A stretch of 61,355 nucleotides of DNA, the filler included, from Sphacelaria rigidula (taxonomy: Eukaryota): the NCBI GenBank assembly GCA_964200075.2. It is 8 parts of 8 records of this genome, joined end to end, with 100 filler letters (N's around TTAATTAATTAA, not from the genome) between each part and the next. Parts side by side here need not be neighbours in the genome. Positions count along the whole stretch, not along the records: positions 46,094 to 53,674 come from CAXNAA020014229.1; 7 more parts are not named here. The stretch is one strand, 5' to 3'. Within the stretch, counting starts at the first letter, position 1. Each line of letters opens with the position of its first letter. The notes beneath the pieces are model-generated. The model ran no database searches and was not told the origin of the DNA. It was given only the letters and a program-made list of their open reading frames with translations. Positions 1 through 61,355 of the stretch are shown one piece after another. Position numbers and translations under genes: made by a program.

Positions 1-1336
1 GGGATGCGAGGCCAATGGTCTTATGACTATGGCATGCATGATCATGAGTACACCCCCCCACCTCGATGTCCCCCGACACGTTCACTCATCACGCACACAC
101 ACTGTTAATGTCGCCTTCCAGCGCACGAACGTATTCGGCACCTCAAGGCCTAGTCTCAGGACAAACGCGGCACATAGCGGCAACATACGAATTGAAAAAC
201 AAATCACGTGTTTTTCTTGAACAAATCGGGTCCAGAAAGAGGGTTCGTAGCGGGTTGGGGTTAGTCATTTCCAATCCTGGTGTACCCTTGGCACAGTGTT
301 CCAGAAAGGGGTTACGTTGCCCTACATGCGCAATCTACACAAATCGGGCGAAAGTTCAGACTTCGCGGTTGCTGTGAAAGCAGCATATGCGTGTGCTGCG
401 CCAAGTTCCTCAGAGCTTCTTGGTGTGTAATAATATGTCCGACATTGTGTTATCGCGGTTTCTGATGTGTTCCCCACTTCTTGGTGTGAGACAGCAACAA
501 CCCAAGGAAGGCCAGGGTCTACGCCATGAATTCAACACTTGGATCGAGAAACAGACGACGTGCATTATTTTTCGTCTCGTCTCTGACCCCTCCCCCTCCT
601 CGGGACGATTTCGTGATCCGAGGGGTCGACCCGTCCCTTCCTGGGTAGCCAAATAGAGAACGCGCGAAAAACCATACATACAGCCCACACGGTGGTGTGA
701 AACCTCTAGATCCTACGTAGGTACAGTAGTTGCAGCGAATGCTAGATTGGTTGATTTCATTAGTTTGATTGTATATCTTTCGCTCACATGATATATAACG
801 AATGGGATATATATATATATTTATGTAGTGACAAAGGGACCTCAGAACCTTGCATCCGTCAACTTTAACGAATGCTCCACACTATGGCAGTGTTGCTACT
901 TCACTTGAAACTGGCGACTGTTCTGCGCAGATTTCGGGCCTGCTCCCATGCCTATACCCAACCCGAGATCCCCTCTGTGTGTCCACACGATGATTATCGA
1001 GGTCACAATTGACACAATGACTCACAACGTGTACATGGATGCATGCCGACACGTCGCTACAGTTGTACGTCGGGTAAGCTAAGAACCACGAGTCACCGCG
1101 GTACTGCACCAAGGTTTTCGATCACCGCGGAAACCACAATAACTTGATCTGGCCGTGGATGTACCACACGCCGTGTGTGCCACGGTGATACCACGACTCT
1201 CATTTTCTGCACACAACCATTTCTCCAAAAGCCAAGGCGTCGATTCTTGTCATCTCCGGTGGTTTGTCATCTCCGGTGGTGTCAATATCCATTTTTTTCA
1301 TGCACCACGTCAGTTTGATTACGATGTTTCTGTTAA

Positions 1337-1454
1337 CCCTTTTGGAACCCGCTGACGGTTTTTGTTGTTGTAAATCGGCATCATTTTGAGACGAAAATGA
1401 CTGAAAATGATGCCGATTCGCAGGGACAAAAAACGTCAAGGGGTTCCAAAAGGG
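1337..1454. mobile_element. piggyBac-type MITE (118 bp)
   Basis: Perfect 14-bp TIRs CCCTTTTGGAACCC / GGGTTCCAAAAGGG. TTAA on both sides (1333-1336, 1455-1458). Internal inverted motif AATCGGCATCATTTT / AAAATGATGCCGATT. Confidence 0.9.
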
Positions 1455-4400
1455 TTAATCTCCGTGCACAATGTTTCCATTTTTCGACGTCTGGACAGAC
1501 CAAATGCGACGGTCTGAAGTGCGCATGCCCATCGACACCAACTTCGGTTGTTATCGGTGAGGCGGCGGGCAGGCATGGGGAATCGTGGACCGGCTTGGAA
1601 CAAAATGGTTTGATTGCCAAAATACTCAACGATGCTGTTTTTTCGGAACTGTGTCGACACGTACGTAGTGATGGGGGGTCGCGTAGGTTGTGGTGGGCTT
1701 GGAAGTCTGCCGGCCTTGTAGTTGTCAGGGATGATGCACTTCGGTATGCGTGCCATGACTCCCTTACTTTCGGTCGACTCGTGTTGCCGGCGTTTCCGTT
1801 GATTGTTCAAACTTCGTCGTTGGGATTGGTACGCAACCAGGGCTCCCGGCAGGCTTCGTTCTTGGGTCTAGCAGATGTCGGTCTAGGAACATGCGAATAT
1901 TTTGGCGTCCGTAGAAGTTTATTTTTCAATGTTACACGCACCAGCCACATGCGACACATCACTGCACGAGATACGTCGCACAATCATGATGTGCCCACGA
2001 GCATGGCTGTGCAGGGTACCTTGACATGCCTACACAGGGTCCAAAACTGCCACAACCCCTGGGATAGGGTCCATCTTCGAACCCCTCACCAGGGTCCCTG
2101 ACAGAGTTATATCGGTACGCTATGACGGATCCTGTATACCGTCATGTGGGCTGGAAGGGCCTTCCTCTCACTTGTCTCAACTGTGATGATGTCGGATACA
2201 CGGTCTCCTTCACCATCTTGGCTGATGGTAAACGCCCTTACCCCTAGATCATCCCTTTTTGCTGTGGTCTAGACATGACATGCGCGAAGGTGCGCATGGG
2301 ATCAACGCGTAGTGCACCTGCGCGCTCTGTTCATGTTTGGCATTTTCCACGGCGGCGTAAACCCTGGACTCACAATGAGCAAACTCCCAAATTTTATGGC
2401 CCATTCTTCTTGATTGTACGCGGTGCAATCGACGGGTATTACTGGGATTGAAAAAATGCCGAAAACCAGCGTGGTCCATACCCAATTCTTCGGGGCCGGG
2501 ATCTTCAGGCGATACACCTTCGCGTGTCCTTGTGGAAGCTCGTATGACATACAAACTTATGGATAACTCCAGGAACTAACAGTCGTTTGCACAGATGTTC
2601 GTCCACGCTTCGCCGCGTGCGCTGAGCTGCGTACTTTACTGTACTGCACTTACTGTTTGATACCATATTCAACACTTCAACACGCCTTTCTCTTGAACTG
2701 CACCGCAAACACATCAAAGCAAACGAGAAATTGTTGTGCTAGGCGTTTTGCTCAACCGCGCGTCGTGATCTCTCATTTTTTTTGTGGGAAATGCGTAACT
2801 TGACTCTGACGTGCAAAATCACGGTAGTTCTAGGCCTGCCTTTGCAAGTGGCTTGGCTCGAGCATAACAAACGAGCGTAGCAACCGTGGAATTGTCGTGT
2901 GCACGCGAGATGATGGATAAGGGCCCTTCTCAACGACGGGGAAAATCCCCTTTCTCAAAATCCCATTTTTGAAAAACGACCGGTGATTGGTTGCTGCGAT
3001 ACCACCCCCCCCAAAACAATCCCCTCAACGTGCACAGAAATTCCCTCTGGGGAGGGGGTTTTGGGAATTTCAAAACCACTTGCTGAAATCCCCTCTTCCA
3101 GAAGGGATTTCGGTGCACCTCGAGTGGGAACATATATGTCCCGTTGACGGGTGCACATGCAGAGGCTTACCACACAACCCAACACGATCACAGCTGAACC
3201 TGAGGAACTTGGTGGCCCCGCACACTAAAAACACACAGATCGAGCCGTAGCTGCCCATCAGCTGTGAACGTTGTGCGTGCACATATGCATTCGCCTGTAG
3301 TCCGCAAAGTCTGAGCTGCTGCATGGCCGATTTGAGGGTGCATGGACGACATTACCCAAAATCGGTTGGGGCCATGTTGAACGAAAGTCTCCGGCAAAAT
3401 CGCGCTGATGCGTTGGGCATACGCTGCCTGTGTTGTGCCCATCTAGTGTGAAAAGTTTCATGATATGCTACACGAAAAGTTGGATGCTGCGCCAAATTTC
3501 TGGAATTTTTGGCCGAAATCGCACCAGGATCTTCTCCACACATGGACGCACAACTGCGCCGGGGATGCCCCCGTATTTCTTCATATTCACGGAGTTGAAG
3601 AATTCTTCTAGTTGTTGCAGAAACTTCAAATCGCTTCAAATTTCTGCTTTTTTTTTTCTTCCTCCTCGGCATCCCTGGGAGGGTTGTGCGTTTTGATGAT
3701 AAAAATGTTGTATCGAAATTTCACCGCCCGGCCCAAATACATTCACAAATCACCGTCAGCTGGCCCAGCTTGTACCGCACAGAACCCGAGTCAGGATGCC
3801 ATCACGACCGCAGAGCCAGAGTGCACCGTGAAGTTTTGACATACACTATTTTGTGGTGCAGTTTGTTCGGGTTTACCCATTCCAGTATTTCACTCGAAAT
3901 CAGTGACAAAACGTCACATCCTAGCTACTTTTGTTTTAGCAATGCCGTAGTAACACAATCCCTTCCTTCCTGTGCGCTGTGCGTTGCTACACATGAACGA
4001 GGAAGTAGGTACGAGTGTATCCAGTATGACTGCCCGGAGGCAAGCGAAGGTAAACACCTGTAATAGCGAAATCAGAACTATTTTATACCGGTTGCTATTG
4101 CAAGGTGTACTTCACATCTTGCATAAAAACTACAGCGTCCCCCACAAAGTTAGTACGTGCACTAAAATAGAAGTACGGGCGACTACATTTGGACACCGGT
4201 CTATTCCCAATGCATTTGCGCTTGTGTCGTACGGCAAGGTGGGACATTGACCCTTTGAGCGGAGGGCTTCATTTGAATACAACGTTTTAGCCGTATGTCC
4301 CGTGGGATATGTCTCGCCGTATGTTACAGATATGAACACCGTGTAGTACAGGTAGTGCGGTGCTGTATTGGCTGCATATGGTGTGAACGATAGCTTGCAT

Positions 4401-4777
4401 CGAGTGGTACAGCGGTCTGCTGGTGATGAATACTTGCACCTCGGTGTATGCGGCCGCGCAGAGTAGATGATGAGTGATGTTGATCCCACCACCGCAGGCC
4501 AAACGCCTTTGCTTAGCTGCGTTTTACTAGGGCGATGCGTTGCGGAACGAATCGCCGATAGTGGACCACTGAGGGTCGCTTATCGAGGAGGCACGACAAA
4601 AAAACGCGCGATGTTCTCCGCCATCGCTTTTCATCTGCTCCAGGTGCATTAGGGACTGTCCGGCCGCACTACCATCAGCCTGGGGGAGTTGGTCGAATGT
4701 GATGCTCGATGTACGCTGCGAATCTGAGTGCGATTCCTGCCCCACCGCCGGGAGTGTGAGAACCCCGTGTTCAGAGA

Positions 4778-7520
4778 GCAAGTAGACTCTCAATGTGTCA
4801 TCACATTTGCTCCAGTGTACTTCCAAATCGCCCTCTTACTCCCGACAACAGTCTCTCGGACAAAAATCCGGCGTTCCAAATCCCCGACTCACGTAACATG
4901 GCGTTTTCAATACAGACAGAGCCGCTGTTGTTCACACGTATTTGAGGTGTCCATCTAGGGTACATCTGAGGGCTCTGGTAGCAAATCGTTAGAGCGAAAC
5001 ACGGCAGTTATTCCTATCCAGCAAGTGAGATAAAGGTCACGATCCAGCGATCGGATCACCCCCTCTCACGCCCGCCAAGAAAACGGACACACACAATCGG
5101 AGCTGGCCTGTACTTGGTGGAGCCCCTTTCACTACCCTCGGAAGCCAGCCACTCATTTTATGACACTGGACCCCTCGACACATGAACTACGTGAACTACA
5201 TGTGGTGTTCCCCCATGCTTTTCTGAGCAGTACATGTACGCTGTGCACACCGGAAGAACACGTCATCGCTCGCAACTGCGGTCGCTCGCAACTGCGGCAG
5301 TCACACACGATTCTCCAGTTCGCGCCAAGGCGGCCGCAAGTGGGGGGACCGTCAGGCCGAGAGATTGAAATCAATAAATTCATCGATCGACGGGGACAAG
5401 CTGTGGTTGGAAGGTCACACTATAGCGTGTTGTGGACTGTGTCACTTGCCTGAGTGAAGTGCAGTGAAGGTTGCGTGTGCTGAAGGTACAGAGACCAAGG
5501 GTGTTTTCTGAAAAACGATGCAGTCCATGAAATGAATATATATTCGACGGCATTCATTGTCTCGTGTGGTGTTAAGCGACATCGGCCACTTTCCACAAGA
5601 TACTGACGGTACCACATAGTTCTGCACTGTACCTGTCATCGGAGAACACACTGCACACGGTCCCGTGATGAAAAATGACGGGGTATATCACCCCCTTTAT
5701 CGGTGATGGGCTTTCTACCCTCGTTTTTCTCGAGGAGGCGGGCTTCACATTACTCTACGGACCTGTATCACTGAATGAGCCAAGAATGAGATCGAAAAAA
5801 TCTCTTCAATTTCCAGTATTTCCTCGACCTCGTCATCGCAGATTTCGAGTCGACAAAGGGCGGGCAATTTACCCCTGTACCCTCGTTATATGTCCCTGCC
5901 CACCACCCGCTAGACTACACCACACAAAGGTCGAAATTCAATCGGCCTCACCTCCGTAGCGAGTCTCGATGAAATGATGATGTGAATCTTCCTAGCTCCA
6001 CAATAGGCACTACGCTAGTATCGAATTTATCTCTCCTGTAGCCATCACCTGATGGCCTGAGCTTCTGCCTAGCCGTGCCTAGGCTGGTTGTTTTTCGGCT
6101 CCGAGCCCAAAGGGTAACCTCTGCATCTGATAAACGCATTGAATTAAATTACGTATGTAGTGAGTCATTTTCTTGATTACCAACAGCAAAAAAATCCAAC
6201 AGAGAAACAACTCTAAATACTCGCGAGTCGAGCCAAGACTAGACAGAAGGTTAGAAAATCGGAGGCTACAGGGGGGAGGATCCAATACTAGCTTGGCATC
6301 TATTGTGGAGCAAGGGAGAATCACCCGCTTTTTCATCTGGGCTCGCTACAGAGGTGAGGCCAATTGAAGCTTCTCCTTCTGTGCTTATCTAGCGGGCTCT
6401 GGGGGACATAATCACGTGCATGGGGTGAATGGCTCGGTATTTGTTGCCTAAGAGCCTCCGATGGCCAGGTCGTGGAAACACCGGGCATTGAAGAGATTGC
6501 GTTGACCTCATCCAATCACGCTGGGCGGCAGAGTAATGTAGGGCCTGCCTTCTTGAGAAAACCCCAGGCAACAAGCCCATCACCCATGAAAGGGGTTTTA
6601 AAGCCCGTCATTCCTTATCACGAGACCATGTGCTCTTGTGTTCCACACAGGCAGGTACAGTACAAAACCGGGCAGCACCGTCTGTTGCAAAGAGTGATCG
6701 ATATCGCTTTATGTAACACGAGACAACGACTTCGCTTGAATAACATCCATTTCATGGGCTGCACCGTTTTTCAGAAAACGCCCCTGTTGCATTCCTACAA
6801 CACACGCAACCTTCACCGTACTTCACGCCGGCATGTGGCACAGTCCACAACACGCTATAGTGTGAAGCTCTCCAACCACAGCTTGTCCGCGTCGATCGAT
6901 AGAGTTCTTGGGTCCACCCTCTCGGTCTGACGGCCTCGCCAGTGCCGACCGCCTTGGTCGTTGTCGCGGCTCGGAGCGAACGGGAGAGTCGTGTGTAATT
7001 GCTGCAGCTGCGTGCTGTGACTTGTTCTTTTGGTACGTGCACACAACGGGTACAGCACAGCAAGGCACCGTCACCAGGAAACACCGCACATGGTTCATGT
7101 AGTTCCTGGATCTAGTGGCCCAGTAAAATGAAAAGAGCGACCGGTTTTCCGAAGGTAGTGCAAGGGTTTCACCAGGTACAGACCAGCTCCGATTTTGCGT
7201 TTCCGTTCTCTCGGTGACCGGAATATGGGGTGATCCGATCGCTGGATTCTGACTTTTCACTCGCGAGGTCGATCGAAATAAGTTTGACATGATGTATTTT
7301 AACTTTTGCTGCCAGAGCCCTCAGATCAACCCTAGATGGACACCTGAACCAAATATATGTAACGGGCCTTTCCCTATTATGCAAACGCCATGTTACGCGA
7401 GCGACGCGAGCGAGAGATTCGGGATGCCGGATTTCTGCGGAAGGAACTGCTCTTGGAAGTAAGTGAGCGATATCGAATAATACTCAAGCTAAGATGATAA
7501 CACAGTAACAGTCTACGAGC
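4778..7520. repeat. Long diverged inverted repeat (foldback), arms ~4778-6085 and ~6225-7520
   Basis: Collinear reverse-complement matches along both arms, e.g. 5382 ATCGATCGACGGGGACAAGCTGTGGTTGG vs 6872-6900, 5944 GGCCTCACCTCCGTAGCGAG vs 6342-6361, and 4892 CGTAACATGGCGTTT vs 7383-7397. Many substitutions and indels. Confidence 0.85.
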
Positions 7521-7583
7521 TGGGCCAGCCTAGAGGCGGATTTGAAGTTTGCAGGCCCATGCTCTTTTACACATTTAGAGTTG

Positions 7584-7683
7584 NNNNNNNNNNNNNNNNN
7601 NNNNNNNNNNNNNNNNNNNNNNNNNNNTTAATTAATTAANNNNNNNNNNNNNNNNNNNNNNNNNNNNNNNNNNNNNNNNNNNN
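7584..7683. other. Artificial contig linker N44-TTAATTAATTAA-N44
   Basis: 100 bp with stops in all six frames. An identical linker occurs seven times. Confidence 0.98.
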
Positions 7684-8080
7684 TGGCCCAGAAAAGGTAC
7701 GATTGAAAAAGAATTCCTAGATCAGGCATACCTCGGCGAAATGTGGCCTACAAAAGGTAAGCGGTTTCTGCAGGCGACATGTCCTTTTTCGCGTGCCCAT
7801 ATCCCTCGACTAACATGTCTTTTATCCGTTTTTTTCCGAGTCCCGGGTGCCAATGACCCCCTCGAACGATGTGCGTGGAACATGCGGAGCGAAAACGATC
7901 ACAATGGGGTGTTTGGCTGTTTTCGCGTTTCTGGTCATTTTTCGTTCCTTTGTTAGGCAAACAACGAGAAGGTATGCCTTTTCTAGGCCATTGCCCTAAG
8001 ATTTTAGTCTCCGATACTACGGGTGTCGGACGCCAAAACGGTCCAAGCGACGCAATGTGTCAGACTTATGTTTGCGATAA

Positions 8081-8521
8081 ACACGGGATCTTACAGATTG
8101 GGGATGGATATTTTATTGGGGATGAGGAGCCCGGAGAAATACAATCTTCGTATACACACCAAATGTTTGAAACATGGTTTCATTTCTTCACCTACTGATA
8201 GCTCTTGACAATTGCTACACGCCATAGAAATTTGGATTTCGATAACCGAAACCTTGGGGTCTTGGGTGAAAACCCAATTTTGGGGAATTCCGGGTGTCCG
8301 AACGGACGCCAAAATGATTCCGAAATTGGTTTTTAACCTAGGGCCCTAACTTTTCGGTGGTCGAAATCCAAATTTCTACGGCGTGTAGCAGTTATCAATG
8401 GCTATCAGTTGGTGAAGAAATGGAACCATTCTTCGAAGATTTGGTGAGGATACGAAGATTTAGTTCTCCGGGTTTCTCATCCCCAATAAAGGATCCATCC
8501 CCAATTTGTAAGATCTCGTGT
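8081..8521. mobile_element. PIF/Harbinger (Tourist-like) MITE with ~170-bp TIRs
   Basis: Termini ACACG...CGTGT. Arms 8081-8251 and 8352-8521 are reverse complements. TAA flanks both ends (8078-8080, 8522-8524). Confidence 0.85.
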
Positions 8522-8615
8522 TAATAGCGTTGCTCAGCAGTATCAGGCTCTGATACCGCCGTTGTTTCCGGATGGTTTATAATATTTCCGATGTTTTGTT
8601 TTTTTCGGTTGCGTC

Positions 8616-11600
8616 TTGGCGCACCGCGAGGTACCTTACGCCTCCGTTGATGCTGTGTGGTCTGCTTTCGTGCACCAAGAGGGTAATCTAACTCCCGCCA
8701 TACGTGGCAAACCTTCTACGCTTTTGCGTTCACAGCCCACGGTTGTATCCTCCGCTGATGCCCAAGGGTCTCGCGGCAGAAGTTCGAGTTCACTTCGCAC
8801 TTCATGGGCTCCCGACTAGGTCGCCGGTTCAGTTATGCATGTTCAGAGTAACACAGATGAATTTAGTGCAAGTTTCGATGGTTGGCCGTTCTCCGAAGAA
8901 ACTTGGGATGATGTTTATTTGACTTCAACAACGGCATTCATTACAGATGATCCCCATTTGTGGAACCCACTTCTTTTGTCTCCTGCTAGACGCAACGCTT
9001 TCAGCAGTCATGCCAACAGTTGCATTAACTCCAGTGTTCAAGGCCACAGTATGCGCGACTGCGACAGCCCATGCATCAATGCCTTTGATCTCATGAACCC
9101 TGAACTGCAGGACATTCAACCCGCGTGGCGCCGATGGCAAAAACGCATGGGCGACTATCACCCACCGAGTTGAAATTATCGCAATAATTCGAATCAACGA
9201 GGCAGCAATAGCTTTAATCCCGGTCGCCGAAAAAATAACAATAATGCAAGCCCCTGCCAGGAAAAACATAATTCTCGCGACAGCAAACGACCCGCTGATA
9301 GACACCAGCGGATGGGACCGACACAAACCTCGAACCCCAACACAAGAAACCCTGGTACCTCCACTACGGGTCCTAAAGTCTTCCGCGCCGCCGACAGATT
9401 CAGCGAAGGTTTTTCCAACACAGCCGGCGAAGCCCGCGCCTAAGATTGCTCACCCGACTCCCCCGGTATTATCGAGGAGCGCAAAAGACGGCCGTTCAAA
9501 TCGACCTCCGTCTCCACCCTCCACACACCTTTCAACACAGCCCGAAAAGCCCGCGCCTAAGCTTGTTCGCACGGATCCCCCGGCACTATGCAGGAGCGCG
9601 ACTGACGGCCATTCATATCGACCCCCGTCTTCATCCCTCCACGCACCGCATAAAAGCTGTGTCACCCCGCAACTCAGACCTACACCCGGCCCTGAACTTG
9701 GTCCTTCAGTACACTTTCTACGATAGCCCGCCCCCCCCAAACCAGCCCAAAATGTCACGAAAAAATGGTCATACAGCGCCTGATGTTTGGGTTCAGGCTG
9801 TGTCAATCGCCTCATGTGGGCGACATGCATTGGCGAGAATGAACCCAACCGCGGGAATTCCCAGCTGCTTGTTGTGCTCGGCATTTTCCATTTCGATTTA
9901 TTTGTAGGTTTTGCCTCTCCAAACCAGGCACGTTTTGGGGGGGGGGCAGTCGTAGAACGTGTCTCAGTGCCGAGAATAAATCTGAGATGTGGGAGCACCG
10001 ACCGCCAGTCCATGAGGCTTAGGCTTCCCTCAGCGACCGCACGCACAGGTAGTAGCACGCCTTTTTCAGCTGACCCAAGTGTTGCTGATTTGAACTTGAT
10101 CACATCGGATAATGTAGTACCCAAACGCTACCACGCCTACGAAATACGTATCCTTGTTGGACAGCGGCAGCCCGCAAACATTTATTTGAGAATCAACATA
10201 GGAATACATAAACAGGCTGGCGCTGCTACTGCAGCTTGCGAAACCACCACCCAACCTCGAGTATGGGGCGGTTTCGGTGATTCTACCGCACCCACGAACA
10301 TCCGTACGTCTCTGTGTGAATTTTTTTCAGAACACCACTCGTTCTGCCAGCCTGGCCGTCTGGGCATACCTTGTCCCCGACAGCACAATACATCACACCA
10401 TATGTTTGGGCAGATATACTTATATGCGGTTTAATAAACGAACCTACCGCACGCTTCCACCGCTATCGCCACACTCCACGCCTCGTGGAGAATTCAACCT
10501 TGAGCACTTTGGTACGCTCCACGGTGCCCTTGCCTACCAAAATATTACTCAAGTAACCGGAGCTGCTTACCACCAACGATACAGAGGTAGTGTTGGTAAT
10601 ACCCTCTTCGACGATCCTCAACTTTTGGAAGTTGTACTAGTTCGCCGAAATGGTATGTCAGCACTTACGGGTCATTATCTTGCCGAACTGTTACCCCGTA
10701 TTGGCGCACCAGCCGACACAGAACATTTTTTCTCCGCGGGACAACAACTCCTCCTCTTTACGGGTCATGCTAACTTGGAGCCCGGCGATATTATAGGAAC
10801 CGCTGCTGCTCCCGTGGTGCACATCCCACTCGAGACGTGCGGAACAGAGCCTGCCGAGCCCAACACAACATCTCCGACGGAGTCAGTCCATTGTGTCGAT
10901 AACCCTTTTTTCGACCTCGTCTCTGCGGCTCCACCCCAGGTCCACGCCGTGTATCCTGCCCAGTCAAATTCCGATCCTCCTGCTAAAGTGCTTCTACGCT
11001 CATCACCAGATTTTCGGAAAACAATATGCAAATGTGGAACCAACTGCCGCCACACATGCGCGATGTCAATTTTGACCTTCATGGGCTCGGTTGGGAACCG
11101 GCAGTCGCCCGAAAATTCAGTGATGTCCTGTTACAGTAACAAGACCAATTTTCCCGATCCAAGACGGATCTTGAGCATTGCAAAGCGCTGTCTTTTGAGG
11201 TTACCCTCCAACCCGGCGTCTCGCCGATATCTTCTCGACCATACCGGACAAACCCGACCCTTACCAAGAAATTTAATGCCATCTTGGCTGCATACTTGGG
11301 AGCGGGATCAATACGACATCTCTCCTCTCCTTGGGCCTCGCCACTTGTGGTCGTTCCCAAAAAGGATGGAAACATACGCTTAACCGTGAACTACCAACGA
11401 TTGAACCGCGTCACTGTGGTTGGTCAACTTACAATCCCGGTCATTGATGAAGTCTTCGACTCCTTAGGCTAAGGAAACATATTCAGCACCTTCGACTTCG
11501 CTCCTGGATGTTTTCAGAATGCTATCCTCCCTGACAAAGTCCAACTGAGGGCTTTTTGTACCTCGTCCGGGCTCTACGAGTGGCTTCGAATGCCACAAGG

Positions 11601-11795
11601 TGCTGCCACTGCTCCGGGATGCTTTCAACGCTTAATGAAACATGTCACCGAGAGCCTCGAGCACATCATCATGTACCTAGATGACGCTATCGCTTTCGAT
11701 GCCTCACCTATTACACGCATCCGCTCTCTACGAAAATTTCTCTCTCGCATACGCACACACGACTTGAAATTGTCTCCATCCTAAGCTCGCCTTGG
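8616..11795 (+). pseudogene. Degenerate Ty3/Gypsy gag-pol (zinc knuckle, RT), 3'-truncated
   Basis: Degenerate CCHC knuckle CINSSVQGHSMRDC (~9020-9062). RT motifs SPWASPLVVVPKKDGNIRLTVNYQRLN, GLYEWLRMPQG and YLDD (~11674). Stops and frameshifts; ends abruptly after KLSPS*ARLG. Confidence 0.88.
9710..9963. mobile_element. MITE inserted in the Gypsy ORF
   Basis: TIRs (T/G)ACAC(T/G)TTCTACGA..GCCCCCCCC. TCAG direct repeat at 9706-9709 and 9964-9967. A second copy lies in opposite orientation at ~53362-53600. Confidence 0.8.
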
Positions 11796-12310
11796 TGTGG
11801 AGGTATAAGCAACTACCGCAAGCAGTAATGCCGTATACGCCGAACACAAGCAAGCCACACCCTTGTGGGGCGTGGGCAAGCGGTCCTGTTTTCGACTTGC
11901 TAACTCAAATTGTTGATTCACTCTCTCAATACAATAGCCCAGCTGTCAAAAGGGGAAACAGCCCCAAAGCCAGCAAACAAGTAACAATGTGAATGAGGGT
12001 AGACATACAGAAGTGCTAAGACTCACGTCAGAGCTGTGGACTCGCGACACTAAAGACAGGAGATCGGTGGGTAGATGATGAGTAAAAGCTCTTCTTTATC
12101 CAAGAAGGCCTGATGACTGTAGTCGTGGTTTTCGAGTGCGACAGGTGGGTAGAACAGCTGCCCATACATCCGTCTGCCCCACCTACAATCTCGTCATAAT
12201 ACAAAATCACCGTGACGCGCCGTACCTTTAGGTTATGAAGGCTGTAGTAGCAGCAGGTACACGCGGCTAATCGGGTACAATCCATCTACCTTCAACCCGC
12301 TGCGTCAACA
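11796..12310. mobile_element. Candidate LTR-like segment interrupting the Gypsy RT
   Basis: Begins TGTGGA exactly where RT homology stops and ends TCAACA. No TSD, PPT or second copy is seen. Confidence 0.3.
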
Positions 12311-12729
12311 ATACAAGGATCGAAATCCTGTCTCATACAAACACACACTCGACTAAAATCTCTCCATACCCGCTGGTCATTTCTAGGAACCATCTGCATA
12401 TCCCGAAGAACTAATGTTAATTCAGGCAATCAGTCATTTACCATCACATTTGCCCACCCTGGATCGTTCAAGTGCAGTCGCTTTTTAGAAGGGACGAACT
12501 TGCATCGAGCCACACCTCTCCCACACCACAGAAAATTGAGACTCCATTTGAAGATCGAGTCCTCTTGGGTGCGGGGAACGGTAAAGGACGATCAACACAA
12601 AAAAATCAGAAACTCACCAACACAAGCACAAAGTAAAGAGAAAAAAAATCGAACCCATACAATGATTCGGTGTCCTCATGTTCCGTGAGTTCTTCAGACG
12701 GGGTCATGAGAAAGAAAAAGAAAACGAAA

Positions 12730-12770
12730 AAGAAGAAGAAGAAGAAGAAGAAGAAGAAGAAGAAGAAGAA

Positions 12771-12829
<59 letters not shown>

Positions 12830-12844
12830 GTAATAATAATAATA
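12730..12844 (+). repeat. Compound microsatellite (AAG)n(AAT)n
   Basis: Direct reading: AAG run 12730-12771, then AAT run to ~12844. Confidence 0.97.
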
Positions 12845-15265
12845 AGACCCAAAAACAACAATCAAACCATATACCAAAAAATGCAGTGGCTCCAGAATGT
12901 CGTACGCATTTCCGGGATAGACAGGAAATCAGAGAGTAATCATTGAAACGAGTATCCTACCCTGCCATACTTTTGTCATGAATAAATAGTTCGCCCTTTT
13001 CCGAATGTACGAAGTGTTTTAGGTCATTGGTAGAAAAATAAGCGAGCCCGCCAAGGCACTATATCACTTCGATAACCAAGTTCATCCTAATCACTCGCCC
13101 CAGTCAATCAGTAAGAGCAAACAACGTACGGCCGAGTTCGTCGCGAAAATAGTAGTTTCCCGCGAAAACCATACGTTGATACAAAACAACAAATATGATG
13201 ATACGGACAAATCAACTCGTTTGACGTGAGTTAATTGTCGGTACCTGTTTGTGAGAACAACGACTTGCTGGGGACGTCTGGTTGATGATCCAGTCGTACA
13301 GCACTTTTTTTTTCCTTACTCGACGATACGAAAACAACTGACCGGTTTGTGAGGTCAGGTGTCCGTACACGTCAAAATAAACGTGGTGGACAATACACAA
13401 CCTTCGGGCCTGCTGCGAAGTTCCGAGGCGGATCACCCAACACATATCTGAACCACGACAAATACACAGGACAGAGAGGACCAACGTAGCCCACTCCTCA
13501 CAGTATTTGCCCGTTCGGACTAAAACGAGACTGCCCCGAACACAAACTGGAGTAAAACCCACAGCCGGTTGTACCGTCACGTTACTTCGTCCAATAATCC
13601 CTGATAGAAAACAAAACACCACCGACCAATTTCAGGGGCGGGTAATTGTACGCAAAAACTGGTAAAAGTGACAGAAAATAGCGAGTGGCGGACTCTGAGC
13701 CTGTAGGCTGTACCAACGGTCGAATAACGACATGGCGGAATGGACAGTTCCCAAAGAGCGACCTACCTCATCATGATACGTGATGGTCCTGTATGAGGAG
13801 ACGCTTGCAACCGATCTTACCGCGACTTCAATAACAATTCTTCAACACCGGTATGTACGACGCGACCAGTGGTGGCCCCGTTGTAACTTATCAATCACCA
13901 AAGTATAAATCATCGCGTCGCATTACCCGTGGCCCTCCTATAAACGAGGTGGGTCACATGCGGCAGGACTCGCAAAAGAAAAGTAGGCCAAGTGTTCTAG
14001 ACTCGAGGGTCAGAAACGTTGGAACACTCGTGGCAAAATTCCCGACATCGACGCAGAAACCGAAACCAAGATGAATTCAAAACCAGGGGCACGCTGGGCA
14101 ACAGCGAAAACGAAAATCCGCAACACAAGGCAGGAAAACAACACGTGTCAACCGTCCTTGTAAACGGGAGCGGTTATCGTGTGTATAAAGCAAAACGTTT
14201 CAGCCAAGAAGGTCAAAACATTTCAGGCAACCCATGCAAATATAAAATCAACGTGGTACGCACACAAAAAGGGGACACGTCATTACCGATCCTGCAGGGG
14301 GAAGCAGTATGCGTGTACGGAGCGGTTGGGCGAGAGGGTAATTATTCCAGACGGGGAGGTCAGGTATATGCAGCGTTCGCTCCCAAAACTATCAACCAAA
14401 AAGGCAAAAAAAAAAATACCGACAACATATGACACAAAAAAAGGACACGTCATGACCGGTCCCGAAGAGGGAGGCGGCACTCGCGTGCAGAGCGATTGAA
14501 CTAAAACGCAAATGTTCCAGACGTGCGCGTCAGGTATGGCTAGCGCTTGCTTCGGAAACTCTTCCATCGAAACAAAAAAAAACAAAGATAAAGACCATGT
14601 AATAACAAAGAAAGACAACATGTGCGTACAACGAAAACCAAATGGAGACATAATCAACTCGTGGCAACCGTTCCGGTGGACGGAATGGTTGTGAATTTTC
14701 TGCGCGGAGGACGGAGGTTCAGGGTTCCAGACTCGGGGTCAGGAATGGAGCGATCGTCACTTGTACTTCGCCAGATGAACCCAGAAGTACGCAAGAAAAA
14801 TAGCCATTGGACACAAGAAATCGAACACATAGCACGAGGCGAAAAGAGAAGAAGAGAAGAGCAGAAAAACAAAACAAAAAACAAAGGAAACAAATTAAAA
14901 TAATTTACGGAAAGGCAAAGAAAACAAGAACAAAAAATCAGGGCCAAAGCAACAAAACACACAACACAAAAAAAAAGCACAAAATATAAAAACGAAAGAC
15001 CAAATACCAATAACAAAACACAACATCAACCACTACAAGTACGGGGCTAATCACTACGAAAAAAAATGAAGTGGGGGAGGGGGGGGACACATGGTTTTCC
15101 AACGACGCTACAATGCAAGACAAGCGACTCGAACGCGGTACACTACGCAAGGTGAATGGGGAAGCAGACTCGGATGCGGCATCATGAGTCATCTGCATTC
15201 CATGCGGTGTCCGTGTTCCGTAGAACGGCTGTTTCGAGTTCGCCTTGGTCGTGTCGTTGGAGGCA

Positions 15266-15365
15266 NNNNNNNNNNNNNNNNNNNNNNNNNNNNNNNNNNN
15301 NNNNNNNNNTTAATTAATTAANNNNNNNNNNNNNNNNNNNNNNNNNNNNNNNNNNNNNNNNNNNN
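15266..15365. other. Artificial contig linker
   Basis: N44-TTAATTAATTAA-N44. Confidence 0.98.
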
Positions 15366-16490
15366 ACCGTTGCTGCGTTCAACGACGATCTGACTCGAAA
15401 TTTCGAGCAACGAATAGCCCAAAATACCCCCCACCCTATCGTAGGATGACTCATATATTTACATATATAACTTCACATGTTTCACCACTTTTGCCGATTT
15501 TTGTCTGGCAGCAAGGCATTCTATCCCGCTTTTTTTTTGCAGCGCATGAGGAAGGCGCAGCGGTACATTACCGTTCAGGTTTGAGTGTCATCTGATACCT
15601 GTGGCGCGTGTTCTGGCCACCGAAAGTCACTCTTCTCACGGGGTGTCGATCCCGAACCACAAGAGCCTTTCAAGATCATCGGAAACTTTCAACAGGAACC
15701 CGAACCACAAAGGATAAGTCCGTTCGAATAGGATAACGTTTGGCAAAGTATTTTTTCACCGTGATTTTCTTTGCGTTCTCGTTGATTTGGGAGCACAAAG
15801 ATAGCGGTTATGAAGCGAATGTCACGAGAACATGAGAGCAAAGCAGTTGAAAAAAACTGAAGGCTGCCTTGGCCTTAGTCAGCAACAAACACAAGTTGTA
15901 TGACCTCAGATCGTTAATTCTTTATTTTTGACGTGAAGCTTCTGACACCTTCATAACTTATTGGTAAAGTGAGTCCCATTTCTGCGAACCCAACAGTTCT
16001 TATCGTTCTACCGAGAACAAGACCCACGGATCCTGTTCAGTATGCAGTCATGCCCTTTTTTGTTCAGTGTGTGGTTTTGGGGACTGTATTTTGGTGAGAG
16101 AGAACAGCTCTGGCGGAGCTTGCACGGTTGATGTTTGGTGAGTGAAGGGTATACGAGATTAATACAAGAAGGTACATCACATTCCCCTGTCCATAGCAAG
16201 CCCTCTAAGAGGCGCTCCTTTGTTTCATGACGCTAGCGGATTTGGAACGGGTCGATTGCAGCCAGGTAGCAGGGAAGAAATCAGGTTTGAGCGAAAGACA
16301 GCAACAGCGATAGCGCGTTGAGCCAACTTGAGAAAGCCACGCAGTGAGCGTTTAATACAGTTTGAGCAAAAGACAGCAGCAGTGATGGAACGTTGAGCCA
16401 ACTTGAGAGAAGTCAGTGAGCGTTTATTACAGTTGAAGCGATGGCTACTCGGAAGGAATTGGGTACGGAAGAGTTGACTGAAAAGCTTGT

Positions 16491-17756
16491 ATGAATTTAG
16501 GCACAGGCGCACAGGGTAACACCACGACGAGTGCAGCAAACCGCGATCAGCAAAGCAATCCACGAATTTTCCCTGAGTTCCGATACGAAAATTACATAGG
16601 AGAGCAACGTGCCCAACCAAATATTTTAAGAGAGCGTAATATTACGAGCATTCACCCGTGGGACGGTTCTGTGAAAGCAGGGGAGAGCATGGAGTCAAAA
16701 TGTCGTGTCTTTGATGTGCAGATGATCCGGTTTTTTCGTGCCGAAAAATGCTATGATTGTCTTTTTGTGCAGGATCCTATCCGTGTATTTCATGAGACGG
16801 AAGAGGACTTGGTGAGGCAGCACGGGTATAAGGCCGTAGAAAAAGCACAACGAGCTCACGACATTCTTCTCGGAAACATCATAGCTCCTAGCATCGTCGA
16901 AAAATCTGCAATACTTGGTTCGTCTAGCGAATCGTGGGACTATTTTGTACAGTACCACACCGTTTCCCCTTCCGCAGAGCAAGCTCGCGTCGAACAACAA
17001 CGGACGGGTCTACAGATGCCACCGGGCGAGTCCCCTTTGGTTTTTCCGAACAGGGCGAATCTGATTCGTCACAAAAGACATCGTTACGGTACCGTAATTT
17101 CGGCGTCTGGTGCAAACGGGCGCTATGCACGTAGACTGTCTTCGGAATACGAGATACAGCGTAGTATGCTGCTTGTCATGCTGGAGATAGACACTGAGAC
17201 CCTGCACCGCACGATGAAAACTGCTCACGCAGAGTTGGAAGTATCTAGCAGTAGGGTAAACTCACCAAGTAACCATGCTCTCTCTGCCATACTTTATGAT
17301 GCCTCTAACAATGACGTATCGGCTAGGCGACGGGGGAGTCGGGGGGGGGCAGGAGAAACAACCGCTGCCGGGAGTGCGGTTCAGACGGCATTGGACATCA
17401 TTCTTCACACCGCAACCTCCTTTCGCCTGACCATGAACGGTCACCGAGATTCAATTCCCGTTCATATTCCTTACTTCTGCATAAGTCCCATAACAACAAC
17501 CCCAATCCTTACCCCCAATCCTCATCATGCAATGTTCGCAATTGCAGTATGTGCTATGATCGAGGTATCGATTACCATACACGAAGCGATGAGTGGAGAC
17601 ATATTGATCGCCGACAAGGCAATCGGTATCCCAGCCCAGAACATCGTTCCACACATCACGGGGGAAACCACTCCCTCGTTATTACTCCTCCAGCAGCTCC
17701 CACGGTCATCCGAATTTTGTACAGCGATCCGAGGATTCCGTCGATTCCGTCACTGA
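16491..17756 (+). CDS. Copia-type gag ORF (UBN2/Retrotran_gag_2-like), C-terminus probably frameshifted
   Basis: 421-aa ORF just after the LTR. Pattern SSSESWDYF...LQMPPGESPLVF...RRLSSEYEIQR resembles the Copia capsid region and the gag at 59500-59880. Confidence 0.7.
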   Translation: MNLGTGAQGNTTTSAANRDQQSNPRIFPEFRYENYIGEQRAQPNILRERNITSIHPWDGSVKAGESMESKCRVFDVQMIRFFRAEKCYDCLFVQDPIRVFHETEEDLVRQHGYKAVEKAQRAHDILLGNIIAPSIVEKSAILGSSSESWDYFVQYHTVSPSAEQARVEQQRTGLQMPPGESPLVFPNRANLIRHKRHRYGTVISASGANGRYARRLSSEYEIQRSMLLVMLEIDTETLHRTMKTAHAELEVSSSRVNSPSNHALSAILYDASNNDVSARRRGSRGGAGETTAAGSAVQTALDIILHTATSFRLTMNGHRDSIPVHIPYFCISPITTTPILTPNPHHAMFAIAVCAMIEVSITIHEAMSGDILIADKAIGIPAQNIVPHITGETTPSLLLLQQLPRSSEFCTAIRGFRRFRH

Positions 17757-18237
17757 CGAAATCTTCGTCTCACGAGACGGAAACACCTTTGATGACGCTG
17801 GATTCGCCAATTCCGTTCAGCTCCCGTCCCCATATTATGCCGAGCAACAACCACAGCTCCCACCTTCATACCATTCCTATCCCGAGTGGCAACCACCTCA
17901 GTATCATGGCCACTACCAGCAACCGCAACCCCCGTTGCAATACCATCAACAACAACAGCAACAGTCTTACGATCCTACTCCGCAATACAGCCCTCATCAC
18001 CAACAGTATCAATCCGCAGCTCCACCTAACAACCAATGTCAGCAGCATCAGCAGCCGGCAGCCCCCCCCCCCGCTATGTCTTCTCCGTCTGCCCGTACGT
18101 CCGCTGCGGAGTATCCACGACTATTCATGGCGCGCTCCATGCCCGAAGGTGAGTCTCGTTTTCGGCTTGGTACTTATGATTTACGTAGGGATGATGTCCT
18201 ACGTGGTGAGACTGCATCTAGTAGAAGTGATAGAGCA

Positions 18238-18570
18238 GAGGAGTAGATAGGAGATACCAGTACTACATACCATGTCATAGGAAATGTAAATGACGTTTTT
18301 GATTTACAACCCCCTCCTCAGGGCATGGAAAACGTTTCGATGGGTGACGGAACCAGACTCCCAGTAAAGACAGTATGTAATTTGTTTAAGTTGAATTTGA
18401 GAATCCACATGGGATCTTTGGATGTTTCAATCCCCTCCACAGACCTTCCCGAAAGTTGACCGATGCCTACGTTGCAAAAGGCTTTAAGTTCAATCTTTTC
18501 TCCCTACATCACATGCAGAAGCGACATCATATCGTTATGAATTCGACTGGGATACATTTTTCAGTGGCAG
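18238..18570 (+). pseudogene. Copia aspartic protease remnant
   Basis: E*IGDTSTTYHV (degenerate W-I-x-D-T/S-G-x-T-x-H), VSMGDGTRLPV, YVAKGFKFNLFSL. Confidence 0.7.
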
Positions 18571-18764
18571 ATTACGTTTCGACCGCAAATCGCGATTTTC
18601 ATCACAGTTACCGACGCGTTTTCCCCCTCCCAACATAGAGTCTCATTCCTCAACTCCTGTAGTTTCAACCCCATCAACGACTGTAATTTCGTCCTCCAGT
18701 GTAAGGTCAAATACACCCCCACTGAGTTTTGCCGTCCAGTGTACGGTTGCCTACACGTACTACT

Positions 18765-18930
18765 GTAGACTCGCGTTCGCGTTGCCCCACGAGTGAGATT
18801 GATCCTGTATAGTCTCATTGCCCCACGAGTGAGATTAATCCTGTGCAGTCGCGCTGCCCCACAAGTGAGATTGATCCTGTCGAGTCGCGTTGCCCTAAGT
18901 GTGAAATTGACCCCGTTCCTACTGTAGAGT
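18765..18930 (+). repeat. ~36-bp tandem repeat inside the Copia derivative
   Basis: Unit approximately GAGTCGCGTTGCCCCACGAGTGAGATTGATCCTGT, 4-5 diverged copies. Confidence 0.8.
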
Positions 18931-21476
18931 CAGATCTCCCTACTGCTGTAGAGTCTGCGCGTGCTACCGTAGGGGTTTCACCGACAATTGCCCGGCCTGT
19001 TTGCGATGAGTCTGATTCCCCGTATTCTACTGTAGAATTTTCCCCGGAGCATCACGCGCCCAATGTTACTGTAGCGTCTCGTAGTGACTCCCCGAGTGAG
19101 GAATGAGATTTTTTCATTCTCCCCCCAGTATTGGCTCACGCCATTATTCCACCGAAGGCGTTGTGTTTCCCCCCCTCGGTTTCTTTGTCCAGTCCACTTC
19201 CGCTACAAGCGTCACGTCTGACGCCTCAGGTGTTCGTATCAAGTCTGGTTCCCCGGCAAGTGGCGTACCTTTCGCGCGATCTGTTCCGCATATACAGCTT
19301 CTGCAACCACCGCCGATGCCGCTCGACGGCAGGGAGGGTTATGGAGCGAGTACCGTCACCGACCCGGTAGCCCCGCAGCCGCTGATCGACGCGGTAAAAC
19401 CCGACCCGACGCCGCCACCATCATTTTTACATCATACTGTCTCGCCACTGCCACGACGCATTGTCGTCGCGCCAACATCATACTGCCCCATCGTCGAACC
19501 AACACCAACACATTTCTTCCACTGCCGCGCCGCGGTTGCCATCACTTCCACCCACCGCAGCGTCGCAACACATATATTTCCCCATTACCGCTGTGCCGCC
19601 GTCATCATTTCCATTTGCCGCCGCGGCACAACAACCATTTTTTACCACAACCCCGAGTCTAACACGACTGATGCCAACACCATCGCCGCTGCGACCGACA
19701 CAATCGGCAACACATTATAATGCATGGCGTCGTCGGCACGGGTGGGACGGAGCGAGGGGGCAGTGCCGATAGGTCGGAGCAGGGAAGGGATGCCGGTTGA
19801 GTGGAGCAAGTATGAAGTGCCGGTTTGATGGAGCAGCGGGGCACGTGACCATGACAGAGTGCAGAAAGCCGGAGATGGAATTTGGAGGATATTTTACTCC
19901 GAATGTGGCCATGTCAAGTATTTGTTTGTTGACAACTCCAGCTCGATCGTAGATTCATACATTGGATAGTTTGATTTTGAGTGAAAGCGCATTAATGTGA
20001 CTACTGTCCGACTGCAGTAGTTTGACTAGTGGCCATCAGGTTTACAACAGTAATTGGAGTGCACAAAAAGGGTTTTTCGGGATTCGGTGGGGACTATTTC
20101 GGGTAAAAATAAGTGGTGAAAATCGAGATCCATGGCTTTGATCTTGCATAGGGATGGCGGTATTACGTTTTGTACTGTGTGATATTATTCACCGCAGTTC
20201 GGTTTGAGTTCGATTATTGTTGTTCACTCTCGGTTTTTTAGTATCATTGAGATGCCAGCATACTTTGAACTTTGATCGTGCGTGGGTATGGCGACATGAC
20301 GATTTATACTATATAAAATATTTTACCGTGGTCCGATTTGAGTTCGATTGTGGTGATTCAGTCTCCGTTTTTCATATTCACCGAGATGACGACAAGATGG
20401 GAATTTTCCATTCATCTGATTTTGATTTCGACTTGAAATTCAAGTGTCTCCAAACATGTGCTGTGGCCACGAAAACGGTTAAGGGGTCGATCCATTTGAC
20501 AACATTAACTTTTCGATGGATCATGGCATATGGCGGAAACTGTTTGATCGATTTAATTTATTGAACTTGGATTTTGGGCCATACTTGTGTGGAACAGTTT
20601 TGGAAAAACGTCCCGAGATTTTAACTTTATGCTCCCGAAAATGGGCAGGTGATTTGGGATCAAGGGGGCATCTAATTGAGGAAGTGATTTTCCTTGATGA
20701 TTCTTGTTCCCTCCTTGCTGAGCCTTCCGTGTATCCCGGCATCTCCGTGGTGAGAAGCGTAAGATTTTCTTGGTGGAGTTTTGGAAAAAAACGTCCCGAG
20801 ATTTGATACTTGATGCTTCCGTAAATGGTGACGTGATATGGGGGCAGGGGGGCATATAATTTAGGAGGTGATTATCCTGAATGTGTATTGTTTCTTTCTT
20901 GCTAGGTCTTCCGTGTGACCGGCATTTGTGTTCTGAGAGTTTGTCTGATTTCATGGGATGGGATCAAGATTTTTCTGTGTGATATGACTAGGTTGAAGCC
21001 TCGGCAAGGGGGCTGATCGAATATTGCCGACCTAAACACTAGTGTGTGTGTATGTGGATTGCTTTGGGGTCATGCGGGGCCGATTGATGGCATGTCATGC
21101 GTATCGGATATCGTCTGCGGTAACGGATTTTGTTATGACTGGAGTATGACATGTGAGGGAACACACCGTGCAGTCGTCCTTTTCTTGTTCAGAGTGTTTT
21201 TTAGTACTGTATTTCGGTGAGAGAGAACAGCTCTGGCGGAGCTTGCACGGTTGATGTTTGGTGAGTGAAAGGTATACGATATTAATACTAAAAGATACTA
21301 CACATTTCCCTGTCCAGAGCAAGCCCTCTAAGAGGCGCTCTCTTGTTTCATTACTAGGGATATTCCGAATGAATTTTCAAACGGGGATGACCTGATCCAT
21401 ATTCTCATGCATCTAGAATCGTCAGGAACCTCTGAACCAGACAAGAGTTTGCGCAAAATGTGCACCCCTACCGTAG

Positions 21477-21897
21477 CATTGCTCCTGTCATAAACGCGCC
21501 GTCATAGCTGAATCAACGGAGCACTCTGCTGTATCAGAGAGGCGAGAGCTTATAACCCTCTGGGGGTATCATACTATTGTGTACTAATCCATACAGCGTG
21601 AAAAAACGTTAGCCTGTTGTTGTGACAGTAATTGTCAACAGGTGAGCTAGACATAGTCCTGCATGCCAGGCTCCACCATCTGTAGATGGATAAGCAATAT
21701 GTACTGCTACAGATCCATCAAATGCTGTCCATGTGGACAATATACGTGCGAAGAACTGGGATGTTCACTGTCAGCTCTCATGAGCATTGTCCTGTTCTCA
21801 ACGCGCCGTCATAGCTTGATCGGCAGAGCACTCTGCTGTGTCAGAGAGGCGAGAGCTCATAACCCTCTGGGGGAATCGTACTATGAATATACAGCGA
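21477..21897 (+). repeat. Local direct duplication (~110 bp, offset ~308 bp)
   Basis: ACGCGCCGTCATAGCT...GAGCACTCTGCTGT..CAGAGAGGCGAGAGCT.ATAACCCTCTGGGGG at ~21494 and ~21801. Confidence 0.8.
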
Positions 21898-22035
21898 AGA
21901 AGCGTTGGTTTGGTGTGTGTATTTATATATATATATATTTATATTTCGACTTGCGTCACCCCCGGGAGGCCGTACCAACCTCCGGAGGGGAACCTTATAT
22001 ATACATATATATATATATGTATTGCTGCTGTGCAG

Positions 22036-22183
22036 CTGCAAATGATAAGATGAAAAGATCCGACAATCCGCGACGCGATGATCGCACGCGCTGGAGTTTC
22101 GCGCACAGAATACTCCTCCAGCGGTTGAAGATAATGCCGAAAAGGAGAGTCTTCGATGGGAAGATGAAAATGCGCGAAATGAG
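22036..22183 (+). pseudogene. Possible hAT transposase exon fragment
   Basis: Preceded by TGCAG and followed by GT. Translates PRRDDRTRWSFAHRILLQRL, resembling the hAT D-x-x-TRW(N/S) motif. Confidence 0.4.
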
Positions 22184-22187
22184 GTAG

Positions 22188-22394
22188 AGTCCTACACATT
22201 ACACGTTCAAGATTCACGTTTCACGTCAAAAGTAAAGCTAGGCTAGTAATACGGTGGGGGACCACGTGGGGAGCCCTGATTTGACTTGACTTTTGAACAG
22301 AGCTTTTCACTTGGTCCCCGGCCCCCACCGTAGTACTAGCCTGGCCGAACTTATGACGTAAAACTTGAAACTCAAACGTGTAACGTGTAGGGCC
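22188..22394. mobile_element. MITE with ~75-bp imperfect TIRs
   Basis: CCTACACATTACACGTT...AGGCTAGTAATACGGTGGGGG is mirrored by CCCCCACCGTAGTACTAGCCT...AACGTGTAACGTGTAGG. TSD unclear. Confidence 0.75.
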
Positions 22395-22947
22395 TTGAAT
22401 GGGGGAGGTCTGTCTGTCTGCCTGTCTGCAAGTTTTTGCCCGGGGAAATCGCATGTCGGCACTATCCTACTGGAAATCTGCACAAGCCAATCCTAATTAT
22501 GCTCTATCCTCTGTAGAACTTGCTGTATTTTCTGGACATCTACGACATATCTCGGTTTCCCTGCTGTTTTTTGCACCATTGTTTTTTTGCGCAATTTTTC
22601 TCTGCGGCCTGTAGCCAAATGATATCAAGCCGTAGGTTTCAGTATAATCGCATGCATGATTGGAGCAGTGGCAGGGGACAGGGGATCCTGGATTGATGAC
22701 CCTTTTCTGTGTGACCCCTTGCTGCCTGGCTCGTGATGTGGTATGTTGAGGATCACTCCGTGATAACAACAAGTCAGAAGACAACAACTGTCGAGCACGA
22801 GGCCAGTGCTACTGGAGGAGTCCCTCATTGATAGTCTTCTTGTCCAGATCGTCTGGCAGATGCTATAATATCTACATATAACAGGGTTGCCAGAAAAATG
22901 AGAACGTATTTTGAAATGAGAATCAACCGCTCCCCGGGACTGTGTCC

Positions 22948-23047
22948 NNNNNNNNNNNNNNNNNNNNNNNNNNNNNNNNNNNNNNNNNNNNTTAATTAAT
23001 TAANNNNNNNNNNNNNNNNNNNNNNNNNNNNNNNNNNNNNNNNNNNN
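22948..23047. other. Artificial contig linker
   Basis: N44-TTAATTAATTAA-N44. Confidence 0.98.
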
Positions 23048-26000
23048 GGATCACGGCCCAACTCGTCTCTGTCGCTGAGATATTGCTTTTGGAGCTTGAA
23101 TCCATTTTTAGGCTGGCCCAGCTCGTACAGAATGAGCCTTCTACTACAGTTTTGTTCAGAACACCAGTGCACAAAGGCACTGTTGTTCATCGCGAGCCGC
23201 TGTTCCTGATCTGAGCTCCTGCCAAGCCGGCACGCTGCTGCTCTTATTTTTCCGTATCGATTGTACGCGACTGTTGTATCTTTTCTTCACGAAATTACTG
23301 AACAAGTACAAAACGAGCTCACACAGTGTGATGACGGACATCTGTACACGAACTTCGGTTTGTTCCGGCCCTTTACCTTCGTTGCTCGTAGCTGCCTTGT
23401 TGTTGTCGCTTCACCTTCTTTGCCGGTGACTACTCTGTTATTGTTGTCCTTTTGTATATTCGTACAACCGTACCGCAACGAACGCTGTACATCACCGTGA
23501 GTAACAACACCCAGCGTAACGTACTGTAAGTTTTTCCCCCTTGACCCCCTCGCGAACGAACAAATTTGTTGTTTCGTGGAAATGCTACTAGTCGAAAATT
23601 TCAACCTCCGTTACGTGCTCACTTGACCAAGCAGCACCTGAAATCGGTGCCCCTTTGCCTGTGCACTACGCAGCCAGATTTCGCGGCCCCACACCCAAGC
23701 TTGTGTTGCATCGCACTGTGCAATTTTCGTGCGCGCCATACGTTGCCTCGACTTCGTTGGATAACTAGCCTTCGCTCTGCACTACGCAGCCAGATTTCGC
23801 GGCCCCATACCCAAGCTTTGTAGAAGCTGTTGTGCTGCATTGCACTGTGCAACTTTCGTGCGCATCTGAAAGCGAAAAGTTTCAGTTGCACACCGCCAGT
23901 TGCTCCTCAGCCTGTCCCGTGATAGTACAGTTGTAGTCTGCCTGTCACGCACATCCGGAACACGTGTAGGTTTTCCGATTTCCACGTACCAAAGTTGCTG
24001 CAGACAACCAGGTCCTCGTTGTTTTCTTCGACGACATACGTCTGTTCTGTTCACAATTCCGAGCTCCGTTGAAAGCCCTAACCGCCACAACCTTGATGAA
24101 GTTGTACTGACGAGACCCCGGACATGGTTGTTACACAGCAATTCGCTTGAAAAAATTACTGAAGCACATCGGGTCCCACGGTCCCCCCAGGCGCTATTAG
24201 ACTTCATTATCCAGTAATTCCGGATATGAGCTCCGACTTTCACGTAGCAGCTTGTTTGTCACGCTCCGTTAATTAGAGCTCACAGACTAGACATACTGCA
24301 CCTGCCTTTTGAAATAAAGGTTGCGTACCAATATCATGTCGCACAACAATATCGCTGGCTCCTCCCCTCAATTGGGAAACCAATCGCTTCGCCGGACCCG
24401 AAGCCAGACTACAAGCGGTTTAAAATCATTCAAGATGAGCGGCATGCTACCTTCAACGCATCGCCGCACGTATGCGAGCGCTGTTAGTTCTTCGGGATCT
24501 GAAGACCAACACTCGAGCAAAGCTCGTTCTTCAAGGCTTGAAGACCGGACTTCGACGCCGAGATCTGTTCTCTCACGTTCCAAATTGAACTCAGAGAACA
24601 TGGTAGTGCAACCGGCCGAGTCATTGGGTCCTGACGCGCATGTCAGTGATCACATAACGGTGGATTCCGTCGCACACCCCTCGCTGGCCCCTGGTCTCCC
24701 GAATCCCAATATGGAATCCGGAGTCAGGATTGTGCCCTCAGTCGAGTCGTTGCCCCTGGACACACGTGTCCAGCTCGGCCCTGCCAGGGTTGCTTCAACC
24801 ATGACACCCCGTCGCTTGACGGCTGACAACTCTCGAGACGATTCTGTCCCGACGAAGCGCATCGCTTCTGGATCAAGAGACTTGATCACACGGGCTGCTT
24901 CCGGTACGGACCCCCTTCGCACGACTCTTGATGGTGCCATGCGCCCTACTGCGCAATCCAAGGTCGGACCTGCAGTTGCGGCCATGCATGCTGGCATGTA
25001 AACTCTGCATCGTACCTCCTCGATGTCATCGCCATCGCCAGCGCCAGCTCATCGAGGCATTTACGGCTTTTTGCCACGTCACGCTCCAAGACCAGTCGGC
25101 GCCTGCTCATGTGCAATTCAATGATGATTCTGCACCTGCCACGCCCAAACTCGTACGTCTACCGACCCGTTCGGCGACATCGCGTCCTCCGTTCGTCACT
25201 CATGATAAATTCAACGAACATATGTCCAGCCCTTCCTCAACGTCGCAACAGAGCCATACTCGTGCTTCTGACCGGCGCCGCAAACCGAGTCTTAGTCATG
25301 ACCATGTCTCCCGTTCTGGCAGTTCTAAGGGTCACTCCCAGCAAAGCTTGAATTCATCGCGCGCTTCCACACGCCCGAAGAATATCGCTCATGGACACGA
25401 ATCTGGAGGCAGTTTACGCCATACTTCCAATTCATCTCGCGCTACAAAGCGCCCGGTGATAGCTAACCATGGCCGTACTCACGAAGATGCCTTGCGGCCC
25501 AAATCAAGTTCTTCGCTCATTAACTCGCGTTCGAACAACTCCGATCATGCACCTTCGCGCATCTCTACTGCTCAGCCCCTGTCACACAACCGCTATGTAC
25601 GCAATGATAACACGGTCCATGCTGACGACATCCAAAACATATTTTCGGACATGTCACCTCCCTCGGAATCCTTCTTTGCAGGATCCGACCGCACCCCATC
25701 GCAAAACGACGACAACGCACTGACCGCGAACCACCATCCCGTTCCGATGCTGCGCTTATTCGTTCTCTGCAACAACGTTTGACAGGTCTTGAACGACACC
25801 TAGCAACAGCAACGATGGACACCAAGGGCGCTACCGCTGCTACTGAGCCTACGAGGGAGACAACCATTGCCGCTCCCACTACCGCTGCAGCCGCCACTAC
25901 CGTCATCACTGCGCTTGCTGCAGCAGCCACTTCAGACACGACCCCGACTCCTGTTGCCGCCCGCTTTCAGTAGACACTGATGCGGACAGCGGCCCCACCA

Positions 26001-26095
26001 CTGCCCCTGTCGGGGACGTCTCCGTGCCCCCGCCTCCTTCTGTGGAGGATCTGCCTCCGCTCGGCGTCGAGCATTGCCCCGCCGGGCTGATTTTG
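23048..26095 (+). mobile_element. 5' part of an LTR retrotransposon (LTR to 23509, degenerate PBS, leader, broken gag-like ORF), copy A
   Basis: Reverse-complement homologue of 27827-30629. LTR end GTAACAACA is followed by a mutated PBS. ORF pieces 24321-25001, 24928-25782 and 25779-25973 match the 864-aa ORF of copy B. Confidence 0.7.
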
Positions 26096-29000
26096 ATGCG
26101 ACGATAAAAGAGCTTAGCCTCTGGATGACGCTGGCTTGATCACTTTTATCAAAATACCTTATGAGACGCCTTTCCCAATCAGAGAGTAGTTGCGGACCTG
26201 TCTTCCCTTGGGAACGATCCGGATCCATTTCGGCGAGGAATCCGTCGAGCACCTGCGTCAAAGAAGCAGCGAGGTCGGGAGAGCGGCGGCTGATCGATCG
26301 GTGCATTGCTTTGTGCAAGGGGGTTTGCCAGCCCTCTACCCAGTCTGAGTCTTCGAAACGTTGTGTGCCAGTCACATCCGCCAAGTGAAGGATGTTACAA
26401 ACAGTGCGGCGGATTGACGTGATGAGGGCAGAAGTAAACTGGCCCGAATCTTCGTTATCCGCGGCAGGCATGGTTTTGATGTGCCAAAGTTTTTTCACAT
26501 CCATCTGAATATACTGTCTCTGTATTGCAGCTACTCGGGTAGACTCAGCTCGATCGGAACCTGCTTTTTTGCTAGCTTCTGAACGTTCTTTTTGACAGCC
26601 GCGGCGGTTGCTAAAGCGCGGGCTGCAGTAGAAGACAAAGGGCGGTCAGGTGTATCCATATCAGACAAACCTAAAATGCGGGCTGAAACATCAGCCAACT
26701 TAGGGACCACTTGCCTGGGGGTCTCCGAGCCCGAGTTGGAAAGAGCTGCACCGGACCGGTTCCAGGCCGATGCGGAGGAGCCAGATGAATTGCCGCCGGT
26801 GTGCTTGCCTTTCGGCTTGCGGGGCGGGCGGTGTGATCCGGGGCCGCCCGAAGAGGATCCTCCACCACCATGGCGGCGGCGTGTATTCCCTCCATCATTG
26901 TTATCGTCGTCGCGGCGGTGATTTTTCTTGTGTGCGCGACAGGTGGATGTCGCGGGAGTCCACCCATTGTCATCTTCGTTCCCGTCCGTAGTGGCGCCGG
27001 GAGGAGAGTCAGAAGCAGCGCGCAGCGCCGTAAGAAGTTCCGAGACGTGTTCAACGTAGCGCTCGATGTCCGGACCATTGCCAATAGTCGCGAAAAGGAC
27101 CAATTGGCCCATGGTTATTCCCGACACACCTTCATCTGGGAAAAAACCACCTTGATCCACATAATCAGCAACGACGGCTAGCATGCGTTGAGAAACTGTG
27201 TTCCAAGCGTGGCGGGAACAGTGCAGGTGATTGTTGCGGTGAAAGGGGCCGGTGTAATCGGCCGCAGACCGCGAAAGCCATACTTGTTCGTGTGCGGCTA
27301 GTTGCAAGCGTGTGGTGCAAGCTGTGGCGGGGCTGGCAGTGACCGCCGGGCCAGGTGCACGGGACGACGTGGCGGCGGCGGCTGTTGCAGGCGCTTTGTC
27401 GGATTTGCGTGGAATGATGTAGTTCGACCTCGTGGGCTGATGAGGAGGTCGAGCTTGAAGCAAGTGGCCGGCAGAAGGCGGCGGGGAGGCTTGGTGATGG
27501 GTCACCCGTGACATCGACGATTCAGCTTCTTGCGTCGTGCGTCGAACATGCTCTTGTAGCTCGCGGACCCTCCTTTGTGCCGTCAAGGCGGCAGTCTCCC
27601 CTTCCTGCAATGCTCTGTGTGCTGCCGTCTTGGTGGCTTGGGCTATGGAAGCCTGTCGCTGAAAATCCTTCAGCTTGGCTGCATGTTCCTCCGAAAGGAG
27701 GCGGGCGGCAGCCTCGTCAGCACGGCGCTGCTGGGCGAGTAGACCGCGAGTTAGGGCCGGGGCTTCGCGGTCGTAGTCGCGGATGATCTGTTCTTGTTCC
27801 GCTCGGGGGCGGTCCTGGAACAGGCGCAAAATCAGCCCGGCGGGGCAATGTTCGACGCCGAGCGGAGGCAGATCCTCCACCGAAGGAGGCGAGCGCACGG
27901 AGACGTCCCCGACAGGGGCAGTGGTGGGGCCGCTGTCCGCATCAGTGTCTACTGAAAGACGGGCGGCAGCAGGAGTCGGGGTCGTGTCTGCAGTGGCTGC
28001 TGCAGCAGGCGCAGTGACCACGGTAGTGGCGGCTGCAGCGGTGGTGGGAGCGGCAATGGTTGTCTCCCTCGTAGGCTCAGTAGCAGCGGTAGCGCCCTTG
28101 GTATCCATTGTTGCTGATGCTAGGTGTCGTTGAAGATATGTCAAACGTTGTTGCAGAGAACGAATAAGCGCAGCATCGGACCGGGACGGTGGTTCGCGGT
28201 TAGTGCGTTGTCGTCGTTTGTGCGATGGGGTGCGGTCGGATCCTGCAAAGAAGGATTCCGGGGTCGGTGACATGTCCGGAAATATGTTTTGGATGTCGTC
28301 AGCATGGACCGTGTTATCATTGCGTACATAACGGTTGTGTGACAAAGGCTGAGCAGTAGAGATGCGCGAAGGTGCATGATCGGAGTTGTTCGAACGCGAG
28401 TTAACGCGCGAAGAACTTGATCTGGGCCGCAAGGCATCTTCGTGAGTACGGCCATGGTTAGCTATCACCGGGCGCTTTGTAGCGCGAGATGAATTGGAAG
28501 TAAGGCGTGAACTGCCTCCAGATTTGTGTCCATGAGCGATATTCTTCGGGCATGTGGAAGCGCGCGATGAATTCAAGCTTTGCTGGGAGTGATCCTTAGA
28601 ACTGCCAGAACGGGAGACATGGTCATGACCAAGCCTCGGTTTGCGGCGCCGGTCAGAAGCACGAGTATGGCTCTGTTGCGACGTTGAGGAAGGGCTGGAC
28701 ATATGTTCGTTGAATTTATCATGAGTGACGAACGGAGGACGCGATGTCGCCGAACGGGTCGGGAGGCGTACGAGTTTGGGCGTAGCAGGTGCAGAATCAT
28801 CATTGAATTGCACAGGGGCAGGCGCCGACTGGTCTTGGAGCGTGGCGTGGCAAAAAGCCGTAAATGCCTCGATGAGAGCTGGCGCTGGTGATGGCGATGA
28901 CATCGAGGAGGTGCGATGCAGAGTTTGCATTGCAGCATGCATGGCCGCAACTGCAGGTCCGACCTTGGGCTGTGCAGTAGGGTGCATGGGACTATCAAAA

Positions 29001-30629
29001 GTCGTGCGAAGGGGGTCCGTACCGGAAGCAGCCCGTGTGACAAAGTCTCTTGCACCAGAAGCGATGCGCTTCGTCGGGACAGAATCGTCTCGAGAGTTGT
29101 CAGCCGTCAAGCGACGGGGTGCCATGGTTGAAGCAACCGTGGCAGGACCGAGCTGGACACGTGTGTCCAGGGCAACGACTCGACTGAGGGCACAATCCTG
29201 ACTCCGGATTCCATATTGGGATTCGGGAGAGCAGGGGCCAGCGAGGGGTGTGCGACGGAATCCACCGTTATGGGATCACTAACATGCGGGTCAGGACCCA
29301 ATGACTCGGCCGGTTGCACTACCATCTCCTCTGAGTTCCGTTTGGAACGTGAGAGAACAGGTCTCGGCGTCGAAGTCTGGTCTTCAAGCCTTGAAGAACG
29401 AGCTTCGCTCGAGTGTTGGTCTTCAGATCCCGAAGAGCGAACAGCGCTCGCATACGTGCGGCGATGCGTTGAAGGTGGCGTGCCGCTCATCTAAAATGAT
29501 TTCAAACCGCTTGTAGTCTGACTTCGGATCCGGCGAAGCGATTGGTTTCCCAATTGAGGGGAGGAGTCAGCGATATTGTTGTGCGACATGATATTAGTAC
29601 GCAACCTTCATTTCAAAAAGGCAGGTGCAGTATGTCTGGTCTGTGAGCTCTAATTAAAGTCGGACTTATATCCGGAATTACTGGAAACCTAATAGTTCCT
29701 GGGGCGTGACAAACGAGCTGCTACGTGTGAAAGTCGGAGCTTATATCCGGAATTACTGGAAACCTAATAGTTCCTGGGGGGACCGTGGGACCCGATGTGC
29801 TTGAGTAATTTTTTCAAGTGAATTGATGTATGTGTTAACTATGTCCGGGGTCTGGTCAGTACAACTTGATTAAGGTTGTGGCGGTTAGGGCTTTCAACGG
29901 AGCTCGGAATGGTGCACAGAACGGACGTATGTCGTCGAAGAAAACAACGAAGACCCGATTGTCTGCAGCAATTTTGGTACGTGGAAATCGGAAAACCTAC
30001 ACGTGTTCCGGGTGTGCGTGACAGGCAGACTACAACTGTACTATCGCGGGGCAGGCTGAGGAGCAACTGGCGGTGTGCAACTGAAATTTTTCGCTTTCAG
30101 AGGCGCACGAAAGTTGCACAGTGCGATGCAGCACAAAAGCTTTTACAAAGCTTGGGTATGGAGCCGCGAAATCTGGCTGCGTAGTGCACAGGCAAAGGGG
30201 CACTGATTTCAGGTGCTGCGTGGTCAAGTGAGCACGTAACGGAGGTTGAAATTTTCAACTAGTAGTATTCCCACGAAACAACAAATTTGTTCGTTCGCAG
30301 AGGGGTCAAAGGGGGAAAGACTTACAGTACGTGACGCCAGGTGTTGTTACTCACGGTGATGTAACGCGTTCGTTGCGGTACGGTTGTACGAAGTACACAA
30401 GGGGACAACAAGAACAAAGTAAGCACCAGCAAAGAAGCTAAAGCTACAACAACAAGAAGGCAGCTACAAGCAACTAAGGTAAAGGGCCGGAACAAATCCA
30501 AGTTCGTGTACAGATGTCCGTTATCACACTGTGTGAGCACGGGTTGTACTTGTTCAGTAATTTCGTGAAGAAAAGATACAACAGTCGCGTGCAATCGATA
30601 CGGAAAAAGAAGAGCAGCAGCGTGCCGGC
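26096..30629 (-). mobile_element. 5' part of the same LTR retrotransposon family, copy B (LTR 30342-30629, PBS-like TGGCGTCACGTAC 30327-30339)
   Basis: Minus strand reads ...GTAACAACA CC TGGCGTCACGTAC, then a leader and a long ORF. Confidence 0.7.
26531..29125 (-). CDS. Long gag-like ORF (S/R/P/A-rich N-terminus, predicted coiled coil), continued by frameshifted pieces 29107-29490 and 26096-26504
   Basis: 864-aa stop-free ORF downstream of LTR/PBS. Gag is assigned from position only; no diagnostic motif was recognised. Confidence 0.55.
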   Translation of the reverse strand: MAPRRLTADNSRDDSVPTKRIASGARDFVTRAASGTDPLRTTFDSPMHPTAQPKVGPAVAAMHAAMQTLHRTSSMSSPSPAPALIEAFTAFCHATLQDQSAPAPVQFNDDSAPATPKLVRLPTRSATSRPPFVTHDKFNEHMSSPSSTSQQSHTRASDRRRKPRLGHDHVSRSGSSKDHSQQSLNSSRASTCPKNIAHGHKSGGSSRLTSNSSRATKRPVIANHGRTHEDALRPRSSSSRVNSRSNNSDHAPSRISTAQPLSHNRYVRNDNTVHADDIQNIFPDMSPTPESFFAGSDRTPSHKRRQRTNREPPSRSDAALIRSLQQRLTYLQRHLASATMDTKGATAATEPTRETTIAAPTTAAAATTVVTAPAAAATADTTPTPAAARLSVDTDADSGPTTAPVGDVSVRSPPSVEDLPPLGVEHCPAGLILRLFQDRPRAEQEQIIRDYDREAPALTRGLLAQQRRADEAAARLLSEEHAAKLKDFQRQASIAQATKTAAHRALQEGETAALTAQRRVRELQEHVRRTTQEAESSMSRVTHHQASPPPSAGHLLQARPPHQPTRSNYIIPRKSDKAPATAAAATSSRAPGPAVTASPATACTTRLQLAAHEQVWLSRSAADYTGPFHRNNHLHCSRHAWNTVSQRMLAVVADYVDQGGFFPDEGVSGITMGQLVLFATIGNGPDIERYVEHVSELLTALRAASDSPPGATTDGNEDDNGWTPATSTCRAHKKNHRRDDDNNDGGNTRRRHGGGGSSSGGPGSHRPPRKPKGKHTGGNSSGSSASAWNRSGAALSNSGSETPRQVVPKLADVSARILGLSDMDTPDRPLSSTAARALATAAAVKKNVQKLAKKQVPIELSLPE

Positions 30630-30729
30630 NNNNNNNNNNNNNNNNNNNNNNNNNNNNNNNNNNNNNNNNNNNNTTAATTAATTAANNNNNNNNNNNNNNN
30701 NNNNNNNNNNNNNNNNNNNNNNNNNNNNN
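30630..30729. other. Artificial contig linker
   Basis: N44-TTAATTAATTAA-N44. Confidence 0.98.
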
Positions 30730-30809
30730 CCTAATAGAGACACCTTCAACATTCTGGCGCTCATTACGTTTCTTCCGCAGCTCATTACGTTTCTTCGTCC
30801 ACTGAACTG

Positions 30810-30949
30810 CTGATATATTGTACCTCTTCCTTCTTTCTGGCATGTCCAGATCCCCCATCCGATATCGCAGTTTCAGTTTTTTCGCCGAGCCCATTGGGTC
30901 ATACAGATATGTTTTTCATCCCTATTCCCTCTCTCAACCCCCTGTATAT
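30810..30949 (-). pseudogene. LINE ORF2 C-terminal fragment (continuation of 32995-34530)
   Basis: IYRGLREGIGMK...MGSAKKLKLRYRMGDLDMPERRKRY. Joins to ...EEKTPKI at 32995 via a shared ATAT. Confidence 0.65.
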
Positions 30950-32994
30950 TTTGCAATACCAGTACAATCTGCCGCGGTAGATGCCAGTATTGTCGCCGGT
31001 AATGGCTATCGATCGACAAGTTTCTCTTTCAATTGTCATCGGCAACATCGGTCGATAGACCCCTTTCCCACACTATTGCCCGAGCAGCAGTCTAAAGTGG
31101 CCCTACACCAAAAACTGCTTCCGCCGACCGAATACATCGATCGATCACTTTCTAAATCTGTTGATGACAACGGCTATCGATAGGCTGCACCAAATCTATT
31201 GATGACGGCAATCGTTGTTGATAGATCGCGTAGGAAGTCTGTTGATGTCGCCCATGACTATCGATAGATACGTACCAGAATCTGCTGTGGTATACAGTTC
31301 CTACAGGTCGATACTGTCGTCTATTACCACACCGGCATTGCAATATATTACGCATACAGCATATTATAATCTGTTGAAGTACGGTAGAGAGGCCGCAGGT
31401 GAACATGTAGTGGGCATTTGATGATATTACTTGTGAAAATGTGATGCCACGATTCTGCGAATTCAGCAGGATTGTGTGATTGCAGGAATCCGCAATACGT
31501 ATGTGTGGACAAAAGTTCACGAGTTTTGTTGTTGGTGTGATGTTGGTACTTAGAGTTCTCCCTCTGATGGACAAGATCGCTCATAGTACTTTCGTGCGTG
31601 GGTGAGTGTTCATACACAAAATTCGACTTAACGGTCGGCGAGGGGAAGAGACCGCTAAACCCTTCTCGCGATAAAAAATAATCGCGAGCCCCGCAGAGGG
31701 AAGGTGCGGTACTGAAAACAAATAAAATAAAAAAGCTCCTGGGTTGACCTTCCTCCTGTGTTACCCTGGCTGGTGCGCCCACATATACCTAAAGGTGTAG
31801 ACCGACGCTCAGAATAGATGGGACGACAGCACCCTGGACAATAGACTGTAATAAACCTTTACCGCTGTAATAGCCTTGAAAAATTGACTGTCAATGTTCA
31901 TTGTCAGCCATTATCGACCGGTACCAGTCTATCGAGAGCTACTGTAGGCGACAATAGATTCGGGACAAGGGACAGAATGTATCTCTGCATTGACAATGGA
32001 GTGGCCACGTCGTCTATCCATACATACATGCTTTTCGTTGCAATAGGCTCTGAATTGCGGCTACGAACTTCTGTCGCTAATCACAGGAGGATCTGCAATG
32101 CGGTCACCATACATGTTGCTGGTCACGAAAGGATCTAAATTGCGCCCACCGATGTCTATTCCTTGTCACAGTAGAATCTGGATCGCGGCTGTCAATGTCC
32201 ATCGCTGGTCGCGAATGTGATCTGAATCGCGGCTACCAATATCTATTGCTAGCCGCAATAGGTCCTAGCAGCTGAATGGCATCGATCACTACCAATGTAA
32301 GCGCATTTTCCGGTGGATGATGCCACCTTATTCCACAGAAGCTATGGCCAGCTATCACCTCAAGTAGGTCCGTTTTCATGTGTGAGCCGCAAGACCACTG
32401 TAGTAAGCAATACATTTATCAAAATTCATCGTTGGCGTCACTGGCTATCCATACATGCTCCTTATAGCAATCGATTGTTGACGACAATGGCTACGAGTAT
32501 TGATTGATGGGCCAAAATCGGTCGTTGGTGGTAAAGGTTATCGATAGACTGTTCCCCAAATCTATTGATGATGGCGAAGGCTACCGACAGACGGCTCACA
32601 AAATCTTTTGATGGCGGCAACGGCTATCGGTGGGAGGCTCACATCAAATCTATTGACGGCGGCAATGACTATCGATAGATAACTCACCAAATATCGTGAC
32701 GGCAATTACCATCAATAGATTGCTCACTAAATCTATTGATTACGGCCGTGGCTATCGATGAATATATCCCATAATCTTTTGCGATATACGATGTCCATCG
32801 ATTGTCAGTGATCTTAAGCTGTTGTATTTGCCATAGACTACTCATCGACTCTTGCAACGTCTGTTGTTCCCTGCAATACATATCAATAGGTGCGTTTCAC
32901 CATCTATTGTGTTCGACAATGTATATCGATAGGTTTCCCCCCGCGTCTATGACTGAAGAAATTGAATGCAATTGCGTCCATTATTCAGAGTGTG
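30950..32994. mobile_element. ~2-kb insertion in the LINE carrying degenerate ~40-bp tandem repeats (core CTATCGATAG / AAATCTATTGAT)
   Basis: Repeat clusters at ~31000-31270 and ~32500-32800. ATAT at both junctions. Class undetermined. Confidence 0.55.
31540..31832 (+). mobile_element. SINE copy (decayed head)
   Basis: Matches the reverse complement of 37590-37820, including the tail AATAGATGGGACGACA. Confidence 0.75.
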
Positions 32995-34530
32995 ATATCT
33001 TCGGGGTTTTTTCCTCGTCGAATTTCCGTTTTAGCGCTTCTTTTCCCCTTTTTCCATCATGTCCCTTGCTTTCGTCTTGTTCCCGCCACATTCACCTATG
33101 TTTTTCTCGTCTTGGTTTCTTCCTGTGCCCTTTCATACTTTCTCGACTACGTTATCCCACGTTATTCCACCCTGCTCGTTCGTCACTTGCTTCCAAACGG
33201 CCTTATCAACTATGGCAGGCAATCTTTTTCTTGGCATGCTCTTCACGCTATATCGCCATTTCTTCTTTCTCATGTCTCTGTTTGTTGTAGGTGCTCGTCG
33301 TTTTCGAACATCCAATTTGTTTTTTGGTTGCTGTCATCTGTACTATTTCCAGCTTCTTCACCAACTTCACGTTCCCCTCCCATACTTCTCCAGCATATTC
33401 CAGCTTTGGTTCAATCACATTCATCAGAAAACATATTTTTGCCCTATTATCTAGGTGCGAGTCTTCGAGGGTCACGTCCATCCCGCCAACCTGTGCCTTA
33501 CCCTTTTCTAGTAGTATATTTATGTGTGCATCCCAAGAATTTTGTTTGACATCTCTACGCCAAGGTATGTATACTGGTCTACCATCGGCAACTCCTGTTC
33601 TCGCCCCCTCCATTTGAACTTTCCCAGGTTTTCCTTTTCTTCGTTACGTTCGAGTCCCGTAATTTGTTTGCATTCGCTGTCACTCTCTATTTCCTAGTGT
33701 GTTCTAGCGCCTTCTTTATTTGCTTCTGCAATCCATCGGCGAACACCAATGCCGTGCTGTATCTTCGCCCACCTTGACTCCTTGCTTTGCTGCTTCCACT
33801 GCTATTATCATATCCTCGATGGATATTGTGAACAGAGTCGGTGATAACGTACATCCTTGTGCAACTCCTTGTAGACTATCACAATATTTTGATATTTCTC
33901 CGTCTACTTCTCGCACATTCTGCCATATTCACCATTCTCCACATCTTCCCTCTAATGCCGGTTTCCCACATCTTCTTCCACAGCCTATTCCTCCATATCG
34001 TGGCATAGGCCGTTTGTACGTCCATCCAGAAACAGTCCCTTGTTGGTCCGGCGTTTCTCCAACCTTGAGTAATCTTTACTTCGTGCGTACACATGGTCTA
34101 CGCAGCTACGGTTTGACCTAAAACCTGCTTGCCACTCGCTGATATTATTTCCCTTCTCCAGAATCGTTCCCACTCCATCGTTCAGAATGTTACGGAATGT
34201 TTTCGCTACGGTGCTCAATAGCGTTATCCCTCAATCATTCCCTGAGTCAGCCTTGTCTCTTTTCTTGAGAAGGTTTACTTCTACTCCTTCTCTGCACCTT
34301 TCGGGTGTGTCCTTGTTTCCCCATATCCTATTATACAACAGGACTATCATGGTAATCATTCCCTCTCTCCCGTACTTTGGAAATTCGTTCACCGTTTCAT
34401 CTGTCCCTACCGCCTTTCTGTTCTTGAGTTTAGCTACACACTCCGTTGCTCCTTCTCTTGTGAACTGTCTCTGCAATTCCTTTGAGCCACTATCTTCCCG
34501 TCTTCATCCCTCCACATTCGCCTCTTGTCT
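32995..34530 (-). pseudogene. Non-LTR retrotransposon (LINE) reverse transcriptase, degenerate
   Basis: KLKNRKAVGTD, KKRDKADSGND*GITLLSTVAK, QAGFRSNRSCVDH, MDVQTAYATIWR, GVAQGCTLSPTLF, VIEPKLEYAGEVW. Multiple frameshifts. Confidence 0.92.
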
Positions 34531-35919
34531 CTGGAGGAAGAAAAAAAACGAACGAACAAAACAGAGTCAAAGAAAACAAAACGACCAACCTCTACAGCAT
34601 GGCTTCAGGTGGGCAAAGATCTTGCGCAGAAACACATGCACTCGTACCCGAACGAAAACAAAAAATACGTGAAAATAGATTGCGGCTGATCTCTTTCGGC
34701 CACACTAATATGGGTGCACGTTTTTAGAACTCCAACTTGACGTCGCCAACGACCTGCACCTGAGAGACTGGACCTCCGAAGCTGGAACCTTCTGGCTAGG
34801 CTGTCACCCGTATGCACTTGGGTCGTACAACAACGGCAGCCCCTGCACGATTTGGCGACTGAAGAAGCAGCAACATGCACCGCATCCCCCGTCCCCGCCA
34901 TTTATCTCGTTTTTTGTACAAAGCGTGACACTAGATGTATCGTACTGTGATGATGTGTTTGATCCAGGTCACAGGATAGACACATTGGATTCGATCCCCA
35001 TCACTTGGAGGTTGCAGAAAAGGAGGGGCGAAGGCTCTCCTATCAAAGCAGCCACCGCCCCTTTTCGTCCACCAGTGCCTCCTCACCCTACCCCCCGAAC
35101 GCTCAGCTGACATTGAACAACATATCAATGTGGCCATTTTTCTCAGATGGCAGGGCGTTTTCTACCTCCTAGAGTTGGCGTGAATCATGAACTCTAATAA
35201 ATAAAATAAATCCCGAATGAAGGTTGACGCCCTCACTCCGGGAACAGTATGGAATCATGCTACGAGAGGGGCGGGGTATTTTAGGCCGTTATCTTCCACG
35301 AAGCTCTACTTAAAATCGTTGTTCATAACAGCAACGGTTGTTCGAAAGCGCTTGCTTCTGGTAAATAGTCCTCATTCATAGTGTTCGACACCACTTTTAC
35401 CCAAATACAAGCGCCGTGCGAGTGTGTTCGGTCGTCTGAAGCATCTATGAGCCTGTCTTTTCGAGAAATCGAACACTACCCACTTTCGTAGCATAACTCT
35501 GTGCCGTGTCAGGTTCGTCGATCCGACAGCATCCGACGAAGGTATGGCAGTCTCGTCAGTATTAGATATTCAACAAAATCTGTTTTGTTTTTTTGTGACT
35601 TCTCACCATAAACATTTGAAGGAAGCGCAAACTTGGACGTCCGGCGAAGGCACCTCCGTCTTTTATTATTTCTCTCAATAAAATGTTTGAAGGAAGTATA
35701 AACTATGGCCGGTTTTCGTACGATTGAAAGTTTAGACACGTTGTATTGCTATTACAGGTAAGGTCGTCAACGTTCGTTCAGCGTCCGTTGAGGTGATAGT
35801 CCATCGTTCAAGTCGAAACTGCAGAAAACTAGCATACATGTCTGGTGCTCGACCTGAAAAAGAGGTCACCAGTTCGTTTTCACGAGTCTACTTTAATTGA
35901 ATGTTTCACAATTAGGACA

Positions 35920-37445
35920 GCGCATGAGCTAGCTCATCTGCGGGCGGTAGCTCACTTGTAGTCAAACATGTACATGCGAGCTACGTACGATAGCTCAACA
36001 CAAGGTAAACGTGCGGTGATGAGCTACGAGTTGGTAGCTCACCCAGGACAAACATGCGTGGCTCATGCAGCTCTCATAGCTCATCCAGGGCGAATTTGAG
36101 CTGATGAGCTACGGGTTGGTGGTTCACCCAGGGCAAACATGCGTAGCTCATGCAGCTCTCATAGCTCGCCCACGACGAATATGAGCTGATGAGCTACGGG
36201 TTGGTAGCTCACCCATCGCAAATGTGCGTAGCTCATACAGCTCCCATAGCTCACTCAGGGCGAATATGAGCTGATGAGATACGGGTTGATAGCTCACTCA
36301 GGGCAAACATGTGCAGCTCATGTAGCTCTCACAGCTCACCCAGGGAAAACATATGCGGATGTGCTACGCTCGATAGCTCATCCAAGGCAAGCATGTGTAG
36401 CTCACGCAGCTCTTGTAGCTTACCCGGGGAAAACATGAGCGGATGAGCTACACCCGGTAGCTCACCCCAGGGACACATGGTCGTGGCTCACTCACGTCAT
36501 ATGCCTAGCTCGCCGCTGGCCAACCCCGTGCCGCTTATGATGCAACATTCTTGTTCAAACGGTTCGAAATATGGCGCTACAGATCATTAGGTTGTGATGC
36601 TTTGCCTCACTCTTTGCGATAGGAAGAAAGAAGCCAACACATATCCTCGTTCGCATGGTCGTATGGTGAAAACAAATATTGATATTCAGTGTCTACAATA
36701 ATCGACCGATTCATTTCGTTTGATCGATTGGCCGTGGGGGTACGAGTCCATCTGGTCATGCATACGTTTTTCAAGTGAAATTGGAGCCGATTCAACATAT
36801 TTCGTATGCTCGCCGTCAAGAGGTTAGCCCTTTGACCGCGAGGGTAGGCAATCTGATAAATAAGCATAATTCACATTATTTTTCGGGTGTGAATAATACC
36901 GATTCAGAGACCTCCTACCCTCGCGGTCAAAGGGATAAGCAATCGTACCTCTCATACCTCTCATAGCTCATCCAGGGCAAACATCTCTAGCTCATGCATT
37001 TGTCATGGCTCATCCAGGGCAAACATCTCTAGCTCATGCATCTCTCATAGCTCATCCAGGGCAAATATCTCTAGCTCATGCAGCTCTCATAGCTCACCCA
37101 GGGCGAATATGAGCTGATAAGCTACGGGTTGGAAGCTGACGTACGGTAAACATGCGTAGCTCATACAGCTCTCATAACTCACCCAGGGCGAATATGAGCT
37201 GATGAGCTACGGGTTGGTCGCTCACCTATCGCAAACGTGCGTAGCACATACAGCTCCCATAGCTCACCCAGGACGAATATGAGCTGATGAGCTACGGGTT
37301 GATAGCTCACCTATCGCAAGCGTGCGTAGCACATACAGCTCCCATAGCTCGCCTCAGGAAAAACATGCGTAGCTCATGTAGCTCGCATAGCTCACCAGGG
37401 AGCTACGCTCAAAAAGAACTAGCTCGAGCTATAGGCAGCTCATTT
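35920..37445 (+). repeat. AGCT-rich minisatellite (~40-bp monomers, ~83-bp dimers) in two blocks, 35920-36490 and 36960-37445
   Basis: Alternating units AGCTCACCCAGGGCAAACATGCGTAGCTCATGCAGCTCTCAT and AGCTCACCCAGGGCGAATATGAGCTGATGAGCTACGGGTTGGT. Confidence 0.9.
36828..36934. mobile_element. piggyBac-type MITE (107 bp)
   Basis: Perfect 21-bp TIR CCCTTTGACCGCGAGGGTAGG. Flanks TTAG and ATAA each differ from TTAA by one base. Confidence 0.8.
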
Positions 37446-37589
37446 GTCCGACGTGTGGAATGTTTCAAACGTGATTTGATCCGTTTGTTTGCTTGTGGAA
37501 TGGCTCACCCTAGTTTTTGCCGTATACATGAAGCGGGTGTGCTTTCCGTTACGCAGACAAAAAGCTCACGGACCATGAGGGGCACTCAA

Positions 37590-37940
37590 TGTGTGTGTTG
37601 TCGTCCCATCTATTCTGGACGCCGGTCTACACCTTTCGGTATATGAGGGCGCACCAGCCGGGATCACACAGGAGCAAGGCCAACACAGGATTTTTATATT
37701 TTTTGTTTTGTATCAGTACCCCACCTTCCTCCTGCGGTGCTTGCCTTTTATTTTTGTATCGCGAGGGGGGCTAGACAGTCCCTTCCCTCGTTGACCGTGA
37801 AATCGTATTTTGTGTACCCACGACGTGGTCGCTCTCCACTGTTGGGCATGAGAAAAACCCAGATCACTTCGCGATTCGAACCCACGATTCAACCGCAAAA
37901 AGGTTTCGAGGTTACCAACTGAGCCACTGGGGTGACAGGC
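37590..37940 (-). mobile_element. tRNA-derived SINE, apparently full length
   Basis: Minus-strand head with A box TGGCTCAGTTGG (37915-37926) and B box GGTTCGAATC (37873-37882), a body and a CA-repeat tail. Other copies at 31540-31832 and 38530-38655. Confidence 0.8.
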
Positions 37941-38311
37941 TACTGAATACAGCCGCACAATGGAGATGTCGTTGATGGGAATTCGGGGCACATACTTTTT
38001 GTGTGAGATCCTCTCCTTGCAAAGGGTGTATACCGTGTCGCGGTACTTGTTGTGGGATATAGAACAAGGGTGCCTCTCTCACAAACACGATACCAATACA
38101 GGACTCACAACTTGACTCGGCAATCGCCGCCGAATATTGGTGAGATGACAATATCTGAGATGCCACCGAATATTTTTACCAAAAGATCACGGAATACGAA
38201 AGTACTCCGTGTGATCGTGAGCCATCGTCTGTTCGGTAGGGTATAGAGCTATATGGTTCGAGCACCCAATGCTCAACCAAAAACGTAGAAGGCAATCTCG
38301 CACAGCGTCCG

Positions 38312-38411
38312 NNNNNNNNNNNNNNNNNNNNNNNNNNNNNNNNNNNNNNNNNNNNTTAATTAATTAANNNNNNNNNNNNNNNNNNNNNNNNNNNNNNNNN
38401 NNNNNNNNNNN
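38312..38411. other. Artificial contig linker
   Basis: N44-TTAATTAATTAA-N44. Confidence 0.98.
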
Positions 38412-38520
38412 AAATCGGGCCCAAAAAAGGGGCTCGTAGGGGGTTGGGGTTGGTCATTTCCAATCCAGAGACCCCCCTGCTCAATCGTATCTTCTATTCT
38501 CAATCTCACGAAAACATTGT
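38412..38520 (+). repeat. Dispersed repeat shared with 223-277 and 46106-46148
   Basis: AAATCGGG.CCA.AAA..GGG.TCGTAG.GGGTTGGGGTT.GTCATTTCCAATCC (also at 223) and CTCAATCGTATC.TCTA.TCTCAATCTCACGAAAACA (also at ~46107). Confidence 0.75.
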
Positions 38521-38529
38521 TTGCAGTTT

Positions 38530-38655
38530 ATCGTGAGTAGACAGAATTTGGTTTCACGGTCGACGAGCGGAAGAGACCGCTGAACCCCTCTCGCGATGAA
38601 AAAGTAAGGCAACCACCACAGAATTTCCTGTGTTGAACTCCCTTCTGTGTTACAC
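38530..38655 (+). mobile_element. SINE body fragment
   Basis: TTTCACGGTCGACGAGCGGAAGAGACCGCTGAACCCCTCTCGCGAT matches the other SINE copies. Confidence 0.7.
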
Positions 38656-38730
38656 GTAAGGTACACAACTACTGTATCAGCATGGATATCGCATCATGGT
38701 CTCGACTTCACTTCATTTGTACTGTTTGAA

Positions 38731-38892
38731 CCCTTTTGAGACCGGATTCCTAGAAACATGTGGTTTGCACGCAGGGGCGTTTCCATGAATCGGCAATATT
38801 TTTAGTTGTAAACGATTAAAAATTATGTCGATTCATACACAAACGCCCCTGCGTGCATATCACATGTTTCTGGGGATCCCGTTACAAAAGGG
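38731..38892. mobile_element. piggyBac-type MITE
   Basis: CCCTTTTG...CAAAAGGG with inner inverted AGAAACATGTG..TGCACGCAGGGGCGTTT. TTAA on the right, TGAA on the left. Confidence 0.8.
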
Positions 38893-39562
38893 TTAATCCT
38901 TTGACCGGTAGGGTAGGTCATCTCGACCACGCTGTGGTTTGTGAAGTCCAAGTAACTGATGCCGATTTAACAACAGATGACCGATCATGGCGGTCAAATG
39001 ATCAAATTCGTTGCCACCATATGGGTTCTTGGTTTGCGAGGGCGGTCAGTTCCTCAGGTTCACTTTTGATTGTGATGCGTTGTTTTGAGCCTTCGTACAT
39101 ACTCATCATCTATGTTGCTCTTGGGGCTGAAAACGAAACAAACAAGAAGTTTTTTTGCAAATCGAACCGGCATCATGCTCATGAAACAGTCAGAAGACAC
39201 GACAATTTTTTTCCGCCGCTTTCCATCAACCATTTGCCAGCGAAAATTAGGCAATCTGTTGAAGTGGCATCAATTTCACTCAATAAAAGCGTCTATGATC
39301 CAGATTTTCTACCGTGCTCAGTCCATGAGCTTACACAACGCACACAGCTATCACCGGTGCTCATGTACCTTGGCTGTCGATCCACTGATCGTGGCGGCGA
39401 AGCCGGAGAAACGCTACGTTGCGGTTGTCGTGCGCTCAACTGTCCTGCTATTTCTGGAGCCTGTTTCGTACAATGGGTCATGTCTGTGATGTTGAACCCG
39501 GGGTTGTCCGTGTTTTAGGAGATATCGGTCGCTACTGTTGGTCGAGTGTTCTTTGCTTTTTA

Positions 39563-40045
39563 GGCCGGATGTTATGGCGAACAGATTTTTGGTCCACGGA
39601 TTGTTCACCTTAGGGACATTTGACCCCCTTTTTGACCCCCAAACAGGGAAAATCACCAACATACGTCTTGGACACTTTTCATCACCCCACAGAGAGGAGC
39701 CTAGCCCATTTTTCACATTCGCTTGACTCCGAGGTTTCAAGATTGGCCGCCGAACAAACATTCGTGTGCGAAAATCCGTGCTTGCCGACCCCCGCCAGTT
39801 TGCCTAGTATTCTGTGGAGATCGCCGCAGATTTTGTTGCACACGGAGTTTTGTTCAGCGGCCGCTCCCGAAATCTTGTAGCCAAGCGAATCTGAAAAGTG
39901 GACTACGCTTCAGTCTGTAGGGTGATGCAAAGTATCCAAGACGTGTGTTGGCGGTGTTCCCTGTTTGGGGGTAAAACAAGTGGCTCAAACGCCATAAAAG
40001 TGAACAATCCGTTGGCCAAAAGTCTGAGTGCCATAACATTCGGCC
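39563..40045. mobile_element. PIF/Harbinger-like MITE with ~190-bp TIRs
   Basis: Termini GGCCGGATGTTATGGC / GCCATAACATTCGGCC. TTA on both sides (39560-39562, 40046-40048). Related sequence at ~57790-58000. Confidence 0.85.
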
Positions 40046-41196
40046 TTATGGACGACTTTCACACGGGATAGTCTGTCATGTTGAATCCGCGGTCATCGTT
40101 TACCGTGTTTTGGGGGATATCGGTCGCTACTGTTGGTCGATTGTTGTCTTACTTCTTCCGTTTTTCTTATATATCCATTACCATGCGGGTATTGCTGCTT
40201 CGTTGTTGCCCACGAAGGAGGGTGAATTCATATTTAATGCCTTTTCAGTTGCTGTTTCTGGACCCTGTTCCGTACGATGGGCGTTTCTGCGGTGCAACAG
40301 TACTGGGCTCATGATTGCGAACAATCGTGTGTGTCCGTCGCAAGCCTTTGTGTCCCCGGGTATCGGGTTCCTATTCGTTGCTGTGGGTGGAAAACGTAAA
40401 TGAATGTCTTCGTATCTGTTCTTCGACGGTGGAGGTAGTCTTTTGCCCGTTCTACCGTATCGGTACAATCGTCAAAACATCATTAAGCCTCTTCTTCATA
40501 CCCTGCCCCCGGGACACGGGTCTCCATAATATGCACACAGCGCAATTTACTGCACTTGAAGCTATGATCTGTTCCATCACCTAATGAGAGCAACGATGAC
40601 CGGTCCTCATGTACCTGGGCTATCGATCTCATTGAGCGTGGCGGCGGAAGCCGCCGAACCCCTCGTATATATATATATATATATATACTCCTGGGACACT
40701 CAACCTGACCACACTCAATCTTATTCTCCACGTTCTTGACGAATATATCGTACGTTTAGGCAACGCTCTCCCCGTTCAGATGCTACATACATCTCCACAC
40801 GGTTGACACGGAGCCGGAAGAATTGGCCTGTTTCCAGTGGTTTCGAAGCGTACCCTCAAAACCTGCAAAAACAATCGTTTTCTGGTTTATTCTACAGACT
40901 GCGGGACATTCCCTGAAAAGGTTTTGAAGTTTTCAAAATAGTTTCCTATTGAACATATACCGTTTCTTCGATCATTGAGTTTGAAGGCCACTCCAAACCA
41001 CCTATCGGAACAACAAATGCTCCTACATACACTCATGATACATGATACAGCAGTGGGGCATTGCAGCCCCTGGAAACAGGATATTGCAGCCTTTGGCCTC
41101 TCGCCCAGCAAGCTACAAGCTACAAGCTACAAGCTACCGCCTCCGCCCCCCCCCCCCCCCGCATCATTCACCATGAGTCTCGCCCAGAAAATCTTG

Positions 41197-44090
41197 TCAA
41201 ACTTCCGTGCGATTGTGCTTAAGCATAACCGCGGATTCGATCCGGTCACCTAACGCCTTCTCCCGCCGTGAGTCCAAACACCCCTTCACAATGGAGAACA
41301 CTCGCTCCATGACCTCGGACGATGGCTGAATAAGTACGATATCCATCGCCACGAGATACCACGTGGAAAGCCTTGTTTTGTTATCGTCCTAAAACGACAG
41401 CGAGCCGTAATCTGAGTGCATGCCGGGCCGTAACCAAAAAGTCATCCTTCTCGGACAAAAGGCCCGCCATGACCTCGGGGGTCACGAAGGGGAAAACATC
41501 AAGCTGGCGGACCTCCTCCCCGGTGTAGGCGCGAGGTCCGCGGCCTCTGCAGCATCACGCGGCAGCAGCTTTGAAGTCCGCACCTCAGTCACCCCAACCT
41601 CTTCCAGCTCCGCCATAGTGACTTCACTTGCTATCACTTGTAGTGAGATCTCGCTGCCGCTTTCACTGATTATCCCTCCAAAACGCTGTACGTTGTACTT
41701 CGTACAAGGTACAATGGGCCCCATGGCCCCATGTACAACTATTGTACAAAATCTTGGTTACATTTTTCAATCCAACATGGTTTCATGATTATGAAATAAA
41801 CACCGAAACGTTTTTCTAACCAGACCCGCAACCATGGCAGATTGAAGTATTGAAGCCTGTCTGGACGAGTCACGCCATATCCCGTAGGGGACACTTTCAG
41901 GCAGCTGCTACAATGACTGTAAGAGACGCATAAAACTTCATCGCGACTTTACGCGTGTTTCAAGTACACTATAAGCTTGTCAGAAAGTTTGAGCTCGTTT
42001 TCAACTTCTTTGAAAAACTTATTCCAAGCCCATACCCCCAAATGAAGCTAAACTTTATGCGCGCATACGAAGCAAAAGCAATATTTGCCATGGGTTTTTA
42101 TACGGCATTCACGTATTTCGTTTCGGTTCACGCGTGTGTGTGCTCTTGTGATCGTGTGGTGATATTTCGATCCTTGTTATTTGATTGGCTCGCTCGAGTT
42201 TCCACGAGGAAGATCCGGGACACTTTTTGCAAGTATATCCTATATATTTGGAGCCAAATTAGCATCTCTGACAGTGTACTATGTACAGTACTGCGCTGCG
42301 CTGCGGACATACCGTCTTGCCTCTGCTGTACAGTTGACGGCACTACACCCTACTGTACTGCATGAGATTCATCTCAATTTACTGCCTGCGCTGATACTTG
42401 ACTTCCTTAAAGCTGGGAACGTTGGAGGCCAAACTCTATTGTCACGTTGACGCCATTGCCCTGTTCGCTCAGCTGCGTTACTTTGATTTCTGTATAAGAA
42501 AAATGCAGCATGTAACGTTTGCATCATACTCCAGCCTTATTTTCAACGGATGACTAAAAAACCCTTCTTGGTCCACCTCACCGGCACTTCGCCGGGTGGA
42601 TGGCAGGACGGGTAGTATACAGAGGGCACTAGGCTAGTTGTGCAAGCCAAGCCTTTGCCAATGTACAGGTCCAGCAGCCTCATATTCCACGAGGAAGAAC
42701 TGACCAAGGTTGTGTTTTGTAGGGTACGCTTTTCTGTGTACCCCGGGCATTTAATCGGGTATTTACTGTACCAGACAGTTCTGTAAATTGTGTAAAATTT
42801 CCATACCGGTACCCGACAGTTCTGTAATCTTTATAAGACCTTCATACCCGTACCCGGGAGTTCTGTAGGCCTCCCGTATCGTTACCGGGGGGCACGGGTA
42901 TGCTCTTGATCAGATATCCGGTTGCGGGTACGGTTTTCTGTGTAACTTCCATACACTACCCGACAGTTTCTGTGAGTTCTGTGAGCCTCCCATACCCTTT
43001 CCCGGCAGTTCTGTGAGTCCGGTACAAAAGCTTCACCCTGACCTGACGGGCGGGTATGCCCTAAAAGAGTTATCCGATTGCCGGTACGGTTTTCCCGTAA
43101 GCCTCCCGTACCGTACCCAACAAGTTCTGTAATCTCTGCGATAATTTTATACCGGTACTCGACACTTCTGTAAACTCTGTAAGACTTTCATACCGGTACC
43201 CGACACTTCTGTAAGTTCTGTGAGGAATCTCATACCCTACAGGATGTACCCGTACCTTACAGAACACAACCTTGGAACTGACACACTCATCACGTTTTCT
43301 TATTATATCTTATCCTCGTTTCATTGCAATTAATATGATTCCACATTAACCGCAACGTAAGTGGTACCAGCTAGGCCACGTTTCCGGATATTTTATCCCG
43401 TTCTGATCGACGACACCCTCACCTTCCTCGTTGCTGCGTTGATCCGGTTGCACCTCCCAAAGCAGTGCGTTGCGTGCCGGATCTTCCAGATGACGAACCT
43501 CTGCCAACACCACCACCGCTACCATTGCCGGACCAGGCATAGCATTCTCTGGATACACCCAAGACAGCACCAGTCGCCCCGCCGGAGCTAGTGCGCTCGT
43601 CACGATATCTTGTGGTGAGATCAACAGGAAATTTGAGTATTGAGAGGTTAGAGGGGCCCTCTATACTGTTCGCCAGAAACGCATAATTGGTCAATCTTGC
43701 GAGGTTTATGTGTTTGTTTCTGTGGTATGGCAAAGGGCATGACGAGATATCGTAAAATGTGGCACGTTTCTGCTGATGCTTACCGCTCAGTAGTTTGATG
43801 CATACGATCAATTGCCCGACCAGACAGCAAGTACGAGCGAATCCCAGGCACCTACTGGCTCCATGGGCTTGAAAGATGAAGGTAAAAATGTTCCGCCGAC
43901 CGCACCCTGAGCTTGACGGACAAACGCTGAACTTGTGAATCGGATGAAACATCCCAGGTATTACTCCACGTCGTCGCAGCTCTCGCTAGAATAACGTGCA
44001 TGTCCGGCCATGTTATGACGTGTTTCAATTTGTCACCGTTTACCATGGGAGGGTGAAGGCTGAACGTTGGTTGCTGTTGCGTGTAGTTCA
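41197..44090 (-). pseudogene. Degenerate, fragmented hAT transposase
   Basis: C-terminal dimerisation motif F*DDNKTRLSTWYLVAMDIVLIQPSSEVMERVFS (41197-41400) is clear. RWW motif at ~43505-43520 and AH motif at ~43860 are weaker. Interrupted by the MITE at 42705. Confidence 0.6.
42705..43274. mobile_element. hAT-type non-autonomous element with internal tandem repeats
   Basis: TIR CAAGGTTGTGTT(T/C)TGTA(G/A)GGTACG. Perfect 8-bp TSD GAACTGAC (42697-42704, 43275-43282). Internal units like CATACCGGTACCCGACA.TTCTGTAA.TTCTGT. Confidence 0.93.
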
Positions 44091-45304
44091 CTCCTCAATT
44101 TTGTCAGCTGTCCTAGCAACTACGAGTGCGGATATACGGTGATCATGTCCGCAGATAAGTACGAGTCCGAACTATAACCAACTACACAAAATATCGTTAG
44201 TCGTGCTCTCATGCGTACTGTTACCAGGGGTATGCTGAAAAAGGGTATCTGGATACGTAGGTCCCAAGATCGAAATTTTGAGTTTTTGCGGGGGGGAGCG
44301 ACACCCAGCCTGCTGTTCCCTAGTTTATAGCCGAAACGTTGCAGGATGTGGTCAGCTGTCGTGTACAGATAGATACCCTTGGCATGGAAATCGCTGAGAT
44401 GGCGAACACGCAGCCCAACCCAAGCTGGTGTTCAGATAGATCATTTACCGTGAGTACACTTATGGGATCATGTTCCCTGTCGTGTGCCTGGAGTACCTCC
44501 CAGTAGTCCCGGGCAAGTTTGACGAAGCATGAGATAATAGTGCTAATTTGGCTACAGGCTGTCGCTACCGTGTGCTCGTGTGATACGTGTGTGTGAGCAT
44601 GGCCGGCATCCGAGGTCATCGGGACAGAGCGGGCAAGGAGCAGAAGGAAATATCCAAATCTCGCGAAGCCCCAAGACGTTTTGGCTTTTGTCAGTGTTTA
44701 AAATCATTTTTTTGCAACGAGAATAAAAAATAGAAAATCACAAAAATCATGACATTTGTTTCTTAAAAAGGCCCTCCGGGAGGGGGGGGGGGGCTACGTG
44801 TCCAGAAATCTTTCCCCAACTAACCCCTGCTGTTACCCATGTTTTTGTTCTTCCTTAAAGGAAGGAGGAAACCCTATCCGACACTTACCCGTGGGATACA
44901 ATAATTTTTGCAACAGAGTTTCATGTTGCACAGTTGAGTGACAATTCACCCTACGGTACCCAGCACGCGACGACCAATTTGTCGAGTGCTACAGCACATG
45001 GAAGGGCACGATGGTTTCACAGAGTACCCGTCCTCTCACAAGAATCTGGTGTGTCTTCCCTGGCCCGGTCGCACAGCTACAATTTCACAAAACTGCTCGC
45101 AACAGCCAAGTTGCAGTGATTCTACTTGTAGATCGTGTACAGCCATTTTCGAAGCACTGTGATCCGCAATGGTATGAAATTTCTGTAAACCGTTTCCTAC
45201 CGCTTGATCCATGGCGTGGAGTCATCTGCGTATGCACGGTGCGGTAGTAGTGCGCGTAAATGGATCGCAACACCGGCGCCCACAAACGGGGAGGCGGATT
45301 CAAG

Positions 45305-45818
45305 CCCTTGGGGACCGGACTCCCAGAAACATGTGGATAACACAAAGGGGCCTCACAGGTGGATACTTTGCTACACCCTCGGAACACCTTCCGAAGGTGA
45401 GACTCTTTGGCGACCCTCTAAAGGTCCAAAACCCTCCTCTACATATCCTCTACGAGGTGCCGCCTTCATTTTGTCAAGAGACGGTTAACTAGACTACAAG
45501 GGTAGTCCGTCTGGATCACGCACACTTCTTTCAAGTGAGATTGATGCCGATTCAACAGAGGCGGACAGCTTGTTACACCCTCGGAACAACTTCCGATGGT
45601 GAGACCCCCCGGCGACCCTCTGAAGGTCTAAAACCCCCTGTGGCGACCTTGCTACACACCCTGTACAACGTGTCGCCTTGCGGCGAGAGCAAAATGTCCA
45701 ACTGTGCTTGTTGCGAATCGGCATCATTTTTACTTAAAAACGACTGAAAACAATGCCCACTGACAAAAAGGTCCCTGCGTGCAAACCACATGTTTCTGAG
45801 AGTCCGGTCCCAAAAGGG
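45305..45818. mobile_element. piggyBac-type non-autonomous element
   Basis: Ends CCCTT.GGGACCGGACTC.CAGAAACATGTGG, inverted. TTAA at the right end. Internal ~65-bp direct repeat at 45369 and 45571. Shares motifs with the 1337 and 38731 MITEs. Confidence 0.75.
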
Positions 45819-45993
45819 TTAACCATCAGACTGCAAGCGTCGCCTCGAAACGGTCTCACAGGCTGACAGTCCGGAGACATCCGGGGGCTTCCAGGGGGGG
45901 GGGGGGGGGGGGGGGAGACCTTTTGTTGTTTGCCCTGGGGGTTTCATGTGTCGCCCCCCCTCCCTTCTGACGGGGCGCCCTCCGTGGGGGGCG

Positions 45994-46093
45994 NNNNNNN
46001 NNNNNNNNNNNNNNNNNNNNNNNNNNNNNNNNNNNNNTTAATTAATTAANNNNNNNNNNNNNNNNNNNNNNNNNNNNNNNNNNNNNNNNNNNN
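45994..46093. other. Artificial contig linker
   Basis: N44-TTAATTAATTAA-N44. Confidence 0.98.
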
Positions 46094-46144
46094 GATCAAA
46101 GCCACCCTCAATCGTATCATCTACTCTCAATCTCACGAAAACAC

Positions 46145-46440
46145 TGTTGGGTAAGTTCGCAGGAGCCCCGAAACTTCCATATCTGTACAGCCGGATCTGG
46201 GACCCCAAGGTAACAGGGATCTTCCCAGCGAACTGCTGGCTACCCCTGGGGATCACTCTTGACCAAGACTCTCAGACTTCGTCATCGGGCTAACTCGCTC
46301 GCGCTCGTCGAGCTTTCCCGAGTGTTCCACTTCGCCTCAACCCCGCGACTTACGGTCAATCCTTGACTACATAACCCGAGGGAAATCATCGGCCACCTTC
46401 AACGGTTTCTACCGTCACCGGGAGTCTCCCGACTTCCACA
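46145..46440 (+). mobile_element. Putative 5' LTR of the Gypsy element
   Basis: Starts TGTTGG where homology to the host repeat (cf. 38510) ends. Ends TTCCACA one base before the TGG of the PBS. No second LTR on the contig to confirm. Confidence 0.6.
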
Positions 46441-46441
46441 T

Positions 46442-46526
46442 TGGCGACACCAGTGAGATTCGAACTCACGCGTGCGAAGCACATTGACTTAGCAAGTCAA
46501 CACCTTAACCACTCGGTCATGGTGCC
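46442..46526 (-). tRNA. tRNA-Ser(GCU), full length with encoded CCA, at the PBS position
   Basis: Minus strand: GGCACCA TG ACCGAGTGGTTAAGGT G TTGAC TTGCTAA GTCAA TGTGCTTCGCACGC GTGAG TTCGAAT CTCAC TGGTGTC G CCA. All stems pair; anticodon GCT, long variable arm, discriminator G. Confidence 0.93.
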
Positions 46527-47598
46527 AAGAATTGTAACGAGTGAAGACCTCCAATCCAACAAAGTACCGGATGCTTTTAGCCGCCTCGTTGTGGCACGCA
46601 CAGCCTGCATCTGGTCAGCGGTCAACAAAACAGCTAGGGTACAAGTAGCGAACCCGTCGAATAGACACGTCCAACTCCCAAGAAAATTATTTTTGGGACA
46701 CATCACACAAGTCGGAAAAAATGACCCGACGGGGAACGCCGGTGACCTTTCACAAGTTGAAACAAATTACCCGACGGTCAGTGCAATTTCACAAGCTGAA
46801 CGGCAAAATACTGACGCCCGACAAGAACTTACAATAGAGCTCCAAAATACATTTAAAGATAGCACGTTTTCTGAAAATCAGAAGAGTCAAGTGCTCGACC
46901 TATGTATCAAATACAGGTCCGTCTTCTCACTGTCACAACGAGAATTAGGTTGTACAATTGGGGAAGCAACTTTTCCCCTTCTCCCGGGTACCAAGCCCGT
47001 CGATCGGGCCCCGTACAGAGCCAACCCCAGAATTCAAGAAGTCGTCGACAACTGTGTACAGGAGATGGAAAAAGACGGCATAATTGAACAGAGGACCAGC
47101 CCATGGGGCTCGGCAGTGACGACCGTAGCTAAACATGATGGTACTGCCAGATTTTGTGTTGACTACAGATCCCCGCTCAATAAAAGTCTTGTGCGCAAGT
47201 CATGGCCAATGCCTAATTTGGAAAGTCATGTAGATACGGTGGCAGGCGCCATATTTATCTCTGTCTTTGATGTACAGAGCGCGTTCCATCAGATCCCAAT
47301 AGCGGAGGAGGAGAAAGAAAAAACGGCCTTTGTTACACAGAAAGGTAAGTGGGTTTTCAACAGGCTACCGTTCGGCCTGGCATCTTCCCCGTTCATTTTC
47401 TCGCGAATAATGGCTCTTACTTTCTCACACTTTGGACCCAGGAGCGGTCTGTTGGAGTACATGGATGATTTGATCGCCTGCTCCTCCGCATGGGAAAGTC
47501 ACCTCACTCTACTGGAAGACATGTTCAAAGCACTGAAAAAAGTAGGTCGTACCCTAAAGCCCTCTAAAGCACACTTTAGTCCCAAGGAGGTCAAGTAC
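46527..47598 (+). CDS. Ty3/Gypsy pol fragment: PR-RT linker and RT core, 3'-truncated (within ORF 46441-47658)
   Basis: PYRANP, SPWGSAV, DGTARFCVDYR, FDVQSAFHQI, KTAFVT, RLPFGL, YMDD, LKPSKAHF..KEVKY. Confidence 0.93.
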
Positions 47599-49869
47599 AG
47601 AAAATCTTTAGATTATCATCAGCAGCACAGGTCAACACGCTACACCGCCTCGGAGTAGTGACAATGCCCCCCACGAAATGATGTCATGCTGCAAGGCGGC
47701 GCCGATCATTTATCTAACATCAAATTGTTCGCCTCGGCCCACCCCCACAGAAAAGGAGATTCACCGGCTCTGAGTATCGAGATACATTATGAAAGGGTCA
47801 CAGACGTGGGTCAGATCTGTGAGGTCGCATGCACCGCCTCGTGTACACAGTCAAACGTTGACTATTCCGTTGTTCCATGTTTGTATGTTGTATTTTCGAA
47901 CCCGGTTTACCCTGTGCGCATTCTGCATGCAGTCATGCAGGACGAAGTTTAGTGAGCGCACCGTATGCACAAGTTTGACTCTTGTCAACACAGACGCGCC
48001 TCGCATGGGGTCAGATGGACGATGCTGCATCAAGGTTTCATAACAGTCGTTTCATCACTGCACGGATGCCTTTTGTTCAAAAGCACGGGGGTATGTGTAC
48101 AAGGTATTTCCGACAATCTCCGACCGGTGCGTGTTTTGCGATTAGAGGAAGACAGCTCATTGTGCAGTCTACGGCGTCGGATTCAGGCGTTCTTGCTTCA
48201 ATCCGAAATCCGCTCGGTGTTCATCTCCGTTTCCGAGCCGCAAATTGAAGATCCGGCAACAGTCGTTGCCGCCCCCGCGTGATGCCGTTCAGGCTGGTGT
48301 GTCGGCAAGATGTTCACCCGTCCGTGTTCGTTGGATCTTCGTGAGGTCCGGCACACAAGAGACCTGTATGTATCGTTGGGTCTTCCAGGTCTTCGGGCCA
48401 ACCAACAGGGGGGCTACACTCTTCTGGTCGTTGAGTTTCGGCCTGTTTTGGCGGGGTGTAGTTTTACCGAATATGGTTATGGTTGTGACTGCTCGGCGTA
48501 ACTTGCGCTGAGACGGCGGTACGGTCACCACTTCACAAAAAAGGGTCACCACTTGACAGAAAAGGGTAGATATATATATATATACATTTTTGCAGAGGGC
48601 AGGGTATACCCTGCTGTTTTGCTTACATAAAAAGGTACTCTCACAGGCTCTCATTTTCGGCGCGGTAGTTCAGCCCAGTAACACTTGTGAAAGTGAAAAA
48701 AAAATGGACTGATGTGCTGCCCAGGGATCTTGGGCGTGGGGCTGAAGTGCTGGAACATGTTCTCGAGGTGTTGAGCCAGCGTGCAGCGCCGCGCCCCAAA
48801 GCAAAAAATGCGCTACCCTTTTTTACTCCAAAAGCATAATGGTGTACCCTTTTTTTGTATATTGCCCAAAATGACCCGATCTTCATCCACATGCTTCTTC
48901 TCCCAGTAACCGTGATCAGCTCAGGAATCCAACGGGAAAATTAGAAAATAATACCGGAAACGGTTACTATAAGGTCAAGTCATGCCCCAAACCATGGTAT
49001 TTCAGTAATGTGACGTGTTCGCGTCGTACGATTTCCACTGATAATACACACCGAAGATCCAGCGGGCATCCTAACGGCCTCTTGTATCTGTCGTTGAAAA
49101 CCTCGCATCAGCCTTACACTTGACAGTATGGTTGATACTGGTGTTCCAGACGGAGAAATGTTCGGTTGAAACCTATCATGAAGCTTGTCCGCTTTGAATC
49201 GGCTTCCGGGGATCGCCACTCCTGGATCCCCAGAAGCCGTTGCAGCATACTTCAAAGAACAGTCACAGAACATGTGGTCGTCCCGGGTTTGCCCGAGGAA
49301 CATACGTACGAACGTGCCCTAAAACTCGGTAAACTGATGCAAGGGGGTCGTTCTAACGCCACACGAACCCGAAAATGTTCTATTCTGAAACCAAGTAGAG
49401 ACTCTTCACTTTCCGAGCGCACTTTATCGCACAAGGGTGCAAATTCTCAGGCCGATTCTTGGAGTTGGGTTCTAAAAATGCACACAATCACTACGGGCCA
49501 TTACGGACTTCTTGAAGGCTGGTCAAGGGCTGGTGTTTATTTTTTCGCTAGCTATCGGGTCTTAGATGGGCATGTTATCCTCCCAAATCCTCCGAACCCC
49601 TGGGACCCACGATAGCTGGCGATGAAAAAAGCACCGTCCTTCGAAAGTTTCGTATTGCTCGTACGCAGTAAATGTACGCATTTTCTCAAAATCTAGCTCC
49701 AAGGATCGGCGTGAGCATTTGCGCATGAGGGAACTTTGGCGCAGAAGCCTGTACGAGGCTTTAAACGCTCTCTGTAGCAGTAGCTCGCCACTGAAGCCTC
49801 CGATGATCCCGAGTGGGATATCGACGTGTCGCTGGAAGCACGCGACAGTGATGCAGCCAAGAAACATTA

Positions 49870-50011
49870 CATACCCTGGACAATGGAATACACTGTCAAA
49901 AGATGTATTGCGTACAGTATAGAATCTATTGTCCATTGCTGCAATAGACAATAGATTTCATACTGTACGCAGTACATTTTTTTTACTATGTATTCTTCTG
50001 TCCAGGGTATG
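49870..50011. mobile_element. Hairpin MITE with 8-bp TSD (P- or hAT-like)
   Basis: Near-complete palindrome CATACCCTGGACA...TGTCCAGGGTATG. Flanks AAACATTA / AAACAATA. Confidence 0.75.
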
Positions 50012-51145
50012 AAACAATACACCACCATTAAATGAAAAAAATGTTAAAGTTACAGCAAACTAAAAAAATTTAATATCGAGCAAGCGCTAAACTCTCAATC
50101 TGGGGAAAGGTTTTCATCAAAACACACAGGAAGAAGATCGGCCACACGGATTGACCATCCACTCTGAAGAGACGCAGGCGCTGCGAAACGGACAGGGCAC
50201 ACGGAAACACTCACACGCGCGCATACACGCCCTACGGAGCTCGAAGGTTCACCATGGCACAAGCTGGCGGCGAGAATTTTCAGTCAACCGCAAAGTAAAT
50301 CACGTCACACCACACCACGCTACACTTCTCCACCGCGATGTCAAGGCAACCTTTTGCCCGATTGCGCAAGTATGAGACAGGTTTGCAACACCATCGTTCA
50401 CGCCAAGGACTGGAAGAAATGGTGGACCACCAAGGGAGCTGTAAAAAAAATGGAAGAAAACAACTGAGGAATGACACCCGAAATGTACAAGGCGCCAAAT
50501 AAGTCAAATACGGAACACACCGTCCCTGCACACAAAGAGCGGTAATAACACGAAAAGAAGCGATAACAATGGCGCGTTTCATCGTCAAACGAAACATCGA
50601 GATACTAACAAGAATCGGGAGCGGGGGGGGGGGGGAGGTGAGACAAAAAATATAAGGCAGCGAACGCACGACAAAATAATGTCGCGGCTACGCACCCACC
50701 ATCATGCGCTATTCGAACATTTAAACTAAGGGAAAATCTATCGTCCACCACGTCACACGCCAGGTTCGCACACCTCTCGATGAGACAAGCATCCCCCCCC
50801 CCCAACCCCTCGCTCCCCATTGCTACCGCCATCAACCGGCACCTAAATCTCGGGAGAATCAACCTTTTAACACAATGCACCGCCGATGTATGCACAGGCG
50901 TCTGGTACAGTACAAGCGCCCTCCTTGACCCTCGTCTCCCCTCGAACGTATATAAATCGCATCGGTAAATCTCTCCCTTGCCCCGCCCCGGTTATGCCTT
51001 CTGTGGAACCCAGGCAAAGCGAAGATGTACAGTGAAAAAATACCATGGCACTCTTTCCCGGCTTCCCTCGCGCCCCTGCAACGAAAGGTGAGCTATAGCC
51101 ATGTCTTTCGCGCCATTTCTGTAGATGACGTCCCCCCTTTTTGTA

Positions 51146-51448
51146 TCAAAGAAGGGGCCGCGTAAGGCCCGCCGAATCCACCCCGTGTCGCCGAGTGTCC
51201 ATGACGGCGTACGTGGCGCACAGACACGTGACGATGATCACGATTCCGAGACCGTTGCTCAGCCTGCAGCCGGCATACAGGTCCCAGTAGTGCGCGGCGG
51301 GGTTATAGTCGGGTTCTGTGAGCGTGTAGTCCACGCCGCAACCCAGAATGCTGTTCTTGTCCATGATTCCCGAGATACATGTGAACGCCGCTGCAAAGTA
51401 GGTGAAGATGCCGATGAACACATGTCGCGGCATGTACTGCGCCTTTAC
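51146..51448 (-). CDS. Cytochrome b561 family protein, last exon
   Basis: CAG acceptor at 51449-51451, phase 0. VKAQYMPRHVFIGIFTY... to stop, with heme His in PRHVFIG. Confidence 0.88.
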   Translation of the reverse strand, partial: VKAQYMPRHVFIGIFTYFAAAFTCISGIMDKNSILGCGVDYTLTEPDYNPAAHYWDLYAGCRLSNGLGIVIIVTCLCATYAVMDTRRHGVDSAGLTRPLL

Positions 51449-52430
51449 CTGTGTTGTGTGTCGGAGCGGGGAGATCGAGTTGCGCGGGTGCCAAAAATAG
51501 TGGCAGCAGCGGCGGAATCGGTGGTGGGAATGAAGGGACAAGGCCATGTGTCCCAGCAGTACTGCGACGAATGTAGTAAGTAGGGCACAAATAACGACAG
51601 GGAACTTCGCCACCTATATACCACATGGGTTAGCCCATTTCCTACAATTCCCATTGGGCATCCTGCGCGGTCGAAGAGTCGACCCCTTCATTTTCAAGTC
51701 GGAATCCTCGATTAACGCTCGACAGACGGACATTTTTGGGTGGGTTCGGAAGATTTTCATCTGGTGGAGAGGCAACGACGTCACGAAAATGGCCGTTGCT
51801 AGGCGTACGCCTCACGTCGCAGTCATTAGTGCAGGAACCACGAAAAAACTGTAGCGGTCATCGCACCGACAGTACAGGTGCTAGGGCATTGCATGAAGAT
51901 TACTCGTGTTGCAGAGTCCGAGCACGTGACGACCGAAAGCACATTTTCACCGCGGAAACACACGCAAACCTGTGCATTGCATAAACGCCACGTTCCCTTA
52001 GACGATTCCGTGGGCGATGAAATCAACTCGCGAGAACACGGCCAGACACAGCCGAGCCTGATTCATGAAACCAAAGTTCAAGAACGAAAACCTGAACGAA
52101 CCCGCTTGACAATTGGGCCTGGTTCAAGATGTTGTGATCTCATCGGCCGATAACAAAACCTCGCGCACGAACTCATGTTGGCGTTCACGCGGCCAATTGG
52201 CGGCCATGAACGCATGGAACGCTTATTCTTGACATCCTCGGAAGGCTGTCAGGCGGCCATCTCGCGACTGAGCGCCTATCGGGTTGGTCTTCCGACAATT
52301 AGTCCACACACCCGACTCGTGCAAAATGAGAACATGACCATAGCTTCATCCGTCTGTTCAAGTGGAAACACCGTGTACACTCAGACAAGACCGGTTGTGC
52401 TTCCGCAGAGGACGACAAAAAAAAACTCAC

Positions 52431-52562
52431 CGATTGAGAGGTGCACCCCAAGAAGAAGCTGAAGAACCCCCCGACGTAGTTGGCGTAAAACAGAGTCACC
52501 ACCACGATACCGGCCCAGCTGTGCATTGTGTACAGGTTCGCATACAATTCTTCGTTGTGGTA
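52431..52562 (-). CDS. Cytochrome b561 family protein, internal exon
   Basis: CAG acceptor and GTGAGT donor, 132 nt, phase 0-0. YHNEELYANLYTMHSWAGIVVVTLF matches the b561 NLYSLHSW motif. Confidence 0.9.
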
Positions 52563-53120
52563 CTGTCATGGAACAAGACACATACACGGATGTGTACGAA
52601 AACGAACAACAGCGGCGAGCGAAGAGACAGGAGAGGTAGAATATCGCTTGAAAAAAAAATGTGATATCAAATATTCCGCTGCGATAAGTTTGCGACATCT
52701 CAATGGATATCGGATTGCCTGCGTTTTACCCATGAGCCTCTGCAAAACTCTTATTATTTCGAAGATATACCTGTAGAATTATCTTCATGCCCGTCATCCA
52801 AGATCGCTTGAGAGCACGCACGACATGAGGCGTTTATTTTTTCAGGTGACAGCAACACGAACCGCTCTGGATCTCGTGTTGATGTTCTCGACGGGAACTG
52901 ACATATGAACGTTAGGGTGTCGGAGCGTTTGGTCTACTTGACTCCCCCTCTCAACATCAAGTGAAACACATGAACATGGAAACACACTGTGACCCGACGT
53001 TGTGAAACCGAACGTAAACGTACGTCGGAGTCAAGTGTACACAACTGTGCCGGAAATGACACCACGACACCTTGCTGGTCGAGCAAGGACAACGAAAGCA
53101 AAAACAGCAAAAACAGTTAC

Positions 53121-53239
53121 CTGGAACACGGCCCACAGCCCGAGAGAAATAAGCACAGCTGCCACGAACATGAAGAAATTGTGGAGTCTCTTCCTGGTCT
53201 CCCTGCTGAGGAACAGCAGCGTTCGATACGACAGAATAC
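53121..53239 (-). CDS. Cytochrome b561 family protein, internal exon (5' exons lie beyond the contig end)
   Basis: CAG acceptor and GTAACT donor. ILSYRTLLFLSRETRKRLHNFFMFVAAVLISLGLWAVFQ (YR..K..H motif) splices in frame to the next exon. Confidence 0.87.
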
Positions 53240-53361
53240 CTGCCCATCATATAACAGGGCCGGACGGGGCATTAAACAGAAAAAAAAAACTCCAAATGTT
53301 CGGACTGAGACGAAAACAAACATGAAGTACCGTTTGGGGCCGAATGCTTTTTTAGAGTGAC

Positions 53362-53610
53362 GGACACTTTCTACGATAGTACCGCCCCCAAACGTGCATG
53401 GTTTAGAGAGGCAAAATCTTCACGTAGAGCGAAATGGACGGAGCCGAGCACAACGAGCAGCTGGGGATTCCCACGCCTGGGTTCGTTCTAGCCAATACCG
53501 CCAACATGAGGCGCTTCATACAGCCTAAACCTAAACATGAAGCGCTGTATAGCCATTTTTTTCGTGACACTTGTGGCCTTTTTTTTTTGGTGGGGGGGGG
53601 GGGGGGGGTA
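53362..53610. mobile_element. Intronic copy of the 9710-9963 MITE family
   Basis: GACACTTTCTACGA...GCCGAGCACAACGAGCAGCTGGGGATTCCC...CCATTTTTTTCGTGACA matches the reverse complement of 9750-9963. Confidence 0.8.
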
Positions 53611-53674
53611 GTTGGGAGCGTTTCATTTTTTTTTTCCTCTCCCCCCCACATAATCTATTTTTATTGCTTTTTGT

Positions 53675-53774
53675 NNNNNNNNNNNNNNNNNNNNNNNNNN
53701 NNNNNNNNNNNNNNNNNNTTAATTAATTAANNNNNNNNNNNNNNNNNNNNNNNNNNNNNNNNNNNNNNNNNNNN
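53675..53774. other. Artificial contig linker
   Basis: N44-TTAATTAATTAA-N44. Confidence 0.98.
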
Positions 53775-53859
53775 CGTCACTTTCACTCCGAGGAGGGCGA
53801 CTCCCCTTGCCAGCGCTCTATCGACTGCCATCAGAATGTCTAGTGTAAGATAGATGCAG

Positions 53860-55490
53860 CTACAGCTCTCACAGCTGTCCCAAAAACCAGTGTGCAATGC
53901 CCACTGCACGGCAGGTACCAAACCCACCCAGGCGTTGGCATCGCGTCTTTCTCTCTGCATTACGACCTTCAAGGTGCGAACAATGTCACGCACCATTCGC
54001 TCACATTCACGATGTGATAACCGCGAGTTGGCCACCACGAATCTGCGATTCATCAGCGCCTTCTTAAGCACTCTCACCACACGACTCTCATATTGCGATA
54101 CCGTATCGTTGACCCATCCCTCCTGCGGCCCCAGCGCTTTGCACCATGTCAACAGATGCTTCACCGTCGTTGCCGCCGTACAAGACTCCGCGGGCTCCAA
54201 CCGCACGAAGTCGCCCGGGTCATCCATCCTTACCAATATGTACTTGAACCGATCTCCTTTGTTCAAGCCATTATCTCCCAGCGGACCACCCTCGCCAACA
54301 CTGAGAAAATTGAAATGAAAAACCTTCCCTGGGCGGGCACCATGCACCACCTCCTTGTGGTGACGGGAAACGTCCTCCCACGCCTTGTGTGCACTCATCC
54401 AGCGAAAACAGGACTTCTCGGGCGTTGCAATCGCCGCTCTCGCCCACTCTTCCTGCAAACTGCAGTATACGAGCCCGAGCGCCACCAATGTTGCGATGCA
54501 GCGTGCCAACCAGCCATCCTGACCGGAAAGTACGCCCTCGGCCGAGCCTTTACCTCCACAGCAGCAGGTTTGAATTTCACCTCAAGGGCTCGACGCGATC
54601 AGGCGGACAACCATGCAGCACTCTCCTGAAAATGCTCGCTCTGTTCCGTGCAGGCTCACGAATCTGGCTCACGTCGCCATCCGATATGCTGTTACCCGCG
54701 GCGGCTTGTACTGCCTCCTCCGGCGCAAAATCAAGCTCAGTAAGCTCTTGTTCCGGGGATATGCTCATCGCCGGACTTCTCGACAACAACCGCTCGACTG
54801 AGGAATAAACGGGCTCCGCCCGACCTCCTGGTTGCTGTAAAGCGTCAACCGTGGTACTGACACGCCGACAGTCCGTGAAATCAGGCGTGTTTACACCTCG
54901 TACCGAAGTGTTTCTTGCACGTGCACAGGCACCTAAGCGACTGTACACGTCAATGCCCAGCGCCTCCAGCGTAGGGCTCCCCATGATGATCACATCATCT
55001 GTACCCGGCATGACCGCATATGAACATGGGTCCAGCACAACCGGTCTCCAGCTGGTGTGTAAAGCGGTTCGGACAGGGCAAGTTTTCTGCTTCACGCGCT
55101 CAAAATTGCCGTTAGCCAGTATCACCAGCTGTTCACCAACCATCGGTGTGACCACTCGAATATCTGGAACCATAGCTTGCATTTTCGCCGCTACACCCAC
55201 TGACATGGTCGTAATTCCAGATCCCGAGTCTAAAATGGCCTTGACCGGACAAACACCCTTTGCCCCTGCACTCGGGACAGACAAGTCGGCAAGACACCAC
55301 CTTTCTTTGCTATTTACTTGCAGAGCCTCAGATTGAAAACCTGACACATCACCCGCTTTGAGTGATCTCCATGCTGGCACCGCCTTAGATTTCGAACCCA
55401 GGAGAGAGTGCGATGAGATGGTCTGCTGCACGCCACCTGTAGAAACGACCGGTTCTGGTGGCAACGTCGCCCCCCCGCTGGGAGCACTTT
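53860..55490 (-). pseudogene. Gypsy pol remnant: protease, RT N-terminus, large deletion, integrase core
   Basis: VKAILDSGSGITTMS. VKARPRAY...LVALGLVY...WA. Then directly FHFNFL...KYILVRMDD...ECERMVR...WVGLVPAVQWAL. Confidence 0.82.
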
Positions 55491-56110
55491 GTCGATGTGC
55501 TTGACGAAAACGCTTTGAGGCGACAGGTGACATCAATCGTTGAGGCTCAGCAAGAGTTGCACCAGAAGGTGGCGCAGCGTGTCGACAAGAATCGCGATCT
55601 ACAGAGACGTGTGGCTAGTAAGGGGAAGCTTCCTAACTTTGTGGTGGGCGATTATGTGCTGGCGGCGAGGGTGAGGCGTTCGGCAACTACGCCGAAGCTT
55701 GTGAGTACGTGGACGGGCCTTGGCGGATTGTGACAGCGGAACAACAACATGTGTACGGGGTACAGAACATTGTGAATGGCGAAGTACAGGATGTGCATGT
55801 CGCCCTCCTTCGATTTTATGCGGACAAGGAGCTGAAGATTACGGCTGATGTGAAGGAGGTGTTCCAGTATGCTTTTGCACAAGGCGAGTTCGAGATGGCG
55901 GCTATTGTCGGTGTATCTGAGTACGAAGCAGGAGATGGATTTTATGTACAAGTGGAGTGAGTCGGATTTGGCAAAGATGAAAACTCGTGGGAGCCTCTGG
56001 AAACTATTTTGGACGGAGCCCCGTAATTTGTAAAATCTGAGCTGCGTAAGTTGGGATTAAGTAAAAAGGTGCGAGCACGTTTGCAGGCAAAGGATGGTAT
56101 GAAGCTTTGA
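55490..56110 (+). pseudogene. Gypsy integrase C-terminus (GPY/F-type motif) and chromodomain
   Basis: VGDYVL...PKLVSTWT/GPWRIV...VHV. FEMAAIVG...FYVQVE*VGFGKDENSWEPLETI. Confidence 0.85.
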
Positions 56111-57059
56111 AAATATGATAATATCGAATGCTGCTGGTTGAGATGGTACTTTACTTGACACCTTTGCTTCGTATGAGAATGCTTACATGGAAATTACCTT
56201 TGAAGAATGGTTGAATTTCCTGAGTTCGCTTGAGACATTGTCTTTGAATGTCGATGCTCAAAGTTGTGCGCGTTATTGTTTCGTGGAACATGACAGTACA
56301 AGGTCGTGTGTCACTACCGGGGGGACAAATGTAGCATACGTGATAGTCGGTGTCTACTGTTTTGTCGAACTCGCTTTCTACTTCGAGTAGTGCGGAGTTT
56401 CGGGGGTGCTGTAGAGTAGTCCACCCCCAGTACACGTACAAGCAGGTTCACAATGATCTACAGATGGAACAATCTGTTGCAGGCGTTTTCTATTGGTTGA
56501 CGGACTTGCGGGTCTGATCGGCAGACTATGTGGATTTCAATATCACATGCTTCACGCACGTGGTTACTTCCGATAACGAAGGCTGTGTGTTTACAAATAA
56601 CAACTGTCTTGAAGTCTCCAGATCCTAGTGAGGAAGGAAGCCCTTGGAGCAATCTTGTGACGTTGTTCTGAGTCCAGGAGGGCTCTATAGCATGGCAAAG
56701 TATTCATGTCTTTGTACCTCGCCTGCTTGGCCTGCACATCCCTTCGGTTTCCGCTGACCGTTCTTTTGGTATCCCCCCGCCCTTTTGGTACCCACCCCTC
56801 CCCAAAATATATCTGTAACCGTAAGCTAGGGTCAACATCTCTCATAACATTTTCCTAGCGGTATTTTCTCCTCATAATATGTTGCGAAATACGAGGGGAA
56901 ATAACCAACCGGAAAAAACGGCCTTAGCCCATGTATACACGGACTGGGGGGCAAAAGGATGAATTACTTTAAAAAAAAAATTCTGCGTGTTGGATCCCAT
57001 ACGCTGATAACGGTGCAGTATGCGGGATATGCCCAGCTGACGCTGTTCGTAATAAATAT

Positions 57060-57440
57060 TTTTTTGCCCAATTTTCGGATGAATTCGAGGGCAAATTGAA
57101 GATTTATTTCGAGCTTCTTCTGCTGCTCAAATTCCAAATCTGCCAGTGTGCATGAGATTTGCGCAGCAGAAAAAGCTGTTCGAAATAGATCCTTTTTTCG
57201 CCCAATTTAAATGGGCGAAACGAGGATCAATTTTGAATAGGTTCTTCTGCTGTTCGAAATATATCCTTTTTTTGCCCAAATAAATTGGGCGAAAAAAGGA
57301 TCTGTTTTGAATAGCTTCTCCTGCTGTCCGAGATAAATCCTCTTTTTGCCCGATTCAATCGGGCAAAAAGAGGATTTATCTCAATCGGGCAAAACGAGGA
57401 TTTATCTCGGACAGCAGGAGAAGCTATTCAAAAACAAACT
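57060..57440. repeat. Array of alternately oriented ~45-bp units forming tandem palindromes
   Basis: CAGCAG.A.AAGCT.TTC.AAA.AGATCCTTTTTTCGCCCAATTT and its reverse complement recur back to back. Confidence 0.75.
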
Positions 57441-58339
57441 TACAGATTTTATACCCAAAATAATTTGGAATTTTCAAAATTGGGAAGGCCTCTCCAAGGG
57501 TTACTTGCAGGGTTTCGACAAAAACGCTATGCAAAATGCTATTGCAGGTACTAGGGTTTGCAAATGCTGCACAGGGGTTTTCACAAAGACTGTGGAGAAC
57601 CCTGTGCAGCTCGTCCTACAGGGTGCTATTGGTCCACGTGTGAGATGAGAGAACTCGCAATATTGCGTAAAAAACTATTACCTATGTTCAGGGTAAGTTT
57701 TGTTGTTCGCTTCATTTATTTTGTCCAAAATACATTTCTCAGGTCGTTTCCTACGGTTCGTATTTTGTTGGGCTCATATTGTCCGCTTTTGGTACATTTA
57801 ACGAGGTTTTTGGCCGTCAAAGAGGGAAAATCGCCATCAGACGTATTTTTCAGCCCGAAATCTCTGAGACAAGCGAATCGGAAAAGTAGACGGGACTCCT
57901 CTCGGTAGGGTGATGCAAACTGTCCAAGACGCGCGCTTGCGATTTTTCCTCTTTAGGGGTCGAAAGCTTTGTCAAATGTCCCAAGAGTGGGAAATACGAG
58001 CCCAAATATTGAATATAAACCGGCGGAAAAGGCTCAAACGATATGCTTGAGATTTGAAGGTTGTCCACAGCTTCATGTCCAGCAGTCGCGGTTTGTTCGT
58101 TTTTCCATGCGTTGCGCCCATTAACGTCGGGTTATCCGCTGTTACTAAGTTACTATTCGTAATTTCAATGATGGTATACACACATTAATTTCCCGCCTTG
58201 CTCCGCCTTGTCACAAAGTATAAGAAGCAATAATACATGGTTATGTACATGAACATCATCAAAATATATCAGAAATAAAAACATCGATCCATCAAAATGC
58301 TTTCATCTATCCCTCTGCTGCTGTGTCCAATTCCCGCAG

Positions 58340-58648
58340 GTGACCACGGACACGTTTGGGCCTTTCATCGACAACGTCACACCGAAACATGTGTTCGTGG
58401 CAGCGACAGCCGACCAGGGGGGGAACGTGGTCAACGCCTGTAGATCTCTCGGCGTCCCTGTACTTCTTTTTCGCGCCCACCGGATCAACTCGGCTGTGAT
58501 GTGGATGCTCGGGATCGCCGGCTCAGCCGCTAGGTGCCAGAACAAGGACATGAAGGAGCTCATTCAGGAAGCCGCCGCGTTGATCGGCGTGTTCACCCAT
58601 TCCGCCGTCAACAACGATGCTCTGCGAGCAGTCTGTTCATGTGAACAG
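58340..58648 (+). CDS. hAT transposase-like exon
   Basis: TTCCCGCAG acceptor and CAG/GT donor, 309 nt in frame. ATADQGGNVVNA (second catalytic D) and FRAHRINSAV (CxxH position with C changed), then LIGVFTHS. Confidence 0.7.
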
Positions 58649-58891
58649 GTACACTGAGTGAACATGCACACGTGCGGATAGAATGATGCGGACGTGCGGG
58701 TACGGGTAGTCGAGTGTGTGTGACTACAGTATCCCGCTCATGGCAGCTACCGAGCTGCCATGAGCGCTCACTCTCAACATCTGATCCCTCAGTCATAGGG
58801 TCAACTCAGTCTAGGCACTCTGCAATAATACAAAAGATAAAACTATCTATCCTTCGCCACGGGCCACGGAATACACTAGTGTTACAACCGG

Positions 58892-61355
58892 TTGGGCAGA
58901 ATGGCACAAGAGGGTGATAGGCCTGCTACAGTTATGGGTGAGCAGGTTGTTACAGAGGAGTTGCGAGAGGTACGTAGTCAGATGAGTTCCTTGGCTCAAC
59001 TCATCCGTGATATGCAGCTAAGCCAAGCTACGGTACAGAGTAATTTGGCTAACATGAGGACAGTAAGAGAGGCCGGGGGTGCAGAAAACAACGGCGTCCT
59101 CGATAGTGAAGGTTCCAACAGTGAACGGGGGGAATTCAACATAAATAGGACAGCGGAACGGCGTGGCGCTGGAGTTCGACGGGAGCGACGGTACATCGGG
59201 AGCCAAACTGTTCCAGAGGACAGAGCGCGCGACGACATGGACAATGAGGCCACCAGTGACGAAGCCAGGGGCTTTGTCCCCGCACGTGAGTCACTCCAAC
59301 TTAACGATACAAGTGGAAATGTGTCAGGGGTTCCCGCTTTTCGACAGAACGTCCCAACATTTTCAGGGAAGAGCGCTGATTATGCTCGGTACAGGCACAA
59401 ACTGGTCAACTTCGCAAGGGGCGAAGGAGTTGACTGGGTGTTCACCATGGCCGGCAATAGTTCTTACGATGTAGATGTCGGTAATCCTGAGATAGCGATG
59501 GGGTATCTAGAGAACAGACATGGGGGACGCAGTGGCAGCCAACGTAAGGGCCAGACGAATGCTTGTAGCTAGTTTAGAAGGAAGGAGGGAGCAAAATATT
59601 TTGCTTAGAACCCACTCACCTGCTGCGGTTTGGAGAAACCTCGAGGATGTATTTCGCCCCAAACCAAATGGGGCGAGAACCGCTTTGTTGGAAAAGTTTG
59701 ATAGAATCAAGATCGATGCTCGTGATGATCCAGAGCAGAAGCTGCTTGAGATGGATGAGCTTGCACGTAACCTGAACTCGTACGAGGAGCATGAACGACT
59801 AAGCAAAAACCATGTTCTCCTGAAATTCCTCAAAGCGTTGCCTTTCGAGTATCACATCCAGAAGCAATTCCTCGAGGATTGAGAGGGACCGCTGACACGG
59901 GAGGTTGCGTTGACTTCGATTCGAAAGCGTTTCGAATCAACATCTTTGAAACAGGAACTTGCCCGGAGAAAGAAGTCACCCCCGGGCGACTAGGCTCTTC
60001 TTGCCGGGGGTGGAACCGGAAAACCGAGCGGTGCTTACCGCAAGGGAAAACCAGGAAAATCCCAGGGCTCTGACCAGAAGAACGGCGGGAGCCAGAGTTC
60101 GAGTACCTCTGGGTCGGCATCGTCGGTCGGCAAACCGGCGACTGGGCAGCTGCTCCGCTGCCACGTTTGCGACGAGAAAACGACGCATCGGGCCAGGAAC
60201 TGCCCGAAGAGATACTGCAGGAGGTGCGGCCAGCAGGGGCACACGTTCTGGGACTGCCCGAGATCAACAGAGAAGAAAGAAGACGCGATGATGGCTACGG
60301 GCACGGCCGATGACAGCGACAGCTCCTCCGTCTGTTCGGTGGCGGATGGGGAGGCTTTGATCTCTCTTGACACCACCATCAACGACAACCTAGGCGAGTA
60401 TGCATTGAGTGTTGAGCGGGGGGGGTGATAGTCAGCAGGGTGAGGGCGAATCGTGGATATTTGACACGGGGGCTACCCAGTATTTCTCCCACGATTCCCA
60501 TGGGATGACGGAGTACAGAGAGTGCAAGGGTAGGGTACTACGGTGCGCGGGAGGTAGTACTTACCCAATCGTAGGCAGAGGAAATTTGTCTCTTGCCTTC
60601 AGATCTGACGGATAGGATGTAATCCTAAAACTAGTGGATGTTGACCTCGTACCTGGTGTCCGTTGTGCAGACTATGTGTTGGGCATAGATATCATACATC
60701 GTTTCTCAGGCATGTAGTCAACCAGCCTGGTAGGAGCCAGTGCGGTTCAGTACGAAGTAGAAACAGGAACGGTCCGGAAACCAGTACTGTAGCCAGTGCT
60801 TAGTCTAGCCAGAACAGCTCCGCGGCTCTATATTGTAAGCTCTATAGTTGGGGTTTAGGGCTGAGATTCAGAGAGCGAAGGTTCAGATAGAGCTACACAC
60901 CAGCGGGTGACGTCTGAATGAATACTGAAAAGCATGATGCTGCAGCGCCCCACTCGGGTACGTCGTCTGCTCGACCCATCAACATCTCTCGTGACAATTG
61001 TCTTGCTCCGCTATAAAATGGTGCACTGCGAGGAAGCGCGCCACGGCTACACCAAACAACACCTCACAAGTGCACATCCATCATCACCTCTTGTCACTCA
61101 CCACGGTCCAATACATGGGACACACCTACACTGGTTTTCGTGATGGTGTCAGGGTAGACCTCAATTCAGAAAATGCGCTGATAATACCCGGACAACCACG
61201 TCAACTCAGAATGTACGCCCGCCGCCTAAATCAAAGTGGTAGTGACAAGTGTGCTTCGGCATATGCTGTTATTGCCCCGGGGGCTCCGCCTAGCCCCCAG
61301 ACCGCTGACATCAACGAGTTCCACTGTTCCCACGCTCACATCCACGAGGATTTAC
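58892..61355 (+). pseudogene. Ty1/Copia gag-pol 5' portion (frameshifted), running off the contig; LTR probably ~58655-58885
   Basis: VPTFSGKSADY, SPAAVWRNLE, FLKALPFEY. Two CCHC knuckles CHVCDEKTTHRARNC and CRRCGQQGHTFWDC. Protease WIFDTGAT. Pre-integrase DINEFHCSHAHIHED. Confidence 0.9.
60664..61076. mobile_element. Solo LTR (413 bp) nested in the Copia element
   Basis: Termini TGTGCA...TGCACA, 5-bp TSD TCCGT/TCCAT. Removal restores VPGVRHHLLSL. Confidence 0.85.

Follow-up and report, generated by a model that had tools for sequence, protein, structure and literature searches.

How a complete tRNA, ending in CCA and lying antisense to pol, comes to occupy the primer-binding site (PBS) of a Ty3/Gypsy element and to run directly into its coding sequence is the question raised by one locus of Sphacelaria rigidula. 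The locus was found in a window of 61,355 nt, the whole stretch of DNA that was analysed, which is made up of eight pieces of about 7.58 kb each, unrelated to one another and separated by N-linkers; context for the tRNA–pol locus is provided only by the piece 46094-53674. We consider it probable that the locus is a defective Ty3/Gypsy LTR retrotransposon fragment produced by an error of reverse transcription, in which the primer tRNA was read through and the nascent strand then jumped into pol. The arrangement of the locus, with the basis of each assignment in brackets where one applies, is as follows.

46094-46148, no strand assigned: flank outside the element, the end of a hyper-abundant repeat finishing in ...CACTGTT (depth, contig divergence, a 42-nt copy).
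46149-46440, plus strand: LTR-like high-copy repeat, the putative U5 end of a 5' LTR, ending in ...TTCCACA and perhaps truncated at its 5' edge.
46441, plus strand: single T spacer between the end of the repeat and the tRNA complement (direct reading).
46442-46526, minus strand: tRNA-Ser(GCU) with CCA, at the PBS position on the plus strand (ARAGORN, Rfam, fold).
46442-46459, plus strand: part corresponding to a canonical 18-nt PBS, with A58 at 46460 (manual position count on the sequence).
46513-46527, plus strand: tRNA–pol junction zone with candidate microhomology (HSP starts, alignments, start of a sibling contig).
46527-47598, plus strand: Ty3/Gypsy pol fragment, comprising the protease–RT linker domain and most of RT, stop-free and ending abruptly.
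46706-46800, plus strand: in-frame local duplication inside the pol fragment, specific to the window copy (direct repeats D3 and D8).
47599-48900, no strand assigned: unrelated repeats after the pol breakpoint, of high and uneven depth, with no RNase H, integrase, or 3' LTR.

Across the window, a single tRNA is called by ARAGORN, a tRNA-Ser of 85 nt whose anticodon is GCT; it occupies the minus strand from 46442 to 46526. Rfam RF00005 matches 46445-46526 of the same strand with 58.4 bits (gathering score 29) over model positions 1-71, i.e., with full coverage; the match leaves 46442-46444 (TGG on the plus strand), which is therefore the encoded CCA. The preliminary description of the locus had proposed a complete, CCA-ended 85-nt tRNA-Ser(GCU), present as its reverse complement on the plus strand and with all stems intact, and the two programs agree with it: the cloverleaf carries a valid anticodon and every stem is paired in the Rfam alignment. 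Read directly on the plus strand, the CCA side of the copy is ...GACTTCCACA, one T, and then TGGCGACACCAGTGAGAT..., and the 5' side is ...GGTCATGGTGCC followed by AAGAATTGTAACG. The copy has mature ends at both sides (the processed 5' G and the CCA), each abutting retroelement-type sequence. TGGCGACACCAGTGAGAT complements positions 59-76 of the ARAGORN tRNA and is preceded by ...TTCCACA and the T, so that a tRNA 3'-end complement is located, as in a PBS, within a few bases of the ..CA of a presumed LTR. In the sense of the element, this complement starts with TGG beside U5 and continues from 46442 past 46460 (A58) to 46526 (G1).

An ordinary nuclear tRNA gene does not encode CCA, has its own 5' leader, and is followed by an oligo-T Pol III terminator soon after the discriminator base. 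The copy departs from this pattern at each point: CCA is encoded, pol adjoins G1, and a T4 is reached on the tRNA strand only after 301 nt, in accordance with the earlier remark that no oligo-T terminator lies immediately downstream. As to modified positions, position 58 of the copy is a clean A and position 26 is G, with no misincorporation scar visible from the copy alone. Position 32 is U (46495 is A on the plus strand); for an unrelated genomic tRNA-Ser, C32 is implied by back-translation of the antisense ORF P0148.

The repeat preceding the tRNA (46149-46440) is a candidate for the element's own LTR. It ends in CA one base ahead of the tRNA complement, and ...CA, T, and TGG... form the standard LTR/PBS layout. 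In four runs, its depth exceeds that of the pol part 20-45-fold, and such an excess is characteristic of LTRs and solo LTRs. A second copy of it was found neither within 46094-53674 nor in the whole window, and 47599-48900 in particular contains no match to it. Within 46094-53674, there is also no polypurine tract, target-site duplication, or second LTR, and the 3' end of the element is absent. In the remaining pieces of the window, neither LTR nor PBS was found, only an RT fragment of no relation (11077-11796) and a scrap of 44 residues (21618-21749).

The left edge of the repeat is debatable. The LTR had been proposed to start at 46145; the succession of ...TTCCACA, T, and TGG was read directly and stands, but the start does not, because TGTT at 46145-46148 belongs to the end of the neighbouring hyper-abundant repeat. 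In all four runs, the bin containing this flank exceeds the next bin about 60-90-fold in depth, and many contigs diverge past 46148. A 42-nt copy of the flank end, 93% alike, is located at 38480-38521 and likewise diverges after TGTT. At two apparent joints, 46148>48570 and 46148>48313, the sides measure 18-21 nt and the sequence is AT-rich; both were treated as noise.

On the other side of the tRNA, the frame 46513-47598 contains no stop in 362 codons, and RVT_1 is recognized at ORF residues 269-408 (47179-47598) with E = 3.7e-22, which identifies a Gypsy-type RT. Relatives of the pol part are 49-66% identical to it, and the full-length ones are polyproteins with RT, RNase H, and integrase. 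The main tblastn HSPs from relatives start at 46513 in 33 of 120 cases and upstream of it in 16 of 120, and end at 47598 in 74 of 120. Homology to related polyproteins sets in at 46513-46527, which corresponds to a position about 230-340 residues from their N-terminus; thus, the leader and the N-terminal part are missing, and the claim that the tRNA joins pol upstream of RT without the N-terminal parts holds. A protein similarity further upstream (query residues 4-46), through which some alignments of relatives extend across the tRNA into the repeat, reached 20.2 bits, within the 17.2-27.4 bits of 30 shuffles, and was attributed to chance. RNase H and integrase were found nowhere in 46094-53674, and tblastn gave no significant match beyond 47628. 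Since the order PR-RT-RH-IN is found in the relatives and not in the window copy, the latter is a fragment; sibling contigs continue beyond 47598 with unlike sequence. At the duplication in 46706-46800, the relatives are gapped by 13-14 residues, and contigs in three of the four runs skip 46699-46734. A PDB sequence search with the linker domain (46513-46713) returned no matches.

The join between tRNA and pol is seamless and falls inside the conserved motif A-[LV]-[IV]-E-P-R-I. The junction codons S-V-M-V-P align with the family motif A-[LV]-[IV]-E-P, and [AVI][LIV][LIV][EQ]P is present at the junction point in all 10 long relatives inspected. The P codon of the junction, CCA, spans G2 and G1 of the tRNA and the first base of pol, and the tRNA-derived GTCATGGTGCC could overlap the pol codons expected there. 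For one sibling contig, the alignment with the window begins no earlier than 46515, and the 305 letters ahead of that point in the contig do not resemble the window, which indicates a normal copy without the tRNA. It is from the protein motif and the alignment start of this one contig that a microhomology may be proposed.

A different reading of these joins is that an independent insertion, for example during break repair, placed a mature-tRNA retro-pseudogene or a piece of a tRNA between pol and a repeat unrelated to it, and that the tRNA never had a role as a primer. The surroundings are compatible with it: the region is a mosaic of nested, truncated repeats, the identity of 46149-46440 as an LTR is an assignment from its layout and abundance, and pol has a further break at 47598, where it may share 9 nt with the repeat that follows (a joint from 47590). 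However, such an insertion would require three coincidences, namely a CCA placed one base from a CA end, an orientation antisense to pol, and a 5' G at the very start of pol homology; moreover, no A-tail or other mark of LINE-type retroposition follows the CCA. Chance juxtaposition is thus unlikely.

According to the primer read-through explanation, tRNA-Ser(GCU) would prime minus-strand synthesis at a normal PBS, one base past the 5' LTR. During synthesis of plus-strand strong-stop DNA, RT would then pass A58, before which it usually stops after 18 nt, and copy the tRNA in its entirety, as far as the 5' G. With a 3' end of ...GGTCATGGTGCC, the strand would be unfit for the normal second jump, and it is proposed that it annealed instead by short homology to minus-strand DNA in pol, at the codons A-V/L-I-E-P, and was extended there. 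Such a jump would delete the leader and the 230-340 N-terminal residues of the polyprotein, including the region that encodes protease in relatives. The product might have entered the genome in either of two ways: as a provirus carrying the deletion and cut at 47598 at a later time, or through capture of a cDNA fragment. Given the cut at that position, integration as a provirus has to be taken as hypothetical. The read-through itself, the hypomodification of the primer, and the route of integration are parts of the scheme that we infer from the arrangement of the locus. The orientation of the tRNA is informative: being antisense to pol, it could be copied only while serving as a plus-strand template. 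RNAs captured in minus-strand synthesis end up in sense orientation, as described by Tan et al. (2016; PMC5131818), and an antisense tRNA therefore fits a covalently attached primer. Of the two mechanisms considered in the preliminary description, the one involving read-through and a template switch into pol is best supported by the mature ends, the antisense orientation, the T after the CA of the repeat, and the seamless join to pol.

The second of these mechanisms, a family carrying its own primer tRNA gene, belongs to a broader possibility that the tRNA copy is a working part, either as such a gene or within a Pol III-transcribed, propagating proto-SINE or TRIMp3-like unit composed of tRNA-CCA and antisense LTR. 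The cloverleaf is intact, and the copy contains an A-box region, TGACCGAGTGGT, and a B-box-like sequence, AGTTCGAATCT, as judged against the box consensus. The layout is also suggestive. In the strong-stop-DNA model for the origin of tRNA-derived SINEs, reportedly put forward by Ohshima, Okada and co-workers in 1993, the postulated molecule combines a primer tRNA, CCA included, with the complement of U5/R, and the minus strand from 46526 down to 46149 has the same layout. However, that model is said to concern founders of multi-copy, Pol III-transcribed families, whereas the tRNA part of the window is not multi-copy. The minus strand from 46526 to about 46138 can be read as one Pol III unit, i.e., tRNA-Ser(GCU) with an internal promoter, CCA, about 300 nt of antisense LTR, and T4; there is at most a slight chance that it was transcribed and re-copied, and that it gave a SINE-type founder molecule or a primer-carrying lineage. 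LTR retrotransposons with tRNA-like Pol III promoters are known: Helenus, together with Cassandra and Ajax, belongs to non-autonomous LTR retrotransposons (TRIMp3) with tRNA- or 5S-like Pol III promoters (Kojima, 2024; PMC10886601). The likeness to the Helenus group consists in a tRNA-type sequence within an LTR retroelement. The Helenus tRNA-like sequence is described as located inside both LTRs and not at the PBS, thought to be SINE-derived, multi-copy, and mostly unable to form a functional tRNA (PMC10886601); in contrast, the window contains a perfect CCA-ended tRNA between LTR and pol, at the PBS and in antisense, with no evidence of more than one copy.

In a comparison with contigs of four runs at a likeness of at least 85%, depth drops 20-45-fold from bin 46288-46384 to bin 46482-46578 in all four. 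The latter bin covers the 5' half of the tRNA, whose depth equals that of pol and not that of the LTR; thus, the abundant repeat excludes the tRNA, contrary to what a multi-copy family with a tRNA-like head (a SINE or a Helenus-type TRIMp3) would show. The sibling contig without the tRNA and the 301 nt without a T4 terminator also argue against a working part. The intactness of the tRNA is equally explained by youth, given that the pol frame is also unbroken.

Protein searches point in the same direction. A search among 1.84 billion representatives with a 38-residue peptide that spans the end of the repeat and the tRNA copy produced four matches at E <= 0.001, none of them with RT (a Myb protein, an LRR kinase, a repeat protein, and a 97-residue antisense ORF on a tRNA-Ser gene). 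Residues 12-62, which include the tRNA-coded segment, had no match in a 5.8-billion collection, within which only proteins of 234-748 residues were considered. No protein joining a tRNA-coded peptide to pol was therefore found in these two large collections, which is weak evidence because a library of representatives at 50% identity would hide such a copy. Scans for siblings in other material gave one locus of 40% identity in viral_contigs by protein, no match to the LTR–PBS pattern in the same set, and 80 loci, each at most 40% identical, in metagenome_contigs. The 12-mer of the PBS was present in none of the 81 fetched Gypsy-bearing loci, and, as background, no tRNA was detected in the 60 of them that were scanned. 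Three pattern matches in genome_contigs, all in bacterial MAGs, were ascribed to chance: two align over 23 nt only and the third gave no reportable alignment. Taking together the tRNA-less sibling contig, the pol-like depth, the distant T4, and the lack of a protein joining the tRNA-coded peptide to pol, the proposal of a family with its own primer tRNA gene found no support, and a working role of the tRNA in any form is very unlikely. The copy is most likely a passive fossil without function.

It could also be asked whether the arrangement exists in the genome at all, or whether it arose from a chimeric assembly path or library molecule leading from the PBS of an element to a host tRNA-Ser gene and on to a copy of pol. 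Neither junction (46441/46442 or 46526/46527) is bridged among the 32 contig pieces listed of about 24,000, a count that in itself indicates nothing either way, and only 25-32% of the sampled words of 46145-47600 are present in five runs of the same species from two studies. In these runs, contigs that differ by about 4-15% are the only ones to cover the pol part. One run, X4, contains a 1,796-nt contig identical to 48845-49000, and the source species is thus probably present in it. However, a host gene would supply no CCA, and the exact mature ends of the tRNA are not the kind of boundary that assembly chimeras respect. The stretch in common with a normal PBS does not exceed about 16-18 nt, which is presumably too short for the usual assembly word sizes, and the tRNA–pol join offers only a few identical bases. 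An artefact of this type is very unlikely.

Primer read-through can also be compared with other known associations between LTR retroelements and tRNAs or cellular RNAs. Ty3 and the Dictyostelium elements DGLT-A and TRE integrate up- or downstream of genuine tRNA genes, which keep their leader, trailer, and terminator and have no CCA. The likeness is limited to an LTR retroelement adjoining a tRNA: in the window, each flank starts at a mature end of the tRNA, and one flank consists of internal pol sequence. The process that would underlie the locus is known from retroviruses, for which it was shown that RT of HIV-1 and M-MLV, acting on primer tRNA lacking m1A58, reads through during plus-strand strong-stop synthesis (Fukuda et al., 2021; PMC8599865). 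In that system, as in the proposed scheme, the primer tRNA is copied beyond the 18 nt of the PBS, and the second jump fails because minus-strand DNA offers no complement to the additional tRNA sequence. The experiments were performed in vitro and in cultured cells, with tRNA-Lys3 or tRNA-Pro as primers, and the product was described as unable to complete synthesis or integrate (PMC8599865); in contrast, the window presents a genomic product, in which a whole 85-nt tRNA-Ser(GCU) was copied and the strand was apparently rescued by the jump into pol. The rescue step resembles the chimeras formed by LTR-mediated retroposition through microsimilarity-dependent template switches (Tan et al., 2016; PMC5131818), in which a cellular RNA takes the place of a portion of the internal ORFs in an LTR retrotransposon, and short shared sequences are found at the fusions. 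Those captures concern sense mRNAs with two internal switch points, and tRNA is mentioned 0 times in the text of that paper (PMC5131818). In the window, on the contrary, the captured RNA is the primer itself, in antisense; one side is the natural join of primer and U5, and a single switch suffices. A genomic copy of a complete primer tRNA at a PBS was not found described in the literature searched, in which older subscription papers are mostly not included.

The locus looks like a rare fossil of a known failure mode, a one-off accident and not a new kind of element. The understanding of how LTR elements function is unchanged by it, the copy being single and probably inert. If the primer read-through explanation is correct, the locus would nevertheless be a natural record of a retrotransposon RT crossing an entire mature tRNA in vivo. 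It would also mean that a dead-end read-through product can still reach the genome, although such products are called abortive in the laboratory work (PMC8599865). The primer of the family would be named outright, as the full sequence of tRNA-Ser(GCU), whereas a normal PBS of 12-18 nt gives only a partial match. The copy could be read base by base against host tRNA genes for misincorporation induced by modifications, which bears on the proposed hypomodification of the primer. Finally, the locus would present tRNA, CCA, and U5 in the arrangement said to be required for SINE origin under the strong-stop model.

Across the 61,355 nt of the window, ARAGORN finds a single tRNA, a tRNA-Ser with anticodon GCT on the minus strand at 46442-46526, and the Rfam tRNA model aligns over its full length to 46445-46526 with 58.4 bits (gathering score 29). 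The Rfam alignment of this copy marks no non-standard pairs and contains the long variable arm of class II tRNAs. The ARAGORN call is 3 bases longer than the Rfam match, and the extra bases are thus an encoded CCA; the complete CCA-ended tRNA-Ser(GCU) proposed in the preliminary description is borne out by both programs. Direct reading of the plus strand also showed that description to be right at every base of the locus. The order on the 46442 side is ...GGGAGTCTCCCGACTTCCACA, a single T, and TGGCGACACCAGTGAGAT..., the start of the complement of the whole tRNA, which closes at 46526 with ...GGTCATGGTGCC and is directly followed by AAGAATTGTAACG. The 5' leader is absent, and no T-run follows the tRNA on its own strand for 301 nt, in agreement with the earlier remark that no oligo-T terminator lies close downstream. 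The window is made up of 8 pieces of about 7.58 kb, and its remaining features are as follows.

Features of the window
7584-7683, 15266-15365, 22948-23047, 30630-30729, 38312-38411, 45994-46093 and 53675-53774: linkers, N44-TTAATTAATTAA-N44
11077-11796, plus strand: RT fragment from another Gypsy-like family, with stops and 25-30% identity to relatives
21618-21749, minus strand: linker-domain scrap of 44 residues, 64% identity to a related Gypsy polyprotein (P0128)
46094-46148 and 38480-38521: last part of a hyper-abundant repeat, which closes with ...CTCAATCTCACGAAAACAYTGTT; the second copy likewise diverges after ...TGTT
51146-51613 and 52299-52565, minus strand: cytochrome b561 gene, two exons matching Pfam PF03188 (E = 3.3e-10 and 0.0064)

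Pieces flanking any linker are non-contiguous in the genome, and since the tRNA locus is found at the left end of piece 7 (46094-53674), the sequence to the left of 46094 provides no context. The cytochrome b561 exons in this piece are eukaryotic and spaced by an intron of ~700 nt, and piece 7 is therefore nuclear host DNA. Runs of 13-18 G occur within and at the ends of pieces (45900-45917, 50618-50643, 53592-53617); they may be true simple repeats, or else poly-G artefacts of sequencing that persisted in the assembly.

The left flank was analyzed with contigs from four public runs aligned to 46094-49000. Some runs sharing parts of this region are labelled algae metagenome, and at least one of the four probably contains the same species, as a 1,796-nt contig is identical over 48845-49000. 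In every run, the depth in bins 46191-46384 is 20-45x that of the pol bins, and it is back at pol level in bin 46482-46578, which covers the 5' half of the tRNA. This pattern indicates that 46149 to ~46440 is a repeat far more abundant than the internal part, as are LTRs with solo copies, and that the tRNA lies outside the abundant unit. Bin 46094-46190 is a further 60-90x deeper than the LTR-like repeat beside it (summed contig depth, four runs). Hundreds of contigs agree to 46148 and thereafter continue into unrelated sequence; the copies of this hyper-abundant repeat have a common upstream consensus and differ past its end. The TGTT at 46145-46148, previously taken for the TG start of the LTR, thus belongs to the neighbouring repeat, as the copy at 38480-38521 also indicates. 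On the left, the LTR-like repeat starts at 46149 or is truncated. There is no second copy of 46149-46440 within the window; its high copy number, the terminal ...ACA, and where it lies suggest that it is the LTR of the adjoining pol family.

An open frame at 46375-47658 runs from the end of the repeat through the tRNA complement into pol, and contains RVT_1 (E = 3.7e-22). Its relatives are Ty3/Gypsy polyproteins, the nearest named ones from the brown alga Ectocarpus (54-70% identity; the best relative is given as 66%). Together with the algae metagenome label of some runs, this makes a brown alga or a relative the probable host. Full-length relatives of 1,423-1,577 residues contain RT, RNase H, and integrase zinc-binding and core domains, with a weak chromodomain in one. 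When 120 relatives were compared with piece 7 by tblastn, 33 main alignments started at 46513 and 74 ended at 47598. Another feature, the extension of 16 of the 120 alignments leftward across the tRNA into the repeat, was rejected as homology, since that stretch alone scores 20.2 bits, within the 17.2-27.4 obtained in 30 shuffles, and is a chance extension. The motif [AVI][LIV][LIV][EQ]P[RLKF]I stands at the alignment start in all 10 long relatives inspected; the window has S-V-M-V-P-R-I, in which the P codon CCA consists of tRNA G2, G1, and the first pol base. The junction maps to residues 171-338 of the relatives, ~190 residues ahead of RT, so this copy lacks the leader and the polyprotein's N-terminal part, as had been stated. 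The accompanying claim of protease loss is on weaker ground: the family consensus has protease-like motifs upstream of the junction point, and Pfam at a loose threshold gives a weak Asp_protease_2 match (E = 0.019) in one of five relatives scanned. The 362 codons of 46513-47598 contain no stops, and the pol copy is therefore young. The pol linker contains a local in-frame duplication of about 39-45 nt (46706-46800; units CACAAGTYGRAAMAAATKACCCGACGG and TTTCACAAGYTGAA); contigs in three of the four runs skip 46699-46734, and related proteins are 13-14 residues shorter at this site. The protease-RT interval of this Gypsy clade forms a conserved domain of ~190 residues (window 46513-46800; for example, residues 320-500 of the related polyprotein P0125), with the consensus ALIEPRIVT..VARTVCxWS..VQIANPSxRxVxLxRxTxLGxIxPV. 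No Pfam family covers it and no PDB sequence matches it; its sequence pattern is reminiscent of a dUTPase-like beta barrel.

The tRNA has mature ends (processed 5' G, added CCA), no leader, and no T-run for 301 nt, which indicates that it was copied from RNA rather than transferred as a gene. Its orientation is antisense to pol. In the model described in PMC5131818, template-switch RNA captures during minus-strand synthesis end in sense orientation; an antisense copy is expected when plus-strand synthesis templates on the primer still joined to minus-strand DNA. The CCA complement begins one base after the CA that closes the repeat, where a primer-binding site normally lies. Mature ends, orientation, and position jointly point to the primer. 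That an independent tRNA retro-copy was juxtaposed here by chance is unlikely, as it requires three simultaneous positional coincidences.

Plus-strand strong-stop synthesis normally halts once 18 nt of the tRNA have been copied, with m1A58 the next base, and without this stop RT keeps copying tRNA sequence unable to pair with the minus strand (PMC8599865). The tRNA complement here extends past position 58 (46460) to G1 (46526). It is proposed that RT read past position 58 and copied the primer tRNA-Ser(GCU) through to G1. The 3' end so produced, ...GTCATGGTGCC, is similar to what pol would read at its conserved V-I-E-P codons (GTN ATH GAR CC), and at this short homology the second jump would have landed wrongly on the minus-strand DNA, inside pol, removing everything from the primer-binding site to this pol point. 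A sibling contig from the public runs (record 9) aligns from 46515, 12 nt within the tRNA, and does not resemble the window over the 305 letters before that point. The product may have entered the genome as an integrated deleted provirus, later cut at 47598, or as a cDNA fragment. We consider primer read-through followed by a misplaced jump into pol the probable origin of the locus.

The preliminary description had also raised a family carrying its own primer tRNA gene, to which a Pol III-driven proto-SINE can be added. The cloverleaf and promoter boxes are intact, and Helenus LTR elements carry tRNA-like promoters, as PMC10886601 reports; however, the tRNA part is not multi-copy, its depth being at pol level, it is absent from a sibling, and no terminator is nearby. 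Moreover, no other protein fusing the tRNA-coded peptide to pol was found among 1.84 billion representative and 5.8 billion clustered proteins (a weak argument, given library construction), and none of 60 scanned distant Gypsy loci (of 81 fetched) contains a tRNA. Such a family or proto-SINE is thus very unlikely. An assembly chimera would agree with the lack of independent reads across either junction among the contig pieces listed, but the overlaps to cross are only up to ~18 nt and a few bases, a chimera would not supply the CCA, and mature tRNA ends would not be respected, which makes it very improbable.

At the right edge, the pol fragment stops at 47598 in unrelated repeats, and two sibling contigs (records 5 and 11) run past this point with different sequence. 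With pol cut here and the LTR-like repeat present once, a 3' LTR, a polypurine tract, and a target-site duplication are all lacking. One contig family links 47590 to 48127 on opposite strands, skipping 47646-47699, and depth climbs again from 48131, among the repeats of 47590-48900. The contig joint that begins at 47590 suggests that the 47598 breakpoint may likewise involve a few overlapping bases.

The proposed process is a way in which plus-strand strong-stop synthesis is known to fail, and the junction with pol belongs with the microsimilarity switches that give rise to LTR-retrocopy chimeras. Unlike in known cases, it is the primer that has been captured here, over its full length, and the resulting copy has become fixed in a genome. 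No published description of a genomic whole-primer-tRNA copy was found in the literature searched, whose coverage mostly excludes older subscription papers. Related earlier work reportedly includes a 1985 study of defective DNA of an avian retrovirus and the 1993 strong-stop-DNA model of SINE origin. The tRNA/pol locus is an informative fossil, probably of reverse transcription, and not a new system.
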